DNA of 56,803 nucleotides from positions 1 through 56,803 of IMG/VR virus record IMGVR_UViG_3300030060_002906. One strand, written 5' to 3'. Shown in pieces: positions 1 to 56,803 of the stretch; within the stretch, counting starts at the first letter, position 1, and the number at the start of each line of letters is the position of its first letter. Source of the stretch: a virus (lineage: Duplodnaviria > Caudoviricetes). The position numbers and the translations under genes were made by a program. The notes below the pieces were generated by a model. That model saw only the letters and a list, made by a program, of their open reading frames with translations. It searched no databases and was not told the origin of the DNA.

Positions 1-99
1 TTAGGTGCTGCTTTATTTAATGCAGGCACAGAAGTTACAGCAAAAGATGCTTTTGATAAAATGTTTCAAGCTACTTTTAAACAACACGATCACAATGCT
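1..99. repeat. 99-bp direct terminal repeat, left copy (circular contig overlap)
   Basis: ttaggtgctgctttat...gatcacaatgct at 1-99 is identical to 56705-56803 and lies inside a reading frame. Confidence 0.97.
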
Positions 100-1569
100 T
101 TAAAACAAATTAAAAGATTAATAGGAGTAAACGAAGCAACTCCAAAAAAAGAATACGCTGATGCTTTTATGAAAAAACTTGGTGTACGTTATATGTTTGA
201 TGCTTTTAATAATTCTTTCACTAAAAGAACTAAAGCTGAACCTTTTGTTCCTAACATGATATTAGACGAGGATATTGGCAAAGCTGATGATGTAATGAGA
301 AAATTAATAGAAGACAGGCCAGATATAGCAGACCTTTTTAAAGGTAAAGACCCTAATAAAACTTTTGTAGATCAAGATTTAATAGCTTTAATGAATAAAA
401 AAAATCCTCAAGGTGATTTTGTTTTAGATGTAAATGATAGAGCTAAAATACAAGAATCTTTAACAACTAGTTTAGAAGAAGTAAATTTAGCAGGTAAAAA
501 TATAGATAATTTCAGTATTACCACATTTAAAGAAAAGCTAGGATTAAATAGTCCTGATGGTGTGGCTATGTTAGAAGAATTATATGGTAAAGAACATACT
601 AAAAGAATAAAAGATGTAGTGGAAATATTAGAGGCTGGTGTGAACATTGGTCTTACTGATCCATCTACTTTTATTACCAGAAGAATTATTTTAAGTGGTA
701 CAGCTACTGCAGGTATAGGTGCATCAATAGGGTTTTTTGGTGGGGGAGACACACAAAGCACACTTTTAGGTATGGGTTTTTTGCCTTTACTTTCAGCTTT
801 TGCTGCACGTAGATATGGTATGTGGATTGCTGACCCTAATACAGCCAAAGCAGCACTTGGTCTACTAACAGAACAAGAAAAAAAGTTTTTAATTAGAGGT
901 TATGGAAAACAAGGACCTTTACGAGAGGGTGTATATACTAGAGGAATAGGTCAATCTAAAATAAGAGATGCCGGAGAAATAAGAGAAGCTGGTATTAGAG
1001 AAGTACCTTTTGGTGGAGGTCCGTTTGGTATTGTAGATCCTACTAAACCTTTAGGAGAGTATTATGGTCCACAAAGAGCTAGAAACTTAGCTATTATGAT
1101 GAATTATTTTACAGGTGCTCCTGGAGATGATCCTACATTTACTGCACAAAATATTACTATGAAAGATGTCAACGATTATTTTGCAAAATCAGATGATAAG
1201 ATTATGGTTCCTAATCCATCAGTATCTTTAGGTCAATTACCTGAGTCTACCATTAGACAAATGTATCCAGAGTATGAAGAGTTTAAAAAGTTATCTATTG
1301 AAGAAAAGAAAATTTTTAATGATCAACTAAGAGCTGCTTTAGCTGCAAAAAGACAAGGAGACATTGAAGAAGATGAAATAGATAAAATGCCTGATGCTCA
1401 ACAACCACAACAAGAAGTTCCGCCAGCTAATATAGAACAAACTCCACCAGCTGCTGTGCAACAATCAGCTCCACAAGCTGCTAATCAAAATTTAAATTTG
1501 AGAGCAAATTATGCTGCTTTATTTCCACAAGATGATATAGGGCAAGCTCTGGCTAATAGAAGGACATAA
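1..1569 (+). CDS. 3' part of a large (~1142 aa) internal virion/ejection protein starting at 54845
   Basis: Frame is continuous with 54845..56803 across the overlap, so ATG 61 is internal; hydrophobic Gly/Ala segment; C-terminal YAALFPQDDIG; follows other ejection-type genes. Confidence 0.7.
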   Translation, partial: LGAALFNAGTEVTAKDAFDKMFQATFKQHDHNALKQIKRLIGVNEATPKKEYADAFMKKLGVRYMFDAFNNSFTKRTKAEPFVPNMILDEDIGKADDVMRKLIEDRPDIADLFKGKDPNKTFVDQDLIALMNKKNPQGDFVLDVNDRAKIQESLTTSLEEVNLAGKNIDNFSITTFKEKLGLNSPDGVAMLEELYGKEHTKRIKDVVEILEAGVNIGLTDPSTFITRRIILSGTATAGIGASIGFFGGGDTQSTLLGMGFLPLLSAFAARRYGMWIADPNTAKAALGLLTEQEKKFLIRGYGKQGPLREGVYTRGIGQSKIRDAGEIREAGIREVPFGGGPFGIVDPTKPLGEYYGPQRARNLAIMMNYFTGAPGDDPTFTAQNITMKDVNDYFAKSDDKIMVPNPSVSLGQLPESTIRQMYPEYEEFKKLSIEEKKIFNDQLRAALAAKRQGDIEEDEIDKMPDAQQPQQEVPPANIEQTPPAAVQQSAPQAANQNLNLRANYAALFPQDDIGQALANRRT

Positions 1570-1570
1570 A

Positions 1571-1801
1571 ATGGATGAGATGATGTTTTGGAATATTTTA
1601 CTCACCATAATTGCGTCTGCTTTTGGTTGGGCGTTCAGCAAAATGTTTTCAGAAGTAAAGAGATTACAAATACTACTCAATAAAACCAGGGAAGAGTACC
1701 TGCCTCGTGACGATGCAAAGTCACAGACTTCTCAAATTCTAGAACAGCTTCGTAGGCTAGAGGCGAAACTAGATAGGTTTATTGAGAAAAATAATGGTTG
1801 A
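1571..1801 (+). CDS. small membrane-anchored coiled-coil protein (possible lysis accessory)
   Basis: N-terminal TM segment FWNILLTIIASAFGWAF followed by a heptad pattern. Confidence 0.55.
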   Translation: MDEMMFWNILLTIIASAFGWAFSKMFSEVKRLQILLNKTREEYLPRDDAKSQTSQILEQLRRLEAKLDRFIEKNNG

Positions 1802-2432
1802 CCCAGTTACTGCTGGAGCAGCTGTACTTTCAGGAATAAAATTAGTTAAACAAAGTGTCGACTTTGTTAAGCAACAAATACAAACGTGTAATGATATAAG
1901 TGAATTAGTTGGTCATATTGATAAAGCTATGACGGGTGAACAACAAATTATTAAAGCTCGAGATTCAAAAAATGTCGACCACTTCGCAATAGACAACGTA
2001 GCAAAAGAAGTGATAGATGCTCGTTTGGCTAGAGAACAACTTAATGAGATGAAGAATTTAATTAATTTACGCTTTGGACCTGGGACTTGGGAGTTTATCT
2101 TACAAGAAAGAAAAAAACGTATTGATGCAAAGAAACAAGCAATTAAGGAGGCAAAGGCAGCTAAATTAAAAAAACAAAAAGAAATGTACGAAATGATAAG
2201 AATGGGTTTTATAGTGTTAGCAGTGATAAGTTTTATAGCAGTAGCCATAGGTATTACTGTAAAAATTGTTTTAGCACATAATATGGAATATGATGATAAT
2301 ACTTGTTTAGTATATGACCCTAAATATTTCATGATATGTATGAATGAGGGCAGAGAGTTTGCAGATACAGAGTTATATTTAGAGTATAAAAAACAATTAG
2401 ATAACTGGATTGTCGAAGACGATGAAAAGTAG
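1794..2432 (+). CDS. membrane protein, coiled coil plus TM helix
   Basis: Probable start ATG 1794 (MVDPVT) overlapping the upstream stop; TM MGFIVLAVISFIAVAIGITV. Confidence 0.55.
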   Translation: MVDPVTAGAAVLSGIKLVKQSVDFVKQQIQTCNDISELVGHIDKAMTGEQQIIKARDSKNVDHFAIDNVAKEVIDARLAREQLNEMKNLINLRFGPGTWEFILQERKKRIDAKKQAIKEAKAAKLKKQKEMYEMIRMGFIVLAVISFIAVAIGITVKIVLAHNMEYDDNTCLVYDPKYFMICMNEGREFADTELYLEYKKQLDNWIVEDDEK

Positions 2433-2461
2433 TATAATAATTTTAACAATAGGAGTTTCTT

Positions 2462-3130
2462 ATGAGAAAAAGTAAAGGTTATAGCAAAGGTGGTGCTCGA
2501 ATGATGAGAGCCAGAGGCGGTAAAATGATGGCTAAAGGAATGAGTAAAGGCGGAACTAAAATGATGAGGGCTATGGGTGGTAAAATGGCTAAAGGTTACG
2601 CAAAAGGCGGCACTAAAATGATGAGGGCTATGGGTGGTAAAATGGCTAAAGGTTATTCTAAAGGTGGAGCTAAAATGATGAAAGCTTCTCTTGGAGGTCT
2701 CACTATGATAGCACTTAGAGCAGCCTTGAAAAAAGTAAGACCAGGATTTAAAATGTCCGATCCGATTAGGAAAAATGATTTAGATAGAGCAGCTAAATTT
2801 TTCACAACTGGTAAAATTAAAACACCAGCTACAAAAAAAGCTAGCGCAGCAGCATTAGCTAGACGAAGAAAAACACCTATTCCTACAGCTACACGTAAAA
2901 AGAAACCAGGTTATGGACAAGGATTTTTAACTGGTGCAGCTTATACAGGAGCAGCAACTGTAGGTTTACCTGCTTACGTTGATAGTCAAAGAAAAAAAGG
3001 CAAGGAGCCTTTTAAAATGCTAACAAGCAAAAAAAAGCAATTTGAAACTGCTTTTAAAGCAGCAAGAAAATCAGGTAAGAAAACTTTTACTTTTCAAGGT
3101 AAAAAATATACTACCAAGTTAAAGAAATAA
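2462..3130 (+). CDS. very basic Lys/Met/Gly repeat protein, putative virion cargo or DNA-binding protein
   Basis: RBS aggag; repeats of KGYxKGG / MRAMGGKM; C-terminal FETAFKAARKSGKKTFTFQGKKYTT module. Confidence 0.7.
   Translation: MRKSKGYSKGGARMMRARGGKMMAKGMSKGGTKMMRAMGGKMAKGYAKGGTKMMRAMGGKMAKGYSKGGAKMMKASLGGLTMIALRAALKKVRPGFKMSDPIRKNDLDRAAKFFTTGKIKTPATKKASAAALARRRKTPIPTATRKKKPGYGQGFLTGAAYTGAATVGLPAYVDSQRKKGKEPFKMLTSKKKQFETAFKAARKSGKKTFTFQGKKYTTKLKK
2555..2655 (+). repeat. intragenic tandem repeat, 57-bp period
   Basis: 44-bp identical copies at 2555-2598 and 2612-2655, with degenerate copies on both sides. Confidence 0.9.
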
Positions 3131-3131
3131 C

Positions 3132-3160
3132 TTGCTAAATTAAAATCCTGTATATATAGT
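3132..3160 (+). promoter_or_regulatory. sigma70-like promoter, probably leaderless transcript
   Basis: TTGCTA-17 bp-TATAGT, ATG 5 nt downstream at 3166. Confidence 0.55.
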
Positions 3161-3165
3161 AAGGT

Positions 3166-3852
3166 ATGGCATATCTTACTAGCAACATTCCTTACTTTAA
3201 AGTTTGGATAAGAAAAGAATTTACACATAACCATAGAGATTTTCATGGAGAGTATTTACATGGTTTGGCTATAGCTGTTACTGCAATACCAGATCGTTCT
3301 TTATCTTTTCAAGTAGTCTTTACGGGTTGTGAAGATGAAGACAATAGAGTCAATGGTCCTCATGGTGGAGCTATGTGGGCTCGTATGCCAATACAATCTC
3401 TTGTGGCTGATGAAGTTCTAGATGAATTTCCTCCAAGAATACCTAATCACTTTGTTCAGCCTTGGGATTGTTCTAGTAGACACTTTAGTATTATAAGATA
3501 TGACAGGACGAGCAGCTCTCCTTGGATTACAAAAATAGATGGTCAGTTTTATAATGCTAAATATTATTTTACGATTGATTACACAAACGGAGATGAAATA
3601 ACAAGTCTTGGAGATGATGTGGCTCAGCACAAACAGAGTCATGTATTAGCTATAACGAATGGTGAATTTAAAGGACAAATAGTTGCACAACCTAATAATA
3701 GAGTGCGAGTAACAAACCCTGCCTTATGGGTAACAGGAGATGGTGCTCCTAATTTTATACCAAGCCAGTATGAGTTTTCAGCTGAAGAGGACGAGAGTTA
3801 TATGGATCCTGAATATACTTTTGATAATCTTTATGCTGATAAAAAAAAATAA
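3166..3852 (+). CDS. conserved marine phage hypothetical protein
   Basis: Clean ORF; MAYLTSNIPYFK...GGAMWARMPI...QPWDC...QHKQSHV...AQPNNR pattern recalled from marine phages; function unknown. Confidence 0.65.
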   Translation: MAYLTSNIPYFKVWIRKEFTHNHRDFHGEYLHGLAIAVTAIPDRSLSFQVVFTGCEDEDNRVNGPHGGAMWARMPIQSLVADEVLDEFPPRIPNHFVQPWDCSSRHFSIIRYDRTSSSPWITKIDGQFYNAKYYFTIDYTNGDEITSLGDDVAQHKQSHVLAITNGEFKGQIVAQPNNRVRVTNPALWVTGDGAPNFIPSQYEFSAEEDESYMDPEYTFDNLYADKKK

Positions 3853-4597
3853 AAACTCTTTTGTAATTACCGATTTTACAATTAAGTCTGTGTATAAGTA
3901 TAAGACCTATACAAGAAACGATGAAGAAACTAGAACTTATAATGTAGGTAAAGATAAGTTCCCTTCTGTTACTACCATACTATCAGCTACACAAAGTGAA
4001 GATAAAAAACTAGCTTTATTAAACTGGAAAAAAAGAATAGGTGAAGCTATGGCTAAAAAAATCACGATTGACGCAGCCAGAAGAGGAACAGAGATGCACC
4101 TAGTATTAGAAAAATATTGTCAGGGTATACCTTATTTAAATACAACAGTCCAGGGAAACGTATCACGATTGATGGCTCACACTATAGTAGAAAATTTAGG
4201 TAAGTTAAAAGAGGTGTGGGGAAGTGAGGTTAGTTTAATGTATGAAGATTATTGTCCCTCTTTATATCCTGATCCTAAAAAGATGGCGTGGGCAGGTATG
4301 ACAGATTTAGTTGGTTTGTATGATGATAAACCTACAATTATAGATTTCAAGCAATCTAATAGATTGAAAAGAGAAGAGTGGATTGAAGATTATTATTATC
4401 AAATTGCTGCGTATTCATTAGCACATAAATTATACTATGGTCCTATCGAACAAGGTTTGATATGTATTTGTACTAAAGATATGCAGTATCAACAATTTAT
4501 TATGGATGATAATAAAATATTAGAATATGAAAATAAATGGATGGAGAGAGCTTACGAGTATTACAAAAAGTTAAGCACTATCTCTCCTAAAACTTGA
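3833..4597 (+). CDS. PD-(D/E)XK exonuclease (MGME1/RecB/Cas4-like)
   Basis: FPSVTTILS, RGTEMH, AGMTDLVG, IIDFKQS, YYQIAAYS motifs; start moved to ATG 3833. Confidence 0.85.
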   Translation: MLIKKNKNSFVITDFTIKSVYKYKTYTRNDEETRTYNVGKDKFPSVTTILSATQSEDKKLALLNWKKRIGEAMAKKITIDAARRGTEMHLVLEKYCQGIPYLNTTVQGNVSRLMAHTIVENLGKLKEVWGSEVSLMYEDYCPSLYPDPKKMAWAGMTDLVGLYDDKPTIIDFKQSNRLKREEWIEDYYYQIAAYSLAHKLYYGPIEQGLICICTKDMQYQQFIMDDNKILEYENKWMERAYEYYKKLSTISPKT

Positions 4598-5961
4598 GAA
4601 GACATTGTTTTCTTTTTATTTAAAGCATCTAAAATAAATTCGTCAATGGTTCCTTTAGTTACTATGTCTACATAAGTAACACTTTTGTTTTGTCCTTTTC
4701 TATGTGCTCTATCTTCTGATTGTTCTCTATGTGTAAGATCAAAAGAGTTACTATAATATATAACAGTTTGAGCAGCTGTTAAATTTAATCCATATCCTCC
4801 AGTTGAGGGATTGCCTACAAAAAATCTTGTGTATTTGTCATTTTGAAAATCTTTAACAGCTCTGTCTCTATCCTCTACACTCACTGCTCCGTACATAGCT
4901 ACTGTTTTGTCTTCTGGATATTTTTGTCTTAATGTTTTTATTATGTGTTCTAAGTTAAAAATATAATTAGCCCAAATAATTATTTTACCTTCTGTTTCAT
5001 CTATAACATTTATAAGTTCTTTTATTTTGTTATTATCTAATTCTTTATTTTCTTTATTGTCTGTGCAGAAAAAACCACAAGTCACTTGATGTAATCTGAG
5101 CAACTCTGTTAATTTATTTGTGTAAGAAGATTCTTTGTTTTGAAAAACTGCTCTGGCATATTTTTTTAAGTTAGCATAAATTTCAATTTGCTCCTTACTT
5201 AAATGCACATATCTTTTTACATAAATTTTTGGTGGTAAGTCTAAACAATTTTCTTTTATTGCACGATAAGAAAAACTTTTTATTTTATTTTTTAACTCAT
5301 CTACATTTTGATAATCATAAGGTATCATAGTTTGTCTAAATCCATCTCTTGTTAAAGGCCTAAGTTTAGCGTACCTAGCTCGAAAAGAATAATAACTAGA
5401 AAAACCTAACAAACCTTTTTTTAAAAATTCACATTGAGCATACAAGTCTAAAGGATTTTTAGTAACAGGTGATCCTGTCATAGCTCTTTTGTAAATTATA
5501 TTTTCAGCTAACTTAATAATATTTTTTGTTCTTTTGGCTTTTGGATTTTTTATAGTAGTGCTTTCATCTATAACCATAAACATATTTTTTTCATGATCTT
5601 GAACTAATTTTTTTGCTACTTTCATTCCTGATTGTATAGAAAAAGATTCTACATTCATAATATACCAATTTAGTAAATTAGGATCATAGTCAAACTTATC
5701 TACTTTATGTATGTAAATTTTATTTCTAGCAGAACTATGTGTATTTATTTCGTGCATCCAATTATGCGTAACGCTGTTTGGTGCTATTGCTAACACAACA
5801 TTAATTTTTTTTTCAGTCCATAAGTACACAGCATTATCTATTGCTACTTTTGTTTTACCTGTACCCATACCCATAGTAAGAAAAAAGTAATCTGATTTAG
5901 CTCCTTTTATAAGAGCTTCACGCTGATGTTCTAAGGGTTTTGTCCGATATTTAAATGCCAT
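4561..5961 (-). CDS. SNF2-family (SF2) helicase
   Basis: MGTGKT Walker A, VIDEST, MTGSP, GGYGLNL, QSEDRAHRKGQ; likely start MAFKYRTKP at 5961. Confidence 0.92.
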   Translation of the reverse strand: MAFKYRTKPLEHQREALIKGAKSDYFFLTMGMGTGKTKVAIDNAVYLWTEKKINVVLAIAPNSVTHNWMHEINTHSSARNKIYIHKVDKFDYDPNLLNWYIMNVESFSIQSGMKVAKKLVQDHEKNMFMVIDESTTIKNPKAKRTKNIIKLAENIIYKRAMTGSPVTKNPLDLYAQCEFLKKGLLGFSSYYSFRARYAKLRPLTRDGFRQTMIPYDYQNVDELKNKIKSFSYRAIKENCLDLPPKIYVKRYVHLSKEQIEIYANLKKYARAVFQNKESSYTNKLTELLRLHQVTCGFFCTDNKENKELDNNKIKELINVIDETEGKIIIWANYIFNLEHIIKTLRQKYPEDKTVAMYGAVSVEDRDRAVKDFQNDKYTRFFVGNPSTGGYGLNLTAAQTVIYYSNSFDLTHREQSEDRAHRKGQNKSVTYVDIVTKGTIDEFILDALNKKKTMSSQVLGEIVLNFL

Positions 5962-5967
5962 ACTAGA

Positions 5968-6013
5968 AATATAGGATTTTTTTGTTGACATTACAAGCTT
6001 TAATTATTATCGT
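5968..6013. promoter_or_regulatory. overlapping divergent promoters
   Basis: Rightward TTGACA(5985)-17-TATCGT; leftward TTGTAA(5996)-17-TATATT ending about 7 nt before the helicase ATG. Confidence 0.55.
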
Positions 6014-6035
6014 ATTTTTACAAACGGAGGTAAAC

Positions 6036-6620
6036 ATGAATGAAGAAGTAAAGATGACGATTGACGTAGAAGATAATAAGCTAGGGCAGTTAAGAAATTT
6101 AATCCTGGACATGACTAAAAATGAAAAGGCCATTGAGGATCTTAAATCAGCTCTTGCTACTCTTAATGAACAACAAAGACAATTATCTGAAGTGTCTATA
6201 CCAGAGAAGATGAATGAGCTGGGACTAAAAGAATTTGTCACTAATAATGGTGACAAAGTGTCGACCCGAAGTTTCTACACCGCTTATTTACCAACTAAAA
6301 AATCTTGTGAAAAAAGCAAAGAACTAGCTATGCGAAGAGCTGCAGGAATAACTTGGTTGGAAAATAACAACGCAGGAACTTTAATAAAAAATACTTTAAC
6401 TATTCCATTTGATAGAAGTGATTATAGTAAATCTTTAGGTTTAAAAGAAGAACTTGAGAGTAAAGGTTATCTTGTATCTATGGATGAAACAGTTAACGCT
6501 AGATCATTACAGTCGCATATAAATGCACTAAAAGAAAGTGGTCAAAATGTTAATGATGAATTGTTTAAAGTATACTACAAAACTGAAACTATAATAAAGA
6601 AAGGAAAAAATGATGAGTGA
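6036..6620 (+). CDS. replication-module hypothetical protein (coiled-coil N-terminus)
   Basis: RBS AAACGGAGG at 6022-6030 supports ATG 6036; IPEKMNELGLKEF motif; sits upstream of the SSB-like gene. Confidence 0.7.
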   Translation: MNEEVKMTIDVEDNKLGQLRNLILDMTKNEKAIEDLKSALATLNEQQRQLSEVSIPEKMNELGLKEFVTNNGDKVSTRSFYTAYLPTKKSCEKSKELAMRRAAGITWLENNNAGTLIKNTLTIPFDRSDYSKSLGLKEELESKGYLVSMDETVNARSLQSHINALKESGQNVNDELFKVYYKTETIIKKGKNDE

Positions 6621-7392
6621 TGTAGCAATAAAGAAGAACGATCTACCAGCCTTAAATGACTGGAAAAAAGATGCAGGTATGGGGTTTGAAGAAGCCTCAT
6701 CTGATGAGTTTAAGTTACCTTTAATCAAGATAATTTATTCTAGCAGTATGCCTGATGTAGAAAAAACTGTAGATGGTAAACCAGTTAGTGAGGGTTGTAT
6801 CTATAACCAAACTAGCGAAAGAGCTTATGCTGGAGAACCTGGTATGTTAGTTGTGCCTTGTTATTACAAAAGAAGTTTTAACGAGTGGGCACCTTTAGAG
6901 GATGGTAACAACAGACCTGTTGCCGTACATAAAGACAAGCCAGAGGGTACAGTTAGAAATGGTAATAAAGATGAACTACCTAATGGTAATTATGTTGAAG
7001 ATACAGGTAATTGGTTTGTTATGATATTAGACTCTAAATATCAAGTAATAGAAGAGGGTTTAATAACTATGAAGTCTACACAAAAGAAAAAAGCAACCGA
7101 GTGGTTACAAAAACTACGAAGTAATCAAATAGATGGACAGACACCTCCAGGTTATAAATGTGTATATAGACTTAGCACTATAAGACAGAAAAGTGGCACA
7201 TATAAATACTGGGGTTGGCAAATTAGATTTGATAGGTTTTTAGAAGAGTCTGATAAAAAAGACGCTACTACTTATGTCAAAGCAAAAACCTTTGCACATC
7301 ACGCTAAAGAATTTAATTTGTATTATGGTCCAGAAAGCCAAGAGCAAACTGACAATCCTAATACGAAAGAAGCAAAAGAAGTACCCTTCTAA
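6610..7392 (+). CDS. single-stranded DNA-binding/annealing protein (putative)
   Basis: LITMKSTQKKKA motif, acidic tail ending in PF, position before primase. Confidence 0.6.
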   Translation: MMSDVAIKKNDLPALNDWKKDAGMGFEEASSDEFKLPLIKIIYSSSMPDVEKTVDGKPVSEGCIYNQTSERAYAGEPGMLVVPCYYKRSFNEWAPLEDGNNRPVAVHKDKPEGTVRNGNKDELPNGNYVEDTGNWFVMILDSKYQVIEEGLITMKSTQKKKATEWLQKLRSNQIDGQTPPGYKCVYRLSTIRQKSGTYKYWGWQIRFDRFLEESDKKDATTYVKAKTFAHHAKEFNLYYGPESQEQTDNPNTKEAKEVPF

Positions 7393-8954
7393 TGTTTCAT
7401 AAGGAGCTGCATAAACTATTTGCTGCTTATCCAAAATCATTTGTGAAGCTCTCTCTTACAGGGGAGAGTGGATCAAATGGTAAGAAAGAGGCACGATATA
7501 TAACAGTACATGAAGATATAAGTCCTAAAGTTTGGAAAGATCATTTAGATGGTAAATATAGAATAGGTCTTAGACCTGAGTTAGGTGATGAATGTGTCTG
7601 GGCTTGTATAGATATAGATCCTAACGATTATAAAAATTTTTCAAAAAAGAAAACCATAAACATAATAGCAAATTTTAATTTGCCTTTTATACCTGTAGTA
7701 TCTAAATCAGGTGGCTTACATTTATTTATTTTTTTTACTAAACCAGCAAAGATAGATAAAGTAAAAGCAAAGTTACAACAATACAATGAGCAATATTTTT
7801 TAGCTAACGAAATATTTCCCTGTAATAAAACTATCAATATGCCTTATTTTAATATGAATGCCACAATGGAGTTTGCATTTAATAATCAGAGCACTCCTGT
7901 ATTGGTGGGTCAATTTATAGAGTTAATTAAATTAAAAGCAATAGATCCACAAACATTTTTTAATGCACAAATAGAAGAGTATGATGTTGAAAGAGATTGG
8001 AAACACTTTCCGCCATGTGTTCAAAAATTAGTGCAAGAAGGTTGGTCTGGTGGTATGAGACATCAATTTTTATACAACGTATGTGTTTTAGAAATGAAAA
8101 AATCGTCTGGTATAAATTATTCTGATTTGAATGTAATTATGCAAGAAAGAAATAAGCAGATATTTACTAAACCTTTACCAGAAACAGAAGTATCACAAAT
8201 GACTAAAACGATACACAAAGAGGGATATGGTTTTCAATGTCCACCAAAACATTCTGAGTTTGCACCGATATGTAATTATGAATTATGTAAAACTAGGAGA
8301 TTAGGTAGAGGAGATGATACACCATCTATCATAGATAAATTTACAAACATAACTTATGTGCAAGATACAAAAAATACTTGGTTTGATTTTGAGTATGAGG
8401 GTCAAAGAGTTACAGTTACTCCTGATGATATGAAGGACGAAAAAAGTTGGAGAGTAAAGTTATTACGATATAGAATCTACTGGCTAACATTACCTAAACC
8501 TAGAAAAGGTATTAGTCCTTTTGAAATGTTAATGAAAAGCATAGTAGAAAAATCTGTAGAAAGCACAGAACATAAATATACAGATACAGTAGAAGAAGAA
8601 AAATATGAAACATTGAAAAAGTTTTTTGAAAGTCATATAGAACAGGATAGATTCGAAAAGTTAAAAGATGGTTACGTTGTATTAGATAGTAATACCAACA
8701 TATGTTATTTTAAAAAGATAACCATAGCTAATTTTTTAAATAAAAGTGGCACAAGAACATTTGCTAATCCTATGGCAGCTTTACGTATGCTAGACTGTAA
8801 AAAGTTAGACTATCACGAGGGTGAGAAAAACGTGTGGAGTGTAAAGATGCCTGAGTTTGTAAAACATAAAACAATAAAAAAGAAAGTAAAAGAAGATGTA
8901 AGCGAGATGGATGATGAGTATCACACAGGAAAATTTAGAACTTCAAAGACATAA
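7392..8954 (+). CDS. AEP-superfamily primase/prim-pol with C-terminal PriCT-like Cys-rich region
   Basis: WKDHLDG, CIDID (DxD), SKSGGLHL, PPC...C...C-x4-C. Confidence 0.8.
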   Translation: MFHKELHKLFAAYPKSFVKLSLTGESGSNGKKEARYITVHEDISPKVWKDHLDGKYRIGLRPELGDECVWACIDIDPNDYKNFSKKKTINIIANFNLPFIPVVSKSGGLHLFIFFTKPAKIDKVKAKLQQYNEQYFLANEIFPCNKTINMPYFNMNATMEFAFNNQSTPVLVGQFIELIKLKAIDPQTFFNAQIEEYDVERDWKHFPPCVQKLVQEGWSGGMRHQFLYNVCVLEMKKSSGINYSDLNVIMQERNKQIFTKPLPETEVSQMTKTIHKEGYGFQCPPKHSEFAPICNYELCKTRRLGRGDDTPSIIDKFTNITYVQDTKNTWFDFEYEGQRVTVTPDDMKDEKSWRVKLLRYRIYWLTLPKPRKGISPFEMLMKSIVEKSVESTEHKYTDTVEEEKYETLKKFFESHIEQDRFEKLKDGYVVLDSNTNICYFKKITIANFLNKSGTRTFANPMAALRMLDCKKLDYHEGEKNVWSVKMPEFVKHKTIKKKVKEDVSEMDDEYHTGKFRTSKT

Positions 8955-10539
8955 AGTTCTACACAGGAAAACAATAAAAATATTTGGACCACCAGGTACA
9001 GGTAAAACACATACACTTGTCGAAAGAGTATTGAAAGGTCATTTAAAAAAAGGTGTCAAACCAATAGACATTGCATTCATATCTTTTACAAATAAAGCAG
9101 TTAACACAGCCATTGATAGAGCAATAAAAGCTTTTCCACAGTATGATAGTGATGACTTTGCACGATTTAAAACATTACATAAATACTGTAGACGATACTT
9201 TGAAGAAGAAGTATTTGATCCGAAAGCTTGTATGTTAGATTATGCGTTACAAGCTAGCATCATAAAAAGAAGTGATACTAGGTTGTCTGATGATAATTTT
9301 ACTTATAAAGATTGGTCATTAGGTGTGTATGATAAAGCACGAAACATGATGGAGGAGCCAGTTAAAGTATACAAAAGAGAACAATCAAAAATGGATAGCC
9401 TAGATGTATTTTTAAGAAAGATAGATACATATGAACATTATAAAAAAGATAGTTTTATAGACTTTACTGACATGATTGAAAGAACTATTGAAGAGGTAGA
9501 CTTTCCAAAGTTAGAAATATTAATATTAGATGAAGCTCAAGACTTTACACCTTTACAATGGAGTGTGTTATATAAAATGGCACAGGGTGCAAAAAGAATA
9601 TATTTAGCAGGGGATGATGATCAAGGAATATACAAATTTAATGGCAGTGATCCTAAATATTTCACTACATATTTTCCAGGGCGTAAAGTTATACTAAGAC
9701 AAACGAGAAGATTTGGTGAAGCCATACATCATTTTAGTCAGATCATTAGAAGGGGTATACTAGATAGTATAGAGAAAGATTATGACTCGTTAAAAAAAGA
9801 TGGTTATGTAAAAAGATATTTAAACTTTGCTGAGATACCAATAGGAGAGCTGCCCGGAACTTGGTATTTACTAGGTAGAGTTAATACTACTGTCAATGAA
9901 CTTCGAGCTTGTGCAAAAGATGCTGGATTATATTACGGAGACAACAGAGGGAATAAATCTTTTGATACAAAACAATGGAGAGCTATAAAGTCCTGGACAA
10001 GAATTAGTAAAGGTAAATCTATAAAAAAACATGATGCTGAAATTATGATGCGATACATTCGAGAGATTAAAGATCATAGTTATAGGAGAACTTCTTTTTG
10101 GATAGAGTTACCAGATACACATGAATATGATTTTGATGGGTTGTGTGATTGGTGTGGTTTAAATTTAAATGATGATGCAGCTACTAAACCTTGGTGGGAT
10201 ATATTACAAAGAAACTTTACAGCGACACAAACAGAATATTTTATTAGATTATTAAAAAGATATGGTCAAGATAGTTTAGATAATGATCCACAGATCATAA
10301 TTGATACGATACATAGTGTCAAAGGTGGAGAGGCAAATAATGTTTTATTATATTCTAAAGCTAACTACCCATCCTCTTTTGTAAATAAAAAATCAGCAGA
10401 TGATAAGTCTGATGAAAAAAGAGTTTATTACACAGGAGCCACGAGAGCCAGAGATACTTTACATATACTATCTAGTAATTATAGGTATAATTATCCGATA
10501 GGTGAAGATTATTTAATATATTTAAGGGAGAAAAAATAA
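8911..10539 (+). CDS. UvrD/Rep-like SF1 DNA helicase
   Basis: GPPGTGKT, SFTNKA, LDEAQD, GDDDQ, TIHSVKGGEA, YTGATRA. Confidence 0.93.
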   Translation: MMSITQENLELQRHKVLHRKTIKIFGPPGTGKTHTLVERVLKGHLKKGVKPIDIAFISFTNKAVNTAIDRAIKAFPQYDSDDFARFKTLHKYCRRYFEEEVFDPKACMLDYALQASIIKRSDTRLSDDNFTYKDWSLGVYDKARNMMEEPVKVYKREQSKMDSLDVFLRKIDTYEHYKKDSFIDFTDMIERTIEEVDFPKLEILILDEAQDFTPLQWSVLYKMAQGAKRIYLAGDDDQGIYKFNGSDPKYFTTYFPGRKVILRQTRRFGEAIHHFSQIIRRGILDSIEKDYDSLKKDGYVKRYLNFAEIPIGELPGTWYLLGRVNTTVNELRACAKDAGLYYGDNRGNKSFDTKQWRAIKSWTRISKGKSIKKHDAEIMMRYIREIKDHSYRRTSFWIELPDTHEYDFDGLCDWCGLNLNDDAATKPWWDILQRNFTATQTEYFIRLLKRYGQDSLDNDPQIIIDTIHSVKGGEANNVLLYSKANYPSSFVNKKSADDKSDEKRVYYTGATRARDTLHILSSNYRYNYPIGEDYLIYLREKK

Positions 10540-10603
10540 TGGAAATGATTTGGATTTATACGATCATTAGCACCATAATAGGTTTACAAAACGCTGGTGT
10601 AAT

Positions 10604-10777
10604 ATGAGTTATAAAATTAACATAACATTAGAATTTAAAACTAGACCTACTAAGTCAGAGGTAGAGAATAAATTGTTTGATTTGATTAGAGATGGTTTTG
10701 TATTGAAAACTAAGGAGGAACATGAAAGAGAAAAAAGACTTGTGGCAAAAAGGCGGAAGTCACTACCAGGATTTTAA
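10604..10777 (+). CDS. small hypothetical protein (57 aa, not in the ORF track)
   Basis: MSYKINITLEFKTRPTK...; coupled to a 22-aa hydrophobic ORF at 10539-10607. Confidence 0.45.
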   Translation: MSYKINITLEFKTRPTKSEVENKLFDLIRDGFVLKTKEEHEREKRLVAKRRKSLPGF

Positions 10778-10946
10778 TATACAGCCCTCACAGTTTATTA
10801 ATAAAAACAAATTATTATTTGCTGAGGGTAATGTTATTAAGTATGTATGTCGTCATCAAAGTAAAGGTAAGGCTGATGACATTAAAAAGGCAATACATTA
10901 TTGTGAAATGATTTTAGAGAGAGATTATGGTCAAAAACCAAGGTAG
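10722..10946 (+). CDS. DUF3310 (T7 gp1.7 nucleotide kinase-like) protein
   Basis: GGSHY...IQP...FAEGNVIKYVCRH..KG..DDIKKAIHY; RBS aaggagg. Confidence 0.8.
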   Translation: MKEKKDLWQKGGSHYQDFNIQPSQFINKNKLLFAEGNVIKYVCRHQSKGKADDIKKAIHYCEMILERDYGQKPR

Positions 10947-11030
10947 AATCATAAGGGAAACATTTTTACAGGCACTCAGCGGTCATTTAAACGGGTTTTT
11001 ATTTCAAACACAAGCTCACAGGGGGTTTCA

Positions 11031-12905
11031 TTGACTAGTTTACAGCTTACATTGAATTATAAGAAGAATATATGGTCTACACCAGTAGAATACAAAGATT
11101 TATCCGAAGCAAAAGAGATCGCAATAGATTTAGAAACAAAAGACGATGGTATCAATGAAGGGCTTGGTGCTGGCTGGGCATTAAACAAAGGTAAGATAGT
11201 AGGTTTTGCTGTAGCAGTTGAGGGTTGGCAAGGATATTATCCTATGGATCATTTTGGTGGTGGTAATTTAATAAAAGAACAGGTGCTGCAATATATGAAA
11301 GATGTTTGTGCGCTGCCTTGTCGTAAGATATTTCACAACGCACCCTACGATGTGGGATGGCTTCGAGCACATGGCATTGAGGTCAATGGGGAGATTGTCG
11401 ATACTATGGTTGCTGGAGCATTAGTAGATGAGAATAGATACTCTTACAGGTTAAATAGTCTAGCAAAAGATTACCTGGGAGAAATAAAAGCTGAAACAGA
11501 ATTAGTAGAAGCTGCTAAAAATCATGGAGTAGATCCGAAAGGTGAGATGTGGAAGTTACCAGCTGAACATGTTGGACATTATGCTGAGCAAGATGCACGA
11601 CTCACGTATCTTTTGTGGCAACGATTTAAGGTTGAGCTGCATCAACAAAATTTAGGAACTGTATGGGAGTTGGAAAGAGATTTACTACCTACACTTATAG
11701 ATATGCGATGGAAGGGTGTTCGTGTAGATGTGCAGCAAGCAGCAATGTTGAGACAAAACTTTATAAAAAAAGAAAAAGACTTATTGCACAAGATAAACAA
11801 AATGATTGGTAAAGACATAGACATTTGGGCAGCACGACAAATAGGGTGGGCTTATGACAAGTTAGGTGTAGAATACCCTAGAACAGAAAAATCAAAAGAG
11901 CCAAGCTTTACACAAAATTGGTTGTCAAACGATACACATGACTTTAGTAAACTAATTGTACAAGCTAGAGAGATAAATAAATTTCACAATACATTTTTAT
12001 CTAGTATAATGAAATACGAACACAAGGGTCGGATCTTTGGTGAGATTAATCAACTCAGGTCTGACAATGGTGGGACTGTTTCTGGCAGGTTATCTATGTC
12101 AAACCCTAACCTACAACAACTACCTGCTAGAAACAAAGATTTTGGTCCACTAATTAGGGGACTATTTTTACCAGAAGAAAAATGTGAATGGGGTAGTTTT
12201 GATTACTCCCAACAGGAGCCTAGACTGGTGGTTCATTATGCTAGTAGCATAGGTGAAGGTTATGAGGGCAGCCAAGAGTTAGTAGAAGCTTATGCAAATG
12301 CAGATGCTGACTTTCATCAAACAGTAGCTGACATATGTGGTATTGGTCGTAAAGCAGCAAAGACTATCGGACTTGGCTTGATGTATGGTATGGGTAAACA
12401 CAAACTATCTAATATGCTAGGTCTTGAATATGATGAAGCTATGGCATTGATAAATAAATATAACGATAAGGTGCCTTTTGTTAAGCAGCTCTCAGATCGT
12501 TGTATGCGTAAAGCAAATGAGTCTGGTTCTATACGAACTAAGAAGGGGCGCAAATGCAGATTTAATATGTGGGAGCCAAAAGACTTTGGTATACATACAC
12601 CTGACACATATGAAAATGCAGTAGCAAAATATGGTAGAAATAATATTAAACGATGTTATACCTATAAGGCACTAAATAGATTGATACAGGGTAGTGCAGC
12701 TGATCAAACTAAAGCAGCAATTGTTGCCTGTAAGGAAGAGTTAGACATACAACCTATGATACAAATACACGATGAACTATGTTTTAATCTTGAGGATAGA
12801 AGCCAGATAGATAAGATAAAAAAGACTATGGAACATTGTATGGAGCTAAATGTACCTAGTGTTGTAGATGTAGCAATAGGAAAAAATTTTGGCGAAGCGA
12901 TGTAA
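11031..12905 (+). CDS. polA: DNA polymerase family A (3'-5' exonuclease plus polymerase)
   Basis: ExoI DLET, FHNAPYD, YAEQDA; GRLSMSNPNLQQ; motif A DYSQQEPR, motif B RKAAKTIGLGLMYG, motif C IHDEL; TTG start. Confidence 0.96.
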   Translation: MTSLQLTLNYKKNIWSTPVEYKDLSEAKEIAIDLETKDDGINEGLGAGWALNKGKIVGFAVAVEGWQGYYPMDHFGGGNLIKEQVLQYMKDVCALPCRKIFHNAPYDVGWLRAHGIEVNGEIVDTMVAGALVDENRYSYRLNSLAKDYLGEIKAETELVEAAKNHGVDPKGEMWKLPAEHVGHYAEQDARLTYLLWQRFKVELHQQNLGTVWELERDLLPTLIDMRWKGVRVDVQQAAMLRQNFIKKEKDLLHKINKMIGKDIDIWAARQIGWAYDKLGVEYPRTEKSKEPSFTQNWLSNDTHDFSKLIVQAREINKFHNTFLSSIMKYEHKGRIFGEINQLRSDNGGTVSGRLSMSNPNLQQLPARNKDFGPLIRGLFLPEEKCEWGSFDYSQQEPRLVVHYASSIGEGYEGSQELVEAYANADADFHQTVADICGIGRKAAKTIGLGLMYGMGKHKLSNMLGLEYDEAMALINKYNDKVPFVKQLSDRCMRKANESGSIRTKKGRKCRFNMWEPKDFGIHTPDTYENAVAKYGRNNIKRCYTYKALNRLIQGSAADQTKAAIVACKEELDIQPMIQIHDELCFNLEDRSQIDKIKKTMEHCMELNVPSVVDVAIGKNFGEAM

Positions 12906-12910
12906 GGGTA

Positions 12911-12939
12911 TTGACATATCCGATAAAATAACATATATA
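12911..12939 (+). promoter_or_regulatory. promoter with TATCCGATA operator in the spacer
   Basis: TTGACA immediately followed by TATCCGATA (12917-12925); TATATA 17 bp after the -35. Confidence 0.7.
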
Positions 12940-12945
12940 TAGTAT

Positions 12946-13067
12946 ATGAGTTACGTTTGGGCTTTTTTCAATTTTTAGGCCCCTCCTTGCGTAATTCATT
13001 ATTTGTTTGGAAAAAGGTGGGTAGGTATATAAATTCTCAGAAGACTACGTTTGGTATCTACCCATTT
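12946..13067 (+). ncRNA. structured leader or small RNA, two long hairpins
   Basis: Stems 12946-55/12990-99 and 13015-28/13054-67 that pair fully only with G-U wobbles on the + strand. Confidence 0.5.
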
Positions 13068-13095
13068 AATTTATTAACATAACGGAGCACGAAAC

Positions 13096-13359
13096 ATGAA
13101 ACAGAAAAGAAAAATAAGATCCTTTAAAAACTCAGACTGGTTGATGATTACACCACAACATATAAAGTTACACATAATGAAGTTAACCACTTCTTACTGG
13201 TATAATCCTAAAAACAAGATTACAATCAGAATACCATTAGAAGATACTTGGCATGTTATGATTGGTAGAAAAGGTTATAAAGAAGCAGATGAGCTAATGA
13301 TGACTAAAAAGTCTAGACAACAATATAAGTGTCTTTTAAAAGTATTGAAGGTTGCGTAA
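13096..13359 (+). CDS. hypothetical protein
   Basis: RBS AACGGAG at 13081. Confidence 0.6.
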   Translation: MKQKRKIRSFKNSDWLMITPQHIKLHIMKLTTSYWYNPKNKITIRIPLEDTWHVMIGRKGYKEADELMMTKKSRQQYKCLLKVLKVA

Positions 13360-13607
13360 TGAGTAATGTTGTTAATATAAATAGACTTAGAGTAAATGCT
13401 ATATTGAAGGAGATAAAGAAACAAGAAGATTTTATTGCAAAAGCACATCGAAGTCCCTTAATTAGTTTAGCTGAATTAGCTATCCATATGTCTGAACTAA
13501 GAATAAAGGCGTACAAACAAGAAATACAAAAAATAAACGAAGCCGCATTTGGTAAAGAGTTTATGCAATCAAAAGATAAAGGAAGGTTAAAGGAATATCA
13601 TGAGTAA
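13359..13607 (+). CDS. hypothetical protein
   Basis: ATG overlaps the upstream TAA (MSNVVNIN...). Confidence 0.6.
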   Translation: MSNVVNINRLRVNAILKEIKKQEDFIAKAHRSPLISLAELAIHMSELRIKAYKQEIQKINEAAFGKEFMQSKDKGRLKEYHE

Positions 13608-13842
13608 ATTATTTGATTACTGCACAGAGCAGGCAGAAAAAAAAGTAGAAGAAATAATGTTAGAGTATAAAAAAAAGAACATCACAAAAAATCAGGCTAT
13701 GCGACAAATGTTAAAAGATGAAAACATTAGAATCTGTTTGTTGGAAGGTATGCCAGTAGAACAAAAACAAGCCGTAAAAGATTATTTTGAAGAGGCTGAT
13801 AAAGAATTAACGTTAGTACATGGAAACAATACGAAACATTAA
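13600..13842 (+). CDS. hypothetical protein
   Basis: Coupled ORF with RBS aagga. Confidence 0.6.
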   Translation: MSKLFDYCTEQAEKKVEEIMLEYKKKNITKNQAMRQMLKDENIRICLLEGMPVEQKQAVKDYFEEADKELTLVHGNNTKH

Positions 13843-14011
13843 ACAGTTTTACAAACAGATACAAACTATTTTAGATCAAGATAAAGATGACGAGAATCTA
13901 AAAAAAGAGTTGACTGAAATAAGATGCTATAATCATGAAGGTGATTCCAGGTGGATGATAGATGATAGACTAGCATCTTTTTTAGTATATTTAAAAAAAC
14001 CAAAATTATGA
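13820..14011 (+). CDS. hypothetical protein
   Basis: Short ORF overlapping both neighbours in an operon. Confidence 0.5.
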   Translation: METIRNIKQFYKQIQTILDQDKDDENLKKELTEIRCYNHEGDSRWMIDDRLASFLVYLKKPKL

Positions 14012-14880
14012 CAAAAGAAAAAAATTTAATACCAAGACCTGACAGGGTATGTGCATATGATTTAGAAAGACCTGGGCTGCTCAGTTTTTCTGGGGGTAGA
14101 ACATCAGGCTTTATGCTAAGAGAAGTTTTGAACTATTATAACGACAAACTGCCAGATGATATTTATGTCGTGTTTGCAAATACTGGTAAAGAAATGAATG
14201 AAACATTAGACTTTGTTCGTGATTGTTCTGTTAACTGGAATGTTAAGATTCATTGGATCGAGTGGGATGAAGATAAAAAATTTGTAGAACTAAACCATAA
14301 CTCCGCATCACGAAACGGGGAGCCGTATGATAAGTTAATTACTAAAAGAAGATTCTTACCAAATCCAGTAACAAGATATTGTACATCAGAATTAAAGATC
14401 AGACCTATGAAAGAATTTATGCAGTCCAGAGGACACGATTACTGGTGGAACTATGTTGGTTTACGTTATGATGAACCACATAGGGTAGCTCGATTAGCTA
14501 GAGCAAAAGATAAAGAGAGATGGAACTCCGAAGCTCCTCTGCATATAGAAAAGAAAACAGTAAAAGATGTTGCAGAGTTTTGGAAGAATAATGATTTTGA
14601 TTTACGATTACCAGGTATAAATGGTAAGACACCACTTGGTAATTGTGATCTATGCTTTTTAAAAGGTAAGAATACTATAATGAATATTATGAAGAACTAT
14701 CCAGAAAAAGCACAATGGTGGATGGATCAGGAGAAGAAGCAGCTGGGAGATAAATCTAAAGATGGGTTTTTGTTTAGGCACGATAGACCTGATTATAAAA
14801 CCCTATTACAGATTAGCCAGTCACAATTAGATTTGTTTGACTTTGATAAGTCAGATGATGTTTGTTTTTGTCACGATTAA
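14008..14880 (+). CDS. PAPS-reductase/adenine nucleotide alpha-hydrolase (PP-loop) family enzyme with Cys cluster
   Basis: SFSGGRTS PP-loop, FANTGKE, CTSELKIRP, VGLRYDE, GNCDLCFLK, C-terminal CFC. Confidence 0.85.
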   Translation: MTKEKNLIPRPDRVCAYDLERPGLLSFSGGRTSGFMLREVLNYYNDKLPDDIYVVFANTGKEMNETLDFVRDCSVNWNVKIHWIEWDEDKKFVELNHNSASRNGEPYDKLITKRRFLPNPVTRYCTSELKIRPMKEFMQSRGHDYWWNYVGLRYDEPHRVARLARAKDKERWNSEAPLHIEKKTVKDVAEFWKNNDFDLRLPGINGKTPLGNCDLCFLKGKNTIMNIMKNYPEKAQWWMDQEKKQLGDKSKDGFLFRHDRPDYKTLLQISQSQLDLFDFDKSDDVCFCHD

Positions 14881-14894
14881 CTATAGGAGGTATT

Positions 14895-15119
14895 ATGGAC
14901 AAAAAAAAATGGAAGAGTATAACTTTAAACATAAATGATTATCACGCAGTACGTGGTGTATCATACCTGCAACAAAGAAAGTTTACTGGCACCATTACTA
15001 TGCTTATCAACGATTACATTGAAAGTGTAGCAAAGCAAAAAAAAATAGGGGTTACTAAATTTAAAGAACAAATGATTCAGAAGTCAAAAGAAGAGGAACA
15101 CGAATCGAGGTCTTTATAA
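14895..15119 (+). CDS. ribbon-helix-helix-like transcriptional regulator (putative)
   Basis: RBS aggagg then MDKKKWKSITLN (beta strand) followed by two amphipathic helices. Confidence 0.55.
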   Translation: MDKKKWKSITLNINDYHAVRGVSYLQQRKFTGTITMLINDYIESVAKQKKIGVTKFKEQMIQKSKEEEHESRSL

Positions 15120-15157
15120 ATTGTTGAAAAATAATTTTGATTTGTTAAATTATATTT

Positions 15158-15406
15158 ATGAGTAATTTTAAAACTAGAGATGATTTCATAAAGGCTTTGG
15201 AACTGCTAAAACAAAATTTAAATAATGAAGACTATTCTTACGTAACAGGTATTATGCGTTCTTTAAAATATTGTAGTTACAAAGGTTATGATGCTGGGTA
15301 TGACCCTTTATTTGACTCTGATATTTTTAGAATTAAACATAAAAAACGAGAAAACAATTTATATGCAATACATAAAAATATTAAACTATGTACGAAACCG
15401 ATCTAA
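15158..15406 (+). CDS. hypothetical protein, probably leaderless
   Basis: TTGAAA-16-(TG)TAAATT promoter ends 6 nt before the ATG; no SD. Confidence 0.55.
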   Translation: MSNFKTRDDFIKALELLKQNLNNEDYSYVTGIMRSLKYCSYKGYDAGYDPLFDSDIFRIKHKKRENNLYAIHKNIKLCTKPI

Positions 15407-15426
15407 AATAAACTGGGTGATGAAGT

Positions 15427-15918
15427 ATGGTCGCCAAGATACAGTTCCAGCCTCCCTCAACTGAGTTTTTATTAAAACTAGGATACAGATTTTCAAGAAA
15501 TTTATTGACACACACAGACTGCTATGCAGAAAATTATATGTGGAGAGCTGTTGTTGTAAGTGCCCTGGAAGACACTATGATTGACAGAACAGATAGAAAA
15601 TCAGCAACTTTAAAAGTTAAAGCTCATAATTGGATTTTAAGTGAATGTTCTGATTTTGATAGAGTATGTAATTGGGCTATGTTAGATCCTGAATCTGTAT
15701 GCGAAGCTTATACTGGCGCTATAAAACAAAAAAAAATAACTTTTAAAAATAAACATATACAATGGCACAGATATAATACTTTGTTTAAAAAACTACAAAT
15801 GACTTACGATAGTGCAAAAAAAAAGAATATTAAAAAAGAGATGAAGCAAATTAGAAAAGACGCTGTTTTGGGAGCTTGTGTTTTGGTTACAAGTATTTTT
15901 TTAAGTGTGATAACTTAG
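15427..15918 (+). CDS. conserved phage hypothetical protein (possible regulator)
   Basis: MWRAVVVSALED...AHNWI...DFDRVCNWAMLDP pattern recalled from phage proteins near terS. Confidence 0.6.
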   Translation: MVAKIQFQPPSTEFLLKLGYRFSRNLLTHTDCYAENYMWRAVVVSALEDTMIDRTDRKSATLKVKAHNWILSECSDFDRVCNWAMLDPESVCEAYTGAIKQKKITFKNKHIQWHRYNTLFKKLQMTYDSAKKKNIKKEMKQIRKDAVLGACVLVTSIFLSVIT

Positions 15919-15992
15919 GGTAAGCTGAATGGACCCGACTTACCCTAAGACTTTAAACGGAGACGAGATTATAAAAATAATCTTAATCTCAA
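15914..15992 (-). ncRNA. candidate small RNA, hairpin-CUCCGUUUAA-hairpin
   Basis: Leftward promoter TTGACT(16025)-17-TAATTT; hairpins 15965-15990 and 15914-15949 (perfect 11-bp stem). Confidence 0.45.
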
Positions 15993-16029
15993 AGTAAAAT
16001 TATGATATTTACAGGATGAAGTCAATGTT

Positions 16030-16230
16030 TATTATATATGTCTATATACAAACTTTTTTTAAAAAAAGTTGTAAAAAGTGTAAAAGTTTTGGGAAAACAT
16101 GCAAAACATAGACTCACCTTGTATTACAGAGAAAAAGTTTTGGGAAAAAAACAGGAATTTTGCATCTTTTTTAGGAAAACAATGGAGGCGACTATGCAAT
16201 TTTTTTATAAAAAAATTTAACCTATAGAGA
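16030..16230. repeat. AT-rich non-coding region with iteron-like repeats (candidate origin)
   Basis: AAAAGTTTTGGGAAAA at 16082-16097 and 16133-16148, variant TTTTAGGAAAA near 16170, many A/T tracts. Confidence 0.45.
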
Positions 16231-16237
16231 TATATAC

Positions 16238-16750
16238 ATGCCACAGAGAAAAAAAATAGTTAGAACACAAAAAGATTTAACAACTAAACAAAAAAACTAC
16301 ATAGATATTTTAGTGAATGATTGGGGTAATATCACAAAGGTAGATGCTTTATTAAAAGCTGGATACAAAAGTAAAAATAAAGATGCTGCTATGGTATTAG
16401 CCAGTAAGCTCACCAACCCAAATTTGAATCCACACGTGTGTAGATACTTAGAGTATAAATTAAGTAAAGAACAAGAGAAATATGAAAAAGACAAATTAAG
16501 AAGATATAAAACTTTTGAAAGATTACGTGATGGAGCTGAACAAAAAGGACAGTACACAGGAGCTATTGCTGCAGAGTTTAGGTCAGGACAGCTTGCAGGA
16601 CAATTTGTGGATAAAAAAGAGGTGACTCATAGTACATTAGAGGGTATGAGTAGGGTAGAATTAGAAAAAAGATTGAAAGAATTAGAGAATAAAATCAATG
16701 ATGGAGCTACGATAATAGATGTCACGCCCTCTAAAAAAAAGACTAACTGA
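16238..16750 (+). CDS. terS: terminase small subunit
   Basis: LTTKQKNY...ALLKAGY...ASKL HTH pattern; GAIAAE...G.FVDKKE; IIDVTP tail. Confidence 0.75.
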   Translation: MPQRKKIVRTQKDLTTKQKNYIDILVNDWGNITKVDALLKAGYKSKNKDAAMVLASKLTNPNLNPHVCRYLEYKLSKEQEKYEKDKLRRYKTFERLRDGAEQKGQYTGAIAAEFRSGQLAGQFVDKKEVTHSTLEGMSRVELEKRLKELENKINDGATIIDVTPSKKKTN

Positions 16751-17144
16751 AAAAAAAATTTGGAATAAACTTAACCTGCTTCAGAAAGAGTTACCAGGTG
16801 CTCATTTTACTAAGATTGAAAGTTCTACTATCAACGGAATCCCTGATGTTCATTGCTGTTATCAATCTTGTAGTTTTTGGTTAGAATTGAAAGCAAATCA
16901 AGGTAAGAATTTGAATGTTTCTAAATATCAAATAGCATGGCATTTAAAATACAAAGGAGCTGGTGGACTTTCTTACATCTTGAACTGGCCCCTCATCCAT
17001 GTACCACCAAAACTGTACGAGATTCGTGAGCCCGGAGTTCCCGTTCCCGCAATCGGGATGCCCGTTCCCGTTATCATTATAAATAAAATGCTCTCAGGTG
17101 ATCCTGGCGTTTCCCGCCAGGCGGCCAGCTCCGCGCAGCCCTAG
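16719..17144 (+). CDS. PD-(D/E)XK endonuclease / Holliday junction resolvase (VRR-NUC-like)
   Basis: KIE...GIPDV...FWLELK...QIAWH...GG; C-terminus runs into the repeat element. Confidence 0.75.
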   Translation: MSRPLKKRLTEKKIWNKLNLLQKELPGAHFTKIESSTINGIPDVHCCYQSCSFWLELKANQGKNLNVSKYQIAWHLKYKGAGGLSYILNWPLIHVPPKLYEIREPGVPVPAIGMPVPVIIINKMLSGDPGVSRQAASSAQP

Positions 17145-17150
17145 CGGAAA
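17031..17150 (+). repeat. GC-rich CCCGTT element 1
   Basis: CCCGTTCCCG at 17040 and 17061, then GGTGATCCTGG...GCGCAGCC...GCGGAAA. Confidence 0.85.
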
Positions 17151-17159
17151 ACTACTGGC

Positions 17160-17206
17160 TTGACATCCTGAAACCCTGTGCTATATTATCCGATATTAAA
17201 CGGAGG
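17160..17206 (+). promoter_or_regulatory. early promoter, operator and RBS
   Basis: TTGACA-16-(TG)TATATT, TATCCGATA 17187-17195, AAACGGAGG 17198-17206. Confidence 0.75.
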
Positions 17207-17211
17207 TAAAA

Positions 17212-17496
17212 ATGAAAATAACTTTAAACAAAAAAAATTTTATCGAGCAGGTGAGACAGCATTACCGCTGGAAGCAGTTCAGCTACGAGGCGTGGGAGCA
17301 AATTTTCGAATGGGAAGATGAGATGGGCTCCGATGTCGAATATGATCCAGTAGCGTTTTGTTGCACATATGCCGAGTACGACTCATTTGAAAAGCTAAAA
17401 GAAGACTATAGCAATATAAATACTTTTGATGATCTAGAGGGCAAGACCTGGGTGGCTAATTTGCCTGAGGGGCGTGTGCTCATTAGGCAGTTTTAA
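17212..17496 (+). CDS. early hypothetical protein (acidic)
   Basis: Strong RBS; FSYEA...YDPVAFCCTYAEY. Confidence 0.75.
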   Translation: MKITLNKKNFIEQVRQHYRWKQFSYEAWEQIFEWEDEMGSDVEYDPVAFCCTYAEYDSFEKLKEDYSNINTFDDLEGKTWVANLPEGRVLIRQF

Positions 17497-17603
17497 TGTT
17501 TGGGTTTTTTTTAATCATGTTTTTTTTGATTATGATCATGCCTAGAGTTTTAGCAGCTGCTTTAATTATTTTAATGTTTGCGATCGTGGCTCTAATTTTT
17601 TAG
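17496..17603 (+). CDS. 35-aa hydrophobic peptide
   Basis: MFGFFLIMFFLIMIMPRVLAAALIILMFAIVALIF; TAATG coupling to the upstream gene. Confidence 0.55.
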   Translation: MFGFFLIMFFLIMIMPRVLAAALIILMFAIVALIF

Positions 17604-17605
17604 AG

Positions 17606-17692
17606 CCCGTTGCCCGTTCCCGTTACGTGTAAGATCCGGACGGGTGCGTGGTGACCTGGGCCGCATCCCCGCAGGCGCAGCCGTGCTGGAAA
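17606..17692 (+). repeat. GC-rich CCCGTT element 2
   Basis: CCCGTTGCCCGTTCCCGTTACGTG...GGTGACCTGG...GCGCAGCCGTGCTGGAAA. Confidence 0.85.
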
Positions 17693-17714
17693 CATGAAGG
17701 TGTGTTAAAAAGGT

Positions 17715-17742
17715 TTGACTTATCCGATAAATATAGTATTAT
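17715..17742 (+). promoter_or_regulatory. early promoter with operator
   Basis: TTGACT, TATCCGATA (17721-17729), TATTAT at a 16-bp spacer. Confidence 0.75.
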
Positions 17743-17838
17743 TAATTATGAGAGAGTAACTATGAAAACAAATGTAGCTTTAAAACGTAGTGGACTGTTA
17801 CTCTGGTAACTCTCTCTCACAAACTAACGGAGAAAAAA

Positions 17839-18042
17839 ATGGACGATTTAACAAAACTTATGCTAATGGACCCCTTGTTTATTCAAGCAATGAAAGACCT
17901 GGAGGACAGAGGCTACATTAAAGTAAAAGGAGAAGAAGGCATCGAGATCATTGACAAAGAAGGACTGCAAAAGTATTACGACAACTTTGGAGTAGCTCCT
18001 GACCATTTCCCAAAGGTAAAAGGAGAGGAGTTAAAGAAGTGA
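17839..18042 (+). CDS. early hypothetical protein (possible winged-helix fragment)
   Basis: RBS AACGGAG; QAMKDLEDRGYIKVKG...IEIID. Confidence 0.65.
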   Translation: MDDLTKLMLMDPLFIQAMKDLEDRGYIKVKGEEGIEIIDKEGLQKYYDNFGVAPDHFPKVKGEELKK

Positions 18043-18191
18043 ATATCATTACAAAAAGTGTTGATGAAATACAGAATATTTATCTAAGAGTAATAGAAGA
18101 AATTGAAGATAAAAAAGAAAGAGAAATAATACATTATTTATTTCAAGATTTATCAGACAAGTTACTTGACAATGTAAAAGAAGATTCTTAG
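18039..18191 (+). CDS. 50-aa hypothetical protein (not in the ORF track)
   Basis: GTG overlapping the upstream TGA, RBS gaggag; ends in TAG just before the repeat. Confidence 0.55.
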   Translation: MNIITKSVDEIQNIYLRVIEEIEDKKEREIIHYLFQDLSDKLLDNVKEDS

Positions 18192-18193
18192 AT

Positions 18194-18440
18194 CCCGTTC
18201 CCGTTACCATTAGGTAACGGGAATTTTTTTTTGCAGGGAAGCTTTGCAGCCCCGCGGGGCCTGGGAGCTGGAAATGAAAGTTCCCGTTCCCGTTCACCAA
18301 GGATTTCCTAGTATTTTTTTTTCAGGATGGCTATTTCCGGCCAGGCGCCGGTGCTGGAAAATCCCGTTCCCGTTTTCGCAAGACTAAGGTAGGTCTGCGT
18401 TTGAGGTTTCCAGCTCGCTGCGCCAGATCCGCGACATGCC
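18194..18440 (+). repeat. three tandem CCCGTT elements (units of about 80-89 bp)
   Basis: CCCGTTCCCGTT at 18194, 18283 and 18363; GCTGGAAA at 18267 and 18353; inverted TTTCCAGC at 18407. Confidence 0.9.
18198..18232 (+). terminator. intrinsic terminator built from a repeat copy
   Basis: TTCCCGTTACC-atta-GGTAACGGGAA followed by a T run. Confidence 0.75.
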
Positions 18441-18473
18441 AAAAAAATTTTTGAAAGCAGGTTGATAAATGTC

Positions 18474-18524
18474 TTGTGCTATCCGATATATATAGTATAA
18501 TTTAATTTTAAACTTAAACGGAGG
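18474..18524 (+). promoter_or_regulatory. early promoter, operator and RBS
   Basis: TTGTGC, TATCCGATA (18480-18488), TATAAT at a 16-bp spacer, AAACGGAGG 18516-18524. Confidence 0.75.
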
Positions 18525-18529
18525 TAAAA

Positions 18530-19126
18530 ATGGGATTTGATATTTACGGACTAAATCCAAAATTAAAAAGTGAAAGACCAAAAATAGATTGGAACAATCA
18601 CACAAAAGCAGAAGCAGAACAATATTTTAAAGATGTAGAAAAATTTGAAAAAGAAAATCCAGGTTATTATTTTAGAAATAATGTTTGGTGGTGGCGACCA
18701 TTAGCAGACTTTGTTTTGTGGTTAGCTGATAAAGAGTTTACAACAGACAAGGATAGACAAGGTTGGCACCATAACGGAGGTTATAGAGTTGACGAAAAAA
18801 AAGCCAAAGTTATTGCAGATCTTTTAGAAGCGTCTATAGATGAGGGTATAGCGAAAAGATACCAAGATGCTACAGATGACAAGATGAAAAAAGCTAAAGC
18901 ACATAACAAAGAAATTGAAAAAAAACATAAGGAGTTAAGAAAAATTGTTGAAAGGCATACGGGTAAAAAAGATTTAGTTCCAAACGATTATCCAGAACCA
19001 TTTAACAGTCAATGGAATGATATTCAAAAGCTAACAAACTATGAAGCTCATTATCCTTTTAGTGTGGACAATGTAAAAGACTTCGCCAAATTCTGTCGTG
19101 AATCTGGAGGCTTTGAAATTTGTTAG
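18530..19126 (+). CDS. conserved early phage hypothetical protein
   Basis: MGFDIYG...YFRNNVWWWRPL...YPFS...FCRESGGFEIC. Confidence 0.75.
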   Translation: MGFDIYGLNPKLKSERPKIDWNNHTKAEAEQYFKDVEKFEKENPGYYFRNNVWWWRPLADFVLWLADKEFTTDKDRQGWHHNGGYRVDEKKAKVIADLLEASIDEGIAKRYQDATDDKMKKAKAHNKEIEKKHKELRKIVERHTGKKDLVPNDYPEPFNSQWNDIQKLTNYEAHYPFSVDNVKDFAKFCRESGGFEIC

Positions 19127-19200
19127 ATTTGCCACTAATCTTTTTAGAGGGATTGCTATACTTAGCAATCTCTCTTTTCTTTTTATACTTCGCTACATAG
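19120..19200 (+). CDS. 26-aa hydrophobic peptide
   Basis: RBS GGAGG at 19106, TTG start, (M)LDLPLIFLEGLLYLAISLFFLYFAT, TAG directly before the repeat. Confidence 0.45.
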   Translation: MLDLPLIFLEGLLYLAISLFFLYFAT

Positions 19201-19202
19201 TT

Positions 19203-19372
19203 CCCCGTTCCCGTTTCCCATTTCCGTTGCACCAGGTTTTGTGTTCGTGACAGGGGCCGCAGCTGGCCGCGGATCGCACTAGCTGGTGAACGAACTCCCA
19301 TTCCCATTACCATTTCCCATTCCCGTTTCCCGTTACGTGCGAGACTTGTGCCTGCTGGCGCACCAGGGGATG
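19203..19372 (+). repeat. two CCC(G/A)TT elements
   Basis: CCCGTTCCCGTTTCCCATTTCCGTT at 19204; CCCATT/CCCGTT array 19297-19334; GC-rich GCTGG-containing segments. Confidence 0.85.
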
Positions 19373-19423
19373 CGTTTTGTGAGCTTCGGAAGAAAAATTA
19401 AAAAGTTTTTTTATTTTATTTCC

Positions 19424-19452
19424 TTGATTTAACGGATTATAAATATTATATT
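19424..19452 (+). promoter_or_regulatory. early promoter
   Basis: TTGATT-17-TATATT with an AT-rich upstream region; spacer holds AACGGATTA, a possible inverted operator variant. Confidence 0.55.
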
Positions 19453-19501
19453 AATAGTAAGATTAATTCATAAACAAAACTTTAAACGAAAGGAAAAAAC
19501 A

Positions 19502-19825
19502 ATGAAAAATCTTAAATCAAAATTAGAAATAAACATTAATGAAGTTTTAGCAGATATATATGATGCTGATAATAAAAGAAAAGAGTTTGCAGAAAAGTAT
19601 GCAAATCTTAAAAAAATTATTACTCAATATATGGATTCTAAAGGCATTAATGAAATTCATATTAATAAAGAAGGATTTGAAGGTTATGTGCAAAGAACAA
19701 TAACCTATCCTAATAACTTCAATAATAAAAAGTTTAAAGAAGATCATCAGTCTTTATATGAAGAGTATTCATCTAAAGGCAAGAGAGTTTCTTTATTAAC
19801 TGATAACTTAAAAGAGGTAAATTAA
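19502..19825 (+). CDS. early hypothetical protein
   Basis: Coiled coil then FNNKKFKEDHQSLYEEY, resembling tails of YqaJ/Gam-type phage proteins. Confidence 0.65.
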   Translation: MKNLKSKLEININEVLADIYDADNKRKEFAEKYANLKKIITQYMDSKGINEIHINKEGFEGYVQRTITYPNNFNNKKFKEDHQSLYEEYSSKGKRVSLLTDNLKEVN

Positions 19826-20071
19826 ATGAGTGAATTTAAACCTAAATATGAAGTTAAAAAATTTGGTGTTGATAGTGGTCAATTTGTTATAGTAGATCCT
19901 TGTTATTTATATAGGATTGCTGAAGAGTTTAAATTTGATAGGGATATAGTATCCTTAATTAATAAACTTAAAGTTATCGGTGTAGTAGTTGAAACAGGTG
20001 CAGATGGTGAATACTCTGTGTTAACTACTGAAAGAGGAACTACTATAAAACATGGGGGTTATTATGCCTAA
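19826..20071 (+). CDS. hypothetical protein (DUF4241-like motif)
   Basis: FGVDSGQFVIVDPCY...TGADGEY. Confidence 0.6.
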   Translation: MSEFKPKYEVKKFGVDSGQFVIVDPCYLYRIAEEFKFDRDIVSLINKLKVIGVVVETGADGEYSVLTTERGTTIKHGGYYA

Positions 20072-20312
20072 CAATGTTTTAGACTTAATCAATAATCAAT
20101 CTATTATTTCTAGTAATTCAAGATTTAATGAATTAAGAAATTCATTAACAGAAGAACAAAGAAAACAGATTAATTATCAATTAGTGTGTAGTGCTATGGA
20201 AAAAGCTATCATAGAAATTTATGCAGAGTATCCTAATAGCAATGTGACAAATGCACTCAAAGAAAAACTAATGGAATATCTTGCAGAATTAGCAGTCATT
20301 ATAGATAGATAG
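20064..20312 (+). CDS. hypothetical protein
   Basis: ATG 20064 after GGGGG, overlapping the upstream stop. Confidence 0.6.
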   Translation: MPNNVLDLINNQSIISSNSRFNELRNSLTEEQRKQINYQLVCSAMEKAIIEIYAEYPNSNVTNALKEKLMEYLAELAVIIDR

Positions 20313-20321
20313 TCCTTAAAA

Positions 20322-20344
20322 TGTGGGGACTATCTGTCCCCACA
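20322..20344. other. GC-rich hairpin closing the early island
   Basis: TGTGGGGAC-tatct-GTCCCCACA; no U tail. Confidence 0.6.
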
Positions 20345-20502
20345 GCCCACACGAAACAAGGCTCTATGCCCATTTAAAAGCCGTAGGTTGCCCATTTCAC
20401 GCCCACACAGAGGGAGGCGTACGCAAAAAAATTTTTACTTTACGTGCAAGTTTTTCACGCGTATATACTTGCGAAACGATATGGGTAGTGTATAACTAAA
20501 CT

Positions 20503-21978
20503 ATGAAGCCAGATTTAATGACAACTGAAACGTTGAGGCTCGAAGTAGAAAAGAGATGGATCGAGCATATAAAATTATGTCAAGATAACTTTTTATATTT
20601 CGTTAAAGAAGTCTGGCCCGACTTTATATATCGTAAAACTACAGACCCAAATAAGATGGGACATCATCAGATTATTGCAAATGAGTTTACTAAAATAGCT
20701 TCAGATAAAAAAGGGAGGCTCATAATTAACATGCCCCCTCGACACACGAAATCTGAATTTGCTTCCGTTTACTTCCCTGCCTGGATTATTGGTAAGTATC
20801 CAAAATTAAAAATTATGCAAGTATCTCATAATACAGAACTAGCAGTACGATTTGGAAGTAAGGTTCGAAATATTATTGACTCGCCAGAGTACAAACAAAT
20901 TTTTGGTGATGTGAAACTAAGAGAAGACTCAAAAGCAAAAGGAAGATGGGAGATTAGTCAAGGTGGAGAATATTATGCAGCTGGTGTCGGTGCGTCTATC
21001 ACCGGTCGTGGTGCAGACTTACTGATTATTGATGATCCACATACGGAACAAGATTCAATGTCAGATGTTGCTATGGAACGTGCATACGAATGGTATACAT
21101 CAGGACCCAGACAAAGATTGCAACCGGGAGGCTCGATACTTTTAGTAATGACACGATGGGCCGAGGATGATTTAACTGGTCGCTTGTTACGTGCTCAAAC
21201 AGAACCGAAAGCAGATGAGTGGAGACAAATTTCTTTTCCTGCGATTCTCGATTCAGGGAACCCTGTCTGGCCTGAGTATTGGGAAGTAGATGAACTAGAA
21301 AAAATAAAAGCCTCTATCCCGATCCGTAACTGGTCAGCCCAGTATATGCAAGAACCAACTTCCGATGAAGGTGCGATTATAAAACGTGAGTGGTGGCAAC
21401 CTTGGAAACACGAAGGTGTTCCTAATTTAATGCACGTCATACAAAGTTATGATACAGCATTTAGTAAAAAAGAAACTGCAGACTATAGTGCGATTACAAC
21501 ATGGGGTGTATTTTTTCCCGAAGAAGGAGGAGCACCACAAGTGATGTTGTTAGATGCTTTTCGTGGCAAGTTTGATTTTCCAGAACTCAAAGTGGTGGCA
21601 TTACAACATTATAAATACTGGGAACCCGAATCAGTAATCATTGAACAAAAAGCAAGTGGTGAACCATTAACACAAGAGTTTAGAAGAATGGGTATACCTG
21701 TTGTTCCGTTTACACCTGCCAAAGGGAATGATAAATATACCAGGGTAAATGCAGTAGCACCCTTGTTTGAGAGTGGTGCAGTGTGGTATCCGTTTGGTGA
21801 AAAATTTGCAGATGAAGTGATAGATGAGTGTGCTGCTTTTCCTAATGGTGCAAACGATGACTATGTGGACAGTATGACACAAGCTATGTTACGATATAGA
21901 CAAGGTAGTTTCGTTGAACTATACTCAGACTTATTAGAGAACGAAGAACGACCACCAAAAGAATACAACTATTACTGA
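20503..21978 (+). CDS. terL: terminase large subunit
   Basis: LIINMPPRHTKS Walker A, ITGRGAD, IIDDP Walker B, SYDTA and DDYVDS nuclease motifs. Confidence 0.96.
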   Translation: MKPDLMTTETLRLEVEKRWIEHIKLCQDNFLYFVKEVWPDFIYRKTTDPNKMGHHQIIANEFTKIASDKKGRLIINMPPRHTKSEFASVYFPAWIIGKYPKLKIMQVSHNTELAVRFGSKVRNIIDSPEYKQIFGDVKLREDSKAKGRWEISQGGEYYAAGVGASITGRGADLLIIDDPHTEQDSMSDVAMERAYEWYTSGPRQRLQPGGSILLVMTRWAEDDLTGRLLRAQTEPKADEWRQISFPAILDSGNPVWPEYWEVDELEKIKASIPIRNWSAQYMQEPTSDEGAIIKREWWQPWKHEGVPNLMHVIQSYDTAFSKKETADYSAITTWGVFFPEEGGAPQVMLLDAFRGKFDFPELKVVALQHYKYWEPESVIIEQKASGEPLTQEFRRMGIPVVPFTPAKGNDKYTRVNAVAPLFESGAVWYPFGEKFADEVIDECAAFPNGANDDYVDSMTQAMLRYRQGSFVELYSDLLENEERPPKEYNYY

Positions 21979-21985
21979 GGATTGT

Positions 21986-22102
21986 ATGATACAAAAAATC
22001 AAAAACATAATCACTAAAATTAAAAAAAGATTATTTGGAAAAATTTGCGAGTGCCTACCTAAAAAGAAAAAAGGACCCGGAAGACCACGAAAGAATAGTT
22101 AA
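21986..22102 (+). CDS. 38-aa basic peptide with AT-hook
   Basis: RBS gagga; MIQKIKNIITKIKKRLFGKICECLPKKKKGPGRPRKNS. Confidence 0.55.
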   Translation: MIQKIKNIITKIKKRLFGKICECLPKKKKGPGRPRKNS

Positions 22103-25100
22103 TGGCATACGAAGAAGAAGATTCTGGTATAGGCTTAGGTAAAGTAGCAGCTGGTATAGGTGCACTTGGTGCTGCAATTGTTTTTAGAAAAAACATAGGC
22201 AGGTATGCTAAAGACTATTATAAAAATTTTGTAAAAGAAACAGAACCTAATCCTGATCCAATAGTTCCAAAATTTAAAAAAGAAGTACAACGTAATACAG
22301 AACGATTAGAAGATCCTGCTGCACCAGGTCAACCATTAGCAAATAAGAAACCAGAATATTCTTTAACAGAATATAAAGCAGCTGATGATGAGATAGATAA
22401 GGCTGATAAAACTAGATTAGATTTAAAAAAATTTAGAGAAAATGAAGATAAGTTTATTCTTCAACAAAAAAAATTAGTTAAAGAACGCCCTTTAACTTTA
22501 GGAGGTGCGCAACCTGATAATGATATGTATGGAATAGGATCACCTTTGTATGACTATGTAGTAGAAGCAGTACCTAATGGTCATCCCAGAAGTGTAGATT
22601 ATTGGAAAAGAATGTTTGGTGCAAAAAAAATGAACTACAACTTTGTTGCACTAAATAGAAAAGTTCCTACAACAATCACGAAACAAGAAATAGCTGATAC
22701 TAATATTGCACGATTTGATGAGCAGGGTAATTTAGTTGATGGCTATTTAAAGTATGTTGAAGATATGAATTATGGTTCAAAGCAACCACAAAAAATTTTA
22801 CCTAGTTCTATATTATCTTTAATTAGAAATGCACCAGCTAACAATCTAATAACTATGGAATATAACTCTGCTAATTTTGCTAAAGAAGGTAAATTATATT
22901 CTAACGAGCTTCGTAACATTATTAGAAAAATTGCTATGGGAGATAATAAAGTAAAAGGTAATTTTGAAGCAGACGATACAAATTTATTAAATCAATTAAG
23001 TTTGAACATAGCTAAACATAGAAACATTAGACAAGCTAATACCAGATACAATGCTTTATATAATTTATACAATCAGTCTTTGTTATCTGATGCGTATTAT
23101 ACAAATGCTGGTGGCTTTGGAGCAGAACTAAAATTAGTAGCAGATGAGATAGGAGATTATAATCAAATTCCGATGAATAGTGTTGCAGCACCTGTTAAAA
23201 GTTTAGCTAAAAGAGTGTTAGAATTTAACAATGATTTAAGAGCACCAGAAAATAAAAGTATAGAGAATGATAGAATAATAAAATTTTTTGAGTCCCCTGC
23301 CCGAGTTTTAGGAAAAGGATATGAAGGAACAGATCCTGATACAAAAGTAATAAATGTTGTTCAAAAATTAGCAGAGGCAACAGACAGATTTTCAGGACGT
23401 ATGAAAATGTTTGTTGATGGCACTAGAGGTGATAACGCAGCCAGAGATGGATTAAAAGATTTAAACTTTTTTAACTTACTATCTGTAAGAGACAAAGCAG
23501 CAAGAGATGCTAAAGGAAGATTAATAAAAAAAGAAGGAGAAGCAATTGCTCCTTTAAAAAACGTATCTCCTTATAATGAATATTCAGGTTTAGAAGCTTA
23601 TAGAACTTACGGCACAGAAAATTTTTTTGAAACTGTTATTTTAATAAATCCTAAAGTTTACAAAAGAGCACAAGATCAAGTACCTGGTTTAGATTTAAAT
23701 CCTAAACTTGATAACGTAAAACATTTTAACAGAAAACTGCCTAGTGGTGAAATTATGAATGCTCAAATCCTACATGTAAGAGGTGGTGTCAGAGCAGTAC
23801 ATCCTACCTTTGGAGGTAAAACTATTTCGATTGATGAAGTACAAGATGATATAGGACAGAGTATAGAAAAACAAATAGCTAAAGATCAAATACAAAAAGC
23901 TGCAGACAGATTTAAAGCTGAACAAAACAGAATAAGAGCTAATGACGGAGTAGAACTTTTAACTGATCAAGATGTTAGAAACATTTTTACAAAAACAAGA
24001 ACAAGAGCACAAATTGACAAAAACTTTAAAGAATTTGGTAGGGAACTCAATCCTAATTTAAAAAGAGATGCTAAACTAATGAAAGAGCCTGTCATACCAG
24101 ATTCTGAAATTACAAGATTATACACAACACCTGCACCAGACCTTCCTAATCCATCACAGTTTTTATTTGATGAAGCTGCAAAAATTAGACTGCAACGAAA
24201 CATGTTTAATCTAGATACGTTAAATGCAAATATGTATAGAGATAGATTAATGACTGTTGCAGATGAAATGGAAAATTTAGCTAAACCTAGTATGACACCA
24301 GAGGATGTAAAATCATATAACAGACTAGCAAATACATATGAAGATATAAAAAAAATTATACCTGATGTTAGTCGAAGGGAAAAAAGTAAATACGATTACA
24401 AACCTTTAGATGGTAAAGAAACTTGGGGTCCACTAGCTATGAAATACGCTATTAAAAAAGCAGCCAGAGAAGGTATTGATTGGGTAAATATTAACCCTTA
24501 TGAAGTCACTCACCATAGAGAAAGAAAAAGATTAGGTAATTTAGAATTTTATGGTAATTCAAAAGGAACAGGTCAAATAACAGTAAGAAAAGCTGGAGAG
24601 GTTTTTGAAGAAGAATTAGAAGAGGTACGAGAAATGTTTAGAATAGGATCTCGTACTCAAGAAGAAGGTCCAGGAGCTATAACTGAATTAGCAGAATTAG
24701 CTAAAAAACCAAAATTTTATGATCGTATGACAAGTTCAGCTAAAACAGATTTAAGACCTGGTAAAACTACAGGCAGAGAAGCAAAAAATCCTACTGCAAC
24801 CCTACCTAGTTTTTTAAGACAGTTTGCTAAAACATATGATACTGAAGTTAAAGAAATTAAGGTAGCAAAATCAGATCCTAATAAAAGAGTAAAGTTTGTT
24901 AGAAAAATAGATTCAATAGATCCTGAAACTGGACAAGAAATAGAGTTTGAAGAACACGTTGCTGCAATGACTATGGAAGAGTATGAAGCTTTTCAAAGCT
25001 CAGGTGGTAGATTAATGAGAGGTAATCAATTTGATGACACTGGCACTTTAGGTTATGATTTTTTACAAGGAACAGAAGTAAAAATAAGAGAACCTGGTGA

Positions 25101-25218
25101 AATAAATGAAGCTGATTATTATCTATCTTACGCAATAAAAATTAAACCAGAGTTCAAAGATGTGCCAATCAAAGGATATAAAAAAGGAGGACTAGCAGTA
25201 AACATATTTAAATGGTAG
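22102..25218 (+). CDS. large putative virion-packaged protein with a polyvalent-protein-like enzyme domain
   Basis: 1038 aa; HF...N...HVR...KTISIDEVQDD, W..LAMKYAIKKAAREGIDWV, EFYG; C-terminal GYKKGGL tag. Confidence 0.6.
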   Translation: MAYEEEDSGIGLGKVAAGIGALGAAIVFRKNIGRYAKDYYKNFVKETEPNPDPIVPKFKKEVQRNTERLEDPAAPGQPLANKKPEYSLTEYKAADDEIDKADKTRLDLKKFRENEDKFILQQKKLVKERPLTLGGAQPDNDMYGIGSPLYDYVVEAVPNGHPRSVDYWKRMFGAKKMNYNFVALNRKVPTTITKQEIADTNIARFDEQGNLVDGYLKYVEDMNYGSKQPQKILPSSILSLIRNAPANNLITMEYNSANFAKEGKLYSNELRNIIRKIAMGDNKVKGNFEADDTNLLNQLSLNIAKHRNIRQANTRYNALYNLYNQSLLSDAYYTNAGGFGAELKLVADEIGDYNQIPMNSVAAPVKSLAKRVLEFNNDLRAPENKSIENDRIIKFFESPARVLGKGYEGTDPDTKVINVVQKLAEATDRFSGRMKMFVDGTRGDNAARDGLKDLNFFNLLSVRDKAARDAKGRLIKKEGEAIAPLKNVSPYNEYSGLEAYRTYGTENFFETVILINPKVYKRAQDQVPGLDLNPKLDNVKHFNRKLPSGEIMNAQILHVRGGVRAVHPTFGGKTISIDEVQDDIGQSIEKQIAKDQIQKAADRFKAEQNRIRANDGVELLTDQDVRNIFTKTRTRAQIDKNFKEFGRELNPNLKRDAKLMKEPVIPDSEITRLYTTPAPDLPNPSQFLFDEAAKIRLQRNMFNLDTLNANMYRDRLMTVADEMENLAKPSMTPEDVKSYNRLANTYEDIKKIIPDVSRREKSKYDYKPLDGKETWGPLAMKYAIKKAAREGIDWVNINPYEVTHHRERKRLGNLEFYGNSKGTGQITVRKAGEVFEEELEEVREMFRIGSRTQEEGPGAITELAELAKKPKFYDRMTSSAKTDLRPGKTTGREAKNPTATLPSFLRQFAKTYDTEVKEIKVAKSDPNKRVKFVRKIDSIDPETGQEIEFEEHVAAMTMEEYEAFQSSGGRLMRGNQFDDTGTLGYDFLQGTEVKIREPGEINEADYYLSYAIKIKPEFKDVPIKGYKKGGLAVNIFKW

Positions 25219-25227
25219 TATAATATT

Positions 25228-25518
25228 ATGGCAAATGTAGATAAAAATATAGAAAGACTAAAACTTGCAAAAGAGTTAATTGAAAAAAAAGAATTACCTG
25301 AAATAGTTGCACCTGATATGTTAGAAGCTGTTGAAGTAAAACAAAGAAACTTAAGAAGCAGAGATATACAAAGAGGAAAAATGTACCCTATGGCGATTGA
25401 TGATATATCAGCATTAGTGGACAACATGTCAAAGTCTAATGTTATTAAAGCAAGAAAAGGTAAGATGGTTACATGTCCTGTTAAAATTGGAAAAAATAAA
25501 CCTACAAAAATATTATGA
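25228..25518 (+). CDS. small virion-associated hypothetical protein
   Basis: KARKGKMV...KIGKNKPTKIL basic tail; immediately before the portal gene. Confidence 0.6.
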   Translation: MANVDKNIERLKLAKELIEKKELPEIVAPDMLEAVEVKQRNLRSRDIQRGKMYPMAIDDISALVDNMSKSNVIKARKGKMVTCPVKIGKNKPTKIL

Positions 25519-27911
25519 TAGAAGAAGATATTACAGTTGAAAATGTAGAAGATATTGAACTCAACGAAGATGCAGGAACAGAATTACCTAATCCTGATGA
25601 TCAACTTGGTGAAGTAGATGTTGAAATAGAATCACCTGGAGATGAATTAGAAGTTGAAGAAGAACCAATGCAGGAAAACTTTTATGCGAATCTTGCAGAG
25701 GAAATGGATGAAACTATTTTAGGAAGACTTGCAAGTGATTTAGTAACTGATTACAAAAACGATAAACAGTCTAGAGGTGACTGGGAAAAGTCTTACACCT
25801 CTGGCTTAGACTTATTAGGTTTTAAATACAATGATGAGTCAAGACCTTTTAGTGGTGCAAGTTCTGTTACGCATCCTTTACTTGCAGAAGCAGTAACACA
25901 ATTTCAAGCACAAGCTTATAAAGAATTGTTACCAGCACAAGGTCCTGTTAATACACAAGTATTAGGAGATGAAACTGTTGCAAGAGCAGAACAGGCAACT
26001 AGAGTAAAAGATTTTATGAATTATATGTTGACTGAAGTTATGGAAGAATACACTACAGACTTTGATCAATTATTATTCTATCTACCCTTAGCAGGTTCTG
26101 CTTTCAAAAAAATATATTATGATCAGGTATTAGACAGAGCAGTAGCTAAGTTTGTACCTGCAGAAGATTTAGTTGTTCCATACTATGCAACAGATTTAAA
26201 AGAATGTGAAAGAATTACTCATGTAGTAAAGATGAGTGAGAATGAAATTATTAAAAAACAAAGAGCAGGTTTTTATAGAGATGTTGATGTAAGTCCTTCT
26301 GCTAATAAAGATGATGATATTCAAGATAAGTATAATCAGATGGAAGGTGTTGATGATGGAGACACAAAAGACTATCAGTATAACATTTTAGAGATGCACG
26401 TAGATTTAGATATTGAAGATTACGAAAACACCTCTGATGAAAAAAATATTAAAGTACCTTACATCGTAACTATAGATGAGGGATCACAAGAGATACTTTC
26501 TATATATCGTAACTACTTAGCAAACGATCCTAAAATGAACAGAACAGAATATTTTGTGCATTATAAATTTTTACCTGGTTTGGGATTTTATGGGTTTGGT
26601 TTAATACATATGATAGGTGGTTTATCAAGAACAGCAACTGCTGCACTAAGACAATTACTTGATGCTGGAACATTATCAAACTTACCAGCTGGTTTTAAGT
26701 CAAGAGGATTAAGAATTAGAGATGATGATCAAGCTTTTCAACCTGGAGAGTTTAGAGATGTAGATGCACCAGGTGGAAATATAAAAGATCAGTTTATGAT
26801 GTTACCTTTCAAAGAGCCTAGTAACACGTTGATGCAACTTTTAGGCTTTGTAGTACAAGCTGGACAAAAATTTGCTGGTGTTATGGACATGCAAACTGGT
26901 GAAGATAAACAAAATAGAGCAGTAGGAACTACTTTAGCTCTTCTAGAACGTGGTTCTAGAGTAATGTCAGCTATACATAAACGTTGTTATTATGCAATGC
27001 GTATAGAATTTAGACTTTTAGCGTCTGTTTTTGGCACTTATTTGCCTCCAAGTTACCCTTATGCTGTAGCTGGCGGTAATCAAAACATAAAACAGATGGA
27101 TTTTGGTCCCGAAGTAGACATAATTCCAGTCGCAGACCCAAATATTTTTAGTTTATCGCAAAGAATTACACTTGCGAGTCAGCAATTACAAGTTGCACAG
27201 TCAAATCCTGAGTTGCACAACCTAAGAGAGGCTTATAGAAGAGTTTATGAGGCAATGGGAACAAAAAATATTGATAAAATACTAAAACCAGAGCCAAAAC
27301 CAACACCTCAGGACCCTGGAGCAGAAAATGCTGGTGCTTTACGTACAGCAGTTCCAGTAGCTTTTTACTTTCAGAACCATGACGCACATATAGCTGCACA
27401 TTTAGCTTTTATGAAGACAAGAATGGTGCAAGTAAACCCTATGGTTCAAGCTTTATTAAGTGCTCATATACAAGAACACATTTCTATGAAAGCTAGAGCA
27501 CAAGTTTTTATAGAAGTTAAAACAAATAGACCTGATTTAGTAGAATTAGAACAGATAGATCCTCAATCTTATTTAGCTGAAACAGAAAATATGATAGCAG
27601 AACAAATAGCAGGACTTACTGCAGAATACTTACAACAAGAAGGTGGACAACAACAAGATCCACTTGTAGCATTAAAACAAAAAGAGCTTGATTTAAGAGC
27701 TATGGACATACAAAGAAGAGCAAACGAAAATATGCAAGAAGAAAATAGAAAATCACAAGAGTTTGCAGAAAAAATAGACTTAGAAAAAATGAAAAGAGAA
27801 GATGCAGAGGAAGCAAGTAAAGAAAGAATTAGAGTAGCAGATGAAAAACTTAATTTACAAGAAATAAAAATAATGGCTGATATGGATAAGGATCAAAGAA
27901 ATGTCCAGTAA
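25515..27911 (+). CDS. portal protein (P22-like podovirus type)
   Basis: FYANLAE, HPLLAEAVTQFQAQAYKEL, LPLAGSAFKK, GFYGFGLIH, PGEFRDVD, ADPNIFS; long helical C-terminus. Confidence 0.92.
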   Translation: MIEEDITVENVEDIELNEDAGTELPNPDDQLGEVDVEIESPGDELEVEEEPMQENFYANLAEEMDETILGRLASDLVTDYKNDKQSRGDWEKSYTSGLDLLGFKYNDESRPFSGASSVTHPLLAEAVTQFQAQAYKELLPAQGPVNTQVLGDETVARAEQATRVKDFMNYMLTEVMEEYTTDFDQLLFYLPLAGSAFKKIYYDQVLDRAVAKFVPAEDLVVPYYATDLKECERITHVVKMSENEIIKKQRAGFYRDVDVSPSANKDDDIQDKYNQMEGVDDGDTKDYQYNILEMHVDLDIEDYENTSDEKNIKVPYIVTIDEGSQEILSIYRNYLANDPKMNRTEYFVHYKFLPGLGFYGFGLIHMIGGLSRTATAALRQLLDAGTLSNLPAGFKSRGLRIRDDDQAFQPGEFRDVDAPGGNIKDQFMMLPFKEPSNTLMQLLGFVVQAGQKFAGVMDMQTGEDKQNRAVGTTLALLERGSRVMSAIHKRCYYAMRIEFRLLASVFGTYLPPSYPYAVAGGNQNIKQMDFGPEVDIIPVADPNIFSLSQRITLASQQLQVAQSNPELHNLREAYRRVYEAMGTKNIDKILKPEPKPTPQDPGAENAGALRTAVPVAFYFQNHDAHIAAHLAFMKTRMVQVNPMVQALLSAHIQEHISMKARAQVFIEVKTNRPDLVELEQIDPQSYLAETENMIAEQIAGLTAEYLQQEGGQQQDPLVALKQKELDLRAMDIQRRANENMQEENRKSQEFAEKIDLEKMKREDAEEASKERIRVADEKLNLQEIKIMADMDKDQRNVQ

Positions 27912-28098
27912 AAAACTTACCACCGGAGCTCCGCCAATGAGAGGACCTACCCCTCAAGGCATAGGTTTTAACATTGGTGTTATGGTTATGATAAAAAAAC
28001 CAGGGTGTCCTCATAGAGAAAACGGAGTAGGTATGAGTGATATAAAAGGTATTAAAGATATACAAGTAAAAGGTAAAAAATTTATAGGAGTTAAATAA
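27901..28098 (+). CDS. small basic hypothetical protein
   Basis: PPMRGPTPQG; ends KGKKFIGVK, like ORF 35911 (RGTKFTGIK). Confidence 0.6.
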   Translation: MSSKKLTTGAPPMRGPTPQGIGFNIGVMVMIKKPGCPHRENGVGMSDIKGIKDIQVKGKKFIGVK

Positions 28099-28487
28099 TG
28101 GCACTTACAGCATTAATAGGACCAGCAACAAAACTTATAGGAAAATTTGTAAGAGACAAAGATAAAGCAGCTCAGTTAAGTCATGAAATATCTACTATGG
28201 CAGAAAAACATGCACAAGAGTTAGCTCTAGCTCAAATAAAATTAAACACCGAAGAAGCAAAAGGCAATTGGTTTCAATCATCGTGGAGACCATTGTGTGG
28301 ATGGATTTGTGCGCTATCGCTAGGAATAAATTTTATGGTGGCTCCGATTTGTGCAGGATTTGGTATTACTGTTCCACAAGCTGACATGTCGATCATGATG
28401 CCGCTTTTGCTCGGAATGCTAGGCATCGGCGGATTGCGTTCCCTGGACAAAATTAAAAAAGTAGATACAAAAGTTATAAAAAAATGA
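28098..28487 (+). CDS. holin, 3-TM (GTA-type) family
   Basis: LAQIKLNTEEA..NWFQSSWRPLCGWIC...LLGMLGIGGLRS. Confidence 0.85.
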   Translation: MALTALIGPATKLIGKFVRDKDKAAQLSHEISTMAEKHAQELALAQIKLNTEEAKGNWFQSSWRPLCGWICALSLGINFMVAPICAGFGITVPQADMSIMMPLLLGMLGIGGLRSLDKIKKVDTKVIKK

Positions 28488-28687
28488 AAAAAGATTTTAC
28501 GCACAGCTTAATAGATGTGGGAAGTGGTTTTTTATTAGCCATTATAATTCAAGTTTTAATTTTTCCTCTGTTTGGATTGTATCCATCTATTGTTGACAGT
28601 TTAGGAATTGCTTTGATATTTACTGTAGTATCTGTTATACGTTCAGCATTATGGAGATGGATATTTAGAAATTTTAACATAATTTAA
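28484..28687 (+). CDS. small 2-TM membrane protein
   Basis: SLIDVGSGFLLA...IFTVVSVIRS..WRWIF. Confidence 0.6.
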   Translation: MKKDFTHSLIDVGSGFLLAIIIQVLIFPLFGLYPSIVDSLGIALIFTVVSVIRSALWRWIFRNFNII

Positions 28688-28688
28688 T

Positions 28689-28877
28689 ATGCAAGATATA
28701 GATACAATACAAGATATAAGGTCAATAATTAAAAAAAGTTTAGAAAAATATAAAGAAGATGTCATTTATGGTGTAGACACAATAGAAAACTTACAATATG
28801 CTAGAGGTAAGATCAACGCATTAGAAGCGTTGCTTCAGGATTTAAACGACCTGCTAAAAAAGGAACATGATTTATGA
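28689..28877 (+). CDS. small hypothetical protein upstream of groES
   Basis: YARGKINAL helical hairpin pattern. Confidence 0.65.
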   Translation: MQDIDTIQDIRSIIKKSLEKYKEDVIYGVDTIENLQYARGKINALEALLQDLNDLLKKEHDL

Positions 28878-29275
28878 CGATGCTAAAGTTAAAAGACGAA
28901 ATTAAGATACCCAAAGGCCCAGAAGAAACAAAAACATATTTAGACACCATACCAGACCCAGTAGGGTACAGATTATTAGTTAGACCTTGGACAGGTAAAG
29001 CTAAAACAAAAGGTGGTATAATACTTACTGACAAAACACAAGAAACAAAAGAAGTCACTACTGTAGTTGGCTTAGTTGTTAAAATGGGAGAACTTTGTTA
29101 TAAAGACAAAGAAAAATTTCCTGAAGGACCTTGGTGTAAAGAAGGTCAATTTGTAATCTACGGCAGGTATGCAGGAGCCAGATTTAAAACAAATTATGGC
29201 GAACACAGAATTTTAAACGATGATGAGATTATTGGTACAATTAAAAAACCCGAGGACATCCTCGCACTATTTTAG
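28874..29275 (+). CDS. groES: co-chaperonin GroES (Cpn10)
   Basis: PVGYRLLV, KTKGGIIL mobile loop, GLVVKMG, YAG, RILNDDEIIG. Confidence 0.9.
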   Translation: MTMLKLKDEIKIPKGPEETKTYLDTIPDPVGYRLLVRPWTGKAKTKGGIILTDKTQETKEVTTVVGLVVKMGELCYKDKEKFPEGPWCKEGQFVIYGRYAGARFKTNYGEHRILNDDEIIGTIKKPEDILALF

Positions 29276-29283
29276 GAGATAGT

Positions 29284-30186
29284 ATGGCACAACAACAAGA
29301 AATAGAATTAGATACAGATAATTACGAAGAACAAGAGATTCAAGTTAAAGATAATGTAAAAGATAATACAGAAGATGCTAAGCTTGAGTCAGTTGATTTA
29401 GGTTATACTGGTCATTCAGATGCAAAAGAAGAAAAGGCTACTGTAAAGGAAGTAAAAGAAGATAATTTACAAGAACACTCTGACTCAGTTCAAAAAAGAA
29501 TAAATCAGCTTACAAGAAAAATGCGTGAAGCTGAAAGAAGAGAAAAAGCAGCTCTTGATTATGCAAAAGGTTTACAAGCTAAATATCAAAAAGTTGAAAG
29601 CACTCTTCATCAAACTGATGATGCTTATGTCAAAGAGTATGAAAACAGAGTTGATGTAGAAACAGATAAAGTTAAGACGCAGCTCCGAAATGCTATGGAA
29701 GCACAAGATTATGATAAAATGATGGACGCTAATCAGAATCTAACAAGACTTGCTGTTGAAAAAGAAAGAGCAAAATATAAAAAACAAGAATTAGATAGTA
29801 TTAAAGAACAAGAAAAACAAGAAGCAGAACAACAACCTCAGCAACCTGTGCAACCAGAGCCAAGCCCAAGAGCTCAAGAGTGGGCTGAAGATAATAATTG
29901 GTTTGGTAAAGATAAAGCAATGACAAATGCAGCTTTTGGTATACATGAAGATTTAATCCAAAAGGGGTTTGACGCAGAAAGCGAAGAGTATTATGCTGAA
30001 GTAGATAAACAAATGAGGGATTATTTCCCAAATAAGTTTGTAAAGGAACGACCAGTCCAAACTGTTGCCTCAGCAGGGCGTAAACAGCAAGGACGCAGAA
30101 CTGTGAAACTCACTCGTTCACAGGTAGCGATAGCTAAAAGTTTAGGAGTGCCAGTAGAAGAATATGCTAAATACGTGAAGGAGTAA
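29284..30186 (+). CDS. head scaffolding protein (putative)
   Basis: Acidic coiled coil, WAEDNNWFG, C-terminal LTRSQVAIAKSLGVPVEEYAK; upstream of capsid genes. Confidence 0.75.
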   Translation: MAQQQEIELDTDNYEEQEIQVKDNVKDNTEDAKLESVDLGYTGHSDAKEEKATVKEVKEDNLQEHSDSVQKRINQLTRKMREAERREKAALDYAKGLQAKYQKVESTLHQTDDAYVKEYENRVDVETDKVKTQLRNAMEAQDYDKMMDANQNLTRLAVEKERAKYKKQELDSIKEQEKQEAEQQPQQPVQPEPSPRAQEWAEDNNWFGKDKAMTNAAFGIHEDLIQKGFDAESEEYYAEVDKQMRDYFPNKFVKERPVQTVASAGRKQQGRRTVKLTRSQVAIAKSLGVPVEEYAKYVKE

Positions 30187-30189
30187 AAT

Positions 30190-30660
30190 ATGAATGATAA
30201 AATAAATAGAACCTCACGCAGTTCAAGTGAAAGAAAAGAGAGACTTAAACCTTGGACTCCTCCATCAAGTCTGGATGCACCCCCTGCACCAAAAGGCTTC
30301 AAACATCGTTGGATAAGAACAGAAAGCATTGGTTTTATGGATACTGGTAATGTATCTAAAAAACTAAGAGAAGGTTGGGAGTTCGTAAGAGCTGAAGAAA
30401 TAAAAAACCAACTTGGCGATCACGATTATCCAGTTGTGCAAGAAGGACAATATCAGGGGTTAGTCGGGGTTGGTGGCCTTGTGTTGGCAAGGATACCTGA
30501 AGAAATAGTCGAGCAGCGCAAAAAATATTTTAAAGATATTACAGCAGATCAAGTAAAATCCGTTGATAACGATATTTTAAGGGAACAACGTCCCGAGATG
30601 CCTGTCAATATAGACAGACAAACAAGGGTAAGTTTTGGAGGCTCTCGTAAAGGGAGTTAA
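30190..30660 (+). CDS. conserved head-module protein
   Basis: WTPPSSLDAPP...HRWIR...KLREGWEFV...VGGLVLARIP. Confidence 0.7.
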   Translation: MNDKINRTSRSSSERKERLKPWTPPSSLDAPPAPKGFKHRWIRTESIGFMDTGNVSKKLREGWEFVRAEEIKNQLGDHDYPVVQEGQYQGLVGVGGLVLARIPEEIVEQRKKYFKDITADQVKSVDNDILREQRPEMPVNIDRQTRVSFGGSRKGS

Positions 30661-30689
30661 TTATTAATTTTTTATGAAGGAAATAAAAT

Positions 30690-31343
30690 ATGGCTAATGT
30701 AAATGTGGCTTTTGGTTTGAGACCTCTTGCAAAGTTGGGATCAAACTATAATAGTACAGGTACTACTGAATACAGAATAGCCTCTGATAACTCCAATAGA
30801 ATTTACCAAGGGTCGCCTGTTATTCCATTAGCTGCAGGGGTCATCGATATAGTCGGTGCTGCTGCTGGGGGAAGTGTGGCGTATTTGGGAGTTTTCTATG
30901 GGTGTGAGTACGTTTCAGCTAGTACAGGAGAAGTAGTATTCTCCAATCAATGGAAAGGTTCTTCTGCTGATGCAGATAGTAACCATCCTGTTAAGGCATT
31001 CGTTTATGACGATCCTAATCAACTATTTGTTATCGCTGGCGATGCTGGTGGAAGCAGTTTTGATACTGAATCAGAAATAAGAGCAGGTATTTTTTCAAAT
31101 GCTCCTATGGCAAATGGTAACGCTGGTAATAACACTACTGGTATATCCACTGCTGTTTTAGATACAAGTGGTATAGCAACTACAGCAACTTTAGGTTTAA
31201 GAATTGTTGGAATACAAGATGATCCTGATAACTCTGATTTTACTGCTGCTGGTATACCTTTTATTGTCAGAATTAATGCTCACTTTAATGCGAATGCTTC
31301 AAGATTCGATTCTGAAACAACTTCGCTGTCAACTGGTATATAG
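30690..31343 (+). CDS. capsid-associated structural (decoration/minor capsid) protein
   Basis: MAN..AFGLRP, GVFYGCEY, VYDDP; directly before the MCP. Confidence 0.7.
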   Translation: MANVNVAFGLRPLAKLGSNYNSTGTTEYRIASDNSNRIYQGSPVIPLAAGVIDIVGAAAGGSVAYLGVFYGCEYVSASTGEVVFSNQWKGSSADADSNHPVKAFVYDDPNQLFVIAGDAGGSSFDTESEIRAGIFSNAPMANGNAGNNTTGISTAVLDTSGIATTATLGLRIVGIQDDPDNSDFTAAGIPFIVRINAHFNANASRFDSETTSLSTGI

Positions 31344-31354
31344 GAGATTAATTT

Positions 31355-32266
31355 ATGGCAATATCTAGAGCACAATTAGTAAAAGAGTTAGAACCAGGCT
31401 TGAACGCACTTTTCGGTCTGGAATATAACAGGTATGAAAATGAACACGCAGAAATTTTTACAGCAGAGGCATCTGACAGAGCTTTTGAAGAAGAAGTAAT
31501 GTTAAGTGGATTTGGCTCAGCTCCAGTAAAACCTGAGGGTCAAGCAGTACAATTTGATGACGCAAATGAGTCATTTACTGCAAGATATACTCACGAAACT
31601 GTAGCTATGGCTTTCGCTATAACAGAAGAAGCAATTGAAGATAATCTATATGATAGATTAGCTGCAAGATATACAAGAGCTTTGGCAAGAAGTATGTCTA
31701 ATACAAAGCAAGTAAAAGCTGCTAATGTTCTTAATAACGCATTTAACAGTTCGTTTACTGGTGGTGATGGGGTTGAACTATGTTCAGATGCTCATCCACT
31801 ATTAAGTGGCGGAACTTTTAGAAATGAGTTGTCTACAGCTGCCGACTTATCAGAGACATCACTTGAACAAGCAATGATTGACATTGCTGCTTTTGTTGAT
31901 GAAAGAGGTCTAAAGATTTCTACTCAAGGTGTAAAGTTGATAATTCCAAAAGAATTACAATTTACTGCTGAGAGAATTTTAAGATCACCTCAAAGAGTTG
32001 GTACAGCAGACAATGATATTAATGCTATGGCTTCAATGGGAATGATTCCACAAGGTTATAGAATTAATCATTTCTTAACTGACACTGATGCTTTCTTCAT
32101 TATGACTGATGCTCCTAACGGACTAAAACAGTTTGTTAGAAGTCCAATCAAGACAGCTATCGAAGGCGACTTTGATACTGGTAATGTAAGATTCAAAGCA
32201 AGAGAGAGATATTCATTTGGATTCTCCGATCCAAGAGGTATTTTTGGCTCACCTGGTGCAGCTTAA
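31355..32266 (+). CDS. major capsid protein (Mu gpT-like, HK97 fold)
   Basis: MAISRAQLVKELEPGLNALFGLEY, ITEEAIEDNLY, KARERYSFGFSDPRGIFGSPG; followed by a strong terminator. Confidence 0.92.
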   Translation: MAISRAQLVKELEPGLNALFGLEYNRYENEHAEIFTAEASDRAFEEEVMLSGFGSAPVKPEGQAVQFDDANESFTARYTHETVAMAFAITEEAIEDNLYDRLAARYTRALARSMSNTKQVKAANVLNNAFNSSFTGGDGVELCSDAHPLLSGGTFRNELSTAADLSETSLEQAMIDIAAFVDERGLKISTQGVKLIIPKELQFTAERILRSPQRVGTADNDINAMASMGMIPQGYRINHFLTDTDAFFIMTDAPNGLKQFVRSPIKTAIEGDFDTGNVRFKARERYSFGFSDPRGIFGSPGAA

Positions 32267-32284
32267 AATCTTCTTAAATAAACT

Positions 32285-32315
32285 AAAAGAAGGGGCTTAC
32301 GAGGCCCCTTTTTTT
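32285..32315 (+). terminator. intrinsic terminator after the MCP
   Basis: AAGGGGCTT-acg-AGGCCCCTT then a T run; upstream A-rich stretch suggests it may be bidirectional. Confidence 0.88.
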
Positions 32316-32331
32316 ATGATAGAATTAATTT

Positions 32332-32400
32332 ACCAAGATTAATAACGGATATAGACTGGCTTGGCAGATAACCTAGAAAACTATATCTACAACTAGGAGA
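32332..32400 (+). ncRNA. pseudoknotted RNA element downstream of the MCP (Mu-gpT-DE-like motif)
   Basis: Crossing pairings CCAAG/CTTGG, GGATATAG/CTATATCT and CCTAG/CTAGG; extended -10 TGaTAGAAT just upstream. Confidence 0.55.
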
Positions 32401-32405
32401 AAATT

Positions 32406-33026
32406 ATGGGAACAACAACTTTTTCAGGACCAGTCAGATCCGAAAATGGATTTCAAACTGTGTCAAAAAATGTAACCACTGGTGCAATTACTGTAACAAG
32501 TGGAGATAAAATGGCAGTTGAAGCTACTGGTGGTGCAGGTATCGAAGGCACAGCAGCAGTTTATGTAACTCAAGTAAACAGACTAAAAAGTGATGTAACT
32601 ACAAATGTTAATATTGTTAAAACAACAATTATGATTGATTTAACTGGTCTTAAAGATGGTGGAACTGCTGGTGACATTATCGGTAAAGATGGATCTGGTG
32701 TTGCTTTTATTGGTCAAGTTACAACTGCTAACCAAGGAACTGTTTTTGGCGTAACTATGACTTGTCTTGAAACACCTGCTGGTGGCGATACAGATATTGA
32801 TTTGTTTTCTGCAACTGAAGGTACTGGTGTTAATGACACAGCCATAGGTGATCTTACTGAAACTCAAATTATAAATGCCGGTGCAGCCTCAGCTGGAACA
32901 GTAGTTGCTGGTGGCGATATAGCAGCAGATCAGTTTTTATATTTAGTTAGCCAAGGCACAGGTGATGCAACTTATACAGCTGGACGTTTTCTAATAGAAA
33001 TTACTGGCTTTGATGCAGCTAGCTAA
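32406..33026 (+). CDS. virion structural protein (head fibre/decoration-like)
   Basis: MGTTTFSGPVRS N-terminus; Thr/Gly/Ala-rich beta protein after the MCP. Confidence 0.7.
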   Translation: MGTTTFSGPVRSENGFQTVSKNVTTGAITVTSGDKMAVEATGGAGIEGTAAVYVTQVNRLKSDVTTNVNIVKTTIMIDLTGLKDGGTAGDIIGKDGSGVAFIGQVTTANQGTVFGVTMTCLETPAGGDTDIDLFSATEGTGVNDTAIGDLTETQIINAGAASAGTVVAGGDIAADQFLYLVSQGTGDATYTAGRFLIEITGFDAAS

Positions 33027-33038
33027 TAGGAGATTATT

Positions 33039-33347
33039 ATGAACTCAGATATAGGAGCAAAAACTCTTACCTCGACTGGTACAATACAGTCTGGTAGAAC
33101 AAGATTGCTATCTATCTATTATGTAGGTCATGCTTCAGCTGGAAGTTTAACTTTTAAGGATGGTGGAGCTAGTGGTACACAGAAATTAGTTATCGCTACC
33201 CCAGCATCAAGTGCAGCTGATCAATATCAAGTGGATATGCCTTTAGATGGTATTTTATTTAAAACGGATATGCACTTGACTATTAGTAACGTAACCTCTG
33301 TTACAATTTTTGTAACACCGATTACGGCTGATACTGATAATGGATAA
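33039..33347 (+). CDS. small structural protein
   Basis: Beta-rich, MPLDGILF motif; RBS aggag. Confidence 0.65.
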   Translation: MNSDIGAKTLTSTGTIQSGRTRLLSIYYVGHASAGSLTFKDGGASGTQKLVIATPASSAADQYQVDMPLDGILFKTDMHLTISNVTSVTIFVTPITADTDNG

Positions 33348-33648
33348 TTATACAGCAGATTTAATAGGTCTTAAAAGGGGAGGTATGCCTCCCCGAAACA
33401 AGAAAAACTTTAGACCAACTAAAGCTGGTGCAGGTATGACAAAAGCAGGAGTTGCTGCTTATCGTAGAAAAAACCCTGGATCTAAATTACAAACTGCCGT
33501 TACTGGTAAAGTAAAACCAGGAAGCAAAGATGCAAAAAGACGTAAATCATTTTGTGCAAGAAGTGCTGGACAAATGAAAAAATTTCCTAAGGCAGCAAAA
33601 GATCCTAATTCAAGATTGCGTCAAGCAAGGCGTAGATGGAAGTGTTAA
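33340..33648 (+). CDS. basic protein, DUF6321-like
   Basis: GMTKAGVAAYRRKNPGSKL...RRKSFCARS...SRLRQARRRWKC; N-terminal GLKRGG tag. Confidence 0.7.
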   Translation: MDNYTADLIGLKRGGMPPRNKKNFRPTKAGAGMTKAGVAAYRRKNPGSKLQTAVTGKVKPGSKDAKRRKSFCARSAGQMKKFPKAAKDPNSRLRQARRRWKC

Positions 33649-34110
33649 ATGAAACTATCAGATAATTTTAGCTTACACGAATTTACAAGATCACAAACAG
33701 CCTTAAGACACAATATTGATAACACACCTAGTGATAAACAAATTTTTAATTTACGTAACTTGTGTGTAAATGTTTTACAGCCAGTAAGAGATTATTTTAT
33801 GAAACCTATGATTATTAGCTCTGGATTTAGATGTGCAGAGTTAAATCTTAAGATCGGCGGAAGTATTACCTCACAACATGTGCAGGGTCAAGCGGCGGAC
33901 ATCGAAGTTTTAGAAGTAGGTAATTTAGAACTAAGTGATTGGATTCATACTAATTTAAAGTATGATCAATTAATATTAGAGTTTCACAATCCAGAAAAAG
34001 ATCCTCATTCTGGATGGGTACATGTTTCTTACAACACAGATGAAAATAGATATGAATATAAAGAAGCATATAAAAATAAAGAAGGGAAAACAAGGTACAG
34101 GTTAAGATAA
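33649..34110 (+). CDS. peptidase M15A endolysin
   Basis: LSDNFSLHEF, ISSGFRC, SQHVQGQAAD, WVHVS (Zn-ligand H/D/H). Confidence 0.9.
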   Translation: MKLSDNFSLHEFTRSQTALRHNIDNTPSDKQIFNLRNLCVNVLQPVRDYFMKPMIISSGFRCAELNLKIGGSITSQHVQGQAADIEVLEVGNLELSDWIHTNLKYDQLILEFHNPEKDPHSGWVHVSYNTDENRYEYKEAYKNKEGKTRYRLR

Positions 34111-34253
34111 TGGCAATGAATAGAGGAAGTATGAGAAAACAAATTACTAAAGGACCTATGAAAAGAAAAGTAGGTTTATATAGTAAAGGTAAAAGAGTAA
34201 GAATAGTACAAGGTAATAAAAACAAATCAAAGAGCAGGTTATTTACACGATGA
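34110..34253 (+). CDS. 47-aa basic peptide (not in the ORF track)
   Basis: TAATG coupling; MAMNRGSMRKQITKGP... Confidence 0.55.
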   Translation: MAMNRGSMRKQITKGPMKRKVGLYSKGKRVRIVQGNKNKSKSRLFTR

Positions 34254-34286
34254 CTGCACTACTTTATAATGATAACAGGAGGTCTT

Positions 34287-34715
34287 ATGACTAAATTATG
34301 TCCGAGAGGAAAAGCAGCTGCTAAAAGAAAATTTAAGGTTTATCCCAGTGCGTACGCTAATGCCTACGCATCAAAGGTTTGTGCAGGCAAAGCAAAAGAT
34401 GATAGGGGTGTAAAAAGAAAAGATTTTAAAGGACCTAAACCATCTGGTGAAGGTGGTACTGGTGCTGCAGCAAGAAGAATTAGAAAAGCAGGATTAGGTC
34501 TGATGATGTTAGCAGGCAAAAAAAATAGAAGAAAAGTTAGAGATGAAATGAAAGATAATAATCTTCAAATGGTATCTCCAGGTTTATACGCTATGTCAAA
34601 TTTAAGTGAGGGTGGTACTCCTGAGTCCACAGGTTCCTATTTACAACAAGATATTGACGGAGAAAGTTTTACTAATCCATCAGCACAAAATTATTACAAA
34701 GGAATGATTGACTAA
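34287..34715 (+). CDS. basic protein (YPSAYA motif)
   Basis: RBS aggagg; LCPRGKAAAKRKFKVYPSAYANAYA; LSEGG tag. Confidence 0.65.
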   Translation: MTKLCPRGKAAAKRKFKVYPSAYANAYASKVCAGKAKDDRGVKRKDFKGPKPSGEGGTGAAARRIRKAGLGLMMLAGKKNRRKVRDEMKDNNLQMVSPGLYAMSNLSEGGTPESTGSYLQQDIDGESFTNPSAQNYYKGMID

Positions 34716-34993
34716 TGTCTCTTAAAAAATGGTTTGACCAAAAATGGGTTGACATTGGCAGTAAAAGAAAAGATGGGTCATTTGCACCATGTGGTAGAAG
34801 TAAACAAAAAGCAGATGCTAAAAGAAAATATCCTAAATGTGTTCCTCTAGCAAAAGCCAGAAGAATGTCTGAAGGACAAAGAAGAAGTGCAGTAAAAAGA
34901 AAAAGAGCAAAGGCTCAGGGAGTTGGAGGTAAACCAACAAACGTGAGTACGTTTACAAAGAAATACTATGGTGGTATGATTAACGTTAACTAG
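34715..34993 (+). CDS. basic protein (DUF5872-like)
   Basis: SLKKWFDQKWVD...CGR...YPKCVP; ends KYYGGMIN. Confidence 0.65.
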   Translation: MSLKKWFDQKWVDIGSKRKDGSFAPCGRSKQKADAKRKYPKCVPLAKARRMSEGQRRSAVKRKRAKAQGVGGKPTNVSTFTKKYYGGMINVN

Positions 34994-35003
34994 GAGAATA
35001 GAT

Positions 35004-35909
35004 ATGAACAGTAAACAAATAGCAGCAGTTAAAAAAAAAATTATGGCTGAAGCTAAAAAAATGGCTGGATCAGACAGAGTAACTCGAACAGATATTGAAC
35101 TGGCTAAAAGAAAACTTATGAGAAAAAGTAAAAAATCTGAGGGTGGTATTTTAGATAGATTTAAAACATTTTTAGCATCTGGCGAAAAACCAAAAGGACA
35201 AGTGGGTAGAGGTAGTGCAGATACTCTTACAGGTAAAATAGTTACTAGGAAGTCTGTAAAAGAAAAGGAGGCTGATAAAAAGAAAAAAATGTTTTCTAAA
35301 ACTACTCCGGCAAACAAAGACACAACAAAAAGGTCTTATCAGGATGCTGCAGGTAAAGGTAGCGGTGCAGGAGTTAATACAGTTACAGCCACAAGTTTTG
35401 GAGCTGCATTTAAAATTGCTAGAAAGCAATTAGGTGCTGGTAAAACTTTTACATATAAAGGTAAAAAATATACAACTGATTTAGCAAGTGAAACTAAAAA
35501 AGGAACTAGAGGACCAGTACAAGGTCCACCAAAAGGTAAAAACGTAAGACCAGGTAGAAAAACAACTGGAGATAGAAGTCCTAGAGCACAAGCAAAGCAA
35601 AAAGAAAAACCTAAAACTAACAAAAATGTAGGTGCTTTCAACAGAAGAAATATAAGAAATAGAAACAGAGGTGTTTTTAAAACTATTACTGAACAACAAA
35701 GTGGCATACCTGATATTCAACCATTTGGCAAAGGTGGTATGGGTAATCTTAAACCAGTTCCTGCAGGTAAAAAAGGTAAGGGTCTAAGAAAACTACCAAA
35801 ACCTGTTAGAAATAAAATGGGTTATATGTCAGGTGGTGGTGTAGCTAATGGTTATGGTAGAGCTGCAATGAGACCTGGTAAAGATCCAAGAACTGTATCG
35901 AAGACTTAA
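35004..35909 (+). CDS. highly basic putative virion cargo protein
   Basis: Lys/Arg/Gly-rich; three xxGG tags; SFGAAFKIARKQLGAGKTFTYKGKKYTT module. Confidence 0.65.
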   Translation: MNSKQIAAVKKKIMAEAKKMAGSDRVTRTDIELAKRKLMRKSKKSEGGILDRFKTFLASGEKPKGQVGRGSADTLTGKIVTRKSVKEKEADKKKKMFSKTTPANKDTTKRSYQDAAGKGSGAGVNTVTATSFGAAFKIARKQLGAGKTFTYKGKKYTTDLASETKKGTRGPVQGPPKGKNVRPGRKTTGDRSPRAQAKQKEKPKTNKNVGAFNRRNIRNRNRGVFKTITEQQSGIPDIQPFGKGGMGNLKPVPAGKKGKGLRKLPKPVRNKMGYMSGGGVANGYGRAAMRPGKDPRTVSKT

Positions 35910-35910
35910 A

Positions 35911-36579
35911 ATGGTTAGTAAAACTTCCAGACAAGAATTAGCTATACAAAGAGCTAAGAAATATTTACGTAGTCAAGGCATTATGAACAAAAGAGATGAA
36001 GATAAAATGTCTGACAAAGTAAGAAAAAAAATGGAAGAGATACTTAGAAAAGTCAAAGGTGGTCCTGTAAGTAAAAAAGCTAGTCAGTTACAAGCAGCAC
36101 CTTCTGTTCGTGCTGGTAAAAAGAAAGCAACCCCTTCAAAAAAAGCAAGTGAGTTACAGCTAATAAAAAGAAAAAAATTAGGTTTAGCTAATGGTGGGCA
36201 ACCAAAAAGCAGACTAATTAATCCGTATATTTCTGTAAGAAAAAGCAAAGAGTTTACAAAAAATGAAAAAGCAGCTGCAGAAATTAAAAGAGAGGGAGCC
36301 ACCCTTGGAGCTCGTTACAAGAATTTAAATGTTGGTTTAACTTACGACAAAGATAAATATGTTAAACCAAGGTTTACACAAAAGATGACTAAAAAAGGTG
36401 TAAATATCGGTGTAGGTAGTAAAAAAGGTAATTTAAATATATCAGCAGGTAAAAAAACAGAAAGTAATCCTTTTGAAGGTAAGAAGACTGGTAAGTATTA
36501 TGAGATACAAGGCACTGTTAATTTTTCAAGAGGTGGTAGAGCTGCTATAAGAGGTACTAAATTTACAGGTATTAAATAA
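35911..36579 (+). CDS. basic protein with an amphipathic beta-rich segment between two GG tags
   Basis: GLANGG ... alternating beta strands ... YEIQGTVNF-SRGG. Confidence 0.6.
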   Translation: MVSKTSRQELAIQRAKKYLRSQGIMNKRDEDKMSDKVRKKMEEILRKVKGGPVSKKASQLQAAPSVRAGKKKATPSKKASELQLIKRKKLGLANGGQPKSRLINPYISVRKSKEFTKNEKAAAEIKREGATLGARYKNLNVGLTYDKDKYVKPRFTQKMTKKGVNIGVGSKKGNLNISAGKKTESNPFEGKKTGKYYEIQGTVNFSRGGRAAIRGTKFTGIK

Positions 36580-37268
36580 TGGCTACTTCAGGAACAACAG
36601 CATTTGACTTAGATATAGATGATATTATACAAGAAGCTTATGAAAGATGTGGTATAAGAACTAACTCTGGCTACGATTTAAAATCAGCAAGAAGAAGTTT
36701 AAATATTATGTTTACTGAGTGGGGTAATAGAGGTGTACATCTATGGAAAGTAGAACTAAAAGAACAATTACTTACTGCTGGTACAGCTACATATTCAGCA
36801 CCATCTAACGCTAATGATGTTTTGGAAGCTTATATTAGCACTACAACTAGCACAACATCTTCTACAAATGATGTATCTTTAACTAAAATTAGTAGAAGTG
36901 AATATGCTGCATTACCTAATAAAGGATCACAAGGACAACCTAGCCAATATTATGTTGATAGACAAACTACTCCTACGATTAGTTTGTATCAAACACCAGA
37001 TGCTAGCACTTATACATATTTAAAATATTATTACTTGAAAAGGATTGAAGATGCAGGTGCATATACTAATCAAGCAGACGTGGTATTTCGATTTATACCC
37101 TGTATGGTTGCAGGTCTTGCATATTATTTATCATTAAAAAGAAACCCACAAGCTGTGCAACAAAATAAACTACTATATGAAGATGAATTACAAAGAGCAT
37201 TGACAGAGGATGGACAAAGAAGTTCTGTATACATAACACCTCAAACATTTTATCCACAAGGAGTTTAA
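36579..37268 (+). CDS. head-tail adaptor / tail tubular protein
   Basis: MATSGT..FDLD..IIQEAYERCG, ARRSLN..WGNRG, GQPSQYY, RFIPCMVAGLAY. Confidence 0.75.
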   Translation: MATSGTTAFDLDIDDIIQEAYERCGIRTNSGYDLKSARRSLNIMFTEWGNRGVHLWKVELKEQLLTAGTATYSAPSNANDVLEAYISTTTSTTSSTNDVSLTKISRSEYAALPNKGSQGQPSQYYVDRQTTPTISLYQTPDASTYTYLKYYYLKRIEDAGAYTNQADVVFRFIPCMVAGLAYYLSLKRNPQAVQQNKLLYEDELQRALTEDGQRSSVYITPQTFYPQGV

Positions 37269-37269
37269 T

Positions 37270-37611
37270 ATGTCTAAAAGAAAAAAAAGAAAACAGCAAG
37301 AAAAATTTGGCACTATCGAATACAATATGGATATATTTGGTAAAAGTAAATACGATGAGCCTTATCCTTTACTGATAGGAGCAAGTAAAAGACCTAGAGA
37401 TATTAGAAAAAGAGAGTATAGAAAAAATAATCCTACTAATTTTTCTAAAAAGAAAATTACGATTAAAGATCCAATAGCTTTTGATCAGGCAGCTAGAAAA
37501 CTTTTAAATTTGCCTCCTAAGGTTTATTATGATGACAGGCAACCATTTAGCGAAGGTGGTATAGTTAGAGGCACTGGAGCTTCTAAACCTAGAAAATTTA
37601 AGGTATATTAA
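37270..37611 (+). CDS. basic hypothetical protein
   Basis: C-terminal PFSEGGIVRGTGASKPRKFKVY tag. Confidence 0.6.
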   Translation: MSKRKKRKQQEKFGTIEYNMDIFGKSKYDEPYPLLIGASKRPRDIRKREYRKNNPTNFSKKKITIKDPIAFDQAARKLLNLPPKVYYDDRQPFSEGGIVRGTGASKPRKFKVY

Positions 37612-37991
37612 TGCCATACGCAAGAGGAAAAAGATCAAAAGCAATATCTGACAGATCAGGTTTAGAGTTTCCATATACAGAAATGGTAAAAGAATGGAAT
37701 GGCTCTTTGGTACATAAATCAGAGTTTGAAGCTAAACATCCTCAAATAAAAAGAAAACATATAAAAGCAGATGCAATAGCTTTAGCTAACCCTAGACCTA
37801 TGCATCCTGATACACAAAAATTGTTTGTTTTATACATAAGTAATGGGTTTTTTTCTGAAACAAAAGATACTGGCATAACAGGTGGAGCAAGTATGTCTGT
37901 CGCAAGTAGTAACAATATACTAGGAACTAAATTAACATCAGTTCAGGCTACCACTGCTGTTGGAACTAATTTTACTGTGGTGATTTCATGA
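37611..37991 (+). CDS. conserved neck-module protein
   Basis: YARGKRSKAISDRSG...EWNG...FEAKHPQ...NPRP. Confidence 0.65.
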   Translation: MPYARGKRSKAISDRSGLEFPYTEMVKEWNGSLVHKSEFEAKHPQIKRKHIKADAIALANPRPMHPDTQKLFVLYISNGFFSETKDTGITGGASMSVASSNNILGTKLTSVQATTAVGTNFTVVIS

Positions 37992-38638
37992 GTATTACAC
38001 ATTCAGATTTTTTGACTCAAGTTAGAAACTATACTGAAGTAGATTCTAATGTATTATCAGATACTTTAATTGATCAGTTTATAAGAAATATTGAATTAGA
38101 TATTGCTGGTAAAGTTGATTACGATGATATAAGGGAATATGCCATAACCTTAAATTCTGGAACGCAAAGATACATAAATATGCCAGATGATTTAATTAGT
38201 ATTAGATCCATTCAAATCATAAATAATAATACAAGAGATTTTTTAGAAAAAAGAGACACATCTTTTATAGCTGAGTTCAACCCTACAAATGCAACAGGCA
38301 CACCTAAATATTATGCTAATTGGAATGAGTTGACAGTTGTATTAGCTCCAGTACCAGATATTAACTATGAAGTACAAGTAAATTATATAAAAGACCCTGA
38401 TCATTTTACATCAACAACAGATACATTTTTATCAAAAAATCAAGAAAATTTATTATTGTATGGTGTATTAGTAGAGTGTTTTAGTTATTTAAAAGGACCT
38501 ATGGATATGTACAAACTGTATGTAGATAAGTATAATGAAAATATACAGTCATTTATGCTTACACAAATGGGTAAACGTAGACGTGCTGATTATGATGACG
38601 GGGTGATGAGATTGCCAGTTCAATCACCATCCCCATAA
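37988..38638 (+). CDS. second head-tail adaptor protein
   Basis: GTPKYYA, LAPVPD, LLLYGVLVE...YLKG. Confidence 0.72.
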   Translation: MSITHSDFLTQVRNYTEVDSNVLSDTLIDQFIRNIELDIAGKVDYDDIREYAITLNSGTQRYINMPDDLISIRSIQIINNNTRDFLEKRDTSFIAEFNPTNATGTPKYYANWNELTVVLAPVPDINYEVQVNYIKDPDHFTSTTDTFLSKNQENLLLYGVLVECFSYLKGPMDMYKLYVDKYNENIQSFMLTQMGKRRRADYDDGVMRLPVQSPSP

Positions 38639-38654
38639 CTTATAGGAGAAAAAA

Positions 38655-39092
38655 ATGGCAATAACAACAAGTGCAGTATGTAATGTTTTTAAGACTGATG
38701 TTTTAAAAGGAGTGCATAATTTTACAGCATCATCAGGAAACACTTTTAAATTAAGTATGTACACATCAAGTGCAACTCTTGGTAAATCAACTACATCTTT
38801 CACAACAGACAATCAAGTATCTTCACCATCTGGCTATACAAGTGGTGGCAAAGCTTTAGTATCATCTACTCCAGTTTTAAGTTCAGATACAGCTGTGTGT
38901 GATTTTGCAGATTTATCTTTTGTGGGTGTTACTCTTACAGCAAGAGGTGCTTTAATCTATAACGATTCAGCTACTGGTGATCCAGCAGTTGCAGTGCTAG
39001 ATTTTGGTGGAGATAAAACAGCTACTTCAGGTACATTTACAATACAGTTTCCTACTGCTAATGCTTCAGATGCTATTATAAGAATAGCTTAA
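38655..39092 (+). CDS. tail structural protein
   Basis: CNVFKT..L.G.HNF, GYTSGGKAL, ARGALIYN, VLDFGGDKT, FTIQFP. Confidence 0.72.
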   Translation: MAITTSAVCNVFKTDVLKGVHNFTASSGNTFKLSMYTSSATLGKSTTSFTTDNQVSSPSGYTSGGKALVSSTPVLSSDTAVCDFADLSFVGVTLTARGALIYNDSATGDPAVAVLDFGGDKTATSGTFTIQFPTANASDAIIRIA

Positions 39093-39108
39093 GTAGGAGT
39101 TTTATAAC

Positions 39109-40524
39109 GTGACTACAAGAACATTTACAGTCACAGTAGTAAATGTTAGTGGTAACAATAAGTATTTTATTGATGGAGTACAACAAGCTACTGTAAATTT
39201 AGCAGAAGCAGGTACTTATGTATTTAATTGGTCTGATAGTTCAGCAATAAATCACCCAGTAAGGTTTTCTACAAGTTCTGATGGCACACATGGTGGAGGT
39301 TCAGAATACACTACAGGTGTCACTAAAAACGATGGTGCTTACACTACAACTATTACAGTTGCTATCGGAGCTCCAACTTTATATTATTACTGCCAATATC
39401 ACCCTAATATGGGTGGACAAGCTAACACAGTATCAGCGACATCTTGGGGTATGTTGTCTTGGAATATTGGTGCTTGGGGTAATCAAGCAGATTTAACATT
39501 AAGTGTAACTGGTGTTGGTGCCACTTCAGCAGTTGGTTCAGTTGTCGCTGATGGTGTTATAAATACTGGATGGGGTAGAGTAGCATGGGGTGAATTTGGT
39601 TGGGGTATAGGAGGTCAGGTTGTTGCCTCTGGGGTAGGCGCTACTTCAGCAGTTGGTAGCGTATCACAAACTATTACAGCAGATTTAAATGTAACAGGAG
39701 TATCCACAACAAGTTCAGTTGGCACTGTTACTGTTGAGGTAGCACAAGACGTATCAGCACCAGATGTTAGCCTTACAAGTTCAGTAGGTTCTGTAGTAGT
39801 AACTCATACTGGCTTAGTTGCACCTACTGGTGTAGCAGCTACTTCTAGTGTAGGAACTGCAACTGTAGATGAAAGATTTTTAGTAGGGTCTGGTTGGGGT
39901 AGACTAAGTTGGGGTAACCAAGCTTGGGGTGTAGTATATGGAGTAATTCCAAATGGCTTAAGTGCAAACTCTGCTGTTGGTACTTCTACAATTACTGCTG
40001 ATTGTAATATATCAGTTACTGGTGTAGCAGCCACAAGTACAGTTGGAGCAGTTGCAGGTGTATCAACTGATATTTTAATTACTCAGACTGGTTTAGGATT
40101 AACAAGTTCTGTTGGTAATTCTACTATAGAAATTACTTTTGGTGCAGTGGTAACAGGAGTTGCCTCAACATCAGCAGTAGGTTCTGTAATTGTTGCACCT
40201 AAAATAGAAGTGCCAGTTACAGACGGAACTTTAACCTCTTCTGTGGGTTCTGTTACTTTTTCAATAACAGGTTCTACTTCTGTAACAGGAGTAGCTTCAA
40301 CTAGCTCTGTTGGTTCGATCGTTCCAGAGTCTATTTACTCCGTCACTGGTGTTGCCGCAACATCAGCAGTAGGGAATCCAACAGAGGTAACAGGCACTGG
40401 AGTAGTAGATGATGTTACAGGAGTGGTATTGACGAGTAATGTTGGAAGTGTAATAATAATAGCATGGAACAGAGTAGATACAGGAACTCCTGTAACCTGG
40501 ACAAAAATAACAACAGCGGCTTAA
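39109..40524 (+). CDS. tail fibre-like protein with N-terminal cupredoxin-like domain and Ser/Thr/Val/Gly repeats
   Basis: GTG start, RBS aggag; NHP...YYYCQYHPNMGG; repeated TGVAATSSVG and WG..xWG units. Confidence 0.7.
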   Translation: MTTRTFTVTVVNVSGNNKYFIDGVQQATVNLAEAGTYVFNWSDSSAINHPVRFSTSSDGTHGGGSEYTTGVTKNDGAYTTTITVAIGAPTLYYYCQYHPNMGGQANTVSATSWGMLSWNIGAWGNQADLTLSVTGVGATSAVGSVVADGVINTGWGRVAWGEFGWGIGGQVVASGVGATSAVGSVSQTITADLNVTGVSTTSSVGTVTVEVAQDVSAPDVSLTSSVGSVVVTHTGLVAPTGVAATSSVGTATVDERFLVGSGWGRLSWGNQAWGVVYGVIPNGLSANSAVGTSTITADCNISVTGVAATSTVGAVAGVSTDILITQTGLGLTSSVGNSTIEITFGAVVTGVASTSAVGSVIVAPKIEVPVTDGTLTSSVGSVTFSITGSTSVTGVASTSSVGSIVPESIYSVTGVAATSAVGNPTEVTGTGVVDDVTGVVLTSNVGSVIIIAWNRVDTGTPVTWTKITTAA

Positions 40525-40538
40525 CAAAAGGATAAAAT

Positions 40539-41435
40539 ATGGCATCTACATACTCATCAGATTTAAAACTTGAACTCATGGCAACTGGTGAAAACGCTGG
40601 TACATGGGGTGATAAAACAAATACAAATTTAAATTTAGTACAACAGGCAATAGGTGGCTTTGAACAAGTCACAGTTGGTGATGGAGCAACAGTTGCTCTT
40701 GCCATGACTGATGGTACTATATCAAACGCAAGAAATATGGTTGTTAAAGTGGCTACTGTTACTCTATCAGGAGCCACTGTTTTAACAGTACCTGACAGCA
40801 TTGAAAAAATGTACATCTTTGATGTAACAGCTGTAACAAACCCAACAAACTTAACTATTAAAACTGCAAGTGGGACTGGCTTTTCTCCAGATCAAGCAAA
40901 AATTTATTTTGCATATGCAGACGGAACTAACATAGTAGAAGTATCTTTAGATACTCTAGGTGGTGCAATTGGTTCTGATAGTTTACCAACTGTACCTGTA
41001 AATAAAGGTGGTACGGGTGCAACAACTTTAGCAGGTGCAAATATAGCAGTATTAAACGCTACAAATAATTTTGCAGATAATATATTACAAAGAAGTTTGT
41101 TAAAAGACACAGGTGAAGTTAGAGTAGCATTAGGAGATTTAGGTGGTGGCACAGACGATATAGATTTATCTGCTGGAAATGTTTTTACTGCAACAGTATC
41201 AACAGGCACACAAACTTTAACTTTTTCAAACCCAAGTCCAAGTGGTAATGCTTGTACTTTTATGTTGATACTAACTAATGGTGGATCACAAACAGTAAAC
41301 TTTCCAGCATCTGTAGATTTTCCTGGTGGTTCTGCACCAACTTTAACAGCAGCTGGTGTAGACATTTTAATGTTTACCACAGTAGATGGGGGTACAACAT
41401 ATCATGGCATTTTAGCAAGTTCGGATAGTAAATAA
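40539..41435 (+). CDS. tail fibre protein
   Basis: MASTYS..LELMATGENAGTWG..TNTNL anchor, VPVNKGGTGATT, C-terminal GSAPTLT..GVDI domain. Confidence 0.75.
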   Translation: MASTYSSDLKLELMATGENAGTWGDKTNTNLNLVQQAIGGFEQVTVGDGATVALAMTDGTISNARNMVVKVATVTLSGATVLTVPDSIEKMYIFDVTAVTNPTNLTIKTASGTGFSPDQAKIYFAYADGTNIVEVSLDTLGGAIGSDSLPTVPVNKGGTGATTLAGANIAVLNATNNFADNILQRSLLKDTGEVRVALGDLGGGTDDIDLSAGNVFTATVSTGTQTLTFSNPSPSGNACTFMLILTNGGSQTVNFPASVDFPGGSAPTLTAAGVDILMFTTVDGGTTYHGILASSDSK

Positions 41436-42688
41436 TGGGAACATCTATTGGATCAGGAAAGTTTGGTTTCAAGCAAGCAGGTGGTGGTAAAGCAGGAACT
41501 TATTTTGGAGATGGTTCAGATGGTGCTGTAACTTTTTCTGGTAGCACTACTGATGGTATATCTGCTGGAGCAAGTTCTTATGGTTTATATTCTATAGATG
41601 GTGCTGCACCAGCTGGTTATCCAGCACCTTTAGCAGGATCAAATGTATATGAATACACTGTACCAAACAAAGATGGCTCTTATGATGGAGATGCTGTAGT
41701 AAAACAATTTACATCTCTAACTATAAATTCTGGATATGTATTAACTACTGATCAACCTTGTAGAGGTCTTTTTATAATGGTGCAAGGAGATTGTACTTTA
41801 AATGGTTCTATATCAATGACAGCAAGAGGGGCTTTTGCTAATCCTGATACACATGGAGGTAATGCTGCTGGAATTAGAGTTCCAGTTAATCAAATTAGTG
41901 GTAACGCTTTAGGTGAAGATTTGTCAGGTGGTGCGATTTTTGATGGAATGGGAACTGCTGCAACTAATTTAGAAACAAGTTTTAATGATGCAATTAGCGG
42001 TCCTGGTGCTTTTTTAACTGTGCCAAAAGTAGGTATGCCCGCAGATGGCACAAGAACTATAGAACCTGGTAGTGATCAAGATATGAAGGGTTCTTTTGGT
42101 TTGTCTGGTGATAACTGGACAGTAGCAGGTTCTTGGGGAGCTAGACCAACTAATGCAGGAAAAACTGGTGAGGGTGGTTCAGGTAGAAATAGAACAGGTG
42201 CGACTCCGGGAATAGCAGGTTCAGTTTTTTCAGGAGGGCCTGGGGGTGGTGGTTCTTATTTTGGTTCAGGATTTGAAGGACAAGATTATGGTGGTGCTGG
42301 AGGACCTAACGCAGCTGGTGGAGATTGGGCTGCTGCTGGTGGTGCAGGTAATCCGGGTGGTGGAAATAGTTTTGGTTCTGGTAGAGGTGGAGATGGCACT
42401 GGAGGTTTATTAATATTATTAGTAGGTGGTAATCTTACTATCGGTGCAAGTGGAGGTCTTTATGCCAAAGGAGTAGGCGGAGGCACTAGACTATCTTCAG
42501 GACAACAAGTTCCTGGTTCAGGTTCCGGTGGTGGAGCCATAATATGTGCATACGCTGGTACTTTAAGTAATAGTGGTACAATCAATGTAGATGGAGGTAT
42601 AATATCTACTGCTGATAATAGTGACAATACAAGTTATCCTTGCCCTCAAGGTGGTGCAGGTTCTTATCAATTAATAAATTTAGCGTAG
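41435..42688 (+). CDS. glycine-rich tail fibre tip / receptor-binding protein
   Basis: YFGDGSDG, multiple GGxGG stretches, GSGSGGGAI. Confidence 0.7.
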   Translation: MGTSIGSGKFGFKQAGGGKAGTYFGDGSDGAVTFSGSTTDGISAGASSYGLYSIDGAAPAGYPAPLAGSNVYEYTVPNKDGSYDGDAVVKQFTSLTINSGYVLTTDQPCRGLFIMVQGDCTLNGSISMTARGAFANPDTHGGNAAGIRVPVNQISGNALGEDLSGGAIFDGMGTAATNLETSFNDAISGPGAFLTVPKVGMPADGTRTIEPGSDQDMKGSFGLSGDNWTVAGSWGARPTNAGKTGEGGSGRNRTGATPGIAGSVFSGGPGGGGSYFGSGFEGQDYGGAGGPNAAGGDWAAAGGAGNPGGGNSFGSGRGGDGTGGLLILLVGGNLTIGASGGLYAKGVGGGTRLSSGQQVPGSGSGGGAIICAYAGTLSNSGTINVDGGIISTADNSDNTSYPCPQGGAGSYQLINLA

Positions 42689-42696
42689 GAGAAATT

Positions 42697-43143
42697 ATGA
42701 GATATGTAAAAGTAGAAGATGGTAAAGTTACAAAAACTATAGACAACCTAGGCAAAGAATATCCAACTACTTGTTTTCCAGCAGGTGGACCAAATTCAGA
42801 TTGGCTTTCAGGTGAAAAGTTAGTGGTTGTTACAGAAGTAAAGTTTAGTGACTCAAGAGATAAAGTTGAAAATGTAGATCCTTTTCTAGATGATGGTAAA
42901 TGGTATACACAAAAAGTGACACCTTATGTAGCACCAACTATTACTACAGAAGAAAAATGGGAAATGATTAGAAACGATAGAAATGATAGGTTGCGTAGAT
43001 GTGATTACGTGTTAATTGCTGATGCACCTAGTTCTGTTACATCTAAATTAGATGATTGGAAAACTTATAGACAGGCTTTAAGAGATATAACAAAACAATC
43101 AGATCCAGATAAAATTAGCTGGCCTTCAGAACCTAGCTCATAA
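42697..43143 (+). CDS. tail fibre assembly chaperone
   Basis: WEMIRNDRNDRL..CDY...WKTYRQALRDIT...WPSEP; RBS aggag supports ATG 42697. Confidence 0.85.
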   Translation: MRYVKVEDGKVTKTIDNLGKEYPTTCFPAGGPNSDWLSGEKLVVVTEVKFSDSRDKVENVDPFLDDGKWYTQKVTPYVAPTITTEEKWEMIRNDRNDRLRRCDYVLIADAPSSVTSKLDDWKTYRQALRDITKQSDPDKISWPSEPSS

Positions 43144-43154
43144 GGTAATACCTT

Positions 43155-45326
43155 ATGCTTAGGGAAGTCAAAATTGCAGCAGGTATAAATAAACAAGTTA
43201 CACCTACAGGAGCACAAGGTAAGTGGATAGACTGCGATAATGTTCGATTTAGATATGGATACCCAGAAAAAATAGGAGGATGGGAACAAGTTACTACTAG
43301 CACTTTAGTTGGTGTTACTAGAGCAATGCACATTTGGGCAGATAAATTAGGTCGTAGATTTATAGCCATAGGCACTAATAAAGCTTTGTTTATTTATTAC
43401 GATGGTGCATATTATGATGTTACACCTCTAGACACAGCAATAACTTCTTGCACTTTTACATCTTCAAATAATTCATCAACTGTTACAATAAATAAAGCAG
43501 GACATGGTTTAGTAGAGGGAGATTTATTTTTATTTAGTAGCGTAACTTTACCAGGTGGTGGAGTGACTGGATATACTGCTAGTAATTTTACCACTAACAC
43601 TTTTCAAGTAATTACTGCTGAATCAGATACTTTTACTGTAACTATGGCAAGTGTCGAATCAGGCACCGGAATGACTGCTGCTGGGTCAGTTACTGTCACA
43701 CCTTACTTTGATATAGGCGATGCTTTACAAGTTGCTGGTTATGGTTGGGGGACAGGTAGATATGGTGGTGAGGCTTTTCCATTAGCAACTAGCACTTTAA
43801 ATGGAGCATTATTAAACGATTCAAACGGAACTGGTGGATCAGGCACAACAATAGCTTTAGCTTCTACAGCTAATTTTTCTGCAACAGGTGGAACTATAAA
43901 AGTGGACAATGAATTAATAACATACACCGGTGTTAGTGGTAGTAATTTAACTGGTATATCAAGAGGTGCATCTGGTACTTCAACAGCTGCACATAGTGAT
44001 GGCACTACTGTAGAAGAGGCATCTGATTATTTTGGTTGGGGGGATGCAACTAATCAAGCTGTAACTATACTAGAACCTGGTAATTGGTCATTAGATAATT
44101 TTGGTGAAATACTTATAGGCACTGTTAGGAACAATAAATCTTTTCAATGGAATCCAGGTTCTGCATCTCCACTTACGACAAGAGCAACTGTAATAACAGG
44201 AGCTCCAGAAAAAAGTGTTATGACATTAGTTTCTGATAGAGATAGACATTTAATACATTTAGGTACGGAGCCAACTATAGCTAGTGGCACCCAAGATAAA
44301 ATGTTTATTCGTTTTTCAGATCAAGAAAGCTTATCTGATTATACTCCTACATCTACAAATACGGCAGGAACATTTAGAATAGACAACGGAACAAAAATAG
44401 TAGGTGGTGTAAATGCTGGTTCTTACAATTTAATACTTACTAATACAGCAGCTTATACTATGAGATTTATAGGACCACCTTTTACTTTTGGTATAGAACA
44501 AGTAGGTGCGAACTGTGGTTTAGTATCACAGCATGGAGTAGTTGCTGTAAATGGTGTTGTATATTGGATGGGTCAAGCAGGTGGTTTTTATTTATTTGAT
44601 GGTACAGTAAAAAAAATACCTTGTTCAGTAGAAGATTTTGTATTTACAACTATAGACGATGGAGACTTAGGTTTAAACTTTGATGCCTCAGATGTCATAT
44701 TTGCAGGTTATAATTCTTTGTTTGGAGAGATAAACTGGTTTTACCCAAAAGCAGGATCTTTGCAAATAGATAGAGTTGTTACTTATAATTACTTAGAACA
44801 AGTTTGGACTATAGGATCTTTAGCTAGAACAAGTTATTATGACAAAACTATTTTTGATAATCCTTATGCTAGTTCATTTGATAGTTCTGCTGTGCCTAAT
44901 TTTCCTAATATTCAAGGTGTTACAAATATAAATGGTGCTAGCACATTATATCAACACGAAAAAGGTAATAATCAAGTTAATAATAATGCTACAACTCCTA
45001 TAATAGGTAGCATACAAAGTGGAGATTTTGAAGTTAATACTCCTGATGCAGGCACTGGAGAATTTTTTATAAAAGTAAGAAGATTTGTACCTGATTTTAG
45101 AGCCCTTACTGGCAACGCACAAGTTACAATAAATTTAAAAGATTTTCCTAGTGATCAAGAGGCTAGCAGCAGTTTAGGACCTTTTACAATAAATAGCTCA
45201 ACTCAAAAAGTTGATACTAGAGCTAGAGGCAGAGCAGCCAATCTTAAAATAGAAAATACTGCAACAGATGAGACTTGGCGTTATGGAACATTCAAAGCTG
45301 ATACACAAATAGATGGCAGGCGTTAA
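43155..45326 (+). CDS. tail nozzle / tubular protein B (P22 gp10-like)
   Basis: 723-aa beta-propeller-like protein; WIDCDNVRFR, IRFSDQE, NTAGTFR, WRYG...DGRR. Confidence 0.78.
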   Translation: MLREVKIAAGINKQVTPTGAQGKWIDCDNVRFRYGYPEKIGGWEQVTTSTLVGVTRAMHIWADKLGRRFIAIGTNKALFIYYDGAYYDVTPLDTAITSCTFTSSNNSSTVTINKAGHGLVEGDLFLFSSVTLPGGGVTGYTASNFTTNTFQVITAESDTFTVTMASVESGTGMTAAGSVTVTPYFDIGDALQVAGYGWGTGRYGGEAFPLATSTLNGALLNDSNGTGGSGTTIALASTANFSATGGTIKVDNELITYTGVSGSNLTGISRGASGTSTAAHSDGTTVEEASDYFGWGDATNQAVTILEPGNWSLDNFGEILIGTVRNNKSFQWNPGSASPLTTRATVITGAPEKSVMTLVSDRDRHLIHLGTEPTIASGTQDKMFIRFSDQESLSDYTPTSTNTAGTFRIDNGTKIVGGVNAGSYNLILTNTAAYTMRFIGPPFTFGIEQVGANCGLVSQHGVVAVNGVVYWMGQAGGFYLFDGTVKKIPCSVEDFVFTTIDDGDLGLNFDASDVIFAGYNSLFGEINWFYPKAGSLQIDRVVTYNYLEQVWTIGSLARTSYYDKTIFDNPYASSFDSSAVPNFPNIQGVTNINGASTLYQHEKGNNQVNNNATTPIIGSIQSGDFEVNTPDAGTGEFFIKVRRFVPDFRALTGNAQVTINLKDFPSDQEASSSLGPFTINSSTQKVDTRARGRAANLKIENTATDETWRYGTFKADTQIDGRR

Positions 45327-45329
45327 TGA

Positions 45330-45641
45330 ATGGATATAAAAAATATTGTAAGCATAGATAACGAAAACATATGGAAAAGTGACCACACATCTAATCCATA
45401 TGCTATGGTTTTAAATGCAAAAAAAATATGGCGATTTACTAAAAACGAATGGCCAGAACAGTATAAGTTTTATTCTGAAATCATTAAAGAGAATGCTGTC
45501 GATTTCAAATGGGGACTACATAAACAAAAATCTTTTAAAATATTAACCATAAAAGAATACTGTTATTTTATGTCACCACCTGATATAATATATAGAGCTA
45601 TTAGAAAAGAACCTGACAAAAAGAAAGGTAGACGTAAATGA
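45330..45641 (+). CDS. hypothetical protein
   Basis: ORF in operon; aromatic-rich; no motif recognised. Confidence 0.5.
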   Translation: MDIKNIVSIDNENIWKSDHTSNPYAMVLNAKKIWRFTKNEWPEQYKFYSEIIKENAVDFKWGLHKQKSFKILTIKEYCYFMSPPDIIYRAIRKEPDKKKGRRK

Positions 45642-45766
45642 AAAAAGCTAAAAACAAAATTAAAAAAGTTATTACAGGACTAAAAAAAGCATCAAGAACT
45701 CATGCTAAACAAGCAAAAACATTACAAGGAGCAATAAGTGGCAGATCCAAGAAAAGGAACAGGTAA
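45638..45766 (+). CDS. 42-aa basic peptide (not in the ORF track)
   Basis: MKKAKNKIKKVITGLKKASRTHAKQAKTL... Confidence 0.5.
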   Translation: MKKAKNKIKKVITGLKKASRTHAKQAKTLQGAISGRSKKRNR

Positions 45767-46019
45767 AAAACCTAAAGGCACAGGTCGTAGATTATATACT
45801 GATGAAAACCCTAAAGACACAGTACGAATAAAGTTTGCTACACCAGCTGATGCTAGAGCTACTGTTGCAAAAGTAAAAAAAATATCAAAACCTTACGCTA
45901 GAAAAATACAAATTCTTACTGTGATGGAACAACGTGCTAAGGTTATGGGTAAAACTCAAGTAGTTTCTATTGCAAAAAAAGGCAAAGAAGCTTTAAAAAG
46001 ACAGTTTAAAAAAGCCTAA
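45738..46019 (+). CDS. basic conserved hypothetical protein
   Basis: GTG start with ggag; RRLYTDENPKDTVRIKFAT...QILTVMEQRA. Confidence 0.65.
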   Translation: MADPRKGTGKKPKGTGRRLYTDENPKDTVRIKFATPADARATVAKVKKISKPYARKIQILTVMEQRAKVMGKTQVVSIAKKGKEALKRQFKKA

Positions 46020-46020
46020 A

Positions 46021-46812
46021 GTGCAAATTAAATTAGAAAACAATAATTATGAAGACACTTTAAATTTACAAAGAAAATATCCTACTGTTGTTATTGATGA
46101 TTTTTTTCAAAACCCAGACATAATTAGAAAATACGCTTTATCTTTACCTTACGAAAAAGCTGTTGATGGAAGATGGCCTGGTAAAAGATCACCTTTATTA
46201 CATACCATAAACGAAAAACTTGTTTACTCAATAGCAAAAAAAATGCTTAGTGTTTATTATGATTTAAGCACAGAAATTTATTGGCATAGTATACAGATGG
46301 CTTTTCAAAAAATAAAACCTTATTCAAAAGATAAAAATAGTAATTTGAACAAAGGTTGGATTCATACCGATGGTGTAAGAACTTTAGCGGGAGTAGTATA
46401 TTTAACACCTAGTGTAGAAATAGATGCAGGCACATCAATATTTAAAATAAAAAGTATACACGCTGATTATGATATTAAAAAACAACAAACAGTTAAAGAT
46501 AAATTATACAAAGATAACTCATGTGATATGAACGAATACAATAAAGAGATAAATAATTTATACGATAAATTTAATAAAGTCACAGAAGTTAAAAATATTT
46601 ACAATAGATGTATTCTTTATGATGCTCACGAATATCACACAGGGACTAATTACTTTACCAATGATAAAGAAAGATTATCATTAGTTTTTTTCTTTACTAA
46701 TTTGACTTCAAGCATACCACCGAAGGATAGAATTATGTACTTTGACAAAGAAATAGAGTACGATATAATGAATTGTAAAAAAAATGGCAAAGATAGTAAC
46801 AACCATACCTGA
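46021..46812 (+). CDS. 2OG-Fe(II) oxygenase-like protein (DUF6445-like)
   Basis: VIDDFF..PD..R, WPGKRS, WIHTD, AGVVYL, YNR.ILYD...H, RLSLVFF. Confidence 0.78.
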   Translation: MQIKLENNNYEDTLNLQRKYPTVVIDDFFQNPDIIRKYALSLPYEKAVDGRWPGKRSPLLHTINEKLVYSIAKKMLSVYYDLSTEIYWHSIQMAFQKIKPYSKDKNSNLNKGWIHTDGVRTLAGVVYLTPSVEIDAGTSIFKIKSIHADYDIKKQQTVKDKLYKDNSCDMNEYNKEINNLYDKFNKVTEVKNIYNRCILYDAHEYHTGTNYFTNDKERLSLVFFFTNLTSSIPPKDRIMYFDKEIEYDIMNCKKNGKDSNNHT

Positions 46813-46948
46813 TCCCAAATCAGAATACACTGTTGAAAATCAAAGATTAATAAACTTAGCTTTAAATCAAATAATATCTAAATTAAATACATCTTATCAA
46901 GAAGATTTGAAATCAGAACAACAGGCTTTTGAATATTTTTTATCATGA
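46784..46948 (+). CDS. 54-aa tail-associated protein (not in the ORF track)
   Basis: MAKIVTTIPDPKSEY...LNTSYQEDLK..FEYFLS; ATGA overlap with the next gene. Confidence 0.55.
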   Translation: MAKIVTTIPDPKSEYTVENQRLINLALNQIISKLNTSYQEDLKSEQQAFEYFLS

Positions 46949-47295
46949 CAATTAGGTACAAAAATCAAGGTTTTAAACAAACTGGCACAGGTAAAACTAC
47001 AGTATTTACATGTCCTAGCGATGCAACAGTTATTGTTAAAAGTATTTATTGTGCTAACAATGATGCTTCATCAGCTATTTTAGTTAATATGAATATGGTT
47101 GATTCGTCTGATTCAAGCACTGAATATGAATTTTTTAGGGATGATGTACCAGCTAAATCTCAGGTAAATGCTTCACCACAAGGTTTAAATTTAGAAGCAG
47201 GTGATGCTATTACTGTGCAGGCAGCCACAGGAAGTGGTAAGATACAAGGTCTGATAAGCTATGCTTTAATTGATCGATTCTTGCAAAACGGATAA
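46945..47295 (+). CDS. small beta-sandwich structural protein
   Basis: TVFTCP...IVKSIYCAN...LNLEAGDAITV. Confidence 0.65.
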   Translation: MTIRYKNQGFKQTGTGKTTVFTCPSDATVIVKSIYCANNDASSAILVNMNMVDSSDSSTEYEFFRDDVPAKSQVNASPQGLNLEAGDAITVQAATGSGKIQGLISYALIDRFLQNG

Positions 47296-47855
47296 TGCAA
47301 ATACACCACGCTATTTTTAAAATAGACAAAAGTTTACCTGCGCAATATTGTCAACAATTAATTAATTACATAGATAAAAAAGCTGTCACAAAAGCAGGCG
47401 TATTAATTGGTGGTAAAAATGTAGTAGATACTAAACAAAGAAATGTTTTTGACTATGGTTTAGATAAAGACAATCCAGAAGATGTTGTGCATAGTAAAAT
47501 TTTAATGCAGAAAATGAAAGAGGCTTTAGATAAATATGTGCAAACTTTTAATTACCTAAGAGAGGCTAGTCCACAAACAATAAATTTATTAAAGTATAAA
47601 AAAGGTAATTTTTACAGTCCGCATATTGACGCTTTTCATACTGTAAACAGACAACTATCTTTTATCTTTTGTTTAAATAATAATTATGATGGAGGTGAGT
47701 TATTTTTTTATCATCCTATTACAAAAAAACCTTATTCTCAAGCTCATTTAAATGAAGGAGATTTAATTATGTTTCCAAGTAATTTTTTATATCCTCATCA
47801 AGTTAGTCCTATAAAAAAAGGTACTAGATATAGTGTGGTTGCTTGGTATAGTTAA
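47295..47855 (+). CDS. prolyl-4-hydroxylase-like 2OG-Fe(II) oxygenase
   Basis: YSPHID (HxD), LNNNYDGGEL, FPSNFLYPHQV, GTRYSVVAW. Confidence 0.9.
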   Translation: MQIHHAIFKIDKSLPAQYCQQLINYIDKKAVTKAGVLIGGKNVVDTKQRNVFDYGLDKDNPEDVVHSKILMQKMKEALDKYVQTFNYLREASPQTINLLKYKKGNFYSPHIDAFHTVNRQLSFIFCLNNNYDGGELFFYHPITKKPYSQAHLNEGDLIMFPSNFLYPHQVSPIKKGTRYSVVAWYS

Positions 47856-47893
47856 TACTTGATTTATTCTAATATTTATAGGATATTATTTTA

Positions 47894-48094
47894 ATGAAGA
47901 AAATAAAATGTGAATCACAAGAAACATATAGAAACATTAAAACAAATTTTAAGTATGAGTCTAAAGAACATGCTGACAAAGATGTTGCAGATCCTACTAC
48001 TGATACAAAAAAAGAACACATAGCCGTTGATGTAAATATTATAGTACCAAAAGAAGTTTTTTCTTTAGTCAGTAAAACCAAAGATGAAAATTAA
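47894..48094 (+). CDS. small hypothetical protein
   Basis: YESKEHADKDVADP..T. Confidence 0.55.
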   Translation: MKKIKCESQETYRNIKTNFKYESKEHADKDVADPTTDTKKEHIAVDVNIIVPKEVFSLVSKTKDEN

Positions 48095-48401
48095 ATACGA
48101 CAGGTTTTACTACAATCCTTTGCCAAAAGAGTTGATGATAGGAGTGAGTTCTACTCATGGACATGGTGTTTTTGCTGCACAAGACATTCCAAAAAAATAT
48201 GACTTAGGTATGAGTCACATTAAAATACCCATAATACATGGATACGTTAGAACACCTATGGGAGGTTTTTTAAATCATAGCGAGGAACCAAATTGTCGTT
48301 TGTTTATTGATTTAGATTGGGATGATTATTTGGTGTATAAAGTAATGACCATAAGCAGAATTAAAAAAGGTCAAGAGTTATTATTAGAGTATGGTGCATG
48401 A
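48084..48401 (+). CDS. minimal SET-domain lysine methyltransferase
   Basis: STHGHGVFA, GGFLNHSEEPNC, IKKGQELLLEYG. Confidence 0.9.
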   Translation: MKIKYDRFYYNPLPKELMIGVSSTHGHGVFAAQDIPKKYDLGMSHIKIPIIHGYVRTPMGGFLNHSEEPNCRLFIDLDWDDYLVYKVMTISRIKKGQELLLEYGA

Positions 48402-49327
48402 CTCCTTTAGGTGGCACAGAAATACAACACAGATTTTTATCTCATTATGTCGATGATCATTTATTGGATAACTTTCAAATATGCACATCAATACCTGGTA
48501 AAGTAGAATTAAGTAAAGATAAGATAAATATACTCTGGCAAAAAAATAGTCACGACCAACCTAATATATATCCCTGGTTTGAAGACAAAACAAATCATAA
48601 TAAATTTGATTGGTATATTTTTAACAGTCATTGGAATTATGAAAAATATAGATATAGATTTGATATACCAACACACAAATGTCATGTAATCAAAAATGGT
48701 GTAAATAATTTTCCTACGCTTTCACCTTTTAAAAAAGGGGATATGGTGCGTATGTTATTTCATGTAACACCATGGAGGGGTCTTAATGTTTTGTTAGGTG
48801 CTATGAGTTTATTGAAAGACTGTAACGTGCATGTAGATGTGTTTAGTAGTTGTAAAATTTATGGAGAAGAGTTTGAAAAAGAAAACAATGATAGGTATGA
48901 GCCGCTGTATGAACAAGCAAGAAAATTAGAAAACGTTACTTACATCGGATATAAAGAACATTCTTTTATACAAAAATATATTTATCGTTATCATATGTTT
49001 GCATATCCTAGTATTTGGGAGGAGACAAGTTGTAATGCAGCTCTTGAATCAATGGCTGCTGGTTTATTTTGTATTGTAACAAATTTTGGTGCATTGTATG
49101 AAACGTGTTCTGAGTTTCCTGTATATGTTACCTATGAGAAAGATACGAAAAGACTTGCTAGTAAATTTGCATCTGCGATACGACAAGCAGTAAACACGAT
49201 ACACGAGCCAGAGGTGTTTGAACATTTGCAAATGCAACAAAACTTTGTTAAAAAATTTTATAGTTGGGATAAGAAAAAAATAGAGTGGACTAATTTTTTA
49301 CAGGGTGCTCTGAATGCAAAACGTTAA
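48398..49327 (+). CDS. glycosyltransferase, GT-B fold (GT4/Glycos_transf_1-like)
   Basis: PLGGTE, PWRGL, YPSIWEETSCNAALESMAAG, TNFGALYE. Confidence 0.88.
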   Translation: MTPLGGTEIQHRFLSHYVDDHLLDNFQICTSIPGKVELSKDKINILWQKNSHDQPNIYPWFEDKTNHNKFDWYIFNSHWNYEKYRYRFDIPTHKCHVIKNGVNNFPTLSPFKKGDMVRMLFHVTPWRGLNVLLGAMSLLKDCNVHVDVFSSCKIYGEEFEKENNDRYEPLYEQARKLENVTYIGYKEHSFIQKYIYRYHMFAYPSIWEETSCNAALESMAAGLFCIVTNFGALYETCSEFPVYVTYEKDTKRLASKFASAIRQAVNTIHEPEVFEHLQMQQNFVKKFYSWDKKKIEWTNFLQGALNAKR

Positions 49328-50093
49328 ATTATTTGTAGCTACGCCTGTGCATAGTAATGTTTCTATACATTACTTGCAAACTGTAATTATGTTACAGAAA
49401 AAATGTTATGAAAAAAATATAGAGTTTACTTTACAAACTATGAAGTGTTCTCTTGTTACTAATGGTAGAAATATATGTGTATCTGATTTTATGAACTCTG
49501 ATTGCACTCATATGCTTTTCTTAGATAGTGATATACAAATAGAAGCAGAGTCTATTATAACTATGATAGAAAAAAATAAAGAACTGTTATGTATACCATA
49601 TCCTTTAAAAACTGTTAAATTTGATAAAATGTATGAAATACAAAAATTAAGACCAGATTTTAATTTAGAGCAAATGAGTATGGCTGGTAATGTGTATCCC
49701 GTAAGATTAGCCGATGATAAATCAATAACAGTTACTGATGGTATGTGTGAGTTAACACACTCTGCTACTGGTTGTTTATTAATACAAAAAAATGTATTTA
49801 ATAAAATGATAGCTAAATATCCAGATTTAAAAATTAATCAAGAAGTTACCATAGATAATGAAAAAGTTATGAAACCTAATTTATACAATTTTTTTGATAC
49901 GTATTTTGATAAAAAGAAAAATTTATATTATGGAGAAGACTTTGCTTTCTCCAGATTATGGCGTAAAATGGGCGGGAAGTGTTATGCGTTAATAACAGAA
50001 TACATAACACATGTGGGTGACTATTCTTATACAGGCAGACTGATTGACGAAATGTATGCTGTAGGTATTGATAGTAAGGGAAAAAACAAGTAA
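49314..50093 (+). CDS. glycosyltransferase, GT-A fold-like
   Basis: LFVATP, SLVTNGRN, LFLDSD (DxD), TGCLLI, YGEDFAF, ITHVG. Confidence 0.8.
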   Translation: MQNVKLFVATPVHSNVSIHYLQTVIMLQKKCYEKNIEFTLQTMKCSLVTNGRNICVSDFMNSDCTHMLFLDSDIQIEAESIITMIEKNKELLCIPYPLKTVKFDKMYEIQKLRPDFNLEQMSMAGNVYPVRLADDKSITVTDGMCELTHSATGCLLIQKNVFNKMIAKYPDLKINQEVTIDNEKVMKPNLYNFFDTYFDKKKNLYYGEDFAFSRLWRKMGGKCYALITEYITHVGDYSYTGRLIDEMYAVGIDSKGKNK

Positions 50094-50096
50094 ACT
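50068..50096 (+). promoter_or_regulatory. promoter for the ejection-protein operon
   Basis: TTGATA-17-TAAACT; RBS aaggag downstream. Confidence 0.5.
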
Positions 50097-50123
50097 ATAC
50101 GTAGAAACACAAAAGGAGTTATT

Positions 50124-50954
50124 ATGGCATTTCCAGTTTTAGCGATGGCAATAGGAGCAGGAATAGGAGGCTTATACACAAAAGCATCAGGTGGCTCCAA
50201 CAGAGATATGATTAAGAATATGTTTTTAGGTGCAGCACTCGGAGCAGGTGCAGGCACAGCAATAGGTGGTTTAGGTGCTACTACCGGAGGATTAACAGCA
50301 GCACAAACAACAGCATTATCAGGAACTTTACCTTCATACAACGCAGCAGCAGCTGCTCAAGCTGGACAAGCAGGTTTAGCTTCTAAATTAGGTTTATCTG
50401 CAGGTCAAGCCAAACTTGCAGGAACAGCAGCCGTTGCAGCACCACTAATGATGGGTGGCGGACAGCAAGGTGGAGAGTTCAAACCACCATTTACTGATCA
50501 ACAATATGCTGATGCAAGAATGAGGGCAGATGAACAAGTAGCAGGATTAGGTCAAAGATTTAATTATGATGCAGAACCACAAGGTATGGTAGATAATCCA
50601 GCAATGTATGCTTTGTCTGAGGGAGGTATTGTAAATGCCTTACCAAGATTTAATAAAGGTGGTAATGTTCAATATTTACCTAGTAAATTAGATCACGATG
50701 AAAAAGATGTAAGTAATTATGTAAGAGCTCAAGGTTATATAGAAGATGCAACAGACATAGCTAATAAAGATGAGGACACTATGTTAGCACAATTAGCAGA
50801 TGGTGAGTTTGTAAGTAGAGCAGACGCAGTTTTAGGTGCTGGCATTATGAGTGGTGCTAACCCTAAAGACTTTAAGGAGATGAGAGAAAAAGGAGCAAAA
50901 TTTTTTTATAATCAACAAGATCAGTTGAAAAGGATCTACGACATAACTAGCTGA
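50124..50954 (+). CDS. internal virion protein with hydrophobic N-terminus and C-terminal GEFV domain
   Basis: Gly/Ala TM-like N-terminus; LSEGG and FNKGG tags; DTMLAQLADGEFVSRADAV. Confidence 0.7.
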   Translation: MAFPVLAMAIGAGIGGLYTKASGGSNRDMIKNMFLGAALGAGAGTAIGGLGATTGGLTAAQTTALSGTLPSYNAAAAAQAGQAGLASKLGLSAGQAKLAGTAAVAAPLMMGGGQQGGEFKPPFTDQQYADARMRADEQVAGLGQRFNYDAEPQGMVDNPAMYALSEGGIVNALPRFNKGGNVQYLPSKLDHDEKDVSNYVRAQGYIEDATDIANKDEDTMLAQLADGEFVSRADAVLGAGIMSGANPKDFKEMREKGAKFFYNQQDQLKRIYDITS

Positions 50955-51292
50955 TGGTTTTGTCTGATGAAATATGGGCTGTTTTAAAGCCTGCTGCTGA
51001 GATAGGAGATTTTGCTACTAGAGAAGACATAGAAGATAGATTAGCAACTGGTGAGTTTAAATTGTGGACAAAAAATAAAAGTGCAGCTGTAACAAACAAA
51101 ATTAATAATACTTTACGTATTGGTTTAGCTGGTGGTGATTTAAAAGATTTGATTGAGATAGAAAAAGATATATATGCTTACGCAAAAAGTATGTGGTTTA
51201 GTCATGTAGATATTTTAGGAAGATGTGGTTGGGAAAAAGTTTTACCTAATTACGAAAAACAAGCAGTATTACTTAGAAGGAAAATAGTATGA
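50954..51292 (+). CDS. GNAT-fold virion assembly protein (P22 gp14/T7 gp13-like position)
   Basis: LRIGLAGG...AYAK...ILGRCGWEKVL. Confidence 0.6.
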   Translation: MVLSDEIWAVLKPAAEIGDFATREDIEDRLATGEFKLWTKNKSAAVTNKINNTLRIGLAGGDLKDLIEIEKDIYAYAKSMWFSHVDILGRCGWEKVLPNYEKQAVLLRRKIV

Positions 51293-52188
51293 GTTTCATT
51301 TTTGGAGGCGGTGGCGGCGGCGGTGGCGGCGGTGGCGGCGCACAAACAGGCACACAAACAAATATTACAAGAGAAGCTCCAGAGATTGAAGGTAGAAAAC
51401 TAGCCTTATACGATGAGGCAATGAGATTAGCAAAGGAGCCTATAGAAGTTCCAGATTATCAAGTAGCAGGCCCATCTCCATTAGAAAAAGAAGCATTTAG
51501 GTTATCAGGAACAACAGGTACAGGACAACCTACTACTACAGCAGGTATAGCTTCTATATTAAGTGGTAACTTGATGGCTGCTCAACAACCAGATATAGAT
51601 GCTTTTATGAATCCATTTCAAAGATATGTAGTGGATGAAGTAAACAGACAATCAGCAATGAGAGAAAATCAGATAGCAGCACAAGCTGTACAAGCTGGTG
51701 CTTTTGGTGGGGGTAGAGAAGGTGTACAAAGAGCAGAAGAAGAGAAAAGAAGATTAAGCACTATCGGACAACTGTCTGCTGCAGGATTTGATAAAGCAGT
51801 TGGTGCTGCACAACAACAACAAAGATTTCAAACAGAAGCTGCTATGCAAACAGGACAAAGTTTATTGAGTGCTGGTAAACAACAACAATTAATGCAACAA
51901 GCAGACATAGCACAATTAGGTCAATCCGGTGCAATACAAAGACAAATAGCTGATAGGGCTCTAGCAGCAGAAAGACAAACACAAGTAGCAAGACAATATG
52001 AGCCTTTTCAAAGATTAGAGTTTGCTAAAGGTATTATGACCACCCTACCAACAGCTGCTTCTCAAATTACACAAACCACAGGCCCAGGAACTAATCCTTT
52101 CGCACAAGCCATAGGTGCAGGTGTTGGAGCTTACTCTGCATATAAAATGGTTGGTCCAGGTGGAGCTGCTGCTGGCGGAGGCGGTTAA
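51289..52188 (+). CDS. DNA ejection/pilot protein
   Basis: Poly-Gly N-terminus, FMNPFQ..V, AGAFGGGR, Gln/Ala-rich helices, hydrophobic C-terminus. Confidence 0.7.
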   Translation: MSFIFGGGGGGGGGGGGAQTGTQTNITREAPEIEGRKLALYDEAMRLAKEPIEVPDYQVAGPSPLEKEAFRLSGTTGTGQPTTTAGIASILSGNLMAAQQPDIDAFMNPFQRYVVDEVNRQSAMRENQIAAQAVQAGAFGGGREGVQRAEEEKRRLSTIGQLSAAGFDKAVGAAQQQQRFQTEAAMQTGQSLLSAGKQQQLMQQADIAQLGQSGAIQRQIADRALAAERQTQVARQYEPFQRLEFAKGIMTTLPTAASQITQTTGPGTNPFAQAIGAGVGAYSAYKMVGPGGAAAGGGG

Positions 52189-54845
52189 TGTTAAATTTAC
52201 TATTTAGTTTAGGTAGAGCAGGATTAAAACGTGCGGCTCCTTTAGTTAAAAGAGGCATAGGTGCTTTAAGAAAAAAAGCTCCTGAAACTGTAAAAAAAAC
52301 TGAAGCTGGTTTTAAAAAAGTAAAAGCTAGAACAGCACCTAGAAGACAAGAATTTAAAAAAAGAACAGATGCAATCTTAGGTGCTAAATTAAAAAAAACA
52401 CCTACAGATGTACCAGTCCCAGGCACAGGAGCTTACTTAGGAGGTCGTGCTATGGATGTAGCTGGTTTAGGTGGATTAGGTTTTGGTGCTGTAGAGACTG
52501 CTAAATCTGTAACACCATTATTTACTGATGAAGAGTTTACTAAATCAGATGCTCTTATGTTAGCTTCTGGTATTGTAGCAGCAAATCCAGCTTTGAAATT
52601 TGGTAAAAGAGCTTTATCTAGACTAGCAGGATCAGGAACTTTTTATAAACCAAGAATGAAGTTAGATAAAAAAGGAAAATCAACTGGAGAAAAAGTTATT
52701 GATGAGGTAACTGGAAAACCAGTTAAAGATAGATTTGTAAGATTTGCATCACCTTTAGAGAGAAGAAGAGAATTATTAGGTTTTGGAGCTAGTGTGCCTT
52801 TGGCAGTTGGTGCTGGATTTTTAGAGCAACCTGGTGAAGTAGATAAATTACAACCTTTAGAAAGAGCAGATGAGCAGGATGAAATATTTAAAAATTTAGC
52901 TTTAGAGCCACAGATGGGTCCGAACATGAAGAAGGTAGCTGATAAAATAAAACAAAGACCTGGACAATATAGCGAAGAACAACAATTACAAATGTTAAAT
53001 GAGGCAAAACAATTAGATGAAGCACAAAAAAAAGAAGCTATACCACCAGAAAAAGAGTCAGCTGAGAACGTAGTAGAGCAAGTAGAAAAAGAAGAAGAGA
53101 AAATTGTAGATCCTCCTGTCAGTGTAGCACCAGATGAAATAGACATGGACAAAAATCCTGGACAAGCTGTAGATGATGCTGATACAGCAGCTAAAGATAA
53201 AATTTTAACAACTGAAAAAAATCCTGGTGGCAATCCTAATGTTCTTGATTTACCTGAAAACGTTTATGCAGACGGAGACTTACATTCGTTGATGGCAGGA
53301 GCTCAAAGTATTTCTAGAGATTACTCAGCAATGAACGAAGCTATGGATGAGTATAAGAGATTTATTGAAACAGAAGAAGGTAAAGTACAAAGCTACGATC
53401 AATATAGAAAAAGGTTTGCAGAAATTACTGGCGACAACAATGAAGAGTCTGCTAACTTAGCAATGTTTAAATGGGCTATGGCTATGATGACAGGTAGATC
53501 AAATGAAAAAGGGTTATCTGGATTTTTAGATATAGCAGGTCAAGCTGGTATGGTTTATGCTGACGACTTAGCCGCTATACATGCTCAAAATAGAGCAGAA
53601 GAAATGCAAATCGCTAATGCTTTTATGGCTTACGAACAAGATGCACAAAGATATTTATCTGGATTAGAGCAAGGCAGATTGTCACAAATCATACAAAATG
53701 AAAGACAAATTATGGATGATAAAGTGGCTGATGACCAGCAGTTATTTAATAATAGAGTAGCTCTGTATCAACTGTATTTAGAAAAAATGAAATATATGCA
53801 AGAGATAGAAGACGCTAAAAATGAAAGCTTAGCTGCACCTAGAAAAGATCAAGAATTTTTTGTTGTTGATGACGAAAACGCTTTGTTTAAAAGAAAAAAA
53901 ATTAGAATTGGTTTTACAGAAGAAGGCAAAAGAGTAAAGTTTGAATTTGATGAAAATAATAATGAAATTATAGTACCGATAGGTCCTGATGAAGCTCAAG
54001 GATTATCTTTAGGTAAAAAGTTAGATACAGCTCGACTTAATAAAGACTTAACAAGTCTTATTGCTATGAACCAAGGATTACGTTTTTCAAAAGCTGTTCT
54101 AGACATGGAAAAAGTAGCAAAAGGTTCTCCTGGTGCTGTGAGTCAATTATTGACTGATTTAGGAAGTTTATACAGAGATTGGAGTCCTACAGCCGGAGGT
54201 AATTTACCAAGATCAGCAGCAGACTTTGATACTGGTATACAAGATATGTTGTTTTCATCTACACAACTAGGAACTGGTGAAAGAACTAGAGCAGATAATA
54301 AAGCTTATAACAAGCTTATGAAGGAGTTCAATAAAGATAGAGAAGAAACAGAAATAGCAATAGCAGACATAAGAAAAAATAAAGAAAATAGTAAATATAT
54401 ATCTGGTGAAGCTAAAACATTAATTAAAAATGCTAAAACAGAAAAACAAAGACAAAAACTTATAGATGATTTAGCCCTATTAAGATTGATTGAAAACAGA
54501 ATGAAATATATTGTTGCGAACGCAAACAAAGGAGAAGATAGATTGACAGTTGCAGACGTTAATGATGCTGCACAAAATACTGCTATTATAAGATTTTTAA
54601 TGCCATCTGAAAAAGTAGATGCAAACTATAGAGCTATTCAAAAAGAATTAAACTTAAAATATAATGATTTAGCTGCTAAATATATTGAAAATGGTGGTAA
54701 TCAAAGACAACTTATGAAACACGACTATGCTACAATTATTGCTGAATATAAAGCTGGATTACAGGCAAAAGAAAAGCAAAAATTAGACTCTTCAAATCAA
54801 AATGAATCATTAAATAATTTAATTAATAAAGTATTAGGTCAATAA
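52188..54845 (+). CDS. large internal virion/ejection protein
   Basis: 885 aa, helical, hydrophobic segments; RLTVADV motif near the C-terminus; operon position. Confidence 0.65.
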   Translation: MLNLLFSLGRAGLKRAAPLVKRGIGALRKKAPETVKKTEAGFKKVKARTAPRRQEFKKRTDAILGAKLKKTPTDVPVPGTGAYLGGRAMDVAGLGGLGFGAVETAKSVTPLFTDEEFTKSDALMLASGIVAANPALKFGKRALSRLAGSGTFYKPRMKLDKKGKSTGEKVIDEVTGKPVKDRFVRFASPLERRRELLGFGASVPLAVGAGFLEQPGEVDKLQPLERADEQDEIFKNLALEPQMGPNMKKVADKIKQRPGQYSEEQQLQMLNEAKQLDEAQKKEAIPPEKESAENVVEQVEKEEEKIVDPPVSVAPDEIDMDKNPGQAVDDADTAAKDKILTTEKNPGGNPNVLDLPENVYADGDLHSLMAGAQSISRDYSAMNEAMDEYKRFIETEEGKVQSYDQYRKRFAEITGDNNEESANLAMFKWAMAMMTGRSNEKGLSGFLDIAGQAGMVYADDLAAIHAQNRAEEMQIANAFMAYEQDAQRYLSGLEQGRLSQIIQNERQIMDDKVADDQQLFNNRVALYQLYLEKMKYMQEIEDAKNESLAAPRKDQEFFVVDDENALFKRKKIRIGFTEEGKRVKFEFDENNNEIIVPIGPDEAQGLSLGKKLDTARLNKDLTSLIAMNQGLRFSKAVLDMEKVAKGSPGAVSQLLTDLGSLYRDWSPTAGGNLPRSAADFDTGIQDMLFSSTQLGTGERTRADNKAYNKLMKEFNKDREETEIAIADIRKNKENSKYISGEAKTLIKNAKTEKQRQKLIDDLALLRLIENRMKYIVANANKGEDRLTVADVNDAAQNTAIIRFLMPSEKVDANYRAIQKELNLKYNDLAAKYIENGGNQRQLMKHDYATIIAEYKAGLQAKEKQKLDSSNQNESLNNLINKVLGQ

Positions 54846-56803
54846 TGGATCAAGAACAATTAGAAATGTTACAAAGTCAGATTGATTCTGGAGAACTTGA
54901 CCCAAGAACTATGGATGCTGAGCAACAAAGTGCTTTGCAAGAGTTAATAAGAAGAGGAGATATAAAAGCACCACCAGGTGGTGTGTCTAGTATGATCGCA
55001 GATAGAGATGTTGGTGAGGCAGGTATCTTACAACAAGCACAAGAAGCTAGTAAGGTTAGTGGTTTACAAACTCCTTTTGGTGAAGTCTTATCGGAAAGAG
55101 CATCATTTGAATTAGTTGGAGATGTTATAGGATCTTTTGCACCTTATCTTACTAATAGAAGAGCATTGGTTAAAGATATTGTAAAAGGAGTAGGTAATGA
55201 GAAATACACAAAGCCAATAGGTAAAGAATCTTTTAGAGCAGGAGCTTTTGCTAATCAAACTGCTAAATTTACAGATACTTTAAAAAATTTAAGTAAACAA
55301 ATAGGTGAAGGTAAAAACAGAAAAACAGTACAAATAGGTAAAGCAGTGTTGAAAGGTAGTGCACCTGGTAGGGCTTTAGCAGGTACTATAGGTTTTTTAG
55401 AAAAGGCTCTTAAAGCAGGGACCAAGATAGCCAGAGGTGAAATAGATGCAGTAAGATCAGGTGACGCAACAAAAAGTTTAATGAGAACTGGTGCTAGAAC
55501 AGAAGCTAAATCTTTAGTATATGGTGCTGTGGGTGCTGGTACAGGTTCTGCAATTTATGATTTAGTAAAATTTAAACAAAATTTAGGATCTAACTTATCT
55601 ATGGACTTGGGGGAACTCACAACAGATGAAATAGATGATTTACCTTTTGCTGGAAGATTAGCTATGCACAGTGCATTAGCTATGAAAAACTCTTTACTGT
55701 TTGGAGCTGTAGGAACTGGCATAGGCATACTTGCTGCTAAAGGATTTAAGGCAGGTAAAAAAACTTTGTTAGGTTTAAACTCTGAGGAGTCTATGAATTT
55801 AGCAAGAAAAGCTTTTGAGGAAGGCACTCCATTATCTCCTACTGCACTTGCAAGTGATGGTATAGGAGGATTTTTATCTAGAAACTTTTTTCAAATATTT
55901 GGTGTAACACCACTTATTGGAGGTAAAGGTACGGAAAAATTAAGAGGTACTGTTCGTGATGTTTTATTTCCTAATGTATTAAGAGTATCTTCTGGACTAG
56001 AGCCAAACACAACTGCTGTAGCTCTTACAGCACAAGGTGCGATTGGTGCTGAGACAATGTTCAAAATGGCTGAAAATTATAAAAATAATAAAGATGTTAT
56101 AGATGTTTTATATAAACAATTACTAATTAAAAATAATGCCTTAGGCAGTCCTTCTTTTATACCAACAACTAATTTTAGAAAAGAACTTGCTAGTATTAGC
56201 AAAGAAGTATTGGGTGAAGATACAAGTCAATTTGGAGCATTTTTAAGAGGTCAAACGGAGACAAAAAATTTAACTAAAGAAATGAAAGATGCAATTGCAA
56301 GTATGATTCCTATAGCAAATGCAGATCAACTATTAACAAAAGATAACTTAAATTTATTTGAGGCGGCACAATACAGAAGATTTTTAACGGAACTACAAAA
56401 CAGAACTATAGGCACAGGTGAAGCAGGTAGAGCTAGAGCAGAACAAATAAGAAGAATATTAGCTGCTATGGATCAAGATATGGCTCTAGCCGAAAATGTA
56501 GCTAGAAATGCTGACTTGCCTCAAACTGCTGAAATGGCTAATTATATTGCTTTGCAAAAAGGTTCTACCGATGAACAAAAAAGAAATATAGCTGGTAATG
56601 CTATAAAATCTTTGTCTGAAAGACTTCATGAGACAAATGATACCTATTTTAAATTAGTAAACGCTTTTGATGGTACAAAAAAAGGATTTGATGCAGATCA
56701 AATATTAGGTGCTGCTTTATTTAATGCAGGCACAGAAGTTACAGCAAAAGATGCTTTTGATAAAATGTTTCAAGCTACTTTTAAACAACACGATCACAAT
56801 GCT
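54845..56803 (+). CDS. 5' part of a large internal virion protein (continues at 100..1569)
   Basis: ATG overlaps the upstream TAA (MDQEQLEML...); 56705 minus 54845 is 620 codons, in frame with position 1; missed by the ORF track. Confidence 0.8.
   Translation, partial: MDQEQLEMLQSQIDSGELDPRTMDAEQQSALQELIRRGDIKAPPGGVSSMIADRDVGEAGILQQAQEASKVSGLQTPFGEVLSERASFELVGDVIGSFAPYLTNRRALVKDIVKGVGNEKYTKPIGKESFRAGAFANQTAKFTDTLKNLSKQIGEGKNRKTVQIGKAVLKGSAPGRALAGTIGFLEKALKAGTKIARGEIDAVRSGDATKSLMRTGARTEAKSLVYGAVGAGTGSAIYDLVKFKQNLGSNLSMDLGELTTDEIDDLPFAGRLAMHSALAMKNSLLFGAVGTGIGILAAKGFKAGKKTLLGLNSEESMNLARKAFEEGTPLSPTALASDGIGGFLSRNFFQIFGVTPLIGGKGTEKLRGTVRDVLFPNVLRVSSGLEPNTTAVALTAQGAIGAETMFKMAENYKNNKDVIDVLYKQLLIKNNALGSPSFIPTTNFRKELASISKEVLGEDTSQFGAFLRGQTETKNLTKEMKDAIASMIPIANADQLLTKDNLNLFEAAQYRRFLTELQNRTIGTGEAGRARAEQIRRILAAMDQDMALAENVARNADLPQTAEMANYIALQKGSTDEQKRNIAGNAIKSLSERLHETNDTYFKLVNAFDGTKKGFDADQILGAALFNAGTEVTAKDAFDKMFQATFKQHDHNA
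56705..56803. repeat. 99-bp direct terminal repeat, right copy
   Basis: Identical to 1-99. Confidence 0.97.

What the first reader, a model, noticed from the sequence alone, without database searches (positions are those of the whole stretch)
17031..19460. Array of promoter-led two-gene cassettes delimited by GC-rich CCCGTTCCCGTT...GCTGGAAA elements, between terS and terL
Seen: about seven oriented GC-rich elements in an AT-rich genome, with CCCGTT cores at 17040/17061, 17606, 18194, 18283, 18363, 19204 and 19297-19334 and GCTGGAAA at 17685, 18267, 18353 (inverted at 18407). Elements 1 and 2 also share GGTGA(T)CCTGG and GCGCAGCC, and CCCGTTACGTG recurs at 17619 and 19329. The grammar repeats three times: element, promoter with TATCCGATA, AACGGAG RBS, soluble gene, tiny coupled gene ending in TAG only 2-3 nt before the next CCCGTT (stops at 17603, 18191, 19200). 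Adjacent elements at 18194/18283/18363 look like empty slots. Inference: an integrase-free gene-cassette shuffling or capture platform, analogous in concept to the PeSL elements of RB49-type T4-like phages, or binding sites for packaging or DNA-entry machinery at the genome end.
Basis: partly seen in the sequence, partly recalled or inferred. Interest (0 to 1): 0.9.

Follow-up and report, generated by a model that had tools for sequence, protein, structure and literature searches.

The report
Repeat-marked gene cassette borders in pelagiphage
Between the two DNA-packaging genes of an abundant ocean virus that infects SAR11 bacteria, small accessory genes with their own promoters are separated by GC-rich spacers that each begin with a one-directional CCCGTT repeat, a set-up that looks built for ending transcripts and swapping genes.

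Summary
All 16 CCCGTT hexamers of this complete 56.8-kb HTVC023P-type pelagiphage genome lie at 17040-19334, on one strand, in GC-rich spacers between promoter-led small genes.

The same layout recurs in uncultured relatives (exact 12-mer in 16 of 83 loci, always the gene strand). Other sublineages carry a different short tandem unit at the same places: CCCGTTT, CCCGT, CTCGTT, CCCGCCGT or 12-mers. The first copy is translated inside the linker of a Hjc/RecU-like nuclease gene.

Best reading (about 0.5): boundary modules of a hyperplastic accessory-gene region. They end or insulate transcripts and, with the repeated promoters, give homology for cassette loss, gain and swapping, as PeSLs do in T4-type phages. 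Variant contigs lack the 17839-18191 cassette, joined promoter to promoter.

Against it:
- Only 15 of 87 arrays precede a canonical terminator.
- The GC blocks do not fold better than shuffles.
- Breakpoints are only modestly enriched at arrays.

Why the repeat unit is so exact and lineage-specific is unexplained. No integrase, Y1 transposase or reverse transcriptase was found. This scan noted the same kind of element before on other pelagiphage genomes.

The parts
16238..16750 (+). terS-like gene (170 aa)
   Evidence: 57% aa identity to HTVC023P gp21, annotated terminase small subunit. No Pfam or PHROG name.
16719..17144 (+). 'nuc': PD-(D/E)xK nuclease with a Hjc/RecU-like model. Its 3' part reads through the first CCCGTT array (VPVP..PVPV) and the GC block of spacer E1.
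   Evidence: PHROG 2165 E 2.4e-13 and PHROG 93 (endonuclease) E 2e-6 over residues 8-88. Invariant E34, D43, E56, K58, Q71 in 28 homologues. AF2 model pLDDT 88. Foldseek ranks 1-10 are all Hjc or RecU, E 4e-3 to 3e-2.
17031..17159 (+). Spacer module E1: CCCGTT at 17040, array 17061-17072, GC block ending GCGGAAAA
   Evidence: GC 0.49-0.57. RNA fold z -1.15, not significant.
17160..17211 (+). Promoter-like site TTGACA-16-TATATT (11 of 12, TG before -10), TATCCGATA, RBS TTAAACGGAGG
   Evidence: The 19-nt RBS string is identical at 18514 (D14).
17212..17603 (+). Cassette 1: gA (94 aa, 17212-17496) plus overlapping small hydrophobic ORF tA (35 aa, 17496-17603)
   Evidence: gA is 57-95% identical in 11 relatives. 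A hydrophobic ORF of about 35-40 aa sits at the same place in relatives.
17604..17714 (+). Spacer module E2: array 17606-17624, GC block, GCTGGAAA at 17685
   Evidence: GC up to 0.64. Fold z -1.07. The homologous module differs between L010 and L011 from the array to the promoter.
17715..17838 (+). Promoter-like site TTGACT-16-TATTAT with TATCCGATA in the spacer, then an insert of about 83 nt (17743-17825) with a hairpin, then the RBS
   Evidence: Contigs of runs X3 and X6 skip 17739-17822/17833. Fold z -1.67.
17839..18191 (+). Cassette 2: gB (67 aa, weak HTH match) plus tB (50 aa, 18039-18191)
   Evidence: Pfam HTH_Crp_2 E 2.6e-4, below cut-off. The tB slot holds other genes (f10, f14), both or none in relatives. 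The whole cassette is absent in variant contigs.
18192..18461 (+). Spacer E3: three tandem modules starting at 18194, 18283 and 18363. The first is an intrinsic terminator (stem 18197-18224 with the array as 5' arm, then T9).
   Evidence: 12-pair stem. (18189-18240: -23.3 kcal/mol, z -5.1, 0 of 200 shuffles as good). The other two modules give z -0.56 and +0.15.
18462..18529 (+). Promoter of gC: TTGTGC/TATCCGATA.../TATAAT, 78% identical to the gB promoter; RBS TTAAACGGAGG
   Evidence: D4, D14. Read.
18530..19200 (+). Cassette 3: gC (198 aa) plus tC (26 aa, 19120-19200)
   Evidence: gC homologues occur in 40 of 83 loci, before nuc in HTVC023P and L018. No family name.
19201..19423 (+). Spacer E4: arrays 19204-19228 and 19297-19335 (CCCGTT/CCCATT mix) with GC blocks
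   Evidence: Fold z -0.35 and -1.02. One X6 contig skips 19187-19314.
19424..20312 (+). Weaker promoter-like site (TTGATT-17-TATATT) and genes gD, gE, gF, with no arrays between them
   Evidence: The gD slot holds other families (f11, f13, f20) in relatives.
20503..21978 (+). terL
   Evidence: PHROG 38 E 5e-116; Pfam Terminase_6N and 6C.

Best explanation
The stretch is the hyperplastic accessory-gene region of an HTVC023P-type pelagiphage. It is a chain of small, separately promoted units: a sigma-70-type promoter carrying the TATCCGATA palindrome, a strong AACGGAG RBS, and one or two small genes. The units are separated by GC-rich boundary modules.

Each module starts 2-12 nt after the last stop codon with a short sense-strand tandem array, (CCCGTT)2-4. 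It continues with a T-rich or AT-rich stretch and ends in a GC block (..GCTGGAAA or CGGGAAA).

Shown:
- The anatomy, its conservation and its strand bias.
- One module per genome is a strong array-based intrinsic terminator.
- Cassette content and order differ among relatives and among co-occurring variants.

Inferred: the modules mark transcript ends or insulate the units. Because the same sequences recur at every border, arrays and promoters together give the phage's homologous recombination system short patches of identity. These patches allow cassettes to be deleted, duplicated and exchanged, as in PeSL-type modular shuffling.

Also inferred: the same recombination or gene conversion homogenises the repeat unit within a lineage. 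This would explain why the unit differs between sublineages, and why a copy sits in frame in the neighbouring resolvase-like gene.
For: - Non-random and oriented: 7 sites against 0.03 expected; 16 of 16 hexamers in the region; 105 arrays on + against 2 on - across 83 related loci.
- Position: 41 of 87 distinct arrays start 0-15 nt after an ORF stop and 11 overlap an ORF end. Most of the remaining 35 are second or third tandem units.
- Terminator: 18189-18240 folds with z -5.1 and is followed by T9. A hairpin plus T-run follows 15 of 87 arrays against 2 of 300 random places.
- The inverted partner changes with the lineage's unit: AACGGG after 9 of 66 CCCGTT arrays, AACGAG after 2 of 8 CTCGTT arrays, GGGACGGG after 2 of 12 CCCGT arrays. 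Background is 0.003-0.013 per 45 nt.
- Separate promoters: 11 of 12 and 10 of 12 consensus matches.
- In HTVC027P the only three genes that form 'extra temporal clusters' (gp30, gp33, gp34) lie in the homologous interval (PMC12753301 section 12 read; map).
- Shuffling: the slot after gB holds four different contents. gB, gC and family f12 sit at different positions in different sublineages.
- Contigs of X1 (depth 36 against about 88) and X2 join 17739/17742 to 18510/18516, which removes cassette 2.
- L010 against L011: an ORF indel ends about 15 nt before an array, and one module is replaced from array to promoter.
- HSP ends within 15 nt of an array: 82 of 472 (17%) against 7% (uniform null) or 11% (non-genic null); the highest of 500 randomisations was 15%.
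- Arrays go with cassettes: 0 of 14 loci with nuc-to-terL distance up to 1290 nt have dispersed arrays, against 26 of 43 with longer intervals.
Against: - Only 15 of 87 arrays (1 of 7 in the window) precede a canonical intrinsic terminator. Termination or insulation at the others is assumed.
- The GC blocks do not fold better than shuffled sequence (z -0.35 to -1.15). They show no common hairpin, so their role is unexplained.
- Breakpoint enrichment at arrays is modest, and the 472 HSP ends come from 28 non-independent pairs.
- Among 42 array pairs with upstream flank at least 75% identical, the downstream flank drops below 55% in only 4. The control half of that script failed.
- The clearest deletion joints are in promoters, not arrays.
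- Perfect conservation of a 12-mer at about 7 sites in genomes whose genes are 68-88% identical at the DNA level suggests direct selection on the array sequence. The model does not predict this.
- In some sublineages the array follows the terminator, or abuts the -35 box, so a single positional logic fails.
Confidence: 0.5

Rival explanations
1. The arrays are binding sites on DNA for a lineage-specific phage protein of the packaging or DNA-processing module: TerS (a pac-like recognition region) or the Hjc/RecU-like nuclease. Cuts or junction resolution there would make the interval recombination-prone. The cassettes would be a by-product.
For: - The arrays lie only between terS/nuc and terL.
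- The first array always sits at the 3' end of nuc: 29 of 49 distinct nuc ORFs carry an exact array, and 23 share its unit with downstream arrays.
- The unit changes between sublineages while staying uniform within a genome, as iteron/initiator or pac/TerS pairs do (recalled).
- The nuc model resembles junction resolvases.
- Hexamer arrays in the P1 pac site and short repeat arrays beside T7 ends are precedents (recalled, not checked).
Against: - 6-8 dispersed sites with genes between them is unlike known pac or cos sites.
- A repeat period of 5-8 bp does not place sites on one face of duplex DNA.
- In HTVC027P the arrays follow the orientation of the inverted cassettes, not of nuc or terL.
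- Array type needs 7 changes on both the TerS and the TerL tree of 39 loci, so no protein is singled out.
- No termini data exist.
Confidence: 0.17
2. The arrays act in RNA. They would be C-rich, G-poor landing sites just after the stop codon, for host Rho (rut-like) or for a phage RNA-binding protein that controls read-through of the cassette terminators. The GC blocks would serve as pause sites.
For: - Strict sense orientation, also on the minus-strand cassettes of HTVC027P.
- Placement 0-15 nt after stops.
- Every unit seen has C>G on the sense strand: CCCGTT, CCCGTTT, CCCGT, CTCGTT, CCCGCCGT, CATAAC, the 12-mers, TCAAGCT (read). The elements have negative GC skew in a genome whose genes have positive skew.
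- The array is the 5' arm of the strongest terminator, where a bound protein could block the hairpin. That would work like HutP or TRAP (recalled).
Against: - Arrays are only 12-25 nt, and the spacers as a whole are not G-poor (skew about -0.1).
- Some arrays lie downstream of a terminator or directly upstream of a -35 box, where little RNA would be made.
- The copy in nuc is translated.
- Composition alone does not explain exact tandem identity.
- Presence of rho in the host was not tested here.
Confidence: 0.15
3. The arrays are operator or activator sites for a phage transcription factor that gives the cassette promoters their own timing.
For: - In HTVC027P the 7-mer arrays run directly into the -35 boxes of gp33 and gp34. 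These two genes form a temporal class of their own (PMC12753301 section 12).
- The lineage-specific unit fits factor/site co-evolution.
Against: - In the window the arrays lie 95-260 nt upstream of the next -35 box, at no fixed distance. In relatives the distance from the GGAAA motif that ends the module to the -35 box also varies, about 7-35 nt.
- Tandem 'promoterless' modules exist (18283, 18363).
- gB, the only HTH-like cassette protein, is absent from L007 and L008, which keep the arrays.
Confidence: 0.08
4. The modules are selfish MITE/REP-like or attC-like mobile units, or an assembly artefact.
For: - In many relatives the array can pair with a distal CGGG(N)GGGAA motif, closing a unit of about 85 nt.
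- Units occur in 1-3 tandem copies.
Against: - No PF00589 integrase, PF01797 Y1 transposase or PF00078 reverse transcriptase in the complete genome.
- One orientation and one genomic interval only.
- The distal pairing is weak in the window, and the folds are not better than shuffles.
- CCCGTT does not fit the integron core GTTRRRY/RYYYAAC (motif recalled).
- Artefact is excluded: the same layout appears in 16 independent IMG/VR contigs and in contigs of 4 runs from 3 studies.
Confidence: 0.05

Closest known systems
PeSLs (promoter-early stem-loops) of the hyperplastic regions of T4-type myoviruses (Arbiol et al. 2010, PMC2839356, abstract and passages read; Comeau et al. 2014, PMC4122927, abstract read)
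   Same: Composite terminator/promoter sequences flank small non-essential ORFs in a hyperplastic region between core genes. Indels and replacements between relatives occur at these motifs. The crossovers mapped for PeSLs lie between the -10 box and the SD or ATG, which is where the joints 17739/17742 to 18510/18516 lie here. No dedicated recombinase is known.
   Different: Podovirus of SAR11, and a single region between terS and terL. Each border also carries a strictly oriented short tandem array and a GC block of 40-60 nt, neither of which is part of a PeSL. The array unit is lineage-specific and is also translated inside a neighbouring nuclease gene. Only a minority of borders have a canonical stem-loop terminator. 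Mini-circles were not shown.
Morons of lambdoid and other tailed phages (Hendrix/Juhala concept; recalled)
   Same: Extra genes with their own promoter, and sometimes a terminator, inserted between conserved genes.
   Different: Morons are single insertions without a shared repeated boundary element.
Integron cassette arrays (IntI, attI, attC; recalled)
   Same: Co-oriented cassettes, each ending in a repeated element right after the stop codon. The array starts next to one conserved enzyme gene. Some swapped ORFs (the slot after gB) have no promoter of their own.
   Different: No tyrosine recombinase. No attC-like stable hairpin. The core sequence does not fit. Most cassettes carry their own promoter.
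REP/BIME elements of enterobacteria with RAYT transposases (recalled)
   Same: GC-rich extragenic repeats just after stop codons, in clusters, with proposed roles in mRNA ends.
   Different: No Y1 transposase. Not palindromic as a rule. One orientation and one locus.
Earlier notes of this scan on other pelagiphage genomes (e1-3413489, e1-3448695, e1-6284251)
   Same: GC-rich, one-directional repeat modules bounding terS-terL cassettes, compared with PeSLs.
   Different: Other genomes and other repeat sequences (28-29-nt elements). The turnover of the unit between sublineages and its in-frame copy in the nuclease gene are shown here.

Membership tests
PeSL-type regulatory cassettes | Strong sigma-70-like promoter as part of the repeated motif | tested here: met
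   TTGACA-16-TATATT (11 of 12) and TTGACT-16-TATTAT (10 of 12). The gB and gC promoters are 78% identical over 36 nt (D4). This is a consensus match only; no expression data.
PeSL-type regulatory cassettes | Adjacent stem-loop that terminates transcription | tested here: inconclusive
   1 of 4 borders in the window (18197-18224 plus T9; z -5.1). 15 of 87 arrays in all loci, against 2 of 300 random places.
PeSL-type regulatory cassettes | Lies in a hyperplastic region and flanks small ORFs of unknown function | tested here: met
   Gene content and order of the terS-terL interval vary over 83 loci. No family names for gA, gB, tB or gC.
PeSL-type regulatory cassettes | Indels or replacements between close relatives have their ends in the motifs | tested here: met
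   Promoter-to-promoter joints in X1 and X2 contigs. L010 against L011. HSP ends 17% against 7-11% near arrays, and 6% against 3-5% near promoters. However, only 4 of 42 abrupt switches occur at arrays.
PeSL-type regulatory cassettes | Mini-circles formed by recombination between flanking motifs | not testable with these tools
   Only Logan contigs were available. The back-joints 19286 to 17712 and 19290 to 17707 in X6 can equally be a relative with another gene order.
Integron | IntI tyrosine recombinase next to the array | tested here: not met
   No PF00589 match in the complete genome; the control rings in 14 of 14 genomes.
Integron | attC: imperfect inverted repeat folding into a stable hairpin with GTTRRRY core | tested here: not met
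   Module folds are not better than shuffles except the terminator. The core motif (recalled) does not match CCCGTT.
REP/RAYT | Y1 (HUH) transposase associated with the repeats | tested here: not met
   No PF01797 match.
Holliday-junction resolvase of the Hjc/RecU (PD-(D/E)xK) kind, for ORF 16719-17144 | Fold and catalytic E..D..ExK residues | tested here: inconclusive
   Invariant E34, D43, E56, K58. Foldseek ranks 1-10 are Hjc or RecU, but E is 4e-3 to 3e-2 and TM 0.47-0.55. Pfam VRR_NUC gives no match. Activity untested.
pac/cos packaging recognition site | Genome termini or packaging series start at the site | not testable with these tools
   No raw reads. The papers on the isolates give no termini (passages searched).
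Rho-dependent terminator (rut site) | C-rich, G-poor unstructured RNA of about 70 nt upstream of the stop points; Rho present in the host | not tested
   Array units are C>G (read), but the arrays are short. Host rho was not searched.

The most novel reading that the evidence does not exclude
The arrays are the working sites of an integrase-free cassette platform. A master copy of a lineage-specific tandem repeat sits in frame in a Hjc/RecU-like resolvase gene, and the same repeat closes every downstream cassette. Junctions or cruciforms formed at these repeats would be cut or resolved by that nuclease, so genes are captured, lost and reordered at defined sites. This would be a functional analogue of attI/attC with a structure-specific nuclease in place of the integrase. 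The repeat unit and the enzyme or its partner would co-evolve, setting exchange groups among the most abundant pelagiphages.
Probability: 0.12. Interest if true: 0.85.

Novelty: new variant of a known kind. Interest (0 to 1): 0.55.

Why it matters
[quoted passage not shown] Their pan-genome is large, with many unique genes per genome (PMC9599517, passage). These elements mark where that variable gene content sits and offer a concrete route by which it turns over.

The lineage-specific, perfectly kept repeat unit is also translated in a resolvase-like gene. PeSLs and morons do not have this feature. It gives a testable handle: which protein or RNA reads the array?

The searches and passages I read in the two genome papers on this group and in the transcriptome paper mention no such repeats, promoters or intergenic elements. 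Their supplements could not be seen.

Tried and rejected
- Rfam scan of 16500-20000 (E up to 1): only a chance hit at E 0.6. There are no tRNA or tmRNA genes in the window.
- Structured-RNA reading of the GC blocks: rejected for the window (z -0.35 to -1.15). 52 GC blocks from relatives show no common hairpin.
- A closing stem between the array and a distal CGGG(N)GGGAA appears in many relatives' minimum-energy folds. It is weak in the window and absent in the CTCGTT sublineage, so I did not adopt it.
- Co-variation of array type with TerS rather than TerL: both trees need 7 changes (39 loci that had both proteins complete, of 84 sources), so there is no signal.
- Oriented k-mers in the GC blocks (for example GGCTGGC in 19 loci against 2 for its complement) may only reflect common descent. 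The Chi-like idea was not pursued.
This gives no information on a host counterpart. The same scan of viral contigs gave mostly single hits.
- Nucleotide breakpoints of cassettes that sit at different positions in distant sublineages (f12, gB): too diverged to map.
- Sequence searches of nuc against PDB chains, NCBIfam and Pfam found nothing significant. HTVC027P gp33 is not detectably related to gC (E 0.17).
- No RNA holder was listed among the sequencing runs, and all runs were contigs. Expression, termini and mini-circles could therefore not be read.
- The joints 16911 to 19204 (side 21) and the two X6 back-joints are ambiguous.
- ORF families f8 and f9, which overlap the GC modules, look spurious.
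- The generic tandem-array finder uses exact copies only, so imperfect arrays (L013, L020, L026, L036, L056) are undercounted.
- Near-identical loci (L004/L005, L007/L008, L014/L015, L020/L022, L080/L081) were collapsed by exact context. In some searches I used 8 of the 11 CCCGTT-type loci (window, L005, L048, L009, L010, L011, L015, L008), one per near-identical pair, and only those with nuc to terL complete.

Full report
**What the DNA is.** The window is a complete virus record of 56,803 bases with end repeats, that is, a circular assembly. Its terL (20503-21978) is 74.5% identical in DNA to that of Pelagibacter phage HTVC023P. It matches PHROG 38 at E 5e-116. Nearly all ORFs run on the + strand. 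The genome is thus an uncultured HTVC023P-type pelagiphage, a group that relies on host RNA polymerase. This is stated for HTVC027P in PMC12753301 (passage read).

- CCCGTTCCCGTT occurs at 6 exact sites and 1 one-mismatch site, all on the + strand. Expectation is 0.03.
- All 16 CCCGTT hexamers of the genome lie in 17040-19334.
- The four spacers reach GC 0.49-0.64 in a genome of 0.34.
- Promoter-like sites with 11 of 12 and 10 of 12 consensus matches precede 17212 and 17839.
- The promoters of 17839 and 18530 are 78% identical over 36 nt, and the RBS strings of 17212 and 18530 are identical over 19 nt.

**It is conserved, so it is not chance or misassembly.**
- A TerL search of IMG/VR found 595 related stretches, of which the best 80 were fetched. 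With three GenBank records that makes 83 loci.
- The exact 12-mer is present in 16 of the 83, always on the gene strand and always upstream of terL.
- A looser pattern gives 105 arrays on + and 2 on -.
- Contigs of four runs from three studies cover the stretch.
- In the 11 CCCGTT-type loci the order terS, nuc, gA, gB, gC.., gF, terL is kept.
- The genes are 68-88% identical in DNA. The spacers mostly do not align, except for the arrays and promoters.

**Anatomy of a spacer module.** From 94 distinct units the module reads as follows.
- It usually starts with GTT and then (CCCGTT)2-4.
- Next comes either an inverted copy of the array or an independent hairpin with a T-run, or no hairpin at all.
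- Then an AT-rich stretch (often ..TTTATAGTTAG..).
- Then a GC block of 40-60 nt ending in CGGGAAA or GCTGGAAA.
- After that comes either another module or a promoter. Modules stand alone or in twos and threes.
- 41 of 87 distinct arrays begin 0-15 nt after the stop of an ORF of at least 25 codons, and 11 overlap an ORF end. Most of the remaining 35 are second or third modules.
- The stop codon is TAA 17, TGA 13, TAG 11, so the TAG rule of the window is incidental.

**Terminators are a minority.**
- Stretch 18189-18240 folds at -23.3 kcal/mol (z -5.1; 0 of 200 shuffles as good) and is followed by nine T. Here the array is the 5' arm.
- With strict criteria, a hairpin plus T-run follows 15 of 87 arrays against 2 of 300 random places. 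That is roughly one strong terminator per genome.
- The inverted partner follows the lineage's unit: AACGGG after 9 of 66 CCCGTT arrays, AACGAG after 2 of 8 CTCGTT arrays, GGGACGGG after 2 of 12 CCCGT arrays. This is a compensatory pattern at the level of lineages.
- The other modules of the window do not fold better than shuffled sequence (z +0.15 to -1.15). The GC blocks of relatives share no hairpin.
- A structured RNA, or an attC-like folded site, is therefore not supported.

**The repeat unit is lineage-specific.**
- At the same places other sublineages carry CCCGTTT, CCCGT, CTCGTT, CCCGCCGT, CATAAC (up to 11 copies), 12-mers containing AATCATA, or 14-mers. In each case the repeats are on one strand only.
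- HTVC023P itself has no CCCGTT arrays. It has other repeats and repeated 'tiny hydrophobic ORF plus TTGACA promoter' borders.
- In HTVC027P the cassettes gp32-gp34 are on the minus strand. Their 7-mer arrays follow that strand, run straight into the -35 boxes of gp33 and gp34, and are translated in gp32.
- The orientation therefore goes with the cassette, not with terL.

**The first array is part of a gene.**
- ORF 16719-17144 ('nuc') has a conserved N-terminal domain with invariant E34, D43, E56, K58 and Q71. It matches PHROG 2165 and 93.
- Its model (pLDDT 88) has Hjc and RecU Holliday-junction resolvases as Foldseek ranks 1-10. The scores are weak (E 4e-3 to 3e-2, TM about 0.5), and Pfam VRR_NUC does not match.
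- After the domain, the ORF reads through the lineage's array as a peptide repeat (PVPV, SRSRSR, NHT.NHT., SLPDS..). In several lineages it then continues into a short conserved C-terminal helix.
- Of 49 distinct nuc ORFs, 29 hold an exact tandem array in their 3' part. In 23 of these the same unit recurs downstream before terL.
- Loci in which nuc lies within 1290 nt of terL have neither cassettes nor dispersed arrays (0 of 14). The figure is 26 of 43 for loci with longer intervals.

**Evidence for shuffling.**
- The slot after gB holds tB in the window. In relatives it holds family f10, family f14, both, or nothing.
- L007 and L008 have another gene (f12) in place of gB. In L049 and L050, f12 sits after gC.
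- gC precedes nuc in HTVC023P and L018, and gB lies just before terL in L076 and L082.
- Between L010 and L011 (84-94% identical) a 250-nt ORF indel ends about 15 nt before an array. One module is replaced from inside the array to the next promoter.
- In metagenome contigs, X1 (depth 36 beside about 88 for the main form) and X2 (two contigs) join 17739/17742 to 18510/18516. This removes cassette 2 and spacer E3.
- That joint lies between the -10 box of one promoter and the RBS of the next. The crossovers of PeSL mini-circles were mapped to the same position (PMC2839356, passages read).
- X3 and X6 contigs lack the 83-nt leader insert 17739-17822/17833, and one X6 contig skips 19187-19314 between the two arrays of E4.

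**Limits of that evidence.**
- Over 28 pairs of 8 genomes, 82 of 472 alignment ends (17%) lie within 15 nt of an array. Random placement gives 7%, and placement outside genes gives 11% (highest of 500 draws 15%). For promoters the figures are 6% against 3-5%.
- The ends are not independent, and conserved arrays tend to stop alignments by themselves.
- Of 42 array pairs with at least 75% identical upstream flanks, only 4 fall below 55% downstream and 12 stay at or above 75%. The control part of that script failed.
- Arrays are thus borders more often than chance, but not 'the' breakpoints.

**What it is not.**
- There is no tyrosine integrase, Y1 transposase or reverse transcriptase in the complete genome.
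- There is no Rfam family.
- No counterpart was seen in bacterial genomes beyond scattered single 14-mer hits.

**Reading.** The best-supported explanation is a PeSL-like hyperplastic region. Its parts are small separately promoted units, boundary modules that end or insulate transcripts, and repeated borders that feed homologous recombination.
- Independent regulation is backed by the RNA-seq study of HTVC027P. The only genes with 'extra' temporal profiles (gp30, gp33, gp34) all lie in the homologous interval (PMC12753301 section 12 read).
- Concerted evolution by the same recombination would explain a unit that is uniform within a genome and different between sublineages.
- This does not explain the perfect conservation of the array, the GC blocks, or the in-frame copy in the nuclease gene.
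- A trans-acting reader of the array therefore remains a live alternative. It could be TerS or the nuclease on DNA, Rho or a phage protein on RNA, or a transcription factor.
- The trees could not single out a protein (7 changes of array type on both TerS and TerL trees).

**Novelty.**
- The papers found for this phage group mention no such elements. The literature search was. Supplements were closed.
- This scan had already noted GC-rich one-directional repeat modules at terS-terL cassettes in other pelagiphage genomes and compared them with PeSLs. I reached the same family resemblance from my own calls.
- New here are four points:
  - the turnover of the unit among sublineages;
  - its translated copy in the resolvase-like gene;
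  - the link between arrays and the presence of cassettes;
  - the promoter-to-promoter deletion form in metagenomes.
- I class it as a new variant of a known kind, of moderate interest.

Noticed in passing
window 17743-17825: An insert of about 83 nt sits between the gB promoter and its RBS. It has a long imperfect hairpin (GAGAGAGTAAC..GGTAACTCTCTC; fold z -1.67) and a possible 15-codon leader ORF. Contigs of runs X3 and X6 lack it, and L011 has a different insert at the same place.
   Followed up: partly
window 16719-17144: The small PD-(D/E)xK protein next to terS has a model that resembles Hjc/RecU junction resolvases. Its linker is a translated microsatellite whose unit differs between sublineages (PVPV, SRSR, NHT.., SLPDS..).
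   Followed up: partly
window 17496-17603; also L005, L008, L009, L010, L011, L015, L048 after gA: A 35-40-aa strongly hydrophobic ORF overlaps the gA stop (TAATG) and is kept in position in the relatives listed, with low sequence identity. It may be a small membrane peptide coupled to gA.
   Followed up: no
window 10492, 12917, 17187, 17721, 18480: The palindrome TATCCGATA sits in or just after five promoter-like sites, two of them outside the cassette region. It looks like a shared operator. Relatives have TATCGGATA at the same place.
   Followed up: no
L002 (HTVC027P) 2810-2960 and 3700-4040, minus strand: 7-mer arrays (CAAGCTT/CAAGCCN) run directly into the -35 boxes of gp33 and gp34 and encode the C-terminal half of gp32. 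gp30, gp33 and gp34 are the only genes with 'extra' temporal profiles in the published RNA-seq.
   Followed up: partly
L001 (HTVC023P) 2190-2300, 2650-2760, 4660-4800, 5741-5830, 6752-6790: The type phage has other border repeats: three 33-nt tandem copies after terS, three copies of an 18-nt motif after its nuc homologue, two paralogous tiny hydrophobic ORFs each followed by a TTGACA promoter, and TTTCCCTGTTCCCTGG plus a hairpin right after gp28.
   Followed up: no
L040 2206-2271; L026 1674-1733: Long microsatellite-like expansions of the border repeat: (CATAAC)11 and five copies of a 12-mer.
   Followed up: no
L010 3188-3606; L014 and L015 at the same place: An insertion of about 420 nt lies between terS and nuc. 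It is absent from L011 and the window, and no array sits at its ends.
   Followed up: no
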